A stretch of DNA of 38,019 bases from a virus (Duplodnaviria > Caudoviricetes): the IMG/VR virus record IMGVR_UViG_3300032212_000072, positions 1 through 38,019 of that record; one strand, written 5' to 3'. The notes beneath the pieces were generated by a model. That model saw only the letters and a list, made by a program, of their open reading frames with translations. It made no database searches and was not told the DNA's origin. Shown piece after piece: positions 1 to 38,019 of the stretch (position 1 is the stretch's first letter; each line of letters opens with the position of its first letter). Both the position numbers and the translations under genes were made by a program.

Positions 1-127
1 TTGAAAGAAACATCAGGGCTAACTCATCGAAATACGATAACTGGATGCAGTTACAGGACGCTCATGATGGGGTTGCGGTTATGCTTGGCGGAGGTGCTTC
101 GATTAATGACAATATCGAGGATATCCG
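1..127. repeat. Terminal direct repeat, copy 1 (127 bp, identical to 37893-38019); circular assembly overlap
   Basis: Exact identity of both ends. An ORF reads in frame across the junction. Confidence 0.95.
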
Positions 128-1271
128 TGAATTACAGAAAAACGGTGCGACAATCTTTGCCATGAACGCCGCCTCACAATGGGCGCGAGGGCATGGAATT
201 GAGGTTGATTATCAGGTTATTGTCGACGCGAAAGAGGAGACAGCAAGCCTGGTGGACTCTGGCGCGAACGCGCATCTATTTGCATCACAGTGCAACGAAA
301 AGACGCTCGAAAAATCAAAAAACCTTACTCTATGGCACTTGGAACTAGGCAACATAGAGTCATTCTTTCCGCAGGAGAGGGTGAAGAAAGGCGGTTATGT
401 GCTTGTAGGCGGCGGCGCTTCTGTGGGTAACTCTGCATTATGCGTTGCATATACACAGGGATTTCGTGATCTACACGTGTTCGGTTACGATAGCTCGCAT
501 AAGGACGGTCAATCGCACGCCTATTCTCAGCCGATGAATGAATTTATGCCTACCACAGAGGTTAAGTGGGCTGGGCGGACATTTACTGTATCCGTGGCAA
601 TGAAGGCGCAGGCCGAGAAATTTCAGATTACCTCACAAGCATTAAAGCAGGCGGGCTGTACATTCCATATCTACGGTGATGGCCTACTTCAAACCATGTA
701 CAACTCAAAGCCGACTGATTTATCTGAGAAAGATAAGTACCAGCTAATGTGGCAGTTTGATGATTATCGCCAGTGCTCCCCGGGTGAGAATATCGCAGAT
801 TTCTTTATCAGCATGGTTAAACCCGAGGGGCTTATTATTGATTTTGGTTGCGGCACAGGCCGTGCGGGGATTAAGTTTGCACAGCATGGGCTTGAGACGC
901 TGCTGATTGATTTCACAGATAATAGCCGGGATGAAGAGGCGCAATCGCTTCCGTTCTTACAGTGGGACTTAACCCAGCCATGTCCAGCTATGTCGGAGTA
1001 CGGGTTTTGCACAGATGTCATGGAGCATATACCCACCAAGGATGTAGAGACGGTCATTGATAATATTATGGCCGCATCTAAAAACGTGTTTTTCCAAATC
1101 AGCACAGTAGAGGATCATTTCGGCGCGGCTATTGATCATCCGCTACATCTAACTGTAAAGCCGCATGAGTGGTGGAAAGGTCTGCTCTCAAAGTACCGTA
1201 TTGAGTGGGACCAGGATCAGGGCAACGCATCATTATTCTATGTTAAACAACAGGAGCATTCACATGAGTGA
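45..1271 (+). CDS. DUF115/MptE/Maf-like domain fused to class I SAM-dependent methyltransferase (true start at 37784 across the junction, about 459 aa)
   Basis: N-terminal GGGASI...IFAMN...VIVD and GFRDLHVFGYDSS motifs typical of DUF115-like proteins. C-terminal IIDFGCGTGR SAM motif and CTDVMEHI. Confidence 0.75.
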   Translation: MQLQDAHDGVAVMLGGGASINDNIEDIRELQKNGATIFAMNAASQWARGHGIEVDYQVIVDAKEETASLVDSGANAHLFASQCNEKTLEKSKNLTLWHLELGNIESFFPQERVKKGGYVLVGGGASVGNSALCVAYTQGFRDLHVFGYDSSHKDGQSHAYSQPMNEFMPTTEVKWAGRTFTVSVAMKAQAEKFQITSQALKQAGCTFHIYGDGLLQTMYNSKPTDLSEKDKYQLMWQFDDYRQCSPGENIADFFISMVKPEGLIIDFGCGTGRAGIKFAQHGLETLLIDFTDNSRDEEAQSLPFLQWDLTQPCPAMSEYGFCTDVMEHIPTKDVETVIDNIMAASKNVFFQISTVEDHFGAAIDHPLHLTVKPHEWWKGLLSKYRIEWDQDQGNASLFYVKQQEHSHE

Positions 1272-1803
1272 ACCAGCAAACAATGGCATTTTCCCAAAGT
1301 TCTACACTGATACAATTAGGAATCAGTCTAAATCTGATGCAGAAGGCCGCCCCGTTTTTGACGAGGTTGAAATGGTCGAAATTCGCATCGCAGGCGACCC
1401 CAAGAACGTCGTAACGCGAAAAGCCCGCGACCTGGACAAAGAGCGATGGTATGCGCAGTATGAGCAATTTAAGCGACAGGAGAAGCAGGTATCCAGTGGA
1501 ACGCCTATACAGGAGTGGACGCGGATATCCAAAAGCGAGGCCGCGACACTTAAGGCGCTCAACATTCACACGCTCGAAGCATTGGCAGAATTGCCGGAAT
1601 CAGGCTTGCAAAATATCGGCATGGGTGCGCGTGAGATGCAAAAGAAGGCCATCGCATATATTGAAGCCGCCAATGATTCGGGGGCAATTGAAAAGCAGCG
1701 CAAGCTAATCGAGCAGCAGAGCGAGATGATTGATGAGCTAAAGGCTCGAATTGAAGAGCTTGAGGCCAAGAAACCCGGACGCAAGAAACGAGCCGCAGCA
1801 TGA
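1264..1803 (+). CDS. Conserved phage protein of head module (hypothetical)
   Basis: AGGAG RBS before ATG 1264. Overlaps both neighbours. C-terminal coiled coil. Confidence 0.75.
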   Translation: MSEPANNGIFPKFYTDTIRNQSKSDAEGRPVFDEVEMVEIRIAGDPKNVVTRKARDLDKERWYAQYEQFKRQEKQVSSGTPIQEWTRISKSEAATLKALNIHTLEALAELPESGLQNIGMGAREMQKKAIAYIEAANDSGAIEKQRKLIEQQSEMIDELKARIEELEAKKPGRKKRAAA

Positions 1804-2531
1804 GCTTACTCGATATCTGCCAAAATGTAGCAAAAAATATCCCGGTGGCGTCGCCTGTTACTATCGTCGGCAATACCGATCAGGTTGCTACATCGCTATT
1901 GTCAGCGGCCAGCAAGGCAGGCAGGTCCATCGCACGAAAGGTGAACAGCAATGGTGGGTGGTTAATTCTTCACAAAGAGCATACTTTTACCACTGTTAAT
2001 GCACAAAGCGACTACACGTTACCCACTGACTTCGACAGGCTTCTGCAAGACACGCTATGGGATAGGTCAAACTATTGGGAAATGCGCGGCCCGCTGACGC
2101 CCGGCGACTGGCAGATGTACAAATCCTCTGTGCTGGGTAATTCGATCTCTATCCGTAAACGGTTCAGGGTCCGCAATTCGTCAGGCACCAAGGTTTTCAG
2201 CATTGACCCAACGCCAACCAGCGCCGATGACATGGTTTTTGAGTATGTGTCAAAAAACTGGTGTCAATCGTCCGGCGGAACCGGCCAAACGGATTGGGCG
2301 GCGGATACCGACACCGGCATTATTGATGAATACTTGATTGAATTAGACACATTATGGCGCGTGTTGAAACGTCTTGGCATGTCTTATGCAGAGGAAAAGG
2401 ACGAAGCAGAGCGAGAAATAGCGCAATCACTCGCCTCTGATGGCGGCTCAGGCCGGGTAAGCCTAAACGGTACAAGAGGCGTTCACTTACTTGATACGCG
2501 CAATGTCCCAGACACAGGGCTCGGCACATGA
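1800..2531 (+). CDS. Head-tail adaptor / tail tubular protein A-like
   Basis: 243 aa, YTLPTDF motif, position immediately before the nozzle-like gene, ATGA coupling. Confidence 0.7.
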   Translation: MSLLDICQNVAKNIPVASPVTIVGNTDQVATSLLSAASKAGRSIARKVNSNGGWLILHKEHTFTTVNAQSDYTLPTDFDRLLQDTLWDRSNYWEMRGPLTPGDWQMYKSSVLGNSISIRKRFRVRNSSGTKVFSIDPTPTSADDMVFEYVSKNWCQSSGGTGQTDWAADTDTGIIDEYLIELDTLWRVLKRLGMSYAEEKDEAEREIAQSLASDGGSGRVSLNGTRGVHLLDTRNVPDTGLGT

Positions 2532-4036
2532 TCAACCAGTCTCTGCTTAGGCAATCACGATATCAGCCCAAATCACGGGCCATCTCTGTGCCTGCCCCTG
2601 TGGGCGGCTGGAATACGCGTGATGCGCTTGCGGATATGCCCGAGGACGATGCGGTTAATTTAGATAACTGGTTCCCTACGGTTGGAAAATGTGAGGTTAG
2701 GCCAGGCTACGCAGAGCACGCGACAGGAATAGGATCGGGGGATGTTGAATCCCTTTTTGAATTTCACGCTGAAGGCAATCAAAAGCTGATTGCGTGCGGC
2801 AATGGCAATATCTATGACGCGACCAGCTTGGGTGCGGCCTCTTCGCTTGGCTCTGGCTTTACAGAGGATAAGTGGCAGGGGGTGAACTTCTCCGGGTATA
2901 TTCATTTAGTCAATGGTGCTGATACAGGGCAGTTATACGACGGCACAACCCTTGCTGATATGACCTGGACAGGCTCGGGATTTACCTTGGCAAATATGGA
3001 CGGCATACAGTCCCACAAGCACCGTTTGTATCTATGGGATACAAGTACGCAGGACTTCTGGTACGGCGGCGTAGACGGGATTACAGGCACGATGACCAAG
3101 TTTCCATTAAGCCGTGTTACTCAACTTGGCGGTAATTTAATCGCGATGGTGTCATGGTCGCTGGATAATGGCGCCGGCATTGATGACCTTGCTGCGTTTG
3201 TCATGTCATCGGGGCAGATTGTTGTTTATTCAGGGGCAGACCCAGGCGATGCCGCAGACTGGTCACTGGTCGGCGTTTTTAATATCGGCGAACCCATGAA
3301 TAAACGCGGATTTGTCAGCACGGCAGGCGATGCTGTGATCACAACAACCAGCGACTATGTATCAATGTCTGAGGTCTTGAGAGATGGTCAGATAGGCACC
3401 GCATCAAAACTTAGCGGGGCAGTTATGGACGCCTCTGCGAATAAATCACTTGATGGCTGGCAATCAGTCCTATGGAAGCGCGGACACATGATTGTATTCA
3501 ATGTCCCAAACAGTGACGCTACGTACGATCAACATGTCATTAATACGATCACAGGCGCGGCGACCCGCTTTAAGGATATCCCGGCGAGGTGTTGGAGCGT
3601 ATTTGATACCGACCTTTATTTCGGCTCAGGCGACGGAAATGTCTATAAAATTACCGGCGCAGACGATGGAGGCACCGATATTCAAGCCAATGCTGAGCAA
3701 GCATGGAATGACTTTAACACCCCACAAACCAAGCGGTTATGCGCTCATCGACCTATACTGGAAACGCAAGGCGATATTAGCTACGAGATTGGGACCGGTT
3801 TTGATTTTCGTCGCGCACTAACCCCAGCGGCTACGGCTACGGTGGGCAGCGGATCAGAATGGGATGCCGCAGAGTGGGATGTCGCGCCCTGGTCGGCAGA
3901 GAACCAAGTCGATGTTAACTGGAGAATAGCGGCGGGAGTAGGTCAGAATCTATCTACTCGATTACGTGTTTCGGCACAACAGGCGATAGCATGGCTGAGA
4001 ACGGACTACAGGATAGAGGTCGGCACGAACCTGTAA
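2528..4036 (+). CDS. Tail nozzle / DNA stabilisation protein (P22 gp10 / tubular protein B-like)
   Basis: 502 aa beta-rich protein, PAPVGGWN N-terminal motif, podovirus synteny. Confidence 0.75.
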   Translation: MINQSLLRQSRYQPKSRAISVPAPVGGWNTRDALADMPEDDAVNLDNWFPTVGKCEVRPGYAEHATGIGSGDVESLFEFHAEGNQKLIACGNGNIYDATSLGAASSLGSGFTEDKWQGVNFSGYIHLVNGADTGQLYDGTTLADMTWTGSGFTLANMDGIQSHKHRLYLWDTSTQDFWYGGVDGITGTMTKFPLSRVTQLGGNLIAMVSWSLDNGAGIDDLAAFVMSSGQIVVYSGADPGDAADWSLVGVFNIGEPMNKRGFVSTAGDAVITTTSDYVSMSEVLRDGQIGTASKLSGAVMDASANKSLDGWQSVLWKRGHMIVFNVPNSDATYDQHVINTITGAATRFKDIPARCWSVFDTDLYFGSGDGNVYKITGADDGGTDIQANAEQAWNDFNTPQTKRLCAHRPILETQGDISYEIGTGFDFRRALTPAATATVGSGSEWDAAEWDVAPWSAENQVDVNWRIAAGVGQNLSTRLRVSAQQAIAWLRTDYRIEVGTNL

Positions 4037-4449
4037 CGGTTGTTTATGGGTGTGATCGAGAGGTCGCACACTGGGTAGGCCGCGAATTGCATGAGGAGTT
4101 TACTGATTGCAGGGCTATCGGATTCGCCAGAAATGGCGCATTAATCGGCGGAGTGGTGTATCATAACTACAGAGAGCCGAGTATTGAGATGAGTATTGCC
4201 ACTACCGACCCAAAGTGGTGTACTAGAAGTATTTTAAAACAATGTTTTACTTACCCTTTTAAGCAATTGGGGGTAAAAAGAATTACGACATTGGTTGACG
4301 CTGAGAACCAGCCCGTGAGGGCATTCAATGAGCGATTAGGCTTCATACATGAGGCGACATTGAAAGACGCACTCCATGACGGAGACGCAGCATTATACAG
4401 AATGCTGCCCGACGAGTGCCGATGGTTAGCGAGGAATACACATGGGTAA
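3991..4449 (+). CDS. GNAT-family acetyltransferase-like virion assembly protein
   Basis: N-x-P-V-R-A-F-N-E-R-L-G-F GNAT motif. Typical position between nozzle and ejection genes. Start uncertain. Confidence 0.75.
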   Translation: MAENGLQDRGRHEPVTVVYGCDREVAHWVGRELHEEFTDCRAIGFARNGALIGGVVYHNYREPSIEMSIATTDPKWCTRSILKQCFTYPFKQLGVKRITTLVDAENQPVRAFNERLGFIHEATLKDALHDGDAALYRMLPDECRWLARNTHG

Positions 4450-5296
4450 AGGTTCATCAAGAGCGCCAGATCCGCCAGATCCGGCAGCAACCGCACAAGC
4501 ACAAGCAGCCGCCAACAAAGAAGCCGTACTTGAGTCAGCGCGAGTCAACCAGTTTCGCCAGATTACCCCATACGGCACGCTCGAATACACCGGGGAGATT
4601 GGCGAACCAAGCCGAACTCGAACCACCACACTAGCCCCCTCACAGCAGCAACAGCTTGAGCAACAGAACCAGCTCGCCGAAGCGCTAGGCGGTTTTGCGC
4701 TTGGTCGCAGCGAGCAGATACCACAAACCCAATTTAGCCTTGAAGACCTTCCGGGTGTTCGTCAAGACTTCAGCGATGATGCCAGACGCGTAGAGCAAGC
4801 AACCTATGACCGAACTGTTAACCTTTTAGAACCACAGTTTGAACGCCAAGAGCGCAGGCTTGAAACCAATCTGGCTAACCGTGGAATACCGATTGGCGGT
4901 GAAGCATACGGCGACGTTCGAGATCAATTCGAGACCGGGCGTGATGAAGCCCTTTTGTCTGCGGCTAATGCGGCGGTACAGGCTGGCAGGGGCGAGCAGT
5001 CACGGCTTTATGGCCTAGAGTCGGCTGATAGAGCCAGGGCCCTTAATGAACGCCTCCTGGAGCGCTCACAGCCGATTAACGAACTTGCAGCCATCTTGCA
5101 GGGCTCACCTGCGACAGGAACGCCCCAGTTTGGAACAGCGGCTCAATACCAGATTTCACCCGGCGACGTTCAGGGGGCGACTAATTTAGCGTATCAAGGA
5201 CAATTAAATCAATTTAATCAGGCAAATGCTAACCGCCAGGCGGGGCTGGGTGGATTGTTCCAGCTTGGCTCTGCGGCGCTTCCATTTTTCTTTTGA
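4442..5296 (+). CDS. Internal virion / DNA ejection protein 1
   Basis: MGKGSS-APDPPDP N-terminus, Gln/Ala-rich helical composition, synteny. Confidence 0.65.
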   Translation: MGKGSSRAPDPPDPAATAQAQAAANKEAVLESARVNQFRQITPYGTLEYTGEIGEPSRTRTTTLAPSQQQQLEQQNQLAEALGGFALGRSEQIPQTQFSLEDLPGVRQDFSDDARRVEQATYDRTVNLLEPQFERQERRLETNLANRGIPIGGEAYGDVRDQFETGRDEALLSAANAAVQAGRGEQSRLYGLESADRARALNERLLERSQPINELAAILQGSPATGTPQFGTAAQYQISPGDVQGATNLAYQGQLNQFNQANANRQAGLGGLFQLGSAALPFFF

Positions 5297-5305
5297 GGCT
5301 GAATT

Positions 5306-6529
5306 ATGACACCGACATTCATCCAAAAAGACCCCTCTATTCAGCGTAGGCAAAGGCTAGCTGATGCAATGACGCAGCAAGCAAGCCAGTATCGCCCTAT
5401 TCAACATCCTTTGCAGGGCGTTGGACAGCTTGCGCAGGCGTTATCAGGCGCATATCAGCAGCGCGGTATTGATAGAGATATCACAGAACGCACAGGCGCA
5501 TATAACAAGACTATCGCTGACGCGCTCGAGGCGTATGGCGGCACTCCTGCCACAACAGCCCCATTTGTGCCTGACACGTTCGATGAATCAGATGTATTGC
5601 CTGCTGGGCTGGAAACAGAGGTTCCCGCTCAGCCTGGTGGCATGGACGAGCTTGCCCGTGTTTTAGCTCAGAATCCTGATACGTCCGGCCTGGCTTTGGA
5701 TTTCAAACTGAAGGGTATTGAAGCCGACAGAGCTGAAAGGCTTGCGGGGCAGAAATACCAGCGAGCACGAGAAGATAAGCGCGCCGATTTACTATTTTCT
5801 GACGAATTGGCGCGAGGTCGAGATGCCGATAAGATCGCCGCAAAGGCGCAGACGCCGGGCGCTGATATTGTGCAGTCTTCTGATATCCTGCCTGATGGCA
5901 CCGTTGTTCAGGTGTTCAAAAGCGGGGAAGTTAAGACCGTCACCCAAGAAGAGGATAATGTACAAAAGATTAAGGACGCGAGACGATACGGCGCGGAGAT
6001 TCAAGGTGTTCGATCTGGCGAACGAACCGCCGCCTCGGAAGGCCAGAAACAGTCCGTTAAGGCATTTACTGGGTTGGTTAAGGCGAGAACCAATATCGCA
6101 AATATTGATAAAGCTATCGAGGCCATCGATCAAGGGGCAAGTACTGGATTTATTCAGTCCATGCTGCCTTCGGTTCAAGAAGCCTCCATTAAGCTTGATA
6201 ATCTACAGAACAGTCTCGGCCTCGATGTGATTGGCAATGTTACGTTTGGCGCACTTTCTAAGGGGGAACTGGACTTAGCCCTATCTACTGCCCTTCCTAC
6301 ATCTCTTGAGCCGGAAGCGTTAAGGCGCTGGCTGGTTGATAAGCGTACCGCACAGGCTAAGCTGGCTGATTACTTGCAAGAAACCGCCGTATACCTTGGG
6401 ACTCCTGGCAATAGCATCGCCAAATTCCTACAGGAAAAGAAAATCGCCACGGGCGGTGATACACCGCTAACCCCTGAAGAAAAAGCAGAGCTTGAGGAAT
6501 TACGTATACTGAAGCGAGAACGGCAATGA
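5306..6529 (+). CDS. Internal virion / DNA ejection protein 2
   Basis: 407 aa helical Ala/Gln-rich protein in the ejection cluster. Confidence 0.6.
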   Translation: MTPTFIQKDPSIQRRQRLADAMTQQASQYRPIQHPLQGVGQLAQALSGAYQQRGIDRDITERTGAYNKTIADALEAYGGTPATTAPFVPDTFDESDVLPAGLETEVPAQPGGMDELARVLAQNPDTSGLALDFKLKGIEADRAERLAGQKYQRAREDKRADLLFSDELARGRDADKIAAKAQTPGADIVQSSDILPDGTVVQVFKSGEVKTVTQEEDNVQKIKDARRYGAEIQGVRSGERTAASEGQKQSVKAFTGLVKARTNIANIDKAIEAIDQGASTGFIQSMLPSVQEASIKLDNLQNSLGLDVIGNVTFGALSKGELDLALSTALPTSLEPEALRRWLVDKRTAQAKLADYLQETAVYLGTPGNSIAKFLQEKKIATGGDTPLTPEEKAELEELRILKRERQ

Positions 6530-8466
6530 ATGAACGTGAGGAGCTTGAGGCTCTACGGGCGCAATTAGGCAGGCAAAAACCCGCGCAAAATGAACGGGCG
6601 GAGGTTGAGGCGTTACGTGCCGAGCAGCCACCCATCAGCGAGGCTCGAAGAAGTGGCCCGACTGAGGGAGCTATTCGTCAGTTCGGCCAAGGCGCATCTT
6701 TTGGATTTTCTGACGAGGCAGGCGCACTTGCTGACACGCTATTAGAGAAAAGCCTACCCGGTTTCGGGAGAACCCCTTTTGGCGAGCTTTATGATCAAAA
6801 TCTAGCGTTTAGGGCACAGGAGCGCGAACAGTTTTCAGAGGATTACCCAAAAACCGCGATTGGCGCAGAAGTCCTTGGCGGATTAACCACAGGTATAGCT
6901 GGTGGCGCAAAACTCGGGGCGACAAAGGCTGGCGCAGCCTTTACCGGGCTATCCAAGCCCGCACAATTCGCGACTGCTGGCGGCGCTACTGGTGCTGCTT
7001 ATGGCGCAGGAACAGCAAAGCCTGGCGAGCGATTAGAAAGTGGCGCAACAAGCGGAGTTATTGGCGGGGTGTTAGGGCTCGGATTGCCGGTTGTTGGGGG
7101 GATTGCAAAACGAGGCGCAGAAAAAATAACGCACCCTGTAATAGATGCTCTATCAAAAACATTCAGATCTCCCAAAACACAGGCTATTAAGGCAATAAGG
7201 CGTGAGCTTGAGCGTGGCAATATTACGCGAGAGCAGGCGCAGCGAGAAATATCAAAGCTAGGGGATGAGGCGATTGCAGCAGAATCACTTGGTGAAGGCG
7301 GTATGGATTTACTTGACCAGGTGGTGAACACTCCCGGCAAGTCTGCACAGGTGGCAAAAAGTGTATTATCTGCCCGAAACCGCCAAGGCGGCCAGCAAAA
7401 CCGATTAATTAAGGAGTTATCCGATCTTACAGGTGCCGACGCTGATTTTCTTGATAATTACACTGCATTAGAGCAGGTACGCAGAGAGGCCGCAGAGGCG
7501 CTATACGCTCCGATCAGGGGCAAAGAGGTTCCGCTGACTAAAGGTCTTAAATCCATACTCGCGACGCGATCAGGGAAAAAAGCATGGAAAGAGGCGCAGA
7601 ACATCGCCGCCGATGAGATTGATGGCAAGCCTTTGCCTCGGTTGTTACGTGTTGAGGATGGCAAAGAGATTATAGATGAGGGCGTGATTCCTGATGTCCG
7701 TGCGTGGGATCACATGAAGCGTGGTTTTGATACTGTGATTGAAAAAGGCACGGACCCAGTTACAGGAAAGATGAACAGTGCGGCGTATAGGGCGTTACAG
7801 CTTAAAAACAAGCTCGTCTCTGAATTAGACGAGATGGTCCCCGAGTATAAAGCGGCTCGTCAGCAATACGCGGGTGACTCGGCCAACATCTCAGCATTAA
7901 GGCAGGGTAAGCGCGTTTTACGTGATGATGCAGAAATTACAGCTCGTGACGTTGCCCGGATGAGTGATTCTGAGAAAGAGGCTTATGTGGTCGGAGCCAC
8001 GAAGGCTATTAAAGACAAGATACTGGCAGCAGGCGAGGGCGCCACCCCATTACGATTGACTGGGTTGCTCAAGGAGCGGTTAAAGCCGGCGTTTAAATCT
8101 GATGCTGATTTTAATCGGTTTATTGTGGCTGCGCGTCGTGAATCAATGTTTAAGGGTACAGAAAACCGGATGCTTGGCTCTCAGACATTCCGCCGGGGGG
8201 CAAGAGAGGCGATGGACGCCATCCCATCAAGCAGGGCGGATTTGGTGATGGGTACAATGCGAGAAGTTTTATCCCCAGATATGGCTGAGCCGGTCAGGGA
8301 TGAGATTGGTCGCATGCTGTTAACACAGGGTGATGATGCGCAGCGCATGCTAGCAAAGCTATTAATGCCTAAATCTCAAGGGGTTTCTATCCCGAAGATG
8401 ACCGTCCCGACTGGTGGTTTTATGCTGGGCCAGGGTGTTGGTACGGGGGTAAATAGGCTCAAGTAA
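6526..8466 (+). CDS. Large internal virion / DNA ejection protein 3
   Basis: GQGASFGFSDE motif and Gly/Ala-rich membrane-like segment. Last and largest gene of the ejection cluster. Confidence 0.65.
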   Translation: MNEREELEALRAQLGRQKPAQNERAEVEALRAEQPPISEARRSGPTEGAIRQFGQGASFGFSDEAGALADTLLEKSLPGFGRTPFGELYDQNLAFRAQEREQFSEDYPKTAIGAEVLGGLTTGIAGGAKLGATKAGAAFTGLSKPAQFATAGGATGAAYGAGTAKPGERLESGATSGVIGGVLGLGLPVVGGIAKRGAEKITHPVIDALSKTFRSPKTQAIKAIRRELERGNITREQAQREISKLGDEAIAAESLGEGGMDLLDQVVNTPGKSAQVAKSVLSARNRQGGQQNRLIKELSDLTGADADFLDNYTALEQVRREAAEALYAPIRGKEVPLTKGLKSILATRSGKKAWKEAQNIAADEIDGKPLPRLLRVEDGKEIIDEGVIPDVRAWDHMKRGFDTVIEKGTDPVTGKMNSAAYRALQLKNKLVSELDEMVPEYKAARQQYAGDSANISALRQGKRVLRDDAEITARDVARMSDSEKEAYVVGATKAIKDKILAAGEGATPLRLTGLLKERLKPAFKSDADFNRFIVAARRESMFKGTENRMLGSQTFRRGAREAMDAIPSSRADLVMGTMREVLSPDMAEPVRDEIGRMLLTQGDDAQRMLAKLLMPKSQGVSIPKMTVPTGGFMLGQGVGTGVNRLK

Positions 8467-8647
8467 GATCGAGCCAATGCCCGTATTTTAGGCGGTATCC
8501 AATATATATCAGTAGGATTCCGCACAATACGCCAAAAGCGTATCCGATACCAAAAGCACTAAAGGAATAAAGGAAGCCCCCTGCTAGCAGCAGGAATATA
8601 GTAGCGGTAATGATTGGTTTTAGTGTGTTCATATTAACAATATACAC
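8459..8647 (-). CDS. Small two-TM membrane protein (moron-like; possible superinfection exclusion)
   Basis: Opposite strand within the late operon, AT-rich, two hydrophobic helices. Confidence 0.55.
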   Translation of the reverse strand: MYIVNMNTLKPIITATIFLLLAGGFLYSFSAFGIGYAFGVLCGILLIYIGYRLKYGHWLDLT

Positions 8648-8715
8648 GTTTTAACCTTTTCATGCAGATTCGGCGGGTGTTTTGTTATATTTAATGAATA
8701 ACAGAGGTTTATATT

Positions 8716-9723
8716 ATGGCTTTTAACGGTTCCGGGCTTTTTTCACGCCTTTATAATTGGGCGGCTGACCGTGACGCGTCTATTAAAATCACGGCATCCC
8801 GAATGGATGCAGAAATGGACGGCATGGCGACCGGCCTGTCTACCTGTATCGCTAAGGACGGGCAGACCACTGTAACCGCTAATCTTCCGATGGCGACTTA
8901 CAAACATACGGGCGTCGGTGCAGCCAATGCCCGCACAGATTATGCGGATACAGCCTCAGTTCAAGATGATTCGTTTAACTATATCACCGAAACGGGCGCG
9001 GCGGATGCGTACGTTATCTCTCCATCCCCAGCTATTACAGCTTATGCAGCAGGGCAAAGGTTCACGTTTATAGCAACCAATGCTAGCACCGGAGCTTCTA
9101 CACTGAATGTCAGTGGACTTGGCGTAAAGTCTATCGTTAAGAACGTCTCCGCTGCGCTGGCAGCGGGTGATATTGCGGCTAATGCAATTGTGTCGGTTAT
9201 TTATGACGGCACTAATTTCCAATTGCTTTCATTAACTATCGTTAACCTTTCCGGATACCTGCAAACGTCTGATATTGGCGTAACGGTACAAGCCTATGAC
9301 GCTGACACCACTAAAAACGATGTAGCGAATACTTTTACTCAAACAAATACTTTCACCCCCGCGCAGACATTCTCCGCGTCAAATACCTATTCAAATCAGC
9401 AGTATTTCGCAGAGGCCACGTTAACGGATGGAGCAAATATCTCGTGGAATTTAAACACAGCGCAAGAGGCAAAAGTTACCCTTGATGGCAACAGAACACT
9501 CGACAATCCCACTAATCAGGTCGCAGGCGCATGGTATAACCTTCGCGTAATCCAAGATGCTGTCACAGGTAGCCGGACGCTCTCTTATGGCACGGCCTAT
9601 AACTTTGGCGACTTAGGCGCTCCGACGCTATCAACAGCGACAAGCGCAGAAGACGTACTGTCTTTTAGAAGTAACGGAACAGACATGCAGTACATGGGCG
9701 CGTCTACTGGAGTTCACGCGTAA
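8716..9723 (+). CDS. Tail fibre/spike protein
   Basis: GAGG RBS. MAFNGSG N-terminal anchor-like domain, Thr/Ala-rich beta composition. Confidence 0.7.
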   Translation: MAFNGSGLFSRLYNWAADRDASIKITASRMDAEMDGMATGLSTCIAKDGQTTVTANLPMATYKHTGVGAANARTDYADTASVQDDSFNYITETGAADAYVISPSPAITAYAAGQRFTFIATNASTGASTLNVSGLGVKSIVKNVSAALAAGDIAANAIVSVIYDGTNFQLLSLTIVNLSGYLQTSDIGVTVQAYDADTTKNDVANTFTQTNTFTPAQTFSASNTYSNQQYFAEATLTDGANISWNLNTAQEAKVTLDGNRTLDNPTNQVAGAWYNLRVIQDAVTGSRTLSYGTAYNFGDLGAPTLSTATSAEDVLSFRSNGTDMQYMGASTGVHA

Positions 9724-10388
9724 TGTTAAACCAGGGGGTTTTAAATAGCATACTTACTGAACAGGCGTACGTAACAAATTCTACACAAACGCCAGATCAA
9801 TCCACCTATACATTTTCATCACAATCAATCGGGGTGGCAGATAGCTTTAGACACGTAATTGTGGGGGTTGGTTTTTACGACGGGACCAACAGTATGTCGG
9901 ACGGAGACGGTCCAGCAAGCGTTACAGTAGGTGGTGTTAGCGCAACGCTGATAAATCAAGAGTCTGTTGGCTCTGGAAGTGAGCGTTTCGGTGCTAGCTT
10001 ATGGCGAGCGCATGTCCCTACAGGAACCACGGCGGATGTAGTGGTTGTTTTGCCCGAGACGGTTTCTGGGTGCAATGTTGGCATACACAGGCTTATACAC
10101 GCAAGCGGAGCACCTAGAGATTCCGACGCCGTTAGAGTGAGCACAACAACTGCTACAACAAAAAGTTTCTCTGCAAGTAAGGCCGGTATTGGTTACGCAA
10201 TATTACGCGAAGATGGCGCTGCGGCAAGTTCAACCTGGGGCGGAACCGCATCGCCTACGGAAGAGTACGACGATACACCATTGGGATTTAATATGTTTAC
10301 GTCTGCAAGCTTCACAGATGCCGGGACGGTTCAGGTTTCTGGCACAGGGATTGATCATATATCACTGGTTGCAGCGGTTTGGAGTTAA
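9723..10388 (+). CDS. Tail fibre-associated / receptor-binding domain protein
   Basis: TAATG-coupled to the fibre gene, beta-rich Ser/Thr/Gly composition. Confidence 0.55.
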   Translation: MLNQGVLNSILTEQAYVTNSTQTPDQSTYTFSSQSIGVADSFRHVIVGVGFYDGTNSMSDGDGPASVTVGGVSATLINQESVGSGSERFGASLWRAHVPTGTTADVVVVLPETVSGCNVGIHRLIHASGAPRDSDAVRVSTTTATTKSFSASKAGIGYAILREDGAAASSTWGGTASPTEEYDDTPLGFNMFTSASFTDAGTVQVSGTGIDHISLVAAVWS

Positions 10389-10399
10389 GGAGATAAGCT

Positions 10400-10789
10400 A
10401 TGTTTTTTCAAGTTGTTGATAATGTAATTATAGGTGATGCTCAAAGCCTACCTAGAATGTTTGTAAAAGATGATGTTCAATATCCTGTGGTTGAGATGTT
10501 TAACAAGGGGCATGACATTACTTATCTTGGATGGTATGAGCAGAATATAATTAAACCAACGCTATCAGAAGGCCAGAGAATCACAGGATATACTCATGCA
10601 ATTAATGGTAGTCAGGTAGACTCTACTGCAGCGATAAAGTCTGAAACTCCAGCGGAGAGAAAATCTCGCAAAGAGGCGCAGATTGATAGTATTCCAGAGG
10701 CATTGGCATTAAGGTTTGAAGCAATAGAAGAAGCGTTAGGTATGACAAAAGGTCAGTTAACAACCAATGCCAAAGCAAAGGTTAAATAA
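10400..10789 (+). CDS. Hypothetical protein (possible fibre assembly chaperone)
   Basis: AAGGAG RBS, position after the fibre genes. Confidence 0.55.
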   Translation: MFFQVVDNVIIGDAQSLPRMFVKDDVQYPVVEMFNKGHDITYLGWYEQNIIKPTLSEGQRITGYTHAINGSQVDSTAAIKSETPAERKSRKEAQIDSIPEALALRFEAIEEALGMTKGQLTTNAKAKVK

Positions 10790-11103
10790 TGCCAGACGGT
10801 ACAACATCAGTAATCAGCATGGTATGGGATGTAGTCAAGTGGCTATGGTTTGCACTTGCCGGATTTATTATTTTTCACTGGAAAAAGCTTACTAATGATG
10901 TTGATGAAATAAAAAAGGATTACGTTAAAGAGGATACATTTAACGAGACGCTTGGAAGCCTTAGAAAAGACATTAAAGATGTGGGCGACAAGCAGGAAAG
11001 TCACACTCAGATACTTCGTGAGGACTTACGTGAAGATATGAAGGGCGTACACAGCAGGATAGACACATTATTAATAAGGGTCAGGACTAAAAATGATGAT
11101 TAA
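10789..11103 (+). CDS. Putative holin/antiholin-like single-TM coiled-coil protein
   Basis: N-terminal TM segment then coiled coil, directly upstream of the endolysin. Confidence 0.5.
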   Translation: MPDGTTSVISMVWDVVKWLWFALAGFIIFHWKKLTNDVDEIKKDYVKEDTFNETLGSLRKDIKDVGDKQESHTQILREDLREDMKGVHSRIDTLLIRVRTKNDD

Positions 11104-11111
11104 CCTTCAAA

Positions 11112-11516
11112 ATGTATAAATGCGTATTCTTTAGCATTGACGAATTAGTCCCACCTGATGTTTACCAGGAGCGCGGCGAACTTGCCTGGGAACTGCTCGA
11201 TGATAGAGCGCTGGAAACCCTTGACCAATTGCGGGCCAAGTTTGGCCATTGCACGGTGAATAACTACAAATATGGCGGGCCGAGGGAGTGGTCAGGTCTG
11301 CGTACGCCTGATAGCCCATACTACAGCAAGTATAGCCAGCACACTTATGGCAAGGCATTTGACTGCATTTTTAAAGAACATGAGGCGCAGGGTGTAAGGA
11401 ATTACATTAAAGCCAATCCTGATGAGTTTCCGTATCTAAATAGTTATGAGCTTGATGTTAGCTGGCTTCATTTTGACACACGTAACTGCAAGAGAATTAA
11501 AACCTACAAGCCATAG
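11112..11516 (+). CDS. Endolysin, peptidase M15-like
   Basis: SGLR...SQHTYGKAFD...WLHFD zinc-peptidase motifs. Confidence 0.8.
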   Translation: MYKCVFFSIDELVPPDVYQERGELAWELLDDRALETLDQLRAKFGHCTVNNYKYGGPREWSGLRTPDSPYYSKYSQHTYGKAFDCIFKEHEAQGVRNYIKANPDEFPYLNSYELDVSWLHFDTRNCKRIKTYKP

Positions 11517-11526
11517 GATATATATC

Positions 11527-11811
11527 ATGAAAAATCAAACAATTTCATCTTTAGCTATAAGTATTACTACCATTGCTTTTTTCACCTTGTTTGTCTTGCT
11601 TTTATCTGGTTGCCAGACAGCCGGAGCTACACTGGACGCCGCCGGTGATATACGAAGCAAAGTAGCCGCAAAAGAAATGCGCCTTCACCAGAAAGGGTTA
11701 TGCTCTAGTAACTTTGATGAGATTCGCAAGGCGTTCGGTAAGAACGAGAAAGACTGGCGGGGCATCCTGACCGTATGCGGCTCAGACTCCAACGCTCTAG
11801 AGCGAGAATAA
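11527..11811 (+). CDS. Lipoprotein of the lysis module (spanin-like candidate)
   Basis: Signal peptide with LLSG|C lipobox, AGGA RBS, follows the endolysin. Confidence 0.55.
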   Translation: MKNQTISSLAISITTIAFFTLFVLLLSGCQTAGATLDAAGDIRSKVAAKEMRLHQKGLCSSNFDEIRKAFGKNEKDWRGILTVCGSDSNALERE

Positions 11812-11832
11812 TAAGGTATTCCATTTCAAACA

Positions 11833-11946
11833 TTATTTTCCCCTTGATATTAACCAAACAGGTACAGCAATTAATATTGCGATAACCCACAGGCCAACAA
11901 TGGTTCTACCAACAATCAGCGATACTATGTCAAATATTTCCATCAT
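11833..11946 (-). CDS. Small membrane peptide
   Basis: Hydrophobic short ORF overlapping the upstream gene end. Last gene of the leftward operon. Confidence 0.4.
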   Translation of the reverse strand: MMEIFDIVSLIVGRTIVGLWVIAILIAVPVWLISRGK

Positions 11947-12148
11947 TCTGTCGCTCCTTATCAATGATGGCCTGCAACTCGTCGGCGCAACCTGTGATGT
12001 CGTATCCACGATGGTCATCGCATGATTGATAACATAGCTCGACATCTATCCGCCATTTACTGATAAGCACTTGTAGGTCATTTCTTAGCCTCGCCTCCCG
12101 TTCCCTCAACTCATCAACCTTGGCCTGTAATTTGTCAAGGATTGTCAT
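11930..12148 (-). CDS. Hypothetical coiled-coil protein
   Basis: ATGA coupling. Shares VDELREREAxLRNDLQ with 12895-13512. Confidence 0.6.
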   Translation of the reverse strand: MTILDKLQAKVDELREREARLRNDLQVLISKWRIDVELCYQSCDDHRGYDITGCADELQAIIDKERQNDGNI

Positions 12149-12333
12149 TTTTTGACACACTCGACTAGATCTCCATTTCGGTCACTCCATCTATTGAATG
12201 TGGACACTTTTTTAAAAATGATTTGTTTGGCGTATTCACACGATTCTTTGCTATTAAATTCTTGCATCGCTACACCCCCAGCGCCACCTGTTGATATTTG
12301 CCCAAAGAAAAATATTATTAAGATATATTTCAT
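12145..12333 (-). CDS. Hypothetical small exported/membrane protein
   Basis: GGAGG RBS, MKYILIIFFF N-terminus, F-x-S-x-E-x-C motif. Confidence 0.6.
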   Translation of the reverse strand: MKYILIIFFFGQISTGGAGGVAMQEFNSKESCEYAKQIIFKKVSTFNRWSDRNGDLVECVKK

Positions 12334-12629
12334 TTCTCTACCTCCATCATAGCCGCTTCGAGTAGGGCGGCTGTGTAGTCCGATGATATGACTGGTGAAT
12401 GGGTGTAATGTGTAAACCAATATCCATTAGGATCTTCATTGGCAATGCTCCACCCCTTACCCAACAACCACAACAACACTTCTTCTCGGCGCGCAGGGTT
12501 TTTGAGCCAGAATATTTGGTTAGAGTTATACACAACCACGGCATTGATTGATGTGTGTATAATTCTGACGTTTTGTTTGCCCATCGCCTCTGCAAGCTGC
12601 TTGTACTGTTGTGGGGTGTAAGAGGTCAT
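12330..12629 (-). CDS. Hypothetical protein
   Basis: ATGA-coupled ORF in operon. Confidence 0.6.
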   Translation of the reverse strand: MTSYTPQQYKQLAEAMGKQNVRIIHTSINAVVVYNSNQIFWLKNPARREEVLLWLLGKGWSIANEDPNGYWFTHYTHSPVISSDYTAALLEAAMMEVEK

Positions 12630-12898
12630 ACACTACCTTGGTCATACTGAATAGCATTGCTAACCAACTCCACCATTGTATCGAGGTCGTCAAACTCTTT
12701 CAGGAACCACGGGCGTCGCAAGCGAGTATCATCCGGCAAACAAAAGGCGCGCTCTATTCCCTGAATAACATTACCCACTGCGACCAATGTCCCATCGTTG
12801 GCTTCAAAGTATTGATCTCCATCAAGCCACACATAACCGGCACCATTGCAAATATCAATCAATCTTTCACGTAGTTTCTTTTTACTAATCATGTTCAT
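12626..12898 (-). CDS. Hypothetical protein
   Basis: ATGA-coupled ORF with GGGG RBS. Confidence 0.6.
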   Translation of the reverse strand: MNMISKKKLRERLIDICNGAGYVWLDGDQYFEANDGTLVAVGNVIQGIERAFCLPDDTRLRRPWFLKEFDDLDTMVELVSNAIQYDQGSV

Positions 12899-13512
12899 TC
12901 CCCTTTGTTATCTGTGAGGGCTTGCAGCATTTCAATGTCTTCTCTTGTTGCCGTTTCTCTCCCTTCATCAAAAAGGGTGTCAATATCCCCACCTAAGCTA
13001 TCTTGCCATTCATCGAGAAGTTCTTGTAAATCATTTCTCAGCTTCGCCTCTCGCTCCCTCAACTCATCAACCTCATTCCCCAGCCGTTCGTTAGCATTAC
13101 TTAGGTTGTTGAATGTAATCTCGTCCATTCTGATTTTGTCGTTGAGTATGGCGATTTGCTCCTTGCTCGCGGTGAGTTCGGTTTTCAATCGACGTGTTTC
13201 AATTTGGTACGCTGTGGCTTCGCATTGTTTAGTGCAAGAATTAGACCTGTCTCTTATTTCACGTGCTTCTTTCAGTTCGGCTTTTAACTGGTTGCGTTCT
13301 TCGTGTAGCTCCGCCGTAATAGATCGTTCTATGACGTTTGCTGTCGCCGAGGCATTGCGAATTGTGTTTTTTGCCTCTTTCAGTTCTGCTTGGCAGGTGG
13401 TTAGCTTATTACTTAAATCATCATAGACATATTCAGCAGATTTATGAGTAGACATGAACCCATGCCGTAAATCTGCTGGTATAGACCTATAATATTTTTC
13501 AAACTCACTCAT
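12895..13512 (-). CDS. Coiled-coil hypothetical protein
   Basis: GGAGG RBS, 205 aa heptad-rich. Confidence 0.7.
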   Translation of the reverse strand: MSEFEKYYRSIPADLRHGFMSTHKSAEYVYDDLSNKLTTCQAELKEAKNTIRNASATANVIERSITAELHEERNQLKAELKEAREIRDRSNSCTKQCEATAYQIETRRLKTELTASKEQIAILNDKIRMDEITFNNLSNANERLGNEVDELREREAKLRNDLQELLDEWQDSLGGDIDTLFDEGRETATREDIEMLQALTDNKGE

Positions 13513-13526
13513 TTCAATTCCTCCCT
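13505..13526. repeat. 22-bp direct repeat, copy 1 (copy 2 at 13776-13797)
   Basis: TCACTCATTTCAATTCCTCCCT is identical at both sites and contains an RBS plus start codon on the minus strand. Confidence 0.9.
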
Positions 13527-13783
13527 ATATCTACCAAGGCTCTCTTGGCAATATTCGCCAAATCTTCGCGCTGATTTGCTAAACATATGCCCCCGACATA
13601 CCCTTCTGCAATCTGTTCAAGAGCGGCTTGGCAGGTGGTTATCTGGTTCAAGGCACCCTCACAATCTTCGGCTAGATGGTGAATTGCATTGACTATCTGC
13701 ATAGTGTTACCCAAGAAATTATCATCTTCCAAGTCACTAGCTATACCTAATGCACATTTTATAGAATTACTTTGTTCACTCAT
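13514..13783 (-). CDS. Hypothetical protein
   Basis: GGAGG RBS before ATG 13783. Flanked by the 22-bp repeats. Confidence 0.6.
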   Translation of the reverse strand: MSEQSNSIKCALGIASDLEDDNFLGNTMQIVNAIHHLAEDCEGALNQITTCQAALEQIAEGYVGGICLANQREDLANIAKRALVDIGRN

Positions 13784-13947
13784 TTCAATTCCTCCCTTGC
13801 TGTGGTGGTTCGGGTGTCCAGTCGCGTTATAGCTTTGATCAGTCTTTCTACCATCCAAATGAAACGCCTTGTGCCTGAGTCCGAACAGTCTTGCTCCCTC
13901 ATAGCAACCCCTATGGCAAATTCAGCAATATCGTCACGGTCACTCAT
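13780..13947 (-). CDS. Hypothetical 55-aa protein (MSDRDDIAEF...)
   Basis: Below the ORF-track cutoff. Fills the operon gap with overlaps at both ends. Confidence 0.55.
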   Translation of the reverse strand: MSDRDDIAEFAIGVAMREQDCSDSGTRRFIWMVERLIKAITRLDTRTTTAREELK

Positions 13948-14197
13948 CTTCCCCACCTCTCTTAATCCAAGTCGGCGTTATTTCCCCATCTTGAAAAATC
14001 GCTTCATACACTGGGGCAATATAACCCTCGTCCAGCTTTTCAAATTGCTCATGATAAGCAATATATTTTATGCGGTTTGTTCGCATATCATGATTCAGGT
14101 CAAGTACCACTACACCTCTGAACAAAGAGGTAAAATCTTCTGGATGCCTGAAAACCTCAACACTGACATAAAACATCCCGATTTTATTTGTTCTCAT
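13940..14197 (-). CDS. Hypothetical protein
   Basis: GAGGTGGGG RBS, operon-packed. Confidence 0.6.
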   Translation of the reverse strand: MRTNKIGMFYVSVEVFRHPEDFTSLFRGVVVLDLNHDMRTNRIKYIAYHEQFEKLDEGYIAPVYEAIFQDGEITPTWIKRGGEDE

Positions 14198-14198
14198 T

Positions 14199-14219
14199 CC
14201 CCACCTCTCTTGATAATCC
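14199..14219. repeat. 21-bp direct repeat, copy 1 (copy 2 at 14647-14667; partial 13-bp copy at 13951-13963)
   Basis: CCCCACCTCTCTTGATAATCC is identical at both sites. Confidence 0.9.
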
Positions 14220-14233
14220 GATATGAAACTTCA

Positions 14234-14443
14234 TTAGTGTTGCCCTTGCTTCAACAGCTTATCCTGGTATTTTTCAAAGAGCTTCTTACCCTTCTTTGTT
14301 TGCGTGTTATCAATCTTTGAAAAGACATCATGCAACGCCATGTGTGCAAAATCATCACCAAAAATATAATGTGGATTGCCTTTATCGTCGTGTACGCACA
14401 TAATTGTTTTGCACTTTTTTCGCTGTTTATCTTCTGTTTTCAT
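14234..14443 (-). CDS. Hypothetical protein
   Basis: GGCGGTG RBS-like sequence before ATG 14443. Confidence 0.55.
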   Translation of the reverse strand: MKTEDKQRKKCKTIMCVHDDKGNPHYIFGDDFAHMALHDVFSKIDNTQTKKGKKLFEKYQDKLLKQGQH

Positions 14444-14453
14444 ATCACCGCCT

Positions 14454-14606
14454 TTATGTTTCAATTGTTCTAAACCGAGCTTTTCCGCATTTGCTGCAAT
14501 ACGACACTTGGGTTATGTAATCGCCTGTGATTTCTCCGTCCAATCTGATTTTACCGTACTTGTATAGCTCCCATGACGACCATTTATGAAAAATTAGAAA
14601 ACACAT
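14454..14606 (-). CDS. Small Zn-ribbon-like protein (MCFLIFHKW...CSKCG)
   Basis: GGAGGAG RBS. C-x4-H-K-W...C-x2-C pattern resembling DUF1660-type phage proteins. Confidence 0.55.
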   Translation of the reverse strand: MCFLIFHKWSSWELYKYGKIRLDGEITGDYITQVSYCSKCGKARFRTIET

Positions 14607-15046
14607 TTTTGCTCCTCCTTAATTGGCAGGCGGGCCGGGGTTGTCGCCCCACCTCTCTTGATAATCCAGTAGCTTTTGATTATTTGCCAATCAAAGCTTT
14701 TTGCAATACCACCTTCCTCATCATCAATATCGAACCCGTCAACCCACACCCACGAACCAGGATGCACCGGGCATTCACTACTACCATCGTGCGTGTACTC
14801 TCTACCCAGAATGGCGCAGTCGAGAGGGGTGAACGACCCTGACCTGTACTCGTCTTTCAGACCGGGGTTGTAACTGACAATAGCAAACGGTGCTTCATAA
14901 CGAATAAAGAAAGCCACACGCTCAAACCCTATTGAGTCAATTGATATGCCAGCGGTTCCTTTAGGCCACAATTGGTTGTCCATCGCCTCAAGTTCCGCGT
15001 CTATCTCTGCGCGTTGCTTTAGTAGTTGTTCGTGTTTAGTCATCAC
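14594..15046 (-). CDS. Hypothetical protein
   Basis: 150-aa ORF with HDGSSECPV motif and GAGGG RBS. Confidence 0.65.
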   Translation of the reverse strand: MMTKHEQLLKQRAEIDAELEAMDNQLWPKGTAGISIDSIGFERVAFFIRYEAPFAIVSYNPGLKDEYRSGSFTPLDCAILGREYTHDGSSECPVHPGSWVWVDGFDIDDEEGGIAKSFDWQIIKSYWIIKRGGATTPARLPIKEEQKCVF

Positions 15047-15058
15047 TCTTTACCCTCT

Positions 15059-15205
15059 TTAATATTCCCAGTGGCCTTTGCACTCGCAGTCTTGTATTGT
15101 GCATCCGTCCCAGTCATGATCGTCAGGAGCATGGTCGCATGTGCAATCTGCTACATACGCATTGTCTTCCGGGCAGACATAATCCTCATCCACATCTTCA
15201 GCCAT
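15059..15205 (-). CDS. 48-aa highly acidic Cys/His-rich protein
   Basis: AAGGAG RBS. Translation MAEDVDEDYVCPEDNAYVADCTCDHAPDDHDWDGCTIQDCECKGHWEY. Confidence 0.6.
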   Translation of the reverse strand: MAEDVDEDYVCPEDNAYVADCTCDHAPDDHDWDGCTIQDCECKGHWEY

Positions 15206-15338
15206 CACTTTTCTCCTTAACCTCACACCCACACTTAACGCAGCAAAGAGTACGCTTGAATCCTTGCAGGTGGCCGTATCGGTCAGTTGTTGCCCATGTA
15301 ACCATCTTTACCTTTGTCTGCTTGTGATTGCATAGCAT
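15198..15338 (-). CDS. Small Cys-containing protein (MLCNHKQ...CVKCG)
   Basis: Fills the operon gap, C-x-H...C-x2-C pattern. Confidence 0.45.
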   Translation of the reverse strand: MLCNHKQTKVKMVTWATTDRYGHLQGFKRTLCCVKCGCEVKEKSDG

Positions 15339-15346
15339 TAACTCAG

Positions 15347-15535
15347 TCACCAGGGGTTACCCGGTTGTATAGGCATAGAAATTATCCTGTAACCTTCATC
15401 GGTTGCGATCCCAAAGAAGCCAAAATCAAAACGTGATCCGGGAGTAAATCTTTCATGGTCTGACTCAACTACACGCATAGCTTTTCCGTAACCGAATTGT
15501 TCTTCTGGCACCCATTTCACTACAATAGTTTTCAT
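15347..15535 (-). CDS. Hypothetical protein
   Basis: AGGAG RBS, 62 aa. Confidence 0.6.
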   Translation of the reverse strand: MKTIVVKWVPEEQFGYGKAMRVVESDHERFTPGSRFDFGFFGIATDEGYRIISMPIQPGNPW

Positions 15536-15562
15536 CTCTCATCTCCTATTAGGTGGAAACCC

Positions 15563-15639
15563 TGCCAGCAACGGGATTTGAACCCGTGGCGCTCCCTCAG
15601 TCGTAAGGGATGCTCTTTTCCTGACTGAGCTATGCCAGA
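15563..15639 (-). tRNA. tRNA-like RNA 1 (non-canonical 8-nt anticodon loop UACGACUG; isotype undetermined)
   Basis: Cloverleaf: D stem GCTC/GAGC, anticodon stem TCCCT/AGGGA, T arm ACGGG-TTCAAAT-CCCGT, acceptor CTGGCA/TGCTGG. No encoded CCA. Confidence 0.75.
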
Positions 15640-15654
15640 AAGGTTTCCTGTTCT

Positions 15655-16254
15655 TTATTCAGACATCAATGCCTTAATTGCTGCACGGTCTGCGGAATTA
15701 AACAGCGCCCATACTTTTGTTTTTTCTTCGGCGCTCTGGTATTCGTTTAGAATTTCATGCAATCCGTGTTCATCACCAGCGGCCAGGCAGTCTTTTACCT
15801 GCTTGATAATCTGCTCTTTCTCACCAGGTTTAAATCGGTGGCCTGATTCGCTATTATCTTGCGTATCAGCGTCCTTTGTATCATCAATGGCAAGCAAACC
15901 ATTAAGCGCATATTTGCGCGCATAAGAAGATGTCGCACCTGTTAGCTGCGCTAAATCCATCCCCTTTTTTTCATAAGGTTCGCGGGCGTAAGCTGTTGCT
16001 ACTGCGCCTTCATTCTCAAGGTTTATGGTGGCTGTTGCCTTGACGTAGTATCGCTCACCAATAAATACGATCTCATCAGAGATGATTAGCGAGGCACCAT
16101 GTTCTGCAAGCAATGGCTTGACCGCTTCGACAATGTCTTCGCAGGAGCGATACTTGTATTTACCGAAGGTATTTGTTTGTCCTTTCGGCGCTTTTAGCTT
16201 TGCCTGAATATCAGACAATACTGTAGTTAATTTACCCACGGTTAATGTCGCCAT
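15655..16254 (-). CDS. erf: ERF-family single-strand annealing recombinase
   Basis: KYKYRSCEDI and Q-x-TGATSSYARKYALNGLLAIDD-x-KDAD ERF signature. Confidence 0.9.
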   Translation of the reverse strand: MATLTVGKLTTVLSDIQAKLKAPKGQTNTFGKYKYRSCEDIVEAVKPLLAEHGASLIISDEIVFIGERYYVKATATINLENEGAVATAYAREPYEKKGMDLAQLTGATSSYARKYALNGLLAIDDTKDADTQDNSESGHRFKPGEKEQIIKQVKDCLAAGDEHGLHEILNEYQSAEEKTKVWALFNSADRAAIKALMSE

Positions 16255-16420
16255 TATCAAACCCCTTATACTTTGTTTCTTCTTTCGCCCGATCATTCAT
16301 ATCAGATATGTATGAAGCTACAGCATAATCCGCCTCTCTCAACGCATCTTCTTCGCATTGACCGGAATTAATAGCAAGCTCGTAGTTTTCCTGCCATATC
16401 TGTTTCATGTCCATTACCAA
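16232..16420 (-). CDS. Hypothetical protein
   Basis: Operon-packed 62-aa ORF with AGGAG RBS. Confidence 0.5.
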   Translation of the reverse strand: MVMDMKQIWQENYELAINSGQCEEDALREADYAVASYISDMNDRAKEETKYKGFDNGDINRG

Positions 16421-16424
16421 ACTC

Positions 16425-16598
16425 CTAAGACCATATCCTAATTAGAGTCGTTATTACTAATGTGGTTGCACCGCCAAAATATCCAATTAAAATTATAACT
16501 TTTATAAAATATGATTCTGGCGGTTCTTTGTAAAAGTTAATAATCAGCCATGTAACCAGCGTTATTAACAATGCCGTCTGCTGCGTCTCGATCAACAT
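16425..16598 (-). CDS. Small two-TM membrane protein
   Basis: 57-aa hydrophobic ORF below the track cutoff, GAGGG RBS. Confidence 0.45.
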   Translation of the reverse strand: MLIETQQTALLITLVTWLIINFYKEPPESYFIKVIILIGYFGGATTLVITTLIRIWS

Positions 16599-16715
16599 CA
16601 CTCACACCCTCTTATATCAACCTGTTCAGGCAACTGCCCTACCCGAAAATCAGCCACAGCAGATGTGGTAAATAAGAACAGAAACCAGAGAATGCACCCG
16701 ATTATCACGGCTAGT

Positions 16716-17003
16716 TTATCGCTCATCGTTTACCTGCCTTACTGCATACTTTCTGGCTTGCATCGTTACATGGCCGAGAAGCAATTTAGAAGCTGTTATA
16801 TAGTCCTTGTCACGCATAAGCTCACCGAAATAACTCAACGCCTCATCGCTTCCGTCGCTGTGTACAAACTCTTCGATGCAGTCACGGATAATGGTTTCAT
16901 CTAGCCAGTTGTCATGAATCTGTTCGATAATCCTATCCTCCTCGGTCTGGCGTTCCCTTGATGCCTGTGCAGACTTGTCTAGTTCTATATCATCGTAGCC
17001 CAT
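16716..17003 (-). CDS. Hypothetical acidic protein
   Basis: GGAG RBS before ATG 17003. Confidence 0.55.
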   Translation of the reverse strand: MGYDDIELDKSAQASRERQTEEDRIIEQIHDNWLDETIIRDCIEEFVHSDGSDEALSYFGELMRDKDYITASKLLLGHVTMQARKYAVRQVNDER

Positions 17004-17184
17004 CAGCTTTCTCCGCTTTATAGCGCGCTTCCATAACAATAAATTGACCGTCACTGGCTGCAAATCCTACACGCTTGATTTGCTCAAGGTTCATAGTTTT
17101 ACGCTGCGCCCTAAATGCCGCATACATAATATCGTCTATTAATGCGTACTCTTGCGCCTCGTTTTGTGGGTAATCTCTATTCAT
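16990..17184 (-). CDS. Hypothetical protein
   Basis: GGGG RBS before ATG 17184. Confidence 0.5.
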   Translation of the reverse strand: MNRDYPQNEAQEYALIDDIMYAAFRAQRKTMNLEQIKRVGFAASDGQFIVMEARYKAEKADGLR

Positions 17185-17211
17185 GTCATGCCCCGTTTGT
17201 TTAGGTATCAA

Positions 17212-17382
17212 TTAGCCAGAGCCATCGCCATAGCCATCGCCATAGCCATCGCCATCGCCAGAGCCATCGCCAGAGCCATCGCCATAGCCATCGCCAGAGC
17301 CATAGCCAGAGCCATCGCCATAGCCATCGCCATAGCCATCGGCCTTAGCGAGTCTCATGCTTGTTAGTTTTATTTTTTCCAT
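17212..17382 (-). CDS. 56-aa Gly-X (D/Y/S) dipeptide-repeat protein
   Basis: MEKIKLTSMRLAKA followed by 21 X-G dipeptides. Start overlaps the upstream gene end. Confidence 0.7.
   Translation of the reverse strand: MEKIKLTSMRLAKADGYGDGYGDGSGYGSGDGYGDGSGDGSGDGDGYGDGYGDGSG
17215..17340. repeat. Hexanucleotide tandem repeat (GATGGC/TATGGC/TCTGGC on the minus strand), 21 units
   Basis: Directly visible. Confidence 0.95.
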
Positions 17383-17738
17383 GCCTTCGCACCTTGGAAG
17401 AATTCAGCAGCAACTTCAGAGCATGGGATAACCTCAATTACATCAGTTAACTCAATCTCTGGAATTTCAATGGCAATACGTGAATCAGGTGAAACGCCAT
17501 CCATTGCAACTTGTGATAAGCTGCAAGCCCCGCTCCACTGATGAAGGCGTCTAGATTTGAGTAATTTTGCGTATTGTGGATGGCTAGTTGCAAACTCAGC
17601 AACAAATCCAATATGAACCCCTGCTGAATATGTGCGCACAACACAGTATTTCATGCCGTTAGTTTCTGGCGCTAACTGAGTCTTATCTGCACGCACATAT
17701 TCAACCTCATCTATTTTAATTGTCTCCGGCTTACTCAT
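17370..17738 (-). CDS. DUF6948-like protein; first gene of the leftward operon
   Basis: YCVVRTYSAGVH-x-G...RRL-x-x-W-x-GA-x-SLSQVA-x-x-G motif, GAGG RBS. Confidence 0.7.
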   Translation of the reverse strand: MSKPETIKIDEVEYVRADKTQLAPETNGMKYCVVRTYSAGVHIGFVAEFATSHPQYAKLLKSRRLHQWSGACSLSQVAMDGVSPDSRIAIEIPEIELTDVIEVIPCSEVAAEFFQGAKAWKK

Positions 17739-17779
17739 TTTATTTCCTCACTGATTTAATTTATCTGTAATGTATTTTC

Positions 17780-17808
17780 AGTATGGGCGCGTGTATATTA
17801 AATGTCAA
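17780..17808 (-). promoter_or_regulatory. Leftward sigma70 promoter (PL-like)
   Basis: TTGACA-17 bp-CATACT on the minus strand. Confidence 0.8.
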
Positions 17809-17840
17809 GCACTAATTACAATTAATTTAAAACATTTTAC

Positions 17841-17869
17841 TTGACATTATAAAAACTATAGAAGATACT
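17841..17869 (+). promoter_or_regulatory. Rightward sigma70 promoter (PR-like)
   Basis: TTGACA-17 bp-GATACT, with an AT-rich UP element shared with the leftward promoter. Confidence 0.85.
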
Positions 17870-17875
17870 AAGGGC

Positions 17876-18046
17876 ATGAAAATTACAAACTACCGTGCGA
17901 ATAAGCTTAAACGCTTTAATTATTCTGAGATTGGCCGGCGTTGTGATGTATCACGTCAGGCTGTATATCAATGGGTTGAAAACAAGCGCATCCCTGATGA
18001 ACACATAGGGCTTGTGGAAGAGTACACGCGCATGAAATTATACTAA
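17876..18046 (+). CDS. cro: Cro-like HTH regulator (56 aa, probably leaderless)
   Basis: SEIGRRCDVSRQAVYQW...IP helix-turn-helix. ATG lies 6 nt after the -10 box. Missed by the ORF track. Confidence 0.8.
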   Translation: MKITNYRANKLKRFNYSEIGRRCDVSRQAVYQWVENKRIPDEHIGLVEEYTRMKLY

Positions 18047-18222
18047 ACCCCCTCACCGGCCACCCCTCCCTAGGCAATAGGCCGGCGGCTATCGACAATT
18101 ATGTCTGATAGCTTCCCTATAACATGCCAAATTTTGCAGACCGTAGGGCTTCTTATTCAAGGCCGAGGCAATGGTACTGCCCCAGCGGGTGAAAGGCCCG
18201 CACTTAACCAAAAGGAAAAACA

Positions 18223-18450
18223 ATGCCTAAACAACCACTATGTATTGAATGCAACAACTACATCGACGATAAACCCCTACCAAGGTGTAAGTCTAGCCGT
18301 TTCACTGATCTAGTGTCAGGCAATGAAAGGCGCTACTGCCTCATTGAGCGCTTAGACGGTATTGGCCGCTGTTCCAGTATGGGTAACAACTTCGCCCCAA
18401 AGGGTGCAGAGACAAAGAAAAAGCCCGGACGGCCTAAGAAAGATGGCTAA
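18223..18450 (+). CDS. Cys-rich hypothetical protein
   Basis: AAGGA RBS, CxxC motif, basic KKPGRPKK tail. Confidence 0.6.
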   Translation: MPKQPLCIECNNYIDDKPLPRCKSSRFTDLVSGNERRYCLIERLDGIGRCSSMGNNFAPKGAETKKKPGRPKKDG

Positions 18451-18727
18451 AAAACCTCTCACATCAAAGAAGTTTAACAAGATGATTGACGAAGCTATCG
18501 ACCAATTATCAGACGACAGGGTAGATTCTGGTATAAACATCCTTTACAAGCTAGCAGAGCTGTTTAAATCCGCTGGCGCTAGCAGAGAGAGCTTCGCAGA
18601 GATATGCGCTTATATCGAACGTGAGGCCATTGAGCGCACTGACGAAGCATTTATCGAAATGAAGATTAACGCAGCATTAAAAAAAGCCCGTGAGAGTAAG
18701 CATGGGTTGATTATTACGAAGCATTGA
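18443..18727 (+). CDS. Hypothetical protein
   Basis: ATG overlaps the upstream gene end, helical composition. Confidence 0.6.
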   Translation: MAKKPLTSKKFNKMIDEAIDQLSDDRVDSGINILYKLAELFKSAGASRESFAEICAYIEREAIERTDEAFIEMKINAALKKARESKHGLIITKH

Positions 18728-18781
18728 TTATGGCATGAAGCCGATTACCGCGCTGGAATAGGCGTGAATCTAGAACGGGTT

Positions 18782-18854
18782 TGCCTCGTAGTTCAGGGGA
18801 AGAACGCCGCTTACGACTGAGCGGAGGTCGCTGAATCATATAAGGTCGAGGCTA
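18782..18854 (+). ncRNA. tRNA-like RNA 2 (same UACGACUG loop; degenerate T arm)
   Basis: Acceptor GCCTCG/CGAGGC, T8-A9, D stem GTTC/GAAC, anticodon stem CCGCT/AGCGG, variable loop AGGTC. T stem mostly unpaired. Confidence 0.65.
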
Positions 18855-18889
18855 ATCGGTGGATTGCTTTTTAAATAAGGTGCAATTAG

Positions 18890-19066
18890 ATGATTTTTTA
18901 CACTGGCGAACATGAAGAAAAACTAATGCCCTACGAGAATGAATATGGGCAGGTTAAATATCAGGTTGTAACAAGAAGTAAGCGCCTTGGGACACTTATA
19001 CCATTACACCAGCTATTGAATAAATATATTTTGAAGAGATACCCTAACGGCCATATTGAGTTATAG
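18890..19066 (+). CDS. Hypothetical 58-aa protein
   Basis: AAGGTG RBS, fills the gap between neighbours. Confidence 0.45.
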   Translation: MIFYTGEHEEKLMPYENEYGQVKYQVVTRSKRLGTLIPLHQLLNKYILKRYPNGHIEL

Positions 19067-19074
19067 GTGAGATT

Positions 19075-19260
19075 ATGAATCCTGAACTACATCAATGTCC
19101 TTGCTGCCCATCTACGCAATGCGCGATGGATGAGCCATGCTTGGGCTGTGAGACATACGCAGAATGGTCTATTGAGAATATCGCCTCCAAGCGATTAAAT
19201 AAAATCTCTGTCGAGACGATCAGCTTTGAGGAAATGAAAAAGAAGTTTGACGCAGATTAA
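19075..19260 (+). CDS. Cys-rich hypothetical protein
   Basis: AGGTG RBS, 61 aa. Confidence 0.5.
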   Translation: MNPELHQCPCCPSTQCAMDEPCLGCETYAEWSIENIASKRLNKISVETISFEEMKKKFDAD

Positions 19261-19275
19261 AACGCGTAGTAGTTT
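19247..19275 (+). promoter_or_regulatory. Putative sigma70 promoter upstream of the replication gene leader
   Basis: TTGACG-17 bp-TAGTTT. Confidence 0.5.
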
Positions 19276-19282
19276 ATCAGTA

Positions 19283-19404
19283 ACGGAGAACAGGATTTGG
19301 CCCCTGCCGTAACATAAAATTAAGATTAATAACCCCGTTCTGGGTAGTGTGGAAGTTTCTTAATCTTCCGGCCAAAGCACTACACCAGAGCGGGGTTTAT
19401 TTTT
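19283..19404 (+). ncRNA. Structured 5' leader / attenuator with loop-loop complementarity
   Basis: Hairpin with TTTGGCC loop. Long stem AACCCCGTTCTGG-GTAGTG/CACTAC-CCAGAGCGGGGTT enclosing GGCCAAA, followed by a T tract. Confidence 0.6.
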
Positions 19405-19413
19405 GGAGATGGT

Positions 19414-20088
19414 ATGGAATATCTAACAATCAAGAATTGGGACAAGTGGCAGACCTATCGCAAAGATAGAGGTCAGCCACCCTGGATAAAGCTACACCGT
19501 GAGTTGATGCGAAACATTGAATGGGTGTCATTAAGTGATGCCCAACGCGGGCAGCTCGTCGCCATTTGGTTGCTTGCTGCTGACCGAGATGGCGTCATAC
19601 CGGCGTCGCCAGAAATAATCAAGAAACTCTGCCACATGGATTCCCTGCCCGACTTAAAATTGTTTATAAATTATGGGTTTATAGAAGATGGCGACATCAT
19701 GACGCCAGAGTGTCGCCAACATGACGTTACAGATACAGAAGGAGAGGCAGAGGCAGAAGCAGATACAGAAGAGATAACTACATTGTCGGGCAAAGAACCC
19801 GACATATCACCCCCTAAGCCTCAATACAAACCAACCGCAGTCAGTGTACTTGATTTCCTTAACGAGAAGACCGGAAGGAACTACCAGCCCGTCAAAGCAA
19901 ACATAGACATGATTGTGGCAAGGCTCAAGGAAGGGGCAACCGAGGACGAATGCAGGCAGGTGATAGCCAAGAAATCACGGGAATGGCTGAATGACGATGA
20001 TATGAATCAGTACCTACGTCCGGCCACCCTGTTCAACCGTACAAAATTCGCTCAGTACCAAGGCGAGCTAGTGAGGGTAACACAATGA
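19414..20088 (+). CDS. Phage replication initiator (O-like, conserved phage C-terminal domain)
   Basis: N-terminal PPWIKLHR and C-terminal FLNEKTGRNY...YLRPATLFN..KF..Y motifs. Confidence 0.85.
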   Translation: MEYLTIKNWDKWQTYRKDRGQPPWIKLHRELMRNIEWVSLSDAQRGQLVAIWLLAADRDGVIPASPEIIKKLCHMDSLPDLKLFINYGFIEDGDIMTPECRQHDVTDTEGEAEAEADTEEITTLSGKEPDISPPKPQYKPTAVSVLDFLNEKTGRNYQPVKANIDMIVARLKEGATEDECRQVIAKKSREWLNDDDMNQYLRPATLFNRTKFAQYQGELVRVTQ

Positions 20089-20408
20089 AGAAAAATCAAT
20101 GTCCAGAATGCAAATCAACATTAGGCCAGGACGAAACAAGCTGTTTCTGTGGCTGGAAGAAGTCAAGTCGCGGCATCAAGCTAACCGCGTGTTGCGAGGC
20201 GGGCTGTACGCAGATGATACATGGCCCACGTTTTAATCGTTGCGCTGAACACCTGGCGGAGTACATGAAAATGAACCCCAGAAAGCTGACAACTGGAAGC
20301 GCTATGAATCAGTGCAGTATGCAGGGGTGTATAAATCTGGCGGTTAGAACATCAACGACTAAGGCCGATAGTGACACCGAATGGTATTGTAACGAGCATT
20401 CGTACTAA
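20085..20408 (+). CDS. Cys-rich Zn-finger hypothetical protein
   Basis: Multiple CxxC and C-x4-C...C-x2-H motifs, ATGA coupling. Confidence 0.6.
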   Translation: MKKNQCPECKSTLGQDETSCFCGWKKSSRGIKLTACCEAGCTQMIHGPRFNRCAEHLAEYMKMNPRKLTTGSAMNQCSMQGCINLAVRTSTTKADSDTEWYCNEHSY

Positions 20409-20449
20409 TCACAGATAGAAGAAATGCGGAAAATACTGGAGGGTAAATC

Positions 20450-20632
20450 ATGAGACTAGACAGAAACGAAACTAAAATAATCCGCGTACTCACCGAGCAC
20501 GATATTATGGACGAGCAATGTATTGCGCTAAAGGCTCATATCCCGACATCTAATGTGCGCGTCATCATGGAGCAATTCGAGAACATGGGCTATGCGTGCC
20601 GATTAGATGATGGCTGGAGTTTGACGCGGTGA
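20450..20632 (+). CDS. Small winged-helix-like protein
   Basis: GGAGGG RBS, 60 aa with a wHTH-like pattern. Confidence 0.5.
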   Translation: MRLDRNETKIIRVLTEHDIMDEQCIALKAHIPTSNVRVIMEQFENMGYACRLDDGWSLTR

Positions 20633-21201
20633 GGGTTTTAATCGGGTGCGAAGAAAGCGGAGTTATGTGTAGCGAGTTCCGCAAGGCTGGGCATGAGGCG
20701 TATTCGTGCGATCTTCAACCAACAAGGGGAAATCCTGACTGGCATTACCGTGGCGACGTAAAGGACGTAATGAAAAAGAACCACTGGGATTTAATGATAC
20801 TCCATCCAGACTGCACCCGGCTCGCCGTTAGCGGAAACCGCTGGTATGGGAGGGGTATGCCTAAACACGAAGAAAGACTGTGGGCGATTGATTGGACTTT
20901 AGACCTATGGGAGAGAGCGAAGTCCTGCGCCGACAGGGTAGCATTGGAAAACCCCGTAAGCGTGATATTTAAGTTTTTGCCAAACGTGTTCTATACGCAG
21001 CCGTGGGAGCATGGTCACGGAGAAACCAAAAAGACCGGGTTCGCCCTTCACAACCTTGACCCGCTGACACCAACGGACATAGTTGAGGGTAGAGAGCAGA
21101 AAGTTTGGAAAATGGCTCCATCACCAACCAGGAAGCGTGACAGAAGCGTTACTTATCAGGGAATCGCAGAAGCCGCCGCTAAACAATGGGGTGAATTATG
21201 A
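20629..21201 (+). CDS. Phage DNA cytosine methyltransferase-like protein
   Basis: RVLIGCEESG, SCD, HPDCT, ENPV, K-T-G-F-x-L motifs of the short phage C5-MTase-like family. Confidence 0.7.
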   Translation: MRVLIGCEESGVMCSEFRKAGHEAYSCDLQPTRGNPDWHYRGDVKDVMKKNHWDLMILHPDCTRLAVSGNRWYGRGMPKHEERLWAIDWTLDLWERAKSCADRVALENPVSVIFKFLPNVFYTQPWEHGHGETKKTGFALHNLDPLTPTDIVEGREQKVWKMAPSPTRKRDRSVTYQGIAEAAAKQWGEL

Positions 21202-21560
21202 AAACAAAACCACTCTTTAACCGCTACACCATCACAGACCAGGGCAAGATATTCGACGGTGATAAAGAAGTTCATCAGTATTACTGCAAAACAGACGAGT
21301 GCTGGCAAGTGTGTCTGACAGATAAAGCAGGCAGGAAAGTTAAAAAGCACGTAGCACGGCTTATTGCTATTGCTTTCGTTGAAAGGCCACGCGGTACAGA
21401 ATGCGTAATAAATAAAAGCGGCGACAAGGCCGTTAATTCAGCAGCAAATCTAAAATGGATTACCTTATCCGAGAAGCAGAAGATTGCATATAACAAGACT
21501 AAAAAAAGATTTGATCCTGACGAAACAGCCAAGATAGCTAACTGCATGCCGTGGAAGTGA
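21198..21560 (+). CDS. Degenerate NUMOD4/HNH-like protein
   Basis: VARLIAIAFV...VINKSGDK..N.A.NLKW resembles HNH_3 but lacks the catalytic His. Confidence 0.6.
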   Translation: MKTKPLFNRYTITDQGKIFDGDKEVHQYYCKTDECWQVCLTDKAGRKVKKHVARLIAIAFVERPRGTECVINKSGDKAVNSAANLKWITLSEKQKIAYNKTKKRFDPDETAKIANCMPWK

Positions 21561-21571
21561 TAATATAATGC

Positions 21572-21600
21572 TTGACTTTTAGTTTACAGGGGTATATCGT
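21572..21600 (+). promoter_or_regulatory. Putative internal sigma70 promoter
   Basis: TTGACT-17 bp-TATCGT in an AT-rich intergenic region. Confidence 0.5.
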
Positions 21601-21637
21601 TTTATTTAATGATAAGTTAAACAAGGGGTGAGCCGTT

Positions 21638-21883
21638 ATGAAAATTATTACAGTAGCGCTACGGACAGTCGTACTTTCTAGCATGTTGTTAGCCGCCGGG
21701 TGCGGTGAGAGTAAGCCTGTCGGTAAATACGTTGTATGGGTTGGCGGTGATATTGTTGCGGTTGGCTACCACACCAATGAATACAAGCAAAATAAAGGGA
21801 TGGTTGAATTTACCGATATTCGTAAAGGGAAAAAGAAAATAGTGCCTATGACGAGCGTGCTAGATATAGATGTGAATCGTTAA
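21638..21883 (+). CDS. Small lipoprotein
   Basis: Signal peptide with LAAG|C lipobox, flanked by 14-bp direct repeats. Confidence 0.7.
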   Translation: MKIITVALRTVVLSSMLLAAGCGESKPVGKYVVWVGGDIVAVGYHTNEYKQNKGMVEFTDIRKGKKKIVPMTSVLDIDVNR

Positions 21884-21973
21884 ACAAGGGGTAAAACCCG
21901 GTATGAATGAATACCTAATCGTAATTGATCTCTATCTACCGAATGACGGGTGGATATTCAGGAGGCAGGCGTT

Positions 21974-22147
21974 ATGACAAAAGAAGAAGCGGTCAAGGCG
22001 TTAGAGGCTATACAGCATGGTGATAATGAAGCCGCCCATAGTCAGGCTGATGATATATTGCTTGAATATCTGTCATCCTCGGATTCTGTCGAAGTTGCAG
22101 AGGCTTGGCGTCATGTAAGTAATAGTATTGGATTCTGGTATGCGTAA
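21974..22147 (+). CDS. Hypothetical protein
   Basis: GGAGG RBS, D-x-E-x-AH-x-x-AD motif common in phage small proteins. Confidence 0.6.
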   Translation: MTKEEAVKALEAIQHGDNEAAHSQADDILLEYLSSSDSVEVAEAWRHVSNSIGFWYA

Positions 22148-22582
22148 ATGATAATTAGAAACGAACAGAATAAACTACAAGCCATAGAGCAGGTAAGAGG
22201 CTTACAGGATGACGTAGAATGGGAAGTCACAATAAAAGAATATAAAGAAAATCGCACAAATGCCCAAAATAATCTTATGTGGATGTGGCACAAGGTATTT
22301 GCAGAGAAGTACGGCGAAACGAAAGAGCGTGTACACCACAGGTTTAAGTACAAATACGTGATTCCGATATTGCTCAGAGAGGACAGAGAGGGCAAATTAA
22401 CTAAGCTGTATGGACTGGCTGAGTCAGACAAGGACGCAATGGCCGCATTGGTTCGGGTTATATCAACCACGCATCTCAACACGGCAGAGCTATCCGAAGC
22501 CCTGACCGAATACGACAGGGAATCAAGCGCGAACGGCATAGCCTTTCCGCACCCTGATATTTATCACTTGGCGATAAGGTGA
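22148..22582 (+). CDS. ninB: NinB-family recombination protein
   Basis: RTNAQN..MW motif and ST..L...E C-terminal motif. Confidence 0.75.
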   Translation: MIIRNEQNKLQAIEQVRGLQDDVEWEVTIKEYKENRTNAQNNLMWMWHKVFAEKYGETKERVHHRFKYKYVIPILLREDREGKLTKLYGLAESDKDAMAALVRVISTTHLNTAELSEALTEYDRESSANGIAFPHPDIYHLAIR

Positions 22583-22585
22583 ATT

Positions 22586-22825
22586 ATGAGAATAAGTAAT
22601 TTTGAACTTGTTGAGACAAAGGGAAGCCGACCGACTGATTGGGTATATATTGCTAATGTAGACATGGAGGAGGGCGTTTTGTGGTGGAAAACGAAAAAAA
22701 CAAGAGAGATAAGGCGAGAATTTGCGGGTTTTTGGTATTTCTCAGATACGGGCGCGTTTACACCTGTCTTTCAGGTGGAAAAATTGGCAAGACTCTGGAC
22801 AGCTAAAACGGGCCAGCGTTGCTGA
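22586..22825 (+). CDS. Hypothetical protein
   Basis: AAGGTG RBS, operon-packed. Confidence 0.6.
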   Translation: MRISNFELVETKGSRPTDWVYIANVDMEEGVLWWKTKKTREIRREFAGFWYFSDTGAFTPVFQVEKLARLWTAKTGQRC

Positions 22826-22846
22826 ATGGCCTCATAGGGAGGGATT

Positions 22847-23041
22847 ATGAGTGACGCACAGAAAATTATAGACAGAGAAACCGCAAAGCCTGGATTGCGC
22901 GGCAAAATTAATGCTTTCTGCGCTTCGTGTATCTATGACCCTGTTGGTGGTGCGGGAACGTGGCGCGAGCAAGTAAAGGGCTGTGGTGCTACAGAATGTC
23001 CGCTATACAGCGTAAGACCAATGCCGAGCACGGGAGACTGA
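22847..23041 (+). CDS. Cys-rich hypothetical protein
   Basis: GGAGGG RBS, FC..C...C....CPL...RP motif. Confidence 0.65.
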   Translation: MSDAQKIIDRETAKPGLRGKINAFCASCIYDPVGGAGTWREQVKGCGATECPLYSVRPMPSTGD

Positions 23042-23042
23042 C

Positions 23043-23318
23043 ATGAATAAATTTGAGGTTGGCGAGATCGCGATACTTTGGATACCTGGCGATGTCTCGC
23101 ACAAAAAAGAGGTTGAAATAATTGCTGTGGGCGATATTAGCAATCTTGGAGTTCCAGCAGATTACAGGATAGATATACCTGGAGATACCCATCCGAGTAC
23201 AGGATATTGGTGTGTAGACGTTGAGTATCTTCGGAAAAAGGAGTCACCCCAAGCATTATCCTCATGGGAAGAAATAGAAAAGCAGATAGGCTGGCACCCT
23301 GAGAAGGTGAGTGCTTGA
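23043..23318 (+). CDS. Hypothetical protein (SH3-like MNKFEVGE N-terminus)
   Basis: GGAG RBS, operon-packed. Confidence 0.6.
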   Translation: MNKFEVGEIAILWIPGDVSHKKEVEIIAVGDISNLGVPADYRIDIPGDTHPSTGYWCVDVEYLRKKESPQALSSWEEIEKQIGWHPEKVSA

Positions 23319-23602
23319 GCAAGATATGTGAAAGCGCAAAGGGGCAGGAATGCCAGGTTAGAATACCCGGCGTGTGTAACTTTAATCCTGAAACGACAAT
23401 ACTCGCCCACCTTAACGGCGGCGGTATGGGTAGGAAGAATCCAGATTATCAGGGCGCGTATTGTTGTAGCGCCTGCCATGATGTGTTGGATGGGCGTGTT
23501 CAGATGGTGGGGCCAGCCGAGTTTTTAAAGGTGTATCACCTAGAGGGTGTTATCCGAACACAGGAATTATTGAGAGAACAAGGGCTAATTAAAATTGCCT
23601 AG
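23315..23602 (+). CDS. DUF1364/YbcO-family putative nuclease
   Basis: SAKGQECQVRIPGVC...ETTILAH...AYCCSACHD signature. Confidence 0.85.
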   Translation: MSKICESAKGQECQVRIPGVCNFNPETTILAHLNGGGMGRKNPDYQGAYCCSACHDVLDGRVQMVGPAEFLKVYHLEGVIRTQELLREQGLIKIA

Positions 23603-23897
23603 ACGCAGAGCCGACAAGATAGATAACAACCAGAGAGCCATCGTAGAAACCCTCAGAGCGATTCCTGGCATATCGGTGGAAACGGGCAAGGATGATATTT
23701 TAATCGGTTACAGAGGCTCTACGTACTGGTATGAGGTGAAATCACCGGATACTGTCAGCAAAAAGACGGGCGAGATACGCGAATCAGCTAAGAAGACAGG
23801 GCAGAAGCGATTAGAACATGAATTTAACGGGCATTATAGGATTGTGTTCCACGTGGAACAGATACTTGAAGATATAGGAATAAAGCGAGGGAATTAA
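23595..23897 (+). CDS. PD-(D/E)xK nuclease / Holliday junction resolvase-like
   Basis: K-x-D-x-N-Q..IV..LR, DILIGY, YEVK motifs. Confidence 0.7.
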   Translation: MPRRRADKIDNNQRAIVETLRAIPGISVETGKDDILIGYRGSTYWYEVKSPDTVSKKTGEIRESAKKTGQKRLEHEFNGHYRIVFHVEQILEDIGIKRGN

Positions 23898-23898
23898 A

Positions 23899-24063
23899 AT
23901 GAAACAGAATGAGCCTATTGTAATTAAGGTTGTTGCCAATGGCGTTATTGTACAGCCTTTTTGTAATCCCCAGGAAATGGCCAGAGTAGATGACATAAGG
24001 GTTTTTGAATCGCTTGAAGGTCTGCGTAGATTTCTTTCGGACCATGTTTTGTTTGAAGAATGA
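23899..24063 (+). CDS. Hypothetical 54-aa protein
   Basis: GAGGG RBS, fills the operon. Confidence 0.5.
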   Translation: MKQNEPIVIKVVANGVIVQPFCNPQEMARVDDIRVFESLEGLRRFLSDHVLFEE

Positions 24064-24230
24064 ACAACATTGATAAAGACATAGAGTATTGTTGGGATTG
24101 CCAGCACTTTGAGCAGTCAGAATCAGGCTATCATTGTCTAATTAGAATCGAGTTAAAGGAAGGTTGTAACCTGAAAACACGGGAACCTGGGGCGGATTTG
24201 CCGGTTTATCTGGAAAAATTCACGAAATGA
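24060..24230 (+). CDS. Hypothetical 56-aa Cys-containing protein
   Basis: ATGA coupling, CWDCQH motif. Confidence 0.45.
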   Translation: MNNIDKDIEYCWDCQHFEQSESGYHCLIRIELKEGCNLKTREPGADLPVYLEKFTK

Positions 24231-24244
24231 GGTAGAATATAGCT

Positions 24245-24487
24245 ATGAATCAGGATGAATTGGATGATTTACCCATCAATGGAGATTTCAAATACGAAAT
24301 GATTCCATTACCAGACCCAAGATACCCAGATGCTAGAGGTGCGTCTATTACAATTCCAAGATCCGGAGAAATTAAACTAATGATGATTGAGCCAGACGAT
24401 TATGCATTGATTGAAGATAGAAAGGGCAACAAGTGGTGTACAGGTACTATTGATGGCGTAAAGCATAAACAGAGGGTTTATATATGA
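24245..24487 (+). CDS. Hypothetical protein
   Basis: 80-aa ORF in operon. Confidence 0.5.
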   Translation: MNQDELDDLPINGDFKYEMIPLPDPRYPDARGASITIPRSGEIKLMMIEPDDYALIEDRKGNKWCTGTIDGVKHKQRVYI

Positions 24488-24518
24488 ATCGTCGAAACTT
24501 CCTTAAAACACTCCTAAG

Positions 24519-24734
24519 ATGCTGAGAATAGCCAAGAAGACGTATTCTATATTTGGCCCTACCCCGGTATTAGCACGATTAAGGTTAACGGGGCGATGGA
24601 AGCTTATCAAAGAGGAGGGGCGTTGTGAACTATACCTGGAGTATTGGTTTTTGATATTCCGTGAATGGGTCCACGAAGATAGGGTGGTTATTCAGGAGGT
24701 TGAGGTCAATAATTGCGGGAAAACAACAGCATAA
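24519..24734 (+). CDS. Hypothetical protein
   Basis: 71-aa ORF in operon. Confidence 0.45.
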   Translation: MLRIAKKTYSIFGPTPVLARLRLTGRWKLIKEEGRCELYLEYWFLIFREWVHEDRVVIQEVEVNNCGKTTA

Positions 24735-24782
24735 TGACTTGCAAACCCCTTAATAATTAGCTATTTTTGCAGTATATGAATC

Positions 24783-24959
24783 ATGCAAACAACAAATCAG
24801 CGAATTGTTATGGCCTACTACATGCCAAACTACAATTTCGCAGCCGACTACTACAATGGCCGCTGGGTCATGGTTGCAAGACAGAAAACGGATACTCCGG
24901 CGGTTACACTCGCCCAGATTTCAGCCATTAGGAAAATGGCAAAGCGATTTAGTAAATAA
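24783..24959 (+). CDS. Hypothetical 58-aa protein
   Basis: ATG-initiated ORF filling the gap before the RBS of 24991. Confidence 0.4.
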   Translation: MQTTNQRIVMAYYMPNYNFAADYYNGRWVMVARQKTDTPAVTLAQISAIRKMAKRFSK

Positions 24960-24990
24960 AGCTATATTTGGCATTCGAGGAGAATCAGCC

Positions 24991-25305
24991 ATGAAAAGAC
25001 GTAATTTTATCAAGTCATTGATTGGATTGGTTGCGGCCCCTGTCGTCGCTAAGGCGTCAACAGAAATCGTCGAGGGCCCAGCCAGCGTTGATGTCCTGAA
25101 AGAGCAGGGTAGGGTCCAGCATGAGCCAGTACGTGAGCCGTTTGACTGGAGCCATTATGACCGCGATAAGCTCATGCAAATCTTTAAAACCACAAAAAGA
25201 TTTCGGGATAAGATGGGCAGGCCAACCACCCTACATGAGATTTCCGAGACTTTTAAGCAGATGGCGATTGAGAACCATAGGGTTCCTAAAGCGCTGCGGC
25301 GATAA
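24991..25305 (+). CDS. Protein with twin-arginine (Tat)-like signal peptide
   Basis: GAGGAG RBS, MKRRNFIKSLIGLVAAPVVAKA. Confidence 0.6.
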   Translation: MKRRNFIKSLIGLVAAPVVAKASTEIVEGPASVDVLKEQGRVQHEPVREPFDWSHYDRDKLMQIFKTTKRFRDKMGRPTTLHEISETFKQMAIENHRVPKALRR

Positions 25306-25403
25306 GGTTATAAACAGTATCAGTGACGCAGAGCTTATGTTGACTGGAGAGAGTCGCGAGGATTGGGCGTCACGCAATAGTGCAGCATCCATGAGGGGTT
25401 AAT

Positions 25404-25916
25404 ATGAAAAGACGTAATTTCTTAAAGGTTATTATCGGGACTGTTGTAGCTGGGGCCACAGGTAAATCAATCGCCTCAACTGAGACAGTTATAATACCTC
25501 AGTCTGATCGCGCTATCCCAATGCCAGGAGTACAATATACCTTCAACCCAAAGCATATTAATACTGGGCTAGCCATGACGCCCAGACCCGATACGGGTTG
25601 GGAGGTGCTGAATATTACACCTAATGATATATTCCATCCGGTATACCATCACACAGGGCCAAAGCCTTGCGGAAAGATCGCCATGTACGCAACTAAGCAG
25701 TTTAAGCGTGGAGACCCAGTAAGGCACACAGATTTTGTGGCTACAGATATGACGCCCATGAAGCGCAGTGGCAAATGTGGATCATGTGGCGGTGCGATAG
25801 GTCCGCTCGGTGATAAGTGTCTACGCGGCATGGATGAGAGGTTTGATGAAGCGCGCAGGATTAAGGCAGAGCTAGGACCATATTGGGAGGCATACAATGC
25901 TGCTAAGAGGGGGTAG
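25404..25916 (+). CDS. Protein with twin-arginine (Tat)-like signal peptide
   Basis: GAGGGG RBS, MKRRNFLKVIIGTVVAGATGKSIA. Confidence 0.6.
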   Translation: MKRRNFLKVIIGTVVAGATGKSIASTETVIIPQSDRAIPMPGVQYTFNPKHINTGLAMTPRPDTGWEVLNITPNDIFHPVYHHTGPKPCGKIAMYATKQFKRGDPVRHTDFVATDMTPMKRSGKCGSCGGAIGPLGDKCLRGMDERFDEARRIKAELGPYWEAYNAAKRG

Positions 25917-25975
25917 ATATGGCAGCCGTAAGAACCTCGCTACTTCTAAGATAGATCAAATTAGACAGGTGGCGT

Positions 25976-26302
25976 ATGGCTGCCGGACGTAAGACAGGCG
26001 GTCGCCAGAAAGGCACTCCCAACAAGAAGACACGGGAGATACAATCCCTGCTTGATTCACTTGGCTGTGACCCTGTAGAAGGTATGGTTAAGATCGCAAT
26101 GGATGAGAACAACCCGCCTGAACTACGTGGCCGCATGTTTTCTGAGCTATCACAGTACGTATACCCTAAGCGCAAGTCTATCGAGGTTGCTGCTGAAGTA
26201 ACCACTAACTTCGTTGTAGACTCCAACCCCCTAAGCGTCGATGAATGGCAGACAAAACACAAACCATCTGGCGACCCCAGCCAGGTCCCCAGCACGCATT
26301 AG
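25976..26302 (+). CDS. terS: Terminase small subunit
   Basis: KTGGRQKGTPNK motif, directly upstream of and overlapping terL. Confidence 0.75.
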   Translation: MAAGRKTGGRQKGTPNKKTREIQSLLDSLGCDPVEGMVKIAMDENNPPELRGRMFSELSQYVYPKRKSIEVAAEVTTNFVVDSNPLSVDEWQTKHKPSGDPSQVPSTH

Positions 26303-28494
26303 TCGAATGCCCCATATTTGAGATATTTTATGGGGGCAGTCGTGGAGGCGGTAAGACTGATGGGATGTTGGGTAAGTGGGCAATTAAGGCTAGCCGATAC
26401 GGTGAGGGCGCTGTAGGCGTATTCTTCCGCAAGACCCGAGAGGATTTGAAAGAGGCCATCGAGCGTAGCAAGCAGCTCTATGCACCATTAGGGGCTAAGT
26501 ACACAAAGCCAGAGTGGGTGTTTCCTAACGGGGCGCGCCTTAAATTCCAGTATCTTGAGCGAGACAAGGATGCTGAGAACTACCAAGGCCATAACTACAC
26601 TGACCTATTCTTTGAAGAACTCACACACTGGGCAGACCCCGGCCCCGTCAATAAACTCAAGGCAACCCTACGTAGCGCCACGGGTGTTCCGACTCAATTC
26701 CATGCCACGGGCAACCCTGGCGGCCCCGGTCATAACTGGGTCAAAGCTAGATACATCGACCCTGCTCCCGGCGGGTTTGAGCGATTAACCGAGGAGTTTG
26801 AGAACCCGTGGACAGGTGAGAAACAGACGCTAGATCGAATATTCATTCCATCCAAACTCACTGACAATCCGCTTTTGCTTGATTCAGACCCCTTATACAT
26901 CGCTAAATTGCAGCAATCAGGCAGCAAAGAGCTTGTGAGGGCGTGGCTAATGGGGGATTGGAATGTTATCGAGGGTGCGTACTTCGATTGCTGGTCTGAT
27001 GAGTTGATTATAAAGCCTTGTAAGCTGCCTGAGCATTGGACGCGCTTTAGGTCGTTTGATTGGGGGAGCGCCAGGCCGTTCTCATGCGGTTGGTGGGCGG
27101 TGGCCTCAGAGGACTTTATACACCCAAATGGACAGGTTATCCCCAAGAACGCATTAGTTCGATATCGTGAGTGGTACGGGTCGAGCAGCCCTAATGTTGG
27201 TCTTAAGATGACCGTTGAACAAGTTGCTAAAGGTATTGCAGGGCGTGAGAAAGATGATGTTAAAATTCATTACGGTGTTGCAGACCCGGCTATATTTACT
27301 CAAGACGGCGGGCCATCAATGGCGGAACGTATGGCAATTGCGACCAATAATAGTGTAATATGGCGGAGATCCGACAATAAGCGTGTTGCTACGCACGGTC
27401 ATATTGGTGGTTGGGATCAAATGAGAGCCAGGATGATCGGCGATGATAAGCCGATGATTTACTTCTTTGATACTTGCGTCGATACTATACGCACTGTTCC
27501 GTCACTACAGCATGACGAGGATAAGCCGGAGGATTTGGATACGGACGGCGAAGACCACTGTTTTGCAGCAGGAACAATGGTTAGCACCCCATATGGAGAT
27601 GTACCGATAGAGCAAATGCCGGAGAGTGGTTTTGTGAATACTCGTCATGGCGTAAGAAAATACAGGTCTGCGGGGCTAGTTAAGCAACAAGCAGATATCG
27701 TTAAACTGACCTTTTCGGATGGCCGCGTTGTTCATTGCACGCCAGACCATCGTTTTATCTCGGAGGACATATGGACGGAAGCGCAGAACATGCTAGACCA
27801 AACCCTTACCCTTTATCGAACACCATTCAAGACTACAATGGTCAGCGATATTACAAGTGTGGCCCGTACTTTCAGCGCAAAGGCACAAGACTGCATCGAC
27901 TGGTTTGGGAGGATGCCAATGGCTCGATACCTGACGGGTATCATATCCACCACATTGACCACGACCGCAACAATAATGTCCTCGAGAACCTCCGGCTTAT
28001 TAGCGCCAGCGACCATGCCAAGCACCACTACACGCCAAGGGGCGACATCAAGAAAGCAAGGGAAGCGGCTGCCAAATGGCACGGCTCGAAAGAGGGTCGC
28101 GAATGGCATAAGCGCCATTATGATGAAAGCATCGCTCCGAAGATGCGAGCTAAGACTACTGGAACATGCCAGGTCTGCGGCGCAACCTACGAAGCATCAC
28201 TGGTTCACGCGCATAGAAAGAAGTATTGCAGTAATAACTGCAAAGCGCGTGCGCTGCGTCAGCGTAGAAAAGGGCGCGCCGGATGATGTATACTGCATAA
28301 CAGTGCCGAGTGTAGGTGAGTTTTTGTTGTCTGGTGGGGTGGCGGTATCTAATTGCGCCGACGAAATACGCTATGCGTGTATGTCTCGGCCTTACACCCA
28401 GCCAGGACCGGCAGAAGAGAAGCCAATTAAGGGCATTGAGAGTATGTCACTTAATGACTTGTGGAACGATAGGCCAAAAGATAGGCGGATTTGA
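26245..28494 (+). CDS. terL: Terminase large subunit containing an intein (484 aa after splicing)
   Basis: Walker A GGSRGGGKT, Walker B LFFEE, TGNPGG, FDWG nuclease motif. EDH|CADE motif split by the intein. Confidence 0.95.
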   Translation: MADKTQTIWRPQPGPQHALVECPIFEIFYGGSRGGGKTDGMLGKWAIKASRYGEGAVGVFFRKTREDLKEAIERSKQLYAPLGAKYTKPEWVFPNGARLKFQYLERDKDAENYQGHNYTDLFFEELTHWADPGPVNKLKATLRSATGVPTQFHATGNPGGPGHNWVKARYIDPAPGGFERLTEEFENPWTGEKQTLDRIFIPSKLTDNPLLLDSDPLYIAKLQQSGSKELVRAWLMGDWNVIEGAYFDCWSDELIIKPCKLPEHWTRFRSFDWGSARPFSCGWWAVASEDFIHPNGQVIPKNALVRYREWYGSSSPNVGLKMTVEQVAKGIAGREKDDVKIHYGVADPAIFTQDGGPSMAERMAIATNNSVIWRRSDNKRVATHGHIGGWDQMRARMIGDDKPMIYFFDTCVDTIRTVPSLQHDEDKPEDLDTDGEDHCFAAGTMVSTPYGDVPIEQMPESGFVNTRHGVRKYRSAGLVKQQADIVKLTFSDGRVVHCTPDHRFISEDIWTEAQNMLDQTLTLYRTPFKTTMVSDITSVARTFSAKAQDCIDWFGRMPMARYLTGIISTTLTTTATIMSSRTSGLLAPATMPSTTTRQGATSRKQGKRLPNGTARKRVANGISAIMMKASLRRCELRLLEHARSAAQPTKHHWFTRIERSIAVITAKRVRCVSVEKGAPDDVYCITVPSVGEFLLSGGVAVSNCADEIRYACMSRPYTQPGPAEEKPIKGIESMSLNDLWNDRPKDRRI
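27559..28353 (+). mobile_element. Intein (265 aa) in TerL nuclease domain
   Basis: Block A CFAAGTMV, block B CTPDHRF, block F DVYCITV, block G VAVSN followed by +1 Cys. Confidence 0.92.
27771..28286 (+). CDS. HNH homing endonuclease nested out of frame inside the intein (171 aa)
   Basis: GGAGG RBS at 27762-27766. LHRLVWE...IHHIDHDRNNN..ENL HNH motif and C-terminal CQVC...YCSNNC zinc finger. Confidence 0.88.
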   Translation: MDGSAEHARPNPYPLSNTIQDYNGQRYYKCGPYFQRKGTRLHRLVWEDANGSIPDGYHIHHIDHDRNNNVLENLRLISASDHAKHHYTPRGDIKKAREAAAKWHGSKEGREWHKRHYDESIAPKMRAKTTGTCQVCGATYEASLVHAHRKKYCSNNCKARALRQRRKGRAG

Positions 28495-30722
28495 TGCAAG
28501 AAGAATCAAAAAAAGACTTCGGCAGTGATGGGCCAGGATTGTTTAAATATTGGCTCGCCGAATATCAATTAGCCTGTAAGCGTGAGGCCACATGGTCCAA
28601 GCAGGGCGATAATGTCATCAAGAAGTATGAAGACGACCGACCTGAATACAGCGAGAGCACTGGATTCAACATCCTGTGGTCAAATACAGAAACATTGCTC
28701 CCCGCAATGTACTCCAGAACACCTAAACCAGTAGTATCCCGTAGATTTAAAGACGATAACGAGCTAGGCATTCAAGCTAGCCGCATCCTACAGCGCGCCC
28801 TTGAGGTATGCCTGGATAGTTATGATTTCGATTCTGAGATACGCGCCGCCGTTCAAGACCGATTGTTACCCGGTCGAGGTCAAGCGCGAGTACGCTATAT
28901 TCCAAAGATGGAGCAGACCCCTGTACCGTTACCCGTTGACGAGCAGGGACAGGCGATAATCAAAGAAGGCCAGGAGGTGATCACACATCAGGGCATCCAA
29001 TGCTGCATGGAAGACCGCGTAGTATACGAGGAGGCCCGCGTTGAATACGTGTACTGGAAGCACTTTAAGCACGGCCCAGGCCGCGTATGGCGAGAGGTTC
29101 CGTGGGTATCGTATGACGTGTATTTGTCACGCGATCAAGCAAAAAAGCGATTTGGAACCCTTGCTGAAAAGCTAAATTACAACCACAGCCCCGACAAGGT
29201 TGACGAAAAAGATAATAATGCCGAGCTATTTAAGCAGGTGCATATTGTTGAAATATGGTCAAAAACAGATCAAAAAGTAATATGGATATCGCCTGACTAC
29301 AAAGAAGGGCCGCTAGATACCAAGGCCGCACCCATAAGCTTTAGAGACGGATGTCCGTCGCCCAAGCCGTTATTGAGCGTAACGACCACGAAAAGCCTTA
29401 TCCCTATCCCTGAATATAAGCTGTATCAGGACCAAGCCAAAGAACTTGATAAAATCACAGCAAGACTGGATAAGGTTGTCGATGCGATCAAGGTGCGCGG
29501 CCTGTATGCGGGTGATGCAGAGGCTATCCCACAATTGTTGCAGGGTGAAAACAATGAGTTAATCCCGGTCCGCGACTGGATGGCCTATATAGATAAAGGC
29601 GGCGTCGATAGCCTTGTATCATGGCTACCCGTCGATCAATTAACGCAGGTTGCTGCTGCGCTATACGAAGCACGCGACCGCGCCAAAGAGGTTTTGTATG
29701 AGCTAACGGGCATATCAGATATTGTGCGTGGTGCATCAAATCCGAATGAAACACTAGGCGCTCAGAAGATTAAGGGCCGCTATGCGGCGATGCGCTTTGA
29801 TACCCGTAAGGAGTCTGTCGCTCATTTTGTGCGTGATATTATCCGTCTTAAAGCCGAGATCATAGCCGAGCAATTCAGCCCCAAAACACTCGCCTTGATG
29901 ACGGGTATGGAGGTCACGGACGAGGTGATGGAGTTGTTACGCAATGACCCTGCCAGGTCGTTCATGATTGATATTGAGACCGATTCAACCATCGCCGCCG
30001 ATGAGATGGAAGAAAAAGAGCGCCGGACCGAGTTTTTAACGGCTGTTGGCGGGTTTATGGAAAAAGCTGTTCCGCTGGTCCAGCAGGCTCCACAAATGAC
30101 CAAGATAGCCGGCGAGATGCTGCTATTCGCAGTGCGTGGCTTCAGGGCAGGCCGGGAGCTTGAATCATCCTTTGAGGATTTGGTCGAGGGCATGGGTCAA
30201 GAAGACCCACAGCAGAACCCAGCCATGCTCATCGAGCAGGTTAATATGCTGACTCAGCAGAACCAGGAGCTACAGGAGGCAGCGAATACTAATCAAATCA
30301 AGGCCAATACTGATATACAGATTGCGCAGATGAAGATGCAGGCGCAGCAAGTAGAATCTGATGTTAAGCTTAGAGCCGATATTCAGATTGCACAGATACA
30401 GGCGGAGGCCGATATTCAGATTGCGCAGCTTAAAGAGCAGGGAGAGCTGGGCAAGGCCGCACAGGAAAGACAATCTACGTCAGAGCAGAACGCTAACGCA
30501 CGCGCTGAGATTGAGCGCGAAATAGCAGATATACGCGCTAATGCAGAGGTTGAGGTCGCTAAGATTATGGAGCAGGCCGAGGCGGCCAGGGTGCAACTCG
30601 AAGTTGGCCCGCCCGCCATGCCGGATATCTATGTAAACATTGAAAAGGACGGCAATAAGACGATTAAGATTGATAAGGGCGCGGACGGTAAGATTTCAGG
30701 CGCTACAGTTGAAGCAGAATAA
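28491..30722 (+). CDS. Portal protein with C-terminal coiled-coil barrel
   Basis: 743 aa after terL, ELTGISDIVRG...ETLGAQ motif, Gln-rich helical tail. Confidence 0.85.
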   Translation: MMQEESKKDFGSDGPGLFKYWLAEYQLACKREATWSKQGDNVIKKYEDDRPEYSESTGFNILWSNTETLLPAMYSRTPKPVVSRRFKDDNELGIQASRILQRALEVCLDSYDFDSEIRAAVQDRLLPGRGQARVRYIPKMEQTPVPLPVDEQGQAIIKEGQEVITHQGIQCCMEDRVVYEEARVEYVYWKHFKHGPGRVWREVPWVSYDVYLSRDQAKKRFGTLAEKLNYNHSPDKVDEKDNNAELFKQVHIVEIWSKTDQKVIWISPDYKEGPLDTKAAPISFRDGCPSPKPLLSVTTTKSLIPIPEYKLYQDQAKELDKITARLDKVVDAIKVRGLYAGDAEAIPQLLQGENNELIPVRDWMAYIDKGGVDSLVSWLPVDQLTQVAAALYEARDRAKEVLYELTGISDIVRGASNPNETLGAQKIKGRYAAMRFDTRKESVAHFVRDIIRLKAEIIAEQFSPKTLALMTGMEVTDEVMELLRNDPARSFMIDIETDSTIAADEMEEKERRTEFLTAVGGFMEKAVPLVQQAPQMTKIAGEMLLFAVRGFRAGRELESSFEDLVEGMGQEDPQQNPAMLIEQVNMLTQQNQELQEAANTNQIKANTDIQIAQMKMQAQQVESDVKLRADIQIAQIQAEADIQIAQLKEQGELGKAAQERQSTSEQNANARAEIEREIADIRANAEVEVAKIMEQAEAARVQLEVGPPAMPDIYVNIEKDGNKTIKIDKGADGKISGATVEAE

Positions 30723-30740
30723 CTAGCAGGGAGAATACTA

Positions 30741-31250
30741 ATGGCTTCAGTCGTAAACAGGACAACGAAACAGTACTTAGGCTCGGTGCATACGCCGGAT
30801 TACTCGCCGGTCGATTGGATTATCGACCCTGATTTAAGCTCTGTAATTGGTGTACCGAGTAAATATTGGAATATTAGCGGAGATATTATAACCGAGATGA
30901 CACAGCCAGAAAAAGACGCCGTAGATGCCGCCGAAGCAATAGTTATTCGAGACAACAACCGCGCAGAAGCGGTCGCTACGCCGGACGCAGCGACATCGAC
31001 AGGCGTGGAGTTCAGAGAGCTATTTGAGCTATTCAATAAGCGAGATAATTATATTATTAATCGGCTTATTGAAGTGCAGACGATGGCGTCTGATTTGAAA
31101 ACGGCTATCACAACATCATCAGGTGCGGCCCAAACTATTCGTGATGAGGTGGCCTTAGTGGATGTCACACCGTCAGCGACAGCGACCAGAACAAGGGCTG
31201 ATACCATCACTGAATACAAGGACGACATTAACGCCGGAGGCGCTGACTAA
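30741..31250 (+). CDS. Hypothetical virion-associated protein
   Basis: GGGAG RBS, first gene of the block between portal and scaffold. Confidence 0.6.
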   Translation: MASVVNRTTKQYLGSVHTPDYSPVDWIIDPDLSSVIGVPSKYWNISGDIITEMTQPEKDAVDAAEAIVIRDNNRAEAVATPDAATSTGVEFRELFELFNKRDNYIINRLIEVQTMASDLKTAITTSSGAAQTIRDEVALVDVTPSATATRTRADTITEYKDDINAGGAD

Positions 31251-31744
31251 TGTCGTCCGGCGATACACTGTTAATCTTTACCCCGCTGCATAATGAGCCG
31301 CCATCAAGTAACTATGCAACGCTAGACTTGCGAAACCTACACCCTGTTTTAAAATTTGATGATACGACCAATGAAAGCGTAGTTTTTACAGGGGTTATGC
31401 CGCAAAGCTACGCAGGGACAACAGGCGTTACTGTTTACCTTCATTACTCAATGACATCAGCAACGACTGGAGATGTGGACTTTGATGCGGCGTTTGAAAG
31501 GATAGGGGATCAACAATTAGATATAGATGCAGACTCGTTTGCGGCAGTTAATTCTGTTGATAACACTACCGTTCCCGCAACGTCTGGATTAGTAGATATA
31601 GTATCAGTTGCGTTTACCGACGGTGCAGACATGGACTCTGTGGCTGTAGGTGAGCTTTTCAGGATTAAAGTCACCCGTGATGCTGTATCCGATACGTCTG
31701 CCGGAGACCTAGAATTACATGCCGTGGAGATTAGAGAAACATGA
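31250..31744 (+). CDS. Beta-sandwich-like hypothetical structural protein
   Basis: TAATG-coupled, acidic beta-rich composition. Confidence 0.6.
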   Translation: MSSGDTLLIFTPLHNEPPSSNYATLDLRNLHPVLKFDDTTNESVVFTGVMPQSYAGTTGVTVYLHYSMTSATTGDVDFDAAFERIGDQQLDIDADSFAAVNSVDNTTVPATSGLVDIVSVAFTDGADMDSVAVGELFRIKVTRDAVSDTSAGDLELHAVEIRET

Positions 31745-32514
31745 GTCGTTCATTTAACGGCACATCTGATTATCTTGATACTTCAACGCTGATAATCAGC
31801 GGTGAGCCGTTGACAATGGCCTGTTGGTTTAACTCTAATACGCTCGCCGCATCACAAGGATTAATGTCACTTAACAGGGCGTCTGATGGCAATCACTATC
31901 ACTGCCTTGCAGCAGCAGGCGGCGCAGCGGGCGACCCTATAAGAGCCATTACTTTTGATGGCACAAGCTTTGTGGGGTCTTCAACTACAACCGGATATTC
32001 CGCGAATACATGGCATCACGCATGCGGTGTATGGGCTTCCTCAACAAGCAGAACATCATATATTGATGGTGGCTCTAAAAACACCAACACAACTTCATCG
32101 ACACCTACAATAGATAAAGCCTCTATTGGTCGATTTAGCTCCGGTGGTTCTTATATGAACGGGGAGATAGCAGAGGCGTGCGCCTGGGATGTGGCGTTAA
32201 CTGATGCAGAAGTTGCCATACTTGCAACGGGGGTAAGCCCCTTAAAGGTTCGTCCTCAAAATATCGTTTGTTACTGGCCTATTATCGGAAGAACATCGCC
32301 GGAGATTGATATTGTAGGCGGAATAGATTTAACCGTTAATGGCGCGACAGTCGCAGAGCATCCCCGGATCTTTAATATCGGCGGGAATATTATTAGTTTT
32401 GCAGCAGCAGGCGCAGCCCCGGTAACAGGCAGAATTATGAGTAGTTTAACTAATTATGGTGGCCTTGCGGGTCATGGCGGCATTGCTGGCACAGGCGGAG
32501 GACTCGCGGGATGA
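31741..32514 (+). CDS. LamG/concanavalin A-like lectin domain protein
   Basis: FNGTSDY, TMACWF, WHHACGV, YIDG, NGEIAE...ALTDAEV LamG_3-type motifs. Confidence 0.8.
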   Translation: MSRSFNGTSDYLDTSTLIISGEPLTMACWFNSNTLAASQGLMSLNRASDGNHYHCLAAAGGAAGDPIRAITFDGTSFVGSSTTTGYSANTWHHACGVWASSTSRTSYIDGGSKNTNTTSSTPTIDKASIGRFSSGGSYMNGEIAEACAWDVALTDAEVAILATGVSPLKVRPQNIVCYWPIIGRTSPEIDIVGGIDLTVNGATVAEHPRIFNIGGNIISFAAAGAAPVTGRIMSSLTNYGGLAGHGGIAGTGGGLAG

Positions 32515-34151
32515 GTGATGTAACATTAGAAGATACCGTTTATATAGAATTTTCTACCCGCGCATTTGCGACGGGTATACCAACAACGCTTGCCGGAACC
32601 CCTGTGGTTTCATGGTCAGAAAACGGAGGGGTAAATAGTGCCGCAGGCGTAACACTGACAGTCGATTTAAACACCGTAGCTGGAAACCATTTATTAACTA
32701 TAGCAGCAACAGCGGCAAATGGTTTTGAATCCGGCAAGCATTACAACCTGAAAATAACAACCGGCACAGTGGCCGGCGTTTCGGTTGTAGGTGAGGTTGT
32801 CGCACGATTCACCATTAGCGCGAGTGCAGCCGCGACTGATTTGGCTAACGCAACTGACGGATTAGGTGCATTAAAGGCAATACTAGACACAAGTGGCGTT
32901 GTTCTAACTGCAACAGCAACATCGGCACAGCTTGTAGACGATGTGTGGGATGAAGTATTAACGGGCGCGACACATAATGTGGCTAGCTCATCCGGTCGCC
33001 GTCTGAGGTCGATTCAGGAGTTCCAAGGCTATGAGGGCGGGGCTGTTTGGATAGATACCGTAAACGGCAACGCAGGTACGGTTTCGTATGAAAATGGAAC
33101 GGTGGAAAATCCTGTCGATACAATTGCAGACGCAAATACAATAGCGTCCGCTGTCGGTTTATCCAGGTTCCGGGTGGCCCCCGGTTCTTCTATCACTTTT
33201 GCAGCGACTCAGGCGAATCAATCTTTCATTGGTCACGAATGGACTTTGGCTTTGGGCGGGCAGAGTATTGCCGGTACACGCATTGAGGGTGCTGTCGTAT
33301 CGGGTACAGGTACAGGGACAGGGCATCACTTCATTGACTGCAACATCGGCAATGTAAGTATAGAAGATGGCTCTATGGGATGGTGTATGTTTACCGGAAC
33401 CATCACCTTAACGGGTGCGGGTGATTCTTATTGGCATGACTGCTATTCTGGTGTTGCGGGTTCTGGAACGCCTGTCGTGGACTTTGGTGCGTTAGTGGGC
33501 AATTCTAACTTGAATGTACGTAGGTACTCAGGCGGTCTACAGATAGATAATAAAGACGCTACCGGCACTGACTTAATGAGCCTTGAAGGTAACGGGCAAT
33601 TGCTTGTCTCAGCCTCATCGAGCGGCGCTATTTCGCTTCGCGGTAACTTCAAGGTCACTAACACAGGTGGCGCTACAATTACCTATGACGATAACTCACA
33701 GGGCATACAGGATATCGAGACAGATACCGCTGAAATAGGCACAGCAGGTGCAGGATTAACTGATTTGGGCGGAATGTCTACTGCAATGAAGGCAGAAGTT
33801 AACGCAGAGTGTGACACAGCATTGACTGATTATGATGGCCCGACTAATGCCGAGATGGAGGCAAGAACACCAACAGCAGCAGAATTGTTATATATGACCC
33901 GTCATGCCGCTACAGCTTTACCTGTTACGTTTACAGGTGGAACAACCACCACGGCAGTACTGGGTAATGTAGATGGATCAGCGGCGTCGAGCACAGACGA
34001 TGTATATAATTCCCGTCTATTGGTATTTAATGCGGGTACGCTTGATCAGCAAGTCTGTCAGATTACGGACTATACAGGCTCAACCAAGACAGCGACGATT
34101 AGCGCAGTGACAACGGCGGTAACATCAGGTCACACCGCTATACTGGTGTAA
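32511..34151 (+). CDS. Large Thr/Gly/Ala-rich fibre- or spike-like structural protein
   Basis: 546 aa, probable beta-helix central region, DDVWDE motif. Confidence 0.6.
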   Translation: MSDVTLEDTVYIEFSTRAFATGIPTTLAGTPVVSWSENGGVNSAAGVTLTVDLNTVAGNHLLTIAATAANGFESGKHYNLKITTGTVAGVSVVGEVVARFTISASAAATDLANATDGLGALKAILDTSGVVLTATATSAQLVDDVWDEVLTGATHNVASSSGRRLRSIQEFQGYEGGAVWIDTVNGNAGTVSYENGTVENPVDTIADANTIASAVGLSRFRVAPGSSITFAATQANQSFIGHEWTLALGGQSIAGTRIEGAVVSGTGTGTGHHFIDCNIGNVSIEDGSMGWCMFTGTITLTGAGDSYWHDCYSGVAGSGTPVVDFGALVGNSNLNVRRYSGGLQIDNKDATGTDLMSLEGNGQLLVSASSSGAISLRGNFKVTNTGGATITYDDNSQGIQDIETDTAEIGTAGAGLTDLGGMSTAMKAEVNAECDTALTDYDGPTNAEMEARTPTAAELLYMTRHAATALPVTFTGGTTTTAVLGNVDGSAASSTDDVYNSRLLVFNAGTLDQQVCQITDYTGSTKTATISAVTTAVTSGHTAILV

Positions 34152-34154
34152 ATT

Positions 34155-34739
34155 GTGTTAACCCGTATCGGGGTTGGTGGCGTAGGGATAACCTACGGCA
34201 CGATAACCGATAAAGCCGAATCGACAGCAAGCCCTAGACCGGGCGACCTGTTTACAAGGATAGCGGTCGGCGGTGTTGGTCAGACGCTTGGAACGGTTGC
34301 AGATAAAACGGCTGACGCGCATGGGCCAAGACCGGGAGATTTATTAACAAGGATTGGTGTCGGTGGTGTAGGTATTTACTATGAAGTCACCGCCAAGGCT
34401 GAGAGTGAGGTAGAAGAAGATCAGGAAGGCGGCGGGTACACTCCTTACGGATTAGCTACTCCCTGGGAGGTCGATCTAGGGGGTGAGACAGGCGCAGAGC
34501 ATCTAGCCGATATCACGCAGCAGCTTGAATCCGAGTTTGGTTTAAGCCCTGATGAGATTGAGGAGGTTGTCGAGCAGGCGGCTACAACAGGAATATCGCT
34601 TTCTGATGGTCGGATTAGGCGGCTTGCGCAAGCCATACACGCAAGACCCAAGGAATTTGATAGAATAAGGGATATGGTAACCGGGCATGAAGACGGCGAA
34701 GATGTAATTGCACTAATATTGATATTGGCGGAATTATGA
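34155..34739 (+). CDS. Repeat-containing protein (3 x TRI-x-VGGVG)
   Basis: Three imperfect repeats of about 30 aa, acidic linker, hydrophobic C-terminus. Confidence 0.6.
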   Translation: MLTRIGVGGVGITYGTITDKAESTASPRPGDLFTRIAVGGVGQTLGTVADKTADAHGPRPGDLLTRIGVGGVGIYYEVTAKAESEVEEDQEGGGYTPYGLATPWEVDLGGETGAEHLADITQQLESEFGLSPDEIEEVVEQAATTGISLSDGRIRRLAQAIHARPKEFDRIRDMVTGHEDGEDVIALILILAEL

Positions 34740-34825
34740 ACAAAGGTTTAAGAGATACACCTAAATCACGGGTTAGCACGTCTGAGTCAAGGGACGAGCA
34801 TACGCGCATATTCGGTGAGCGAGCT

Positions 34826-35122
34826 ATGAAGACGGGCCGCACAAAATATGTGCAGATAGATGGTAAATTAGTAGAAATAGATATAGATGCGCCGCCACAA
34901 AAACCAAAGTCAGCCTTTGTGTTCGGTGATATTACCGAGCATAGGAGCACGGTAACGGGTGAAATGGTAACAACCAGATCGCGCCACAGACAGATATTGA
35001 GAGAGAATGGCTTGGTTGAGGTGGGTAATGAAAACCTTGCCAAGCATACGCCTAAGCGCGATACTTGCTCTAAAGGTGTAAAAGAAGACCTGCAAAGGAC
35101 GTTAGCAGAGCTCAAAGGTTAA
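34826..35122 (+). CDS. Conserved hypothetical protein upstream of scaffold
   Basis: S-x-VTG...RS.HR..LRENG..EVGNE motif. Start could be 34736. Confidence 0.6.
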   Translation: MKTGRTKYVQIDGKLVEIDIDAPPQKPKSAFVFGDITEHRSTVTGEMVTTRSRHRQILRENGLVEVGNENLAKHTPKRDTCSKGVKEDLQRTLAELKG

Positions 35123-35131
35123 GATATTTTC

Positions 35132-35151
35132 TCGCCGTGAGGCGATATTTT
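35132..35151 (+). terminator. Short GNRA hairpin plus T tract (weak terminator or processing site)
   Basis: TCGCC-GTGA-GGCGA-TATTTT. Confidence 0.35.
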
Positions 35152-35187
35152 CCACGGGGCTGCGGCCCCTTATGATGGAGTTTGAAT

Positions 35188-36222
35188 ATGAGTGAAGAGA
35201 GCACTGCCACAGAGCAGCCAGCTTCAGACAGTATTGACCAGGACATCGCTGACGCATTCGCGGAGATGGATGTGGAGGTTACTAATGAGGCTGATACCAC
35301 AGAGGCTATTGTCGAAGATACGTCTGCCGATATTGTCCCTGAAGAAACCGACGTGCCTGACGAGATTGCAGCGGAGGCCGAAGATACAGAGGCCACTGAA
35401 GTCACTGAGGATGTGGGGCTGACAGCCCCGGACCACTGGTCATCCGAGAATAAGACTCTATTTGAATCACAAACCCCTGAAGCGCAACAATTCTTGCTTG
35501 ACCGCCATAAAGAAATGGAGGCGGACTATACCCGAAAAACACAGGATATAGCCGAGGTTCGTAACGAGCTCGGACCGTATTGGGATAAGTTTTCAGCGCA
35601 GCGCGGCCATTTGCAGCGCCAAGGCATCAGCACATCACAATATCTTGAGAATTTAACTAATGCTGATTTGATGCTCAGTCGTGATCCTGTGGGTGGAATC
35701 AGGCAAATCGCGCAAGCCTACGGCGTTGACCTGTCAGACCCTTCATTTCTACAAGAACAAAGCGCGGTAGACCCGCAAGTTCAGACGCTTCAGCAAGAGC
35801 TTTCAGAGCTACGAAACACTATTACACAACGCGACCAGGCTGCTTACGAGACAAGCCTGAGCACGTTTCAAGAACAAATTAATTCATTTGCCACGAAAAC
35901 GACGGAAACCGGCGAAGCGGCTCATCCGTATTTTGAAGAGGTGATGAATGACATGGTAGTACTGGCCCAAGCCGAGCAGACGCAAGGCCGAACACCAGAG
36001 TTGTCAAAGTTGTACGAACAAGCTGTATGGGCTAACCCGACCACCCGCGCCAAGCAACTAGCTGCTGATAAAGCAGTCCAAGCTGCCGACGCTGAAAAGC
36101 GGGCCAGAGCGAAAGCGGCTAAGGCAAAAGAAGCAAGCTCCTCACTATCAGGTAGTCCTGACGTGTCTGGAGTCAATGCCTCACTGAGCCTGGAAGAGGA
36201 GCTATCCGCCAATTGGGGATAG
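35188..36222 (+). CDS. Capsid scaffolding protein
   Basis: Acidic N-terminus, EADYTRKTQ motif, coiled coil, directly upstream of the major capsid gene. Confidence 0.85.
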   Translation: MSEESTATEQPASDSIDQDIADAFAEMDVEVTNEADTTEAIVEDTSADIVPEETDVPDEIAAEAEDTEATEVTEDVGLTAPDHWSSENKTLFESQTPEAQQFLLDRHKEMEADYTRKTQDIAEVRNELGPYWDKFSAQRGHLQRQGISTSQYLENLTNADLMLSRDPVGGIRQIAQAYGVDLSDPSFLQEQSAVDPQVQTLQQELSELRNTITQRDQAAYETSLSTFQEQINSFATKTTETGEAAHPYFEEVMNDMVVLAQAEQTQGRTPELSKLYEQAVWANPTTRAKQLAADKAVQAADAEKRARAKAAKAKEASSSLSGSPDVSGVNASLSLEEELSANWG

Positions 36223-36250
36223 ACCGTTAAATTAGCAGAGGAGCCTAATC

Positions 36251-37222
36251 ATGGCATCACCAAACCTTAGTGAATTGGTGACGACTACCCTGCGAAATCG
36301 CTCCGGCAAGCTCGCAGATAACGTCACAAACAACAACGCACTGTTGTACAAGCTACAGCAACAGGGCCGCGTTAAACCCATCAGTGGTGGTCGTGTAATC
36401 ACCCAAGAACTCAGTTATGCAGAAAACGGCACTTACAAGCGCTATTCCGGTTATGAAACGCTGGATATCTCGCCTAGTGACGTAATGACCGCCGCTGAGT
36501 ACAACATTAAACAGGCAGCGGTTGCTGTTTCTATCTCAGGTCTGGAAGAACTTCAGAACTCGGGCAAGGAACAGATGATCGAATTGCTCTCGAGTCGTAT
36601 CGAAAACGCTGAAGACACTATGAAGAATAATATCAGTGGTGATATTTATTCAGACGGTACAGCGAACGGCGGTAAGCAGATTGGTGGCCTTCAGTCATTG
36701 GTTGCAGATGCGCCTTCAAGCGGTACGGTAGGCGGTATTGACCGTGCTACGTATAGTTTCTGGCAGAACTACGCCTATGATGCTAATACAGACGGCGGTG
36801 CAGCGGCGACTTCATCCAACATCCAAAAGTACATGAATCAGGTTTACCTGAATACATGCCGTGGTACGGATAAGGTTGATTTGATCGTAGCGGATAACAA
36901 CTACTTTAAGTTGTACCTGGAATCTATGCAGACCATCCAGCGTGTAACTAACGAGAAGATGGCATCCGCAGGCTTTATGAACCTGAAGTACATGAATGCA
37001 GATTGTGTATTCGACGGCGGTTATGGCGGCGATTGTCCGACTAACCACATGTATTTCTTGAACACGAAGCACCTGTTCTTCCGACCTCACCGTGACCGTA
37101 ACATGGTTCCATTGAACCCTGACCGTCACGCCACTAACCAGGATGCAATGGTTAAGTTGATCGGCTTTGCTGGCAACATGACTATGAATAACGCATTCTT
37201 ACAAGGAGTCCTGAAGGACTAA
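36251..37222 (+). CDS. Major capsid protein
   Basis: GAGGAG RBS, TTLRNRSGKLADNV N-terminus, VGGIDRA...FW.N motif. Confidence 0.9.
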   Translation: MASPNLSELVTTTLRNRSGKLADNVTNNNALLYKLQQQGRVKPISGGRVITQELSYAENGTYKRYSGYETLDISPSDVMTAAEYNIKQAAVAVSISGLEELQNSGKEQMIELLSSRIENAEDTMKNNISGDIYSDGTANGGKQIGGLQSLVADAPSSGTVGGIDRATYSFWQNYAYDANTDGGAAATSSNIQKYMNQVYLNTCRGTDKVDLIVADNNYFKLYLESMQTIQRVTNEKMASAGFMNLKYMNADCVFDGGYGGDCPTNHMYFLNTKHLFFRPHRDRNMVPLNPDRHATNQDAMVKLIGFAGNMTMNNAFLQGVLKD

Positions 37223-37233
37223 GGAGGCATATC

Positions 37234-37725
37234 ATGGCTTTTAAATTTACAGAAGGTCGTATCGGCCTTCAGGTAATCACTGAAACCTCGACTACTCAGC
37301 AGCACGAATTGGGTCTTATCTGCAAAGCGGATGATCCGACACTGGGTTCCGGCGAGTTCATTTATCTGAAGGGCGTGGCCTCAACAGTAGTTGGTTCTAT
37401 CGTTGATTATGATGTCAGCTTCCAGACTGCACTGCACACAACCGCATTAAATACGCCGTCAGCCGTTGCTGTGGCGATGTCGGCTAATGTTGCAGATCAG
37501 TACGGCTGGTATCAAATCAGCGGCCTGACCACGATGAACAAGTCTAGTGCCGTATCATTCGCAGCGGGCGCTGCAATGGCTGGCGGCTCCGGTCTTGCTA
37601 TCGCGGCGGTGTCCGGTCTTATCATGAACGCTGCACTGGTGGCGGCTGTGGCTTCTGCGAAGTCTACAACCCTGTCAGTCAAAGTAATGGTAAACCGTCC
37701 ACACGGCCCATCTGACGTCTCGTAA
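37234..37725 (+). CDS. Capsid decoration/cement protein
   Basis: AGGAGG RBS, Ala-rich 163 aa with GEFIYLKG and YGWYQISG, follows the major capsid gene. Confidence 0.65.
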   Translation: MAFKFTEGRIGLQVITETSTTQQHELGLICKADDPTLGSGEFIYLKGVASTVVGSIVDYDVSFQTALHTTALNTPSAVAVAMSANVADQYGWYQISGLTTMNKSSAVSFAAGAAMAGGSGLAIAAVSGLIMNAALVAAVASAKSTTLSVKVMVNRPHGPSDVS

Positions 37726-37747
37726 GGGCGTTTATTAGGATAAGTCA

Positions 37748-37772
37748 GGCGGGGGCAACCCCGCCAGATTTT
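37748..37772 (+). terminator. Intrinsic terminator after capsid genes
   Basis: GGCGGGG-GCAA-CCCCGCC followed by AGATTTT (imperfect U tract, so read-through is plausible). Confidence 0.6.
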
Positions 37773-37783
37773 AAGGATTATTT

Positions 37784-38019
37784 ATGACCGCACCGAAAAA
37801 TGAAATCGTCCAGACCATGTATCAAAACCCACATGCAACAAAGGGTTTAATGTTATCCATGTTGATTGTTAGCAACACCTCTGATGAAGATCTTGAAAGA
37901 AACATCAGGGCTAACTCATCGAAATACGATAACTGGATGCAGTTACAGGACGCTCATGATGGGGTTGCGGTTATGCTTGGCGGAGGTGCTTCGATTAATG
38001 ACAATATCGAGGATATCCG
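37784..38019 (+). CDS. 5' part of the DUF115-like/methyltransferase gene (continues into 1-1271)
   Basis: AAGGA RBS, ATG 37784, open and in frame with ORF 45-1271 across the repeat. Confidence 0.8.
   Translation, partial: MTAPKNEIVQTMYQNPHATKGLMLSMLIVSNTSDEDLERNIRANSSKYDNWMQLQDAHDGVAVMLGGGASINDNIEDI
37893..38019. repeat. Terminal direct repeat, copy 2
   Basis: Identical to 1-127. Confidence 0.95.

Follow-up and report, generated by a model that had tools for sequence, protein, structure and literature searches.

Introduction

Inteins whose nuclease gene lies out of frame with the splicing domain are already in print, with an endonuclease VII-like nuclease in one case (Gosselin, 2025, doi 10.1101/2025.01.02.630785, as far as its accessible text goes) and a LAGLIDADG nuclease in another (Phillips, DeSimone, and Gogarten, 2026, doi 10.64898/2026.09.14.751524). 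The accessible part of the former report describes frame-3 endonuclease VII-like nucleases and antisense nucleases in inteins, many of them in terL, and proposes invasion by free-standing nuclease genes; such layouts are considered rare there and may slide into frame. The latter report concerns a cyanobacterial DnaX intein that contains a LAGLIDADG nuclease in the +2 frame. Two further arrangements are related to these. The available sections of Arsenault et al. (2025, PMC11855218) present the ShiLan domain, an out-of-frame HNH nuclease without an intein, and in fractured genes (Dassa et al., 2009, as cited in the accessible part of Gosselin, 2025) the halves of a split intein flank a free-standing nuclease.

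The DNA analyzed here (the window, 38,019 bp) is a complete phage genome with direct terminal repeats. We consider it probable, at roughly 0.8, that its terL gene contains a class 1 intein in which an HNH gene with its own ribosome-binding site, overprinted in the +2 frame, acts as the homing endonuclease and in which an inert linker is spliced from TerL.

Results

The terL Locus and Its Intein

The only terL gene of the window (26245..28494, + strand) encodes a precursor of 749 aa (Terminase_6N, E 2.7e-8). Its start is overlapped by a gene for a 108-aa protein (25976..26302, + strand), by position presumably the terminase small subunit, whose matches were unnamed PHROGs only, and it is directly followed by a portal gene (28491..30722, + strand; phrog_12082, E 2.9e-173). 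The first-pass annotation had proposed that a 265-aa class 1 intein splits the EDH/CADE nuclease motif of TerL, and motifs, a modeled Hint fold and Pfam matches below cut-off all bore this out. The intein (C439-N703; 27559..28353, + strand) separates an N-extein of 438 aa that ends in DGEDH (26245..27558, + strand) from a C-extein of 46 aa (28354..28494, + strand), which begins with the +1 Cys of CADE and includes the terminal D-x-x-RY of the terminase nuclease motif; its removal leaves 484 aa. The class 1 signature consists of Cys1, T61-P-D-H64 in block B (TPDH, 27739-27750), N265 and the +1 Cys, with block F (VYCITV) starting at 28288 and Ser-Asn at the terminus. C1, T61, H64, and N265 were invariant across 29 aligned inteins. 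The penultimate residue is Ser264 instead of the usual, non-universal His; among the 86 clusters with the same +2 layout (see below) His occurred in 47, Ser in 24 and other residues in 15, counts that are affected, as are other motif counts over +2 elements, by a misplaced intein end in approximately eight open clusters.

Both intein ends matched the Hint and Intein_splicing models with E-values of 1e-4 and 1e-3, which lie below the Pfam cut-offs. In an AlphaFold model based on a 29-row alignment, residues 1-85 and 231-265 were predicted with confidence as a Hint fold (block pLDDT 82-98), whereas the middle of the intein was poorly predicted (pLDDT 38-63). The best PDB match of this model was the Ssp DnaE intein (E 8.5e-7), and those listed among its 32 PDB matches at E ≤ 0.001 were all inteins or intein-like. 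The open linker had been described as rich in Thr, Ser, Ala, and Arg, in agreement with 25 Thr, 19 Ala, 18 Arg, and 14 Ser among 171 residues. A tblastn search of the window genome with the N-extein revealed no second terL, and profile scans revealed no second intein. Since this complete genome has a single terL, the insert must be removed, and the intein is predicted, from the presence of a single essential terL, to splice the linker out of TerL.

An HNH Gene Overprinted on the Intein

Within the intein, an HNH endonuclease gene of 171 aa (27771..28286, + strand) occupies the +2 frame relative to terL (equivalent to -1), and its ATG shares the TG of the intein Trp72 codon. A Shine-Dalgarno-like GGAGG (27762..27766, + strand), located inside the intein codons for S-E-D and 4 nt 5' of the ATG, gave an anti-SD pairing energy of -9.5 kcal/mol. 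The stop codon of the gene falls 1 nt before the codons of block F. The HNH core (27891..28028, + strand) includes H60, H61, D63, N68, N69, N73, H82, and H86, all invariant in seven aligned relatives, and the core pattern was present in 76 of the 86 +2 clusters among the matches listed. A Cys4 zinc finger (C133, C136, C153, and C157; 28167..28241, + strand) follows, with a weak resemblance to the YacG/FCS type (Z 4.5, rmsd 4.1, 41 aligned). Profile searches of both frames thus assigned the intein ends to Hint/Intein_splicing, below cut-off, and the +2 frame to HNH_3 (E 2.6e-17) and phrog_15471 (E 1.3e-36), so that the originally described complete HNH protein with a Cys4 finger and its own GGAGG, ending before block F, was recovered in full. 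At E ≤ 1, Pfam returned HNH_3 and HNH alone for this ORF, and the endonuclease VII type was not matched.

I-HmuI is an intron-encoded homing endonuclease that ends in a helix-turn-helix domain and nicks a single strand. Three methods identified it as the nearest solved structure of the HNH ORF, each with a modest match: profile comparison (E 2.8e-4), Foldseek (E 0.04), and VIA-align (Z 7.5, rmsd 11.2, 109 aligned). The model used had a mean pLDDT of 85, and Foldseek gave no HNH match for it at E ≤ 0.001.

A Family With Several Architectures

The HNH protein as query found eight loci and then 77 phage records, of which 15 were examined. An HNH-alignment search added the best 80 of at least 424 viral, the best 80 of at least 366 metagenome and all 46 of the genome loci listed; since best-scoring loci were taken from longer lists, the family sample leans to near relatives. 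An HNH score of 90 was reached by 205 of the resulting 230 rows, which formed 153 clusters at 90% identity; the 25 loci below that score were dropped, among them a +2 element (L214) and a weakly related in-frame match (L227). Searches with the intein protein performed poorly because the linker is poorly conserved, yielding no relative in viral contigs and one partial match in phage records, whereas the HNH query succeeded.

Among the matches listed, 86 of the 153 clusters, the window included, were open inteins with HNH in the +2 frame, and 13 had it in the +1 frame; a further 24 were split, 17 lacked an intein and 13 were partial. Open inteins thus made up 99 of 123 intein-associated clusters among the matches listed. 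At a score of 90 or above, HNH was in frame in 0 of the 153 clusters among the matches listed, the sole in-frame case being the dropped L227. The listed insertion sites occupied a few neighboring positions within variants of the terminase motif D-x-x-D/H...D-x-x-RY. A query with the intein region retrieved 22 proteins. Of these, 19 were TerL-type precursors with an insert at the same EDH site and linkers that were full-length and free of stops, two were mini-inteins at that site (P0020 and P0021, 124 and 127 aa) and one had its insert at a neighboring site. In the whole protein library, 818 HNH clusters were found at E ≤ 1e-30; among the best 150 of these, none had an intein N-part on the HNH domain, and one singleton had HNH fused to an intein C-part. 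A search for longer fused proteins returned one unrelated double-domain match, which is weak evidence.

Three cultured phages (Tetrasphaera phage TJE1, phiCDHM19, and Highwayman) carried open forms, as did a Halobacterium plasmid and genomes from at least seven bacterial phyla. In 22 of the 24 split clusters, an IntN of 90-109 aa ended near the HNH start and a short IntC was encoded separately, in several clusters from its own start with an SD-like site approximately 35 codons before the intein end; the other two (L020 and L202) look like broken open forms. Lactobacillus phage CL2 is a split-intein relative, and split forms among named genomes came exclusively from Bacillota. Of the 17 intein-free clusters, 11 lay on the same strand directly behind the terL end motif, one antisense behind terL, one before terS and one inside terL, and three had no clear link. 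The cluster member inside terL, from Exiguobacterium phage EauM-23, resides in a 907-nt insert that follows a T, ends in G and contains a P1-like hairpin, and whose removal restores NNHSIDATRY. This insert is likely a group I intron; its Rfam match was weak (E 4.8), and at the Rfam gathering score no intron was found in 14 loci. The layout was confirmed as that of a widespread family and not an artefact.

Selection on the Two Reading Frames

Since the open class is defined by the absence of stops, the informative figures are the 99 of 123 clusters that are open and the free or split HNH genes, of which 0 of 40 were open in either other frame. When the window HNH gene was re-drawn with synonymous codons, the intein frame remained open in a fraction of 0.013-0.017 of draws, and similar re-draws across the family predicted 1.8 open elements of 78. 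The unused third frame contained 19.3 stops, vs. 19.4 expected. In control genes, the frame used by +2 elements contained a mean of 7.3 stops and the other frame 20.4; the +2 placement dominates (86 vs. 13) because that frame of the HNH gene has far fewer stops.

The best HNH identity to the window element was 52-55%, and the selection estimates refer to family relatives rather than to the window lineage itself. In 23 pairs of +2 elements, differences concentrated at HNH third positions. In these pairs, which are not independent, median dN/dS was 0.14-0.26 for the HNH frame and 1.3-1.4 for the intein frame; 31 free or split pairs, serving as non-coding controls, gave 1.1-1.3 in the frame corresponding to the latter. 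Over the family as a whole, the HNH frame gave 0.09-0.26. A like pattern was seen in 47 pairs of +1 elements, also not independent of one another. The window and L001 were 56% identical when read in the HNH frame, compared with 25% for the intein frame.

The per-frame comparison of dN/dS and stop avoidance that had been suggested at the outset thus showed purifying selection on the HNH frame and an intein frame purged of stops only. The mid-linker in the intein frame is a passive stop-free shadow of the HNH gene. Both proteins are truly constrained only at the two ends of the overlap, over approximately 14 codons each, where the HNH start and last helix coincide with intein strands 71-85 and 230-238. 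Both frames are open over the 516 bp that the first-pass annotation described as fully dual-coding; except at these ends, that description is overstated, because in mid-overlap the intein frame drifts like the non-coding controls and has no amino-acid constraint beyond stop avoidance.

Origin of the Open Elements

Direct invasion of a mini-intein by a free HNH gene, as the first-pass annotation proposed, is consistent with the existence of free relatives behind terL and of mini-inteins at the same site. As an alternative that concerns origin only, open elements may have arisen from split inteins, with IntN, HNH, and IntC as three genes that were re-joined once stops had been purged. The 22 genuine-looking split forms use the same HNH family, and direct insertion leaves the frame open in only about 2% of draws. 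Moreover, the third frame always carries 12-19 stops, because of which +1 and +2 types could change into one another only by way of a split state or through a new invasion. In a FastTree phylogeny of HNH, the four architecture states were clustered yet intermixed, with 24 changes vs. a shuffled mean of 50.5, which would also suit such a history, although strong branches forced just two changes per label and the tree, being unrooted, gives no direction of origin. The window HNH grouped with L001 (support 97) and, with weak support (81), lay close to the free genes found in PAE1-like phages. Against re-joining, purging approximately seven stops singly would bring no gain before the last one, the mini-inteins P0020 and P0021 sit at the same site, and the restriction of split forms in named genomes to Bacillota fits a derived state. 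We regard an origin of the open elements from split inteins as rather unlikely, though worth keeping in view.

A broader scenario is offered tentatively, at somewhat less than even odds. One HNH lineage that targets the end of the terL nuclease motif may have boarded every splicing vehicle there, namely a group I intron, split inteins and open inteins of both shifted frames, while also existing as a free gene; overprinting would then be a stable end state instead of a stage on the way to an in-frame intein, and split inteins would be frame-changing intermediates. If this is true, the family would form a natural series illustrating the origin of homing inteins, split inteins and mobile introns.

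Predicted Expression of the HNH Gene

Production of the nuclease had been proposed to be uncoupled from splicing, and the separate start site and GGAGG of the window gene support this suggestion. Among the matches listed, 70 of 86 +2 elements had an ATG where the HNH protein begins, vs. 32 of 86 for the third frame. Pairing energies at the SD site reached -7 kcal/mol or better in 30 of 86 +2 elements, vs. 6% of 1,164 control windows. The start mechanism across the family is not uniform, since pairing was weaker than -5 kcal/mol in 41 of the 86 +2 elements and 0 of 13 +1 elements reached -7 kcal/mol.

A promoter scan of positions 27300-28600 yielded one site, vs. 1.8 expected, and none before the HNH gene. 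No hairpin that would hide the SD site was found at the window GGAGG, where folding was no better than in shuffles (z 0.3 to 1.2). A -10-like hexamer occurred 5-8 nt before the ATG in 10 of 50 SD-less relatives and in 95 of 1,369 controls (p 0.003); its frequency in SD-bearing elements (4 of 32) did not differ from that in SD-less ones (p 0.55). A leaderless promoter in SD-less relatives is a weak lead.

Because +2 equals -1, synthesis of HNH by -1 ribosomal frameshifting from terL, as a TerL-IntN-HNH fusion, was also examined. Such a mechanism would explain the +2 bias, with 86 of 99 open elements at -1, and the HNH frame of the window is already open from 27705, 22 codons upstream of the ATG. 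A slippery heptamer was present in the open stretch of 19 of 86 elements, vs. 1 of 86 extein controls, an enrichment that vanished with matched controls. Per 100 codons, heptamers occurred at 0.88 in the open stretch and 0.86 in the HNH body, and at 1.62 and 0.87, respectively, in split elements. The window has no slippery heptamer, 13 elements use the +1 frame, ATG and SD sites are enriched, and stop statistics account for the frame bias. Frameshifting appears improbable on these grounds, and initiation at the gene's own ATG is the preferred reading.

Proposed Mobility of the Element

Of 40 loci of the nearest TerL homologs, 35 reach the insertion site; 33 of these are empty and two, which are near-identical, contain the same two-frame intein. 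The nearest TerL (72% over 284 columns) represents an empty allele. A single clade of intein-bearing alleles was rejected (p-AU 8e-53). Three intein groupings were tested on the extein tree: the exteins of one sister pair were rejected as sisters (p 3.4e-6), whereas congruence was not rejected for the window intein clade (p-AU 0.053) or for a second pair (p 0.37). This patchy distribution fits homing and would also fit repeated loss.

For an overprinted homing endonuclease, the following sequence of events is proposed. Ribosomes on the terL message would make the 749-aa precursor, which would splice to the 484-aa TerL, and other ribosomes would start internally at ATG 27771 and produce the 171-aa nuclease. 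During co-infection, the nuclease would nick or cut a terL allele that lacks the insert, close to the EDH|xxD codons, and the ensuing repair would copy the whole intein and, most likely, the +1 Cys codon, which is absent from most empty alleles. The +1 residue in the 33 empty alleles was Ala in 26 and Cys in two, and, since Ala predominates, homing would presumably need to carry this codon.

Alternatively, the HNH protein could be a domesticated helper of terminase packaging, of the GVE2/HK97 gp74 type. Its family stays closely associated with terL, since 11 of the 17 clusters that lack an intein directly follow the terL end, and, according to the accessible part of one report (PMC12724721), all 89 Skunavirus genomes have GVE2-like HNH genes located between terL and the portal gene. 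A packaging role is argued against by the lack of a family member at 38 of the 40 nearest-TerL loci (flanks up to 2 kb, some shorter); at the two loci that do have one, it is inside the intein. Constant presence beside a cognate terminase, as for GVE2 and gp74, was therefore not observed, the fold is I-HmuI-like and one relative lies in a likely group I intron. We consider domestication for packaging very doubtful.

Accuracy of the Assembly

A nuclease once in frame and displaced by two compensating indels, through assembly error or decay, is hardly credible and already largely refuted: in-frame HNH inteins do exist (accessible text of Gosselin, 2025, doi 10.1101/2025.01.02.630785) and L227 (score 20.7) is a weakly related HNH in frame within an intein, but a contig from run X1 (depth 2,433; this run may be the source sample) spanned 27371-28700 with 0 differing letters and 0 gaps, start and stop codons of its own delimit the HNH ORF, in-frame HNH was absent from all 99 open family clusters among the matches listed, an intein N-part fused to HNH was found in none of the best 150 of 818 library clusters, and the shifted HNH frame is still under purifying selection. 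A 199-nt contig from another study was identical to 28025-28223. The overlap thus represents the real layout, as first annotated, with no compensating indels in a contig perhaps derived from the source sample.

Discussion

Overprinted genes of this kind are missed by annotation. The records of TJE1, phiCDHM19, Highwayman, and the Halobacterium plasmid list the long terL only, and in that of phage CL2 terL is given in truncated form and its second half is missing. Inteins that have been classed as "degenerate" may still be active in homing, and the split forms constitute a set of unannotated natural split inteins. The ratio of 99 open to 0 in-frame elements, among the matches listed, bears on the model of "splicing first, nuclease later." Since open, split, intron and free forms occur at one site, several of them in cultured phages, the origin model is experimentally testable.

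The features by which non-canonical inteins are recognized, namely an out-of-frame nuclease in an open intein, with a purifying nuclease frame and a relaxed intein frame, were all found here, the selection pattern on family pairs. In the openly accessible literature searched, no TerL intein with an out-of-frame HNH was found to have been described.

The frame-3 inteins of Gosselin (2025), in the accessible part of that report, resemble the window element in that a contiguous intein has a same-strand nuclease nested between its splicing blocks, and a free-standing nuclease gene has been proposed as the source in both cases. HNH nucleases are described in that part as in frame only, whereas the window nuclease is HNH_3/I-HmuI-like with a Cys4 finger. 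The window family further differs from that class, as there presented, in its occurrence across many bacterial phyla and in a halophilic archaeon, in its use of both shifted frames and in its links to split, intron and free forms. The DnaX intein (Phillips, DeSimone, and Gogarten, 10.64898/2026.09.14.751524) shares the +2 ORF, the SD-like site and the disordered linker, as well as omega values that are below 1 for the nuclease and above 1 for the intein reading frame, the coexistence of mini and empty alleles and the lack of an in-frame version. In contrast to the window family, it involves a LAGLIDADG nuclease in cellular dnaX and a single frame, with no split or free relatives identified.

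ShiLan (PMC11855218), in the sections available, is likewise an out-of-frame HNH with zinc fingers in a stop-free insertion of a phage gene, but it has no splicing domain, its host gene is a non-essential methylase and it lacks an SD site, a leaderless start being proposed. The fractured-gene layout, as outlined in the accessible part of Gosselin (2025), recurs in 22-24 window relatives, e.g., Lactobacillus phage CL2; the fractured genes have a VSR-like nuclease and a split intein, whereas the window intein is contiguous and its frame open. I-HmuI (PDB 1U3E) matches the window HNH in its N-terminal and HNH core region, and the window protein ends in a Cys4 finger. New relative to the out-of-frame intein nucleases described in 2025-26 are the HNH nuclease, the terL nuclease site and the use of two frames. 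A further addition is that, at a single terL site, the same HNH lineage resides in open inteins, in split inteins and in a likely group I intron, and also occurs as a free gene.

HNH endonuclease genes in other terminase loci

An unannotated group I intron candidate was detected in terL of Exiguobacterium phage vB_EauM-23 (MH844558; locus L018, positions 1692-2598). This insert, which is likely to be a group I intron, is located at the terL nuclease motif and carries an HNH endonuclease gene of the same family as that in the window, and the annotated terL of MH844558 ends within it. A provirus-like terminase intein with the same HNH gene in the +2 frame occurred in an archaeon, on a plasmid of Halobacterium sp. 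GSL-19 (L271, positions 924-3236), in which its sole annotation is that of a Hint-domain protein. Two TerL precursors (P0005 and P0015) contained two inteins, one at the nuclease site and another in the ATPase part.

In many SD-less elements (L026-L043, L057, L127, L165, and L200), a TG-n-TAnnnT string was present 6-9 nt 5' of the HNH start codon (ATG). This string, for which statistics are weak, may represent the extended -10 promoter of a leaderless message.

Other window genes and a related phage

Two adjoining plus-strand genes upstream of terS (24991-25305 and 25404-25916) encode products that both begin with MKRRNF, which resembles the motif of twin-arginine signal peptides; neither gene had a match in Pfam or PHROG. 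Among the structural genes, an MptE-like domain is fused to a methyltransferase domain (45-1271, plus strand).

Sequencing run X1 also yielded low-depth contigs (about 10-14) that were 85-94% similar to window positions 26200-27400. These contigs showed that the sample also contained a related phage; among the run X1 matches listed, none of them spanned the intein site.

Broken, split, and open forms

The element of Clostridium phage phiCD119 (L020) is near-identical to that of phiCDHM19 (L016), but both of its frames are broken, reflecting either sequencing error or decay. In the singleton protein P0130, the HNH endonuclease is in frame with the intein C-part and the C-extein downstream, indicating either a genuine split form that is half-fused or a frameshift introduced during assembly.

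The TerL intein of Lactobacillus phage CL2 (L013, positions 1730-2680) is an unannotated natural split form, the two halves of which flank the HNH gene; the phage annotation includes no gene for the C-half. Every clean split form for which a host is named (L185, L186, L188, L189, L194, and L013) was from Bacillota, whereas open forms, in which the HNH gene lies in a shifted frame of a stop-free intein, covered many phyla.
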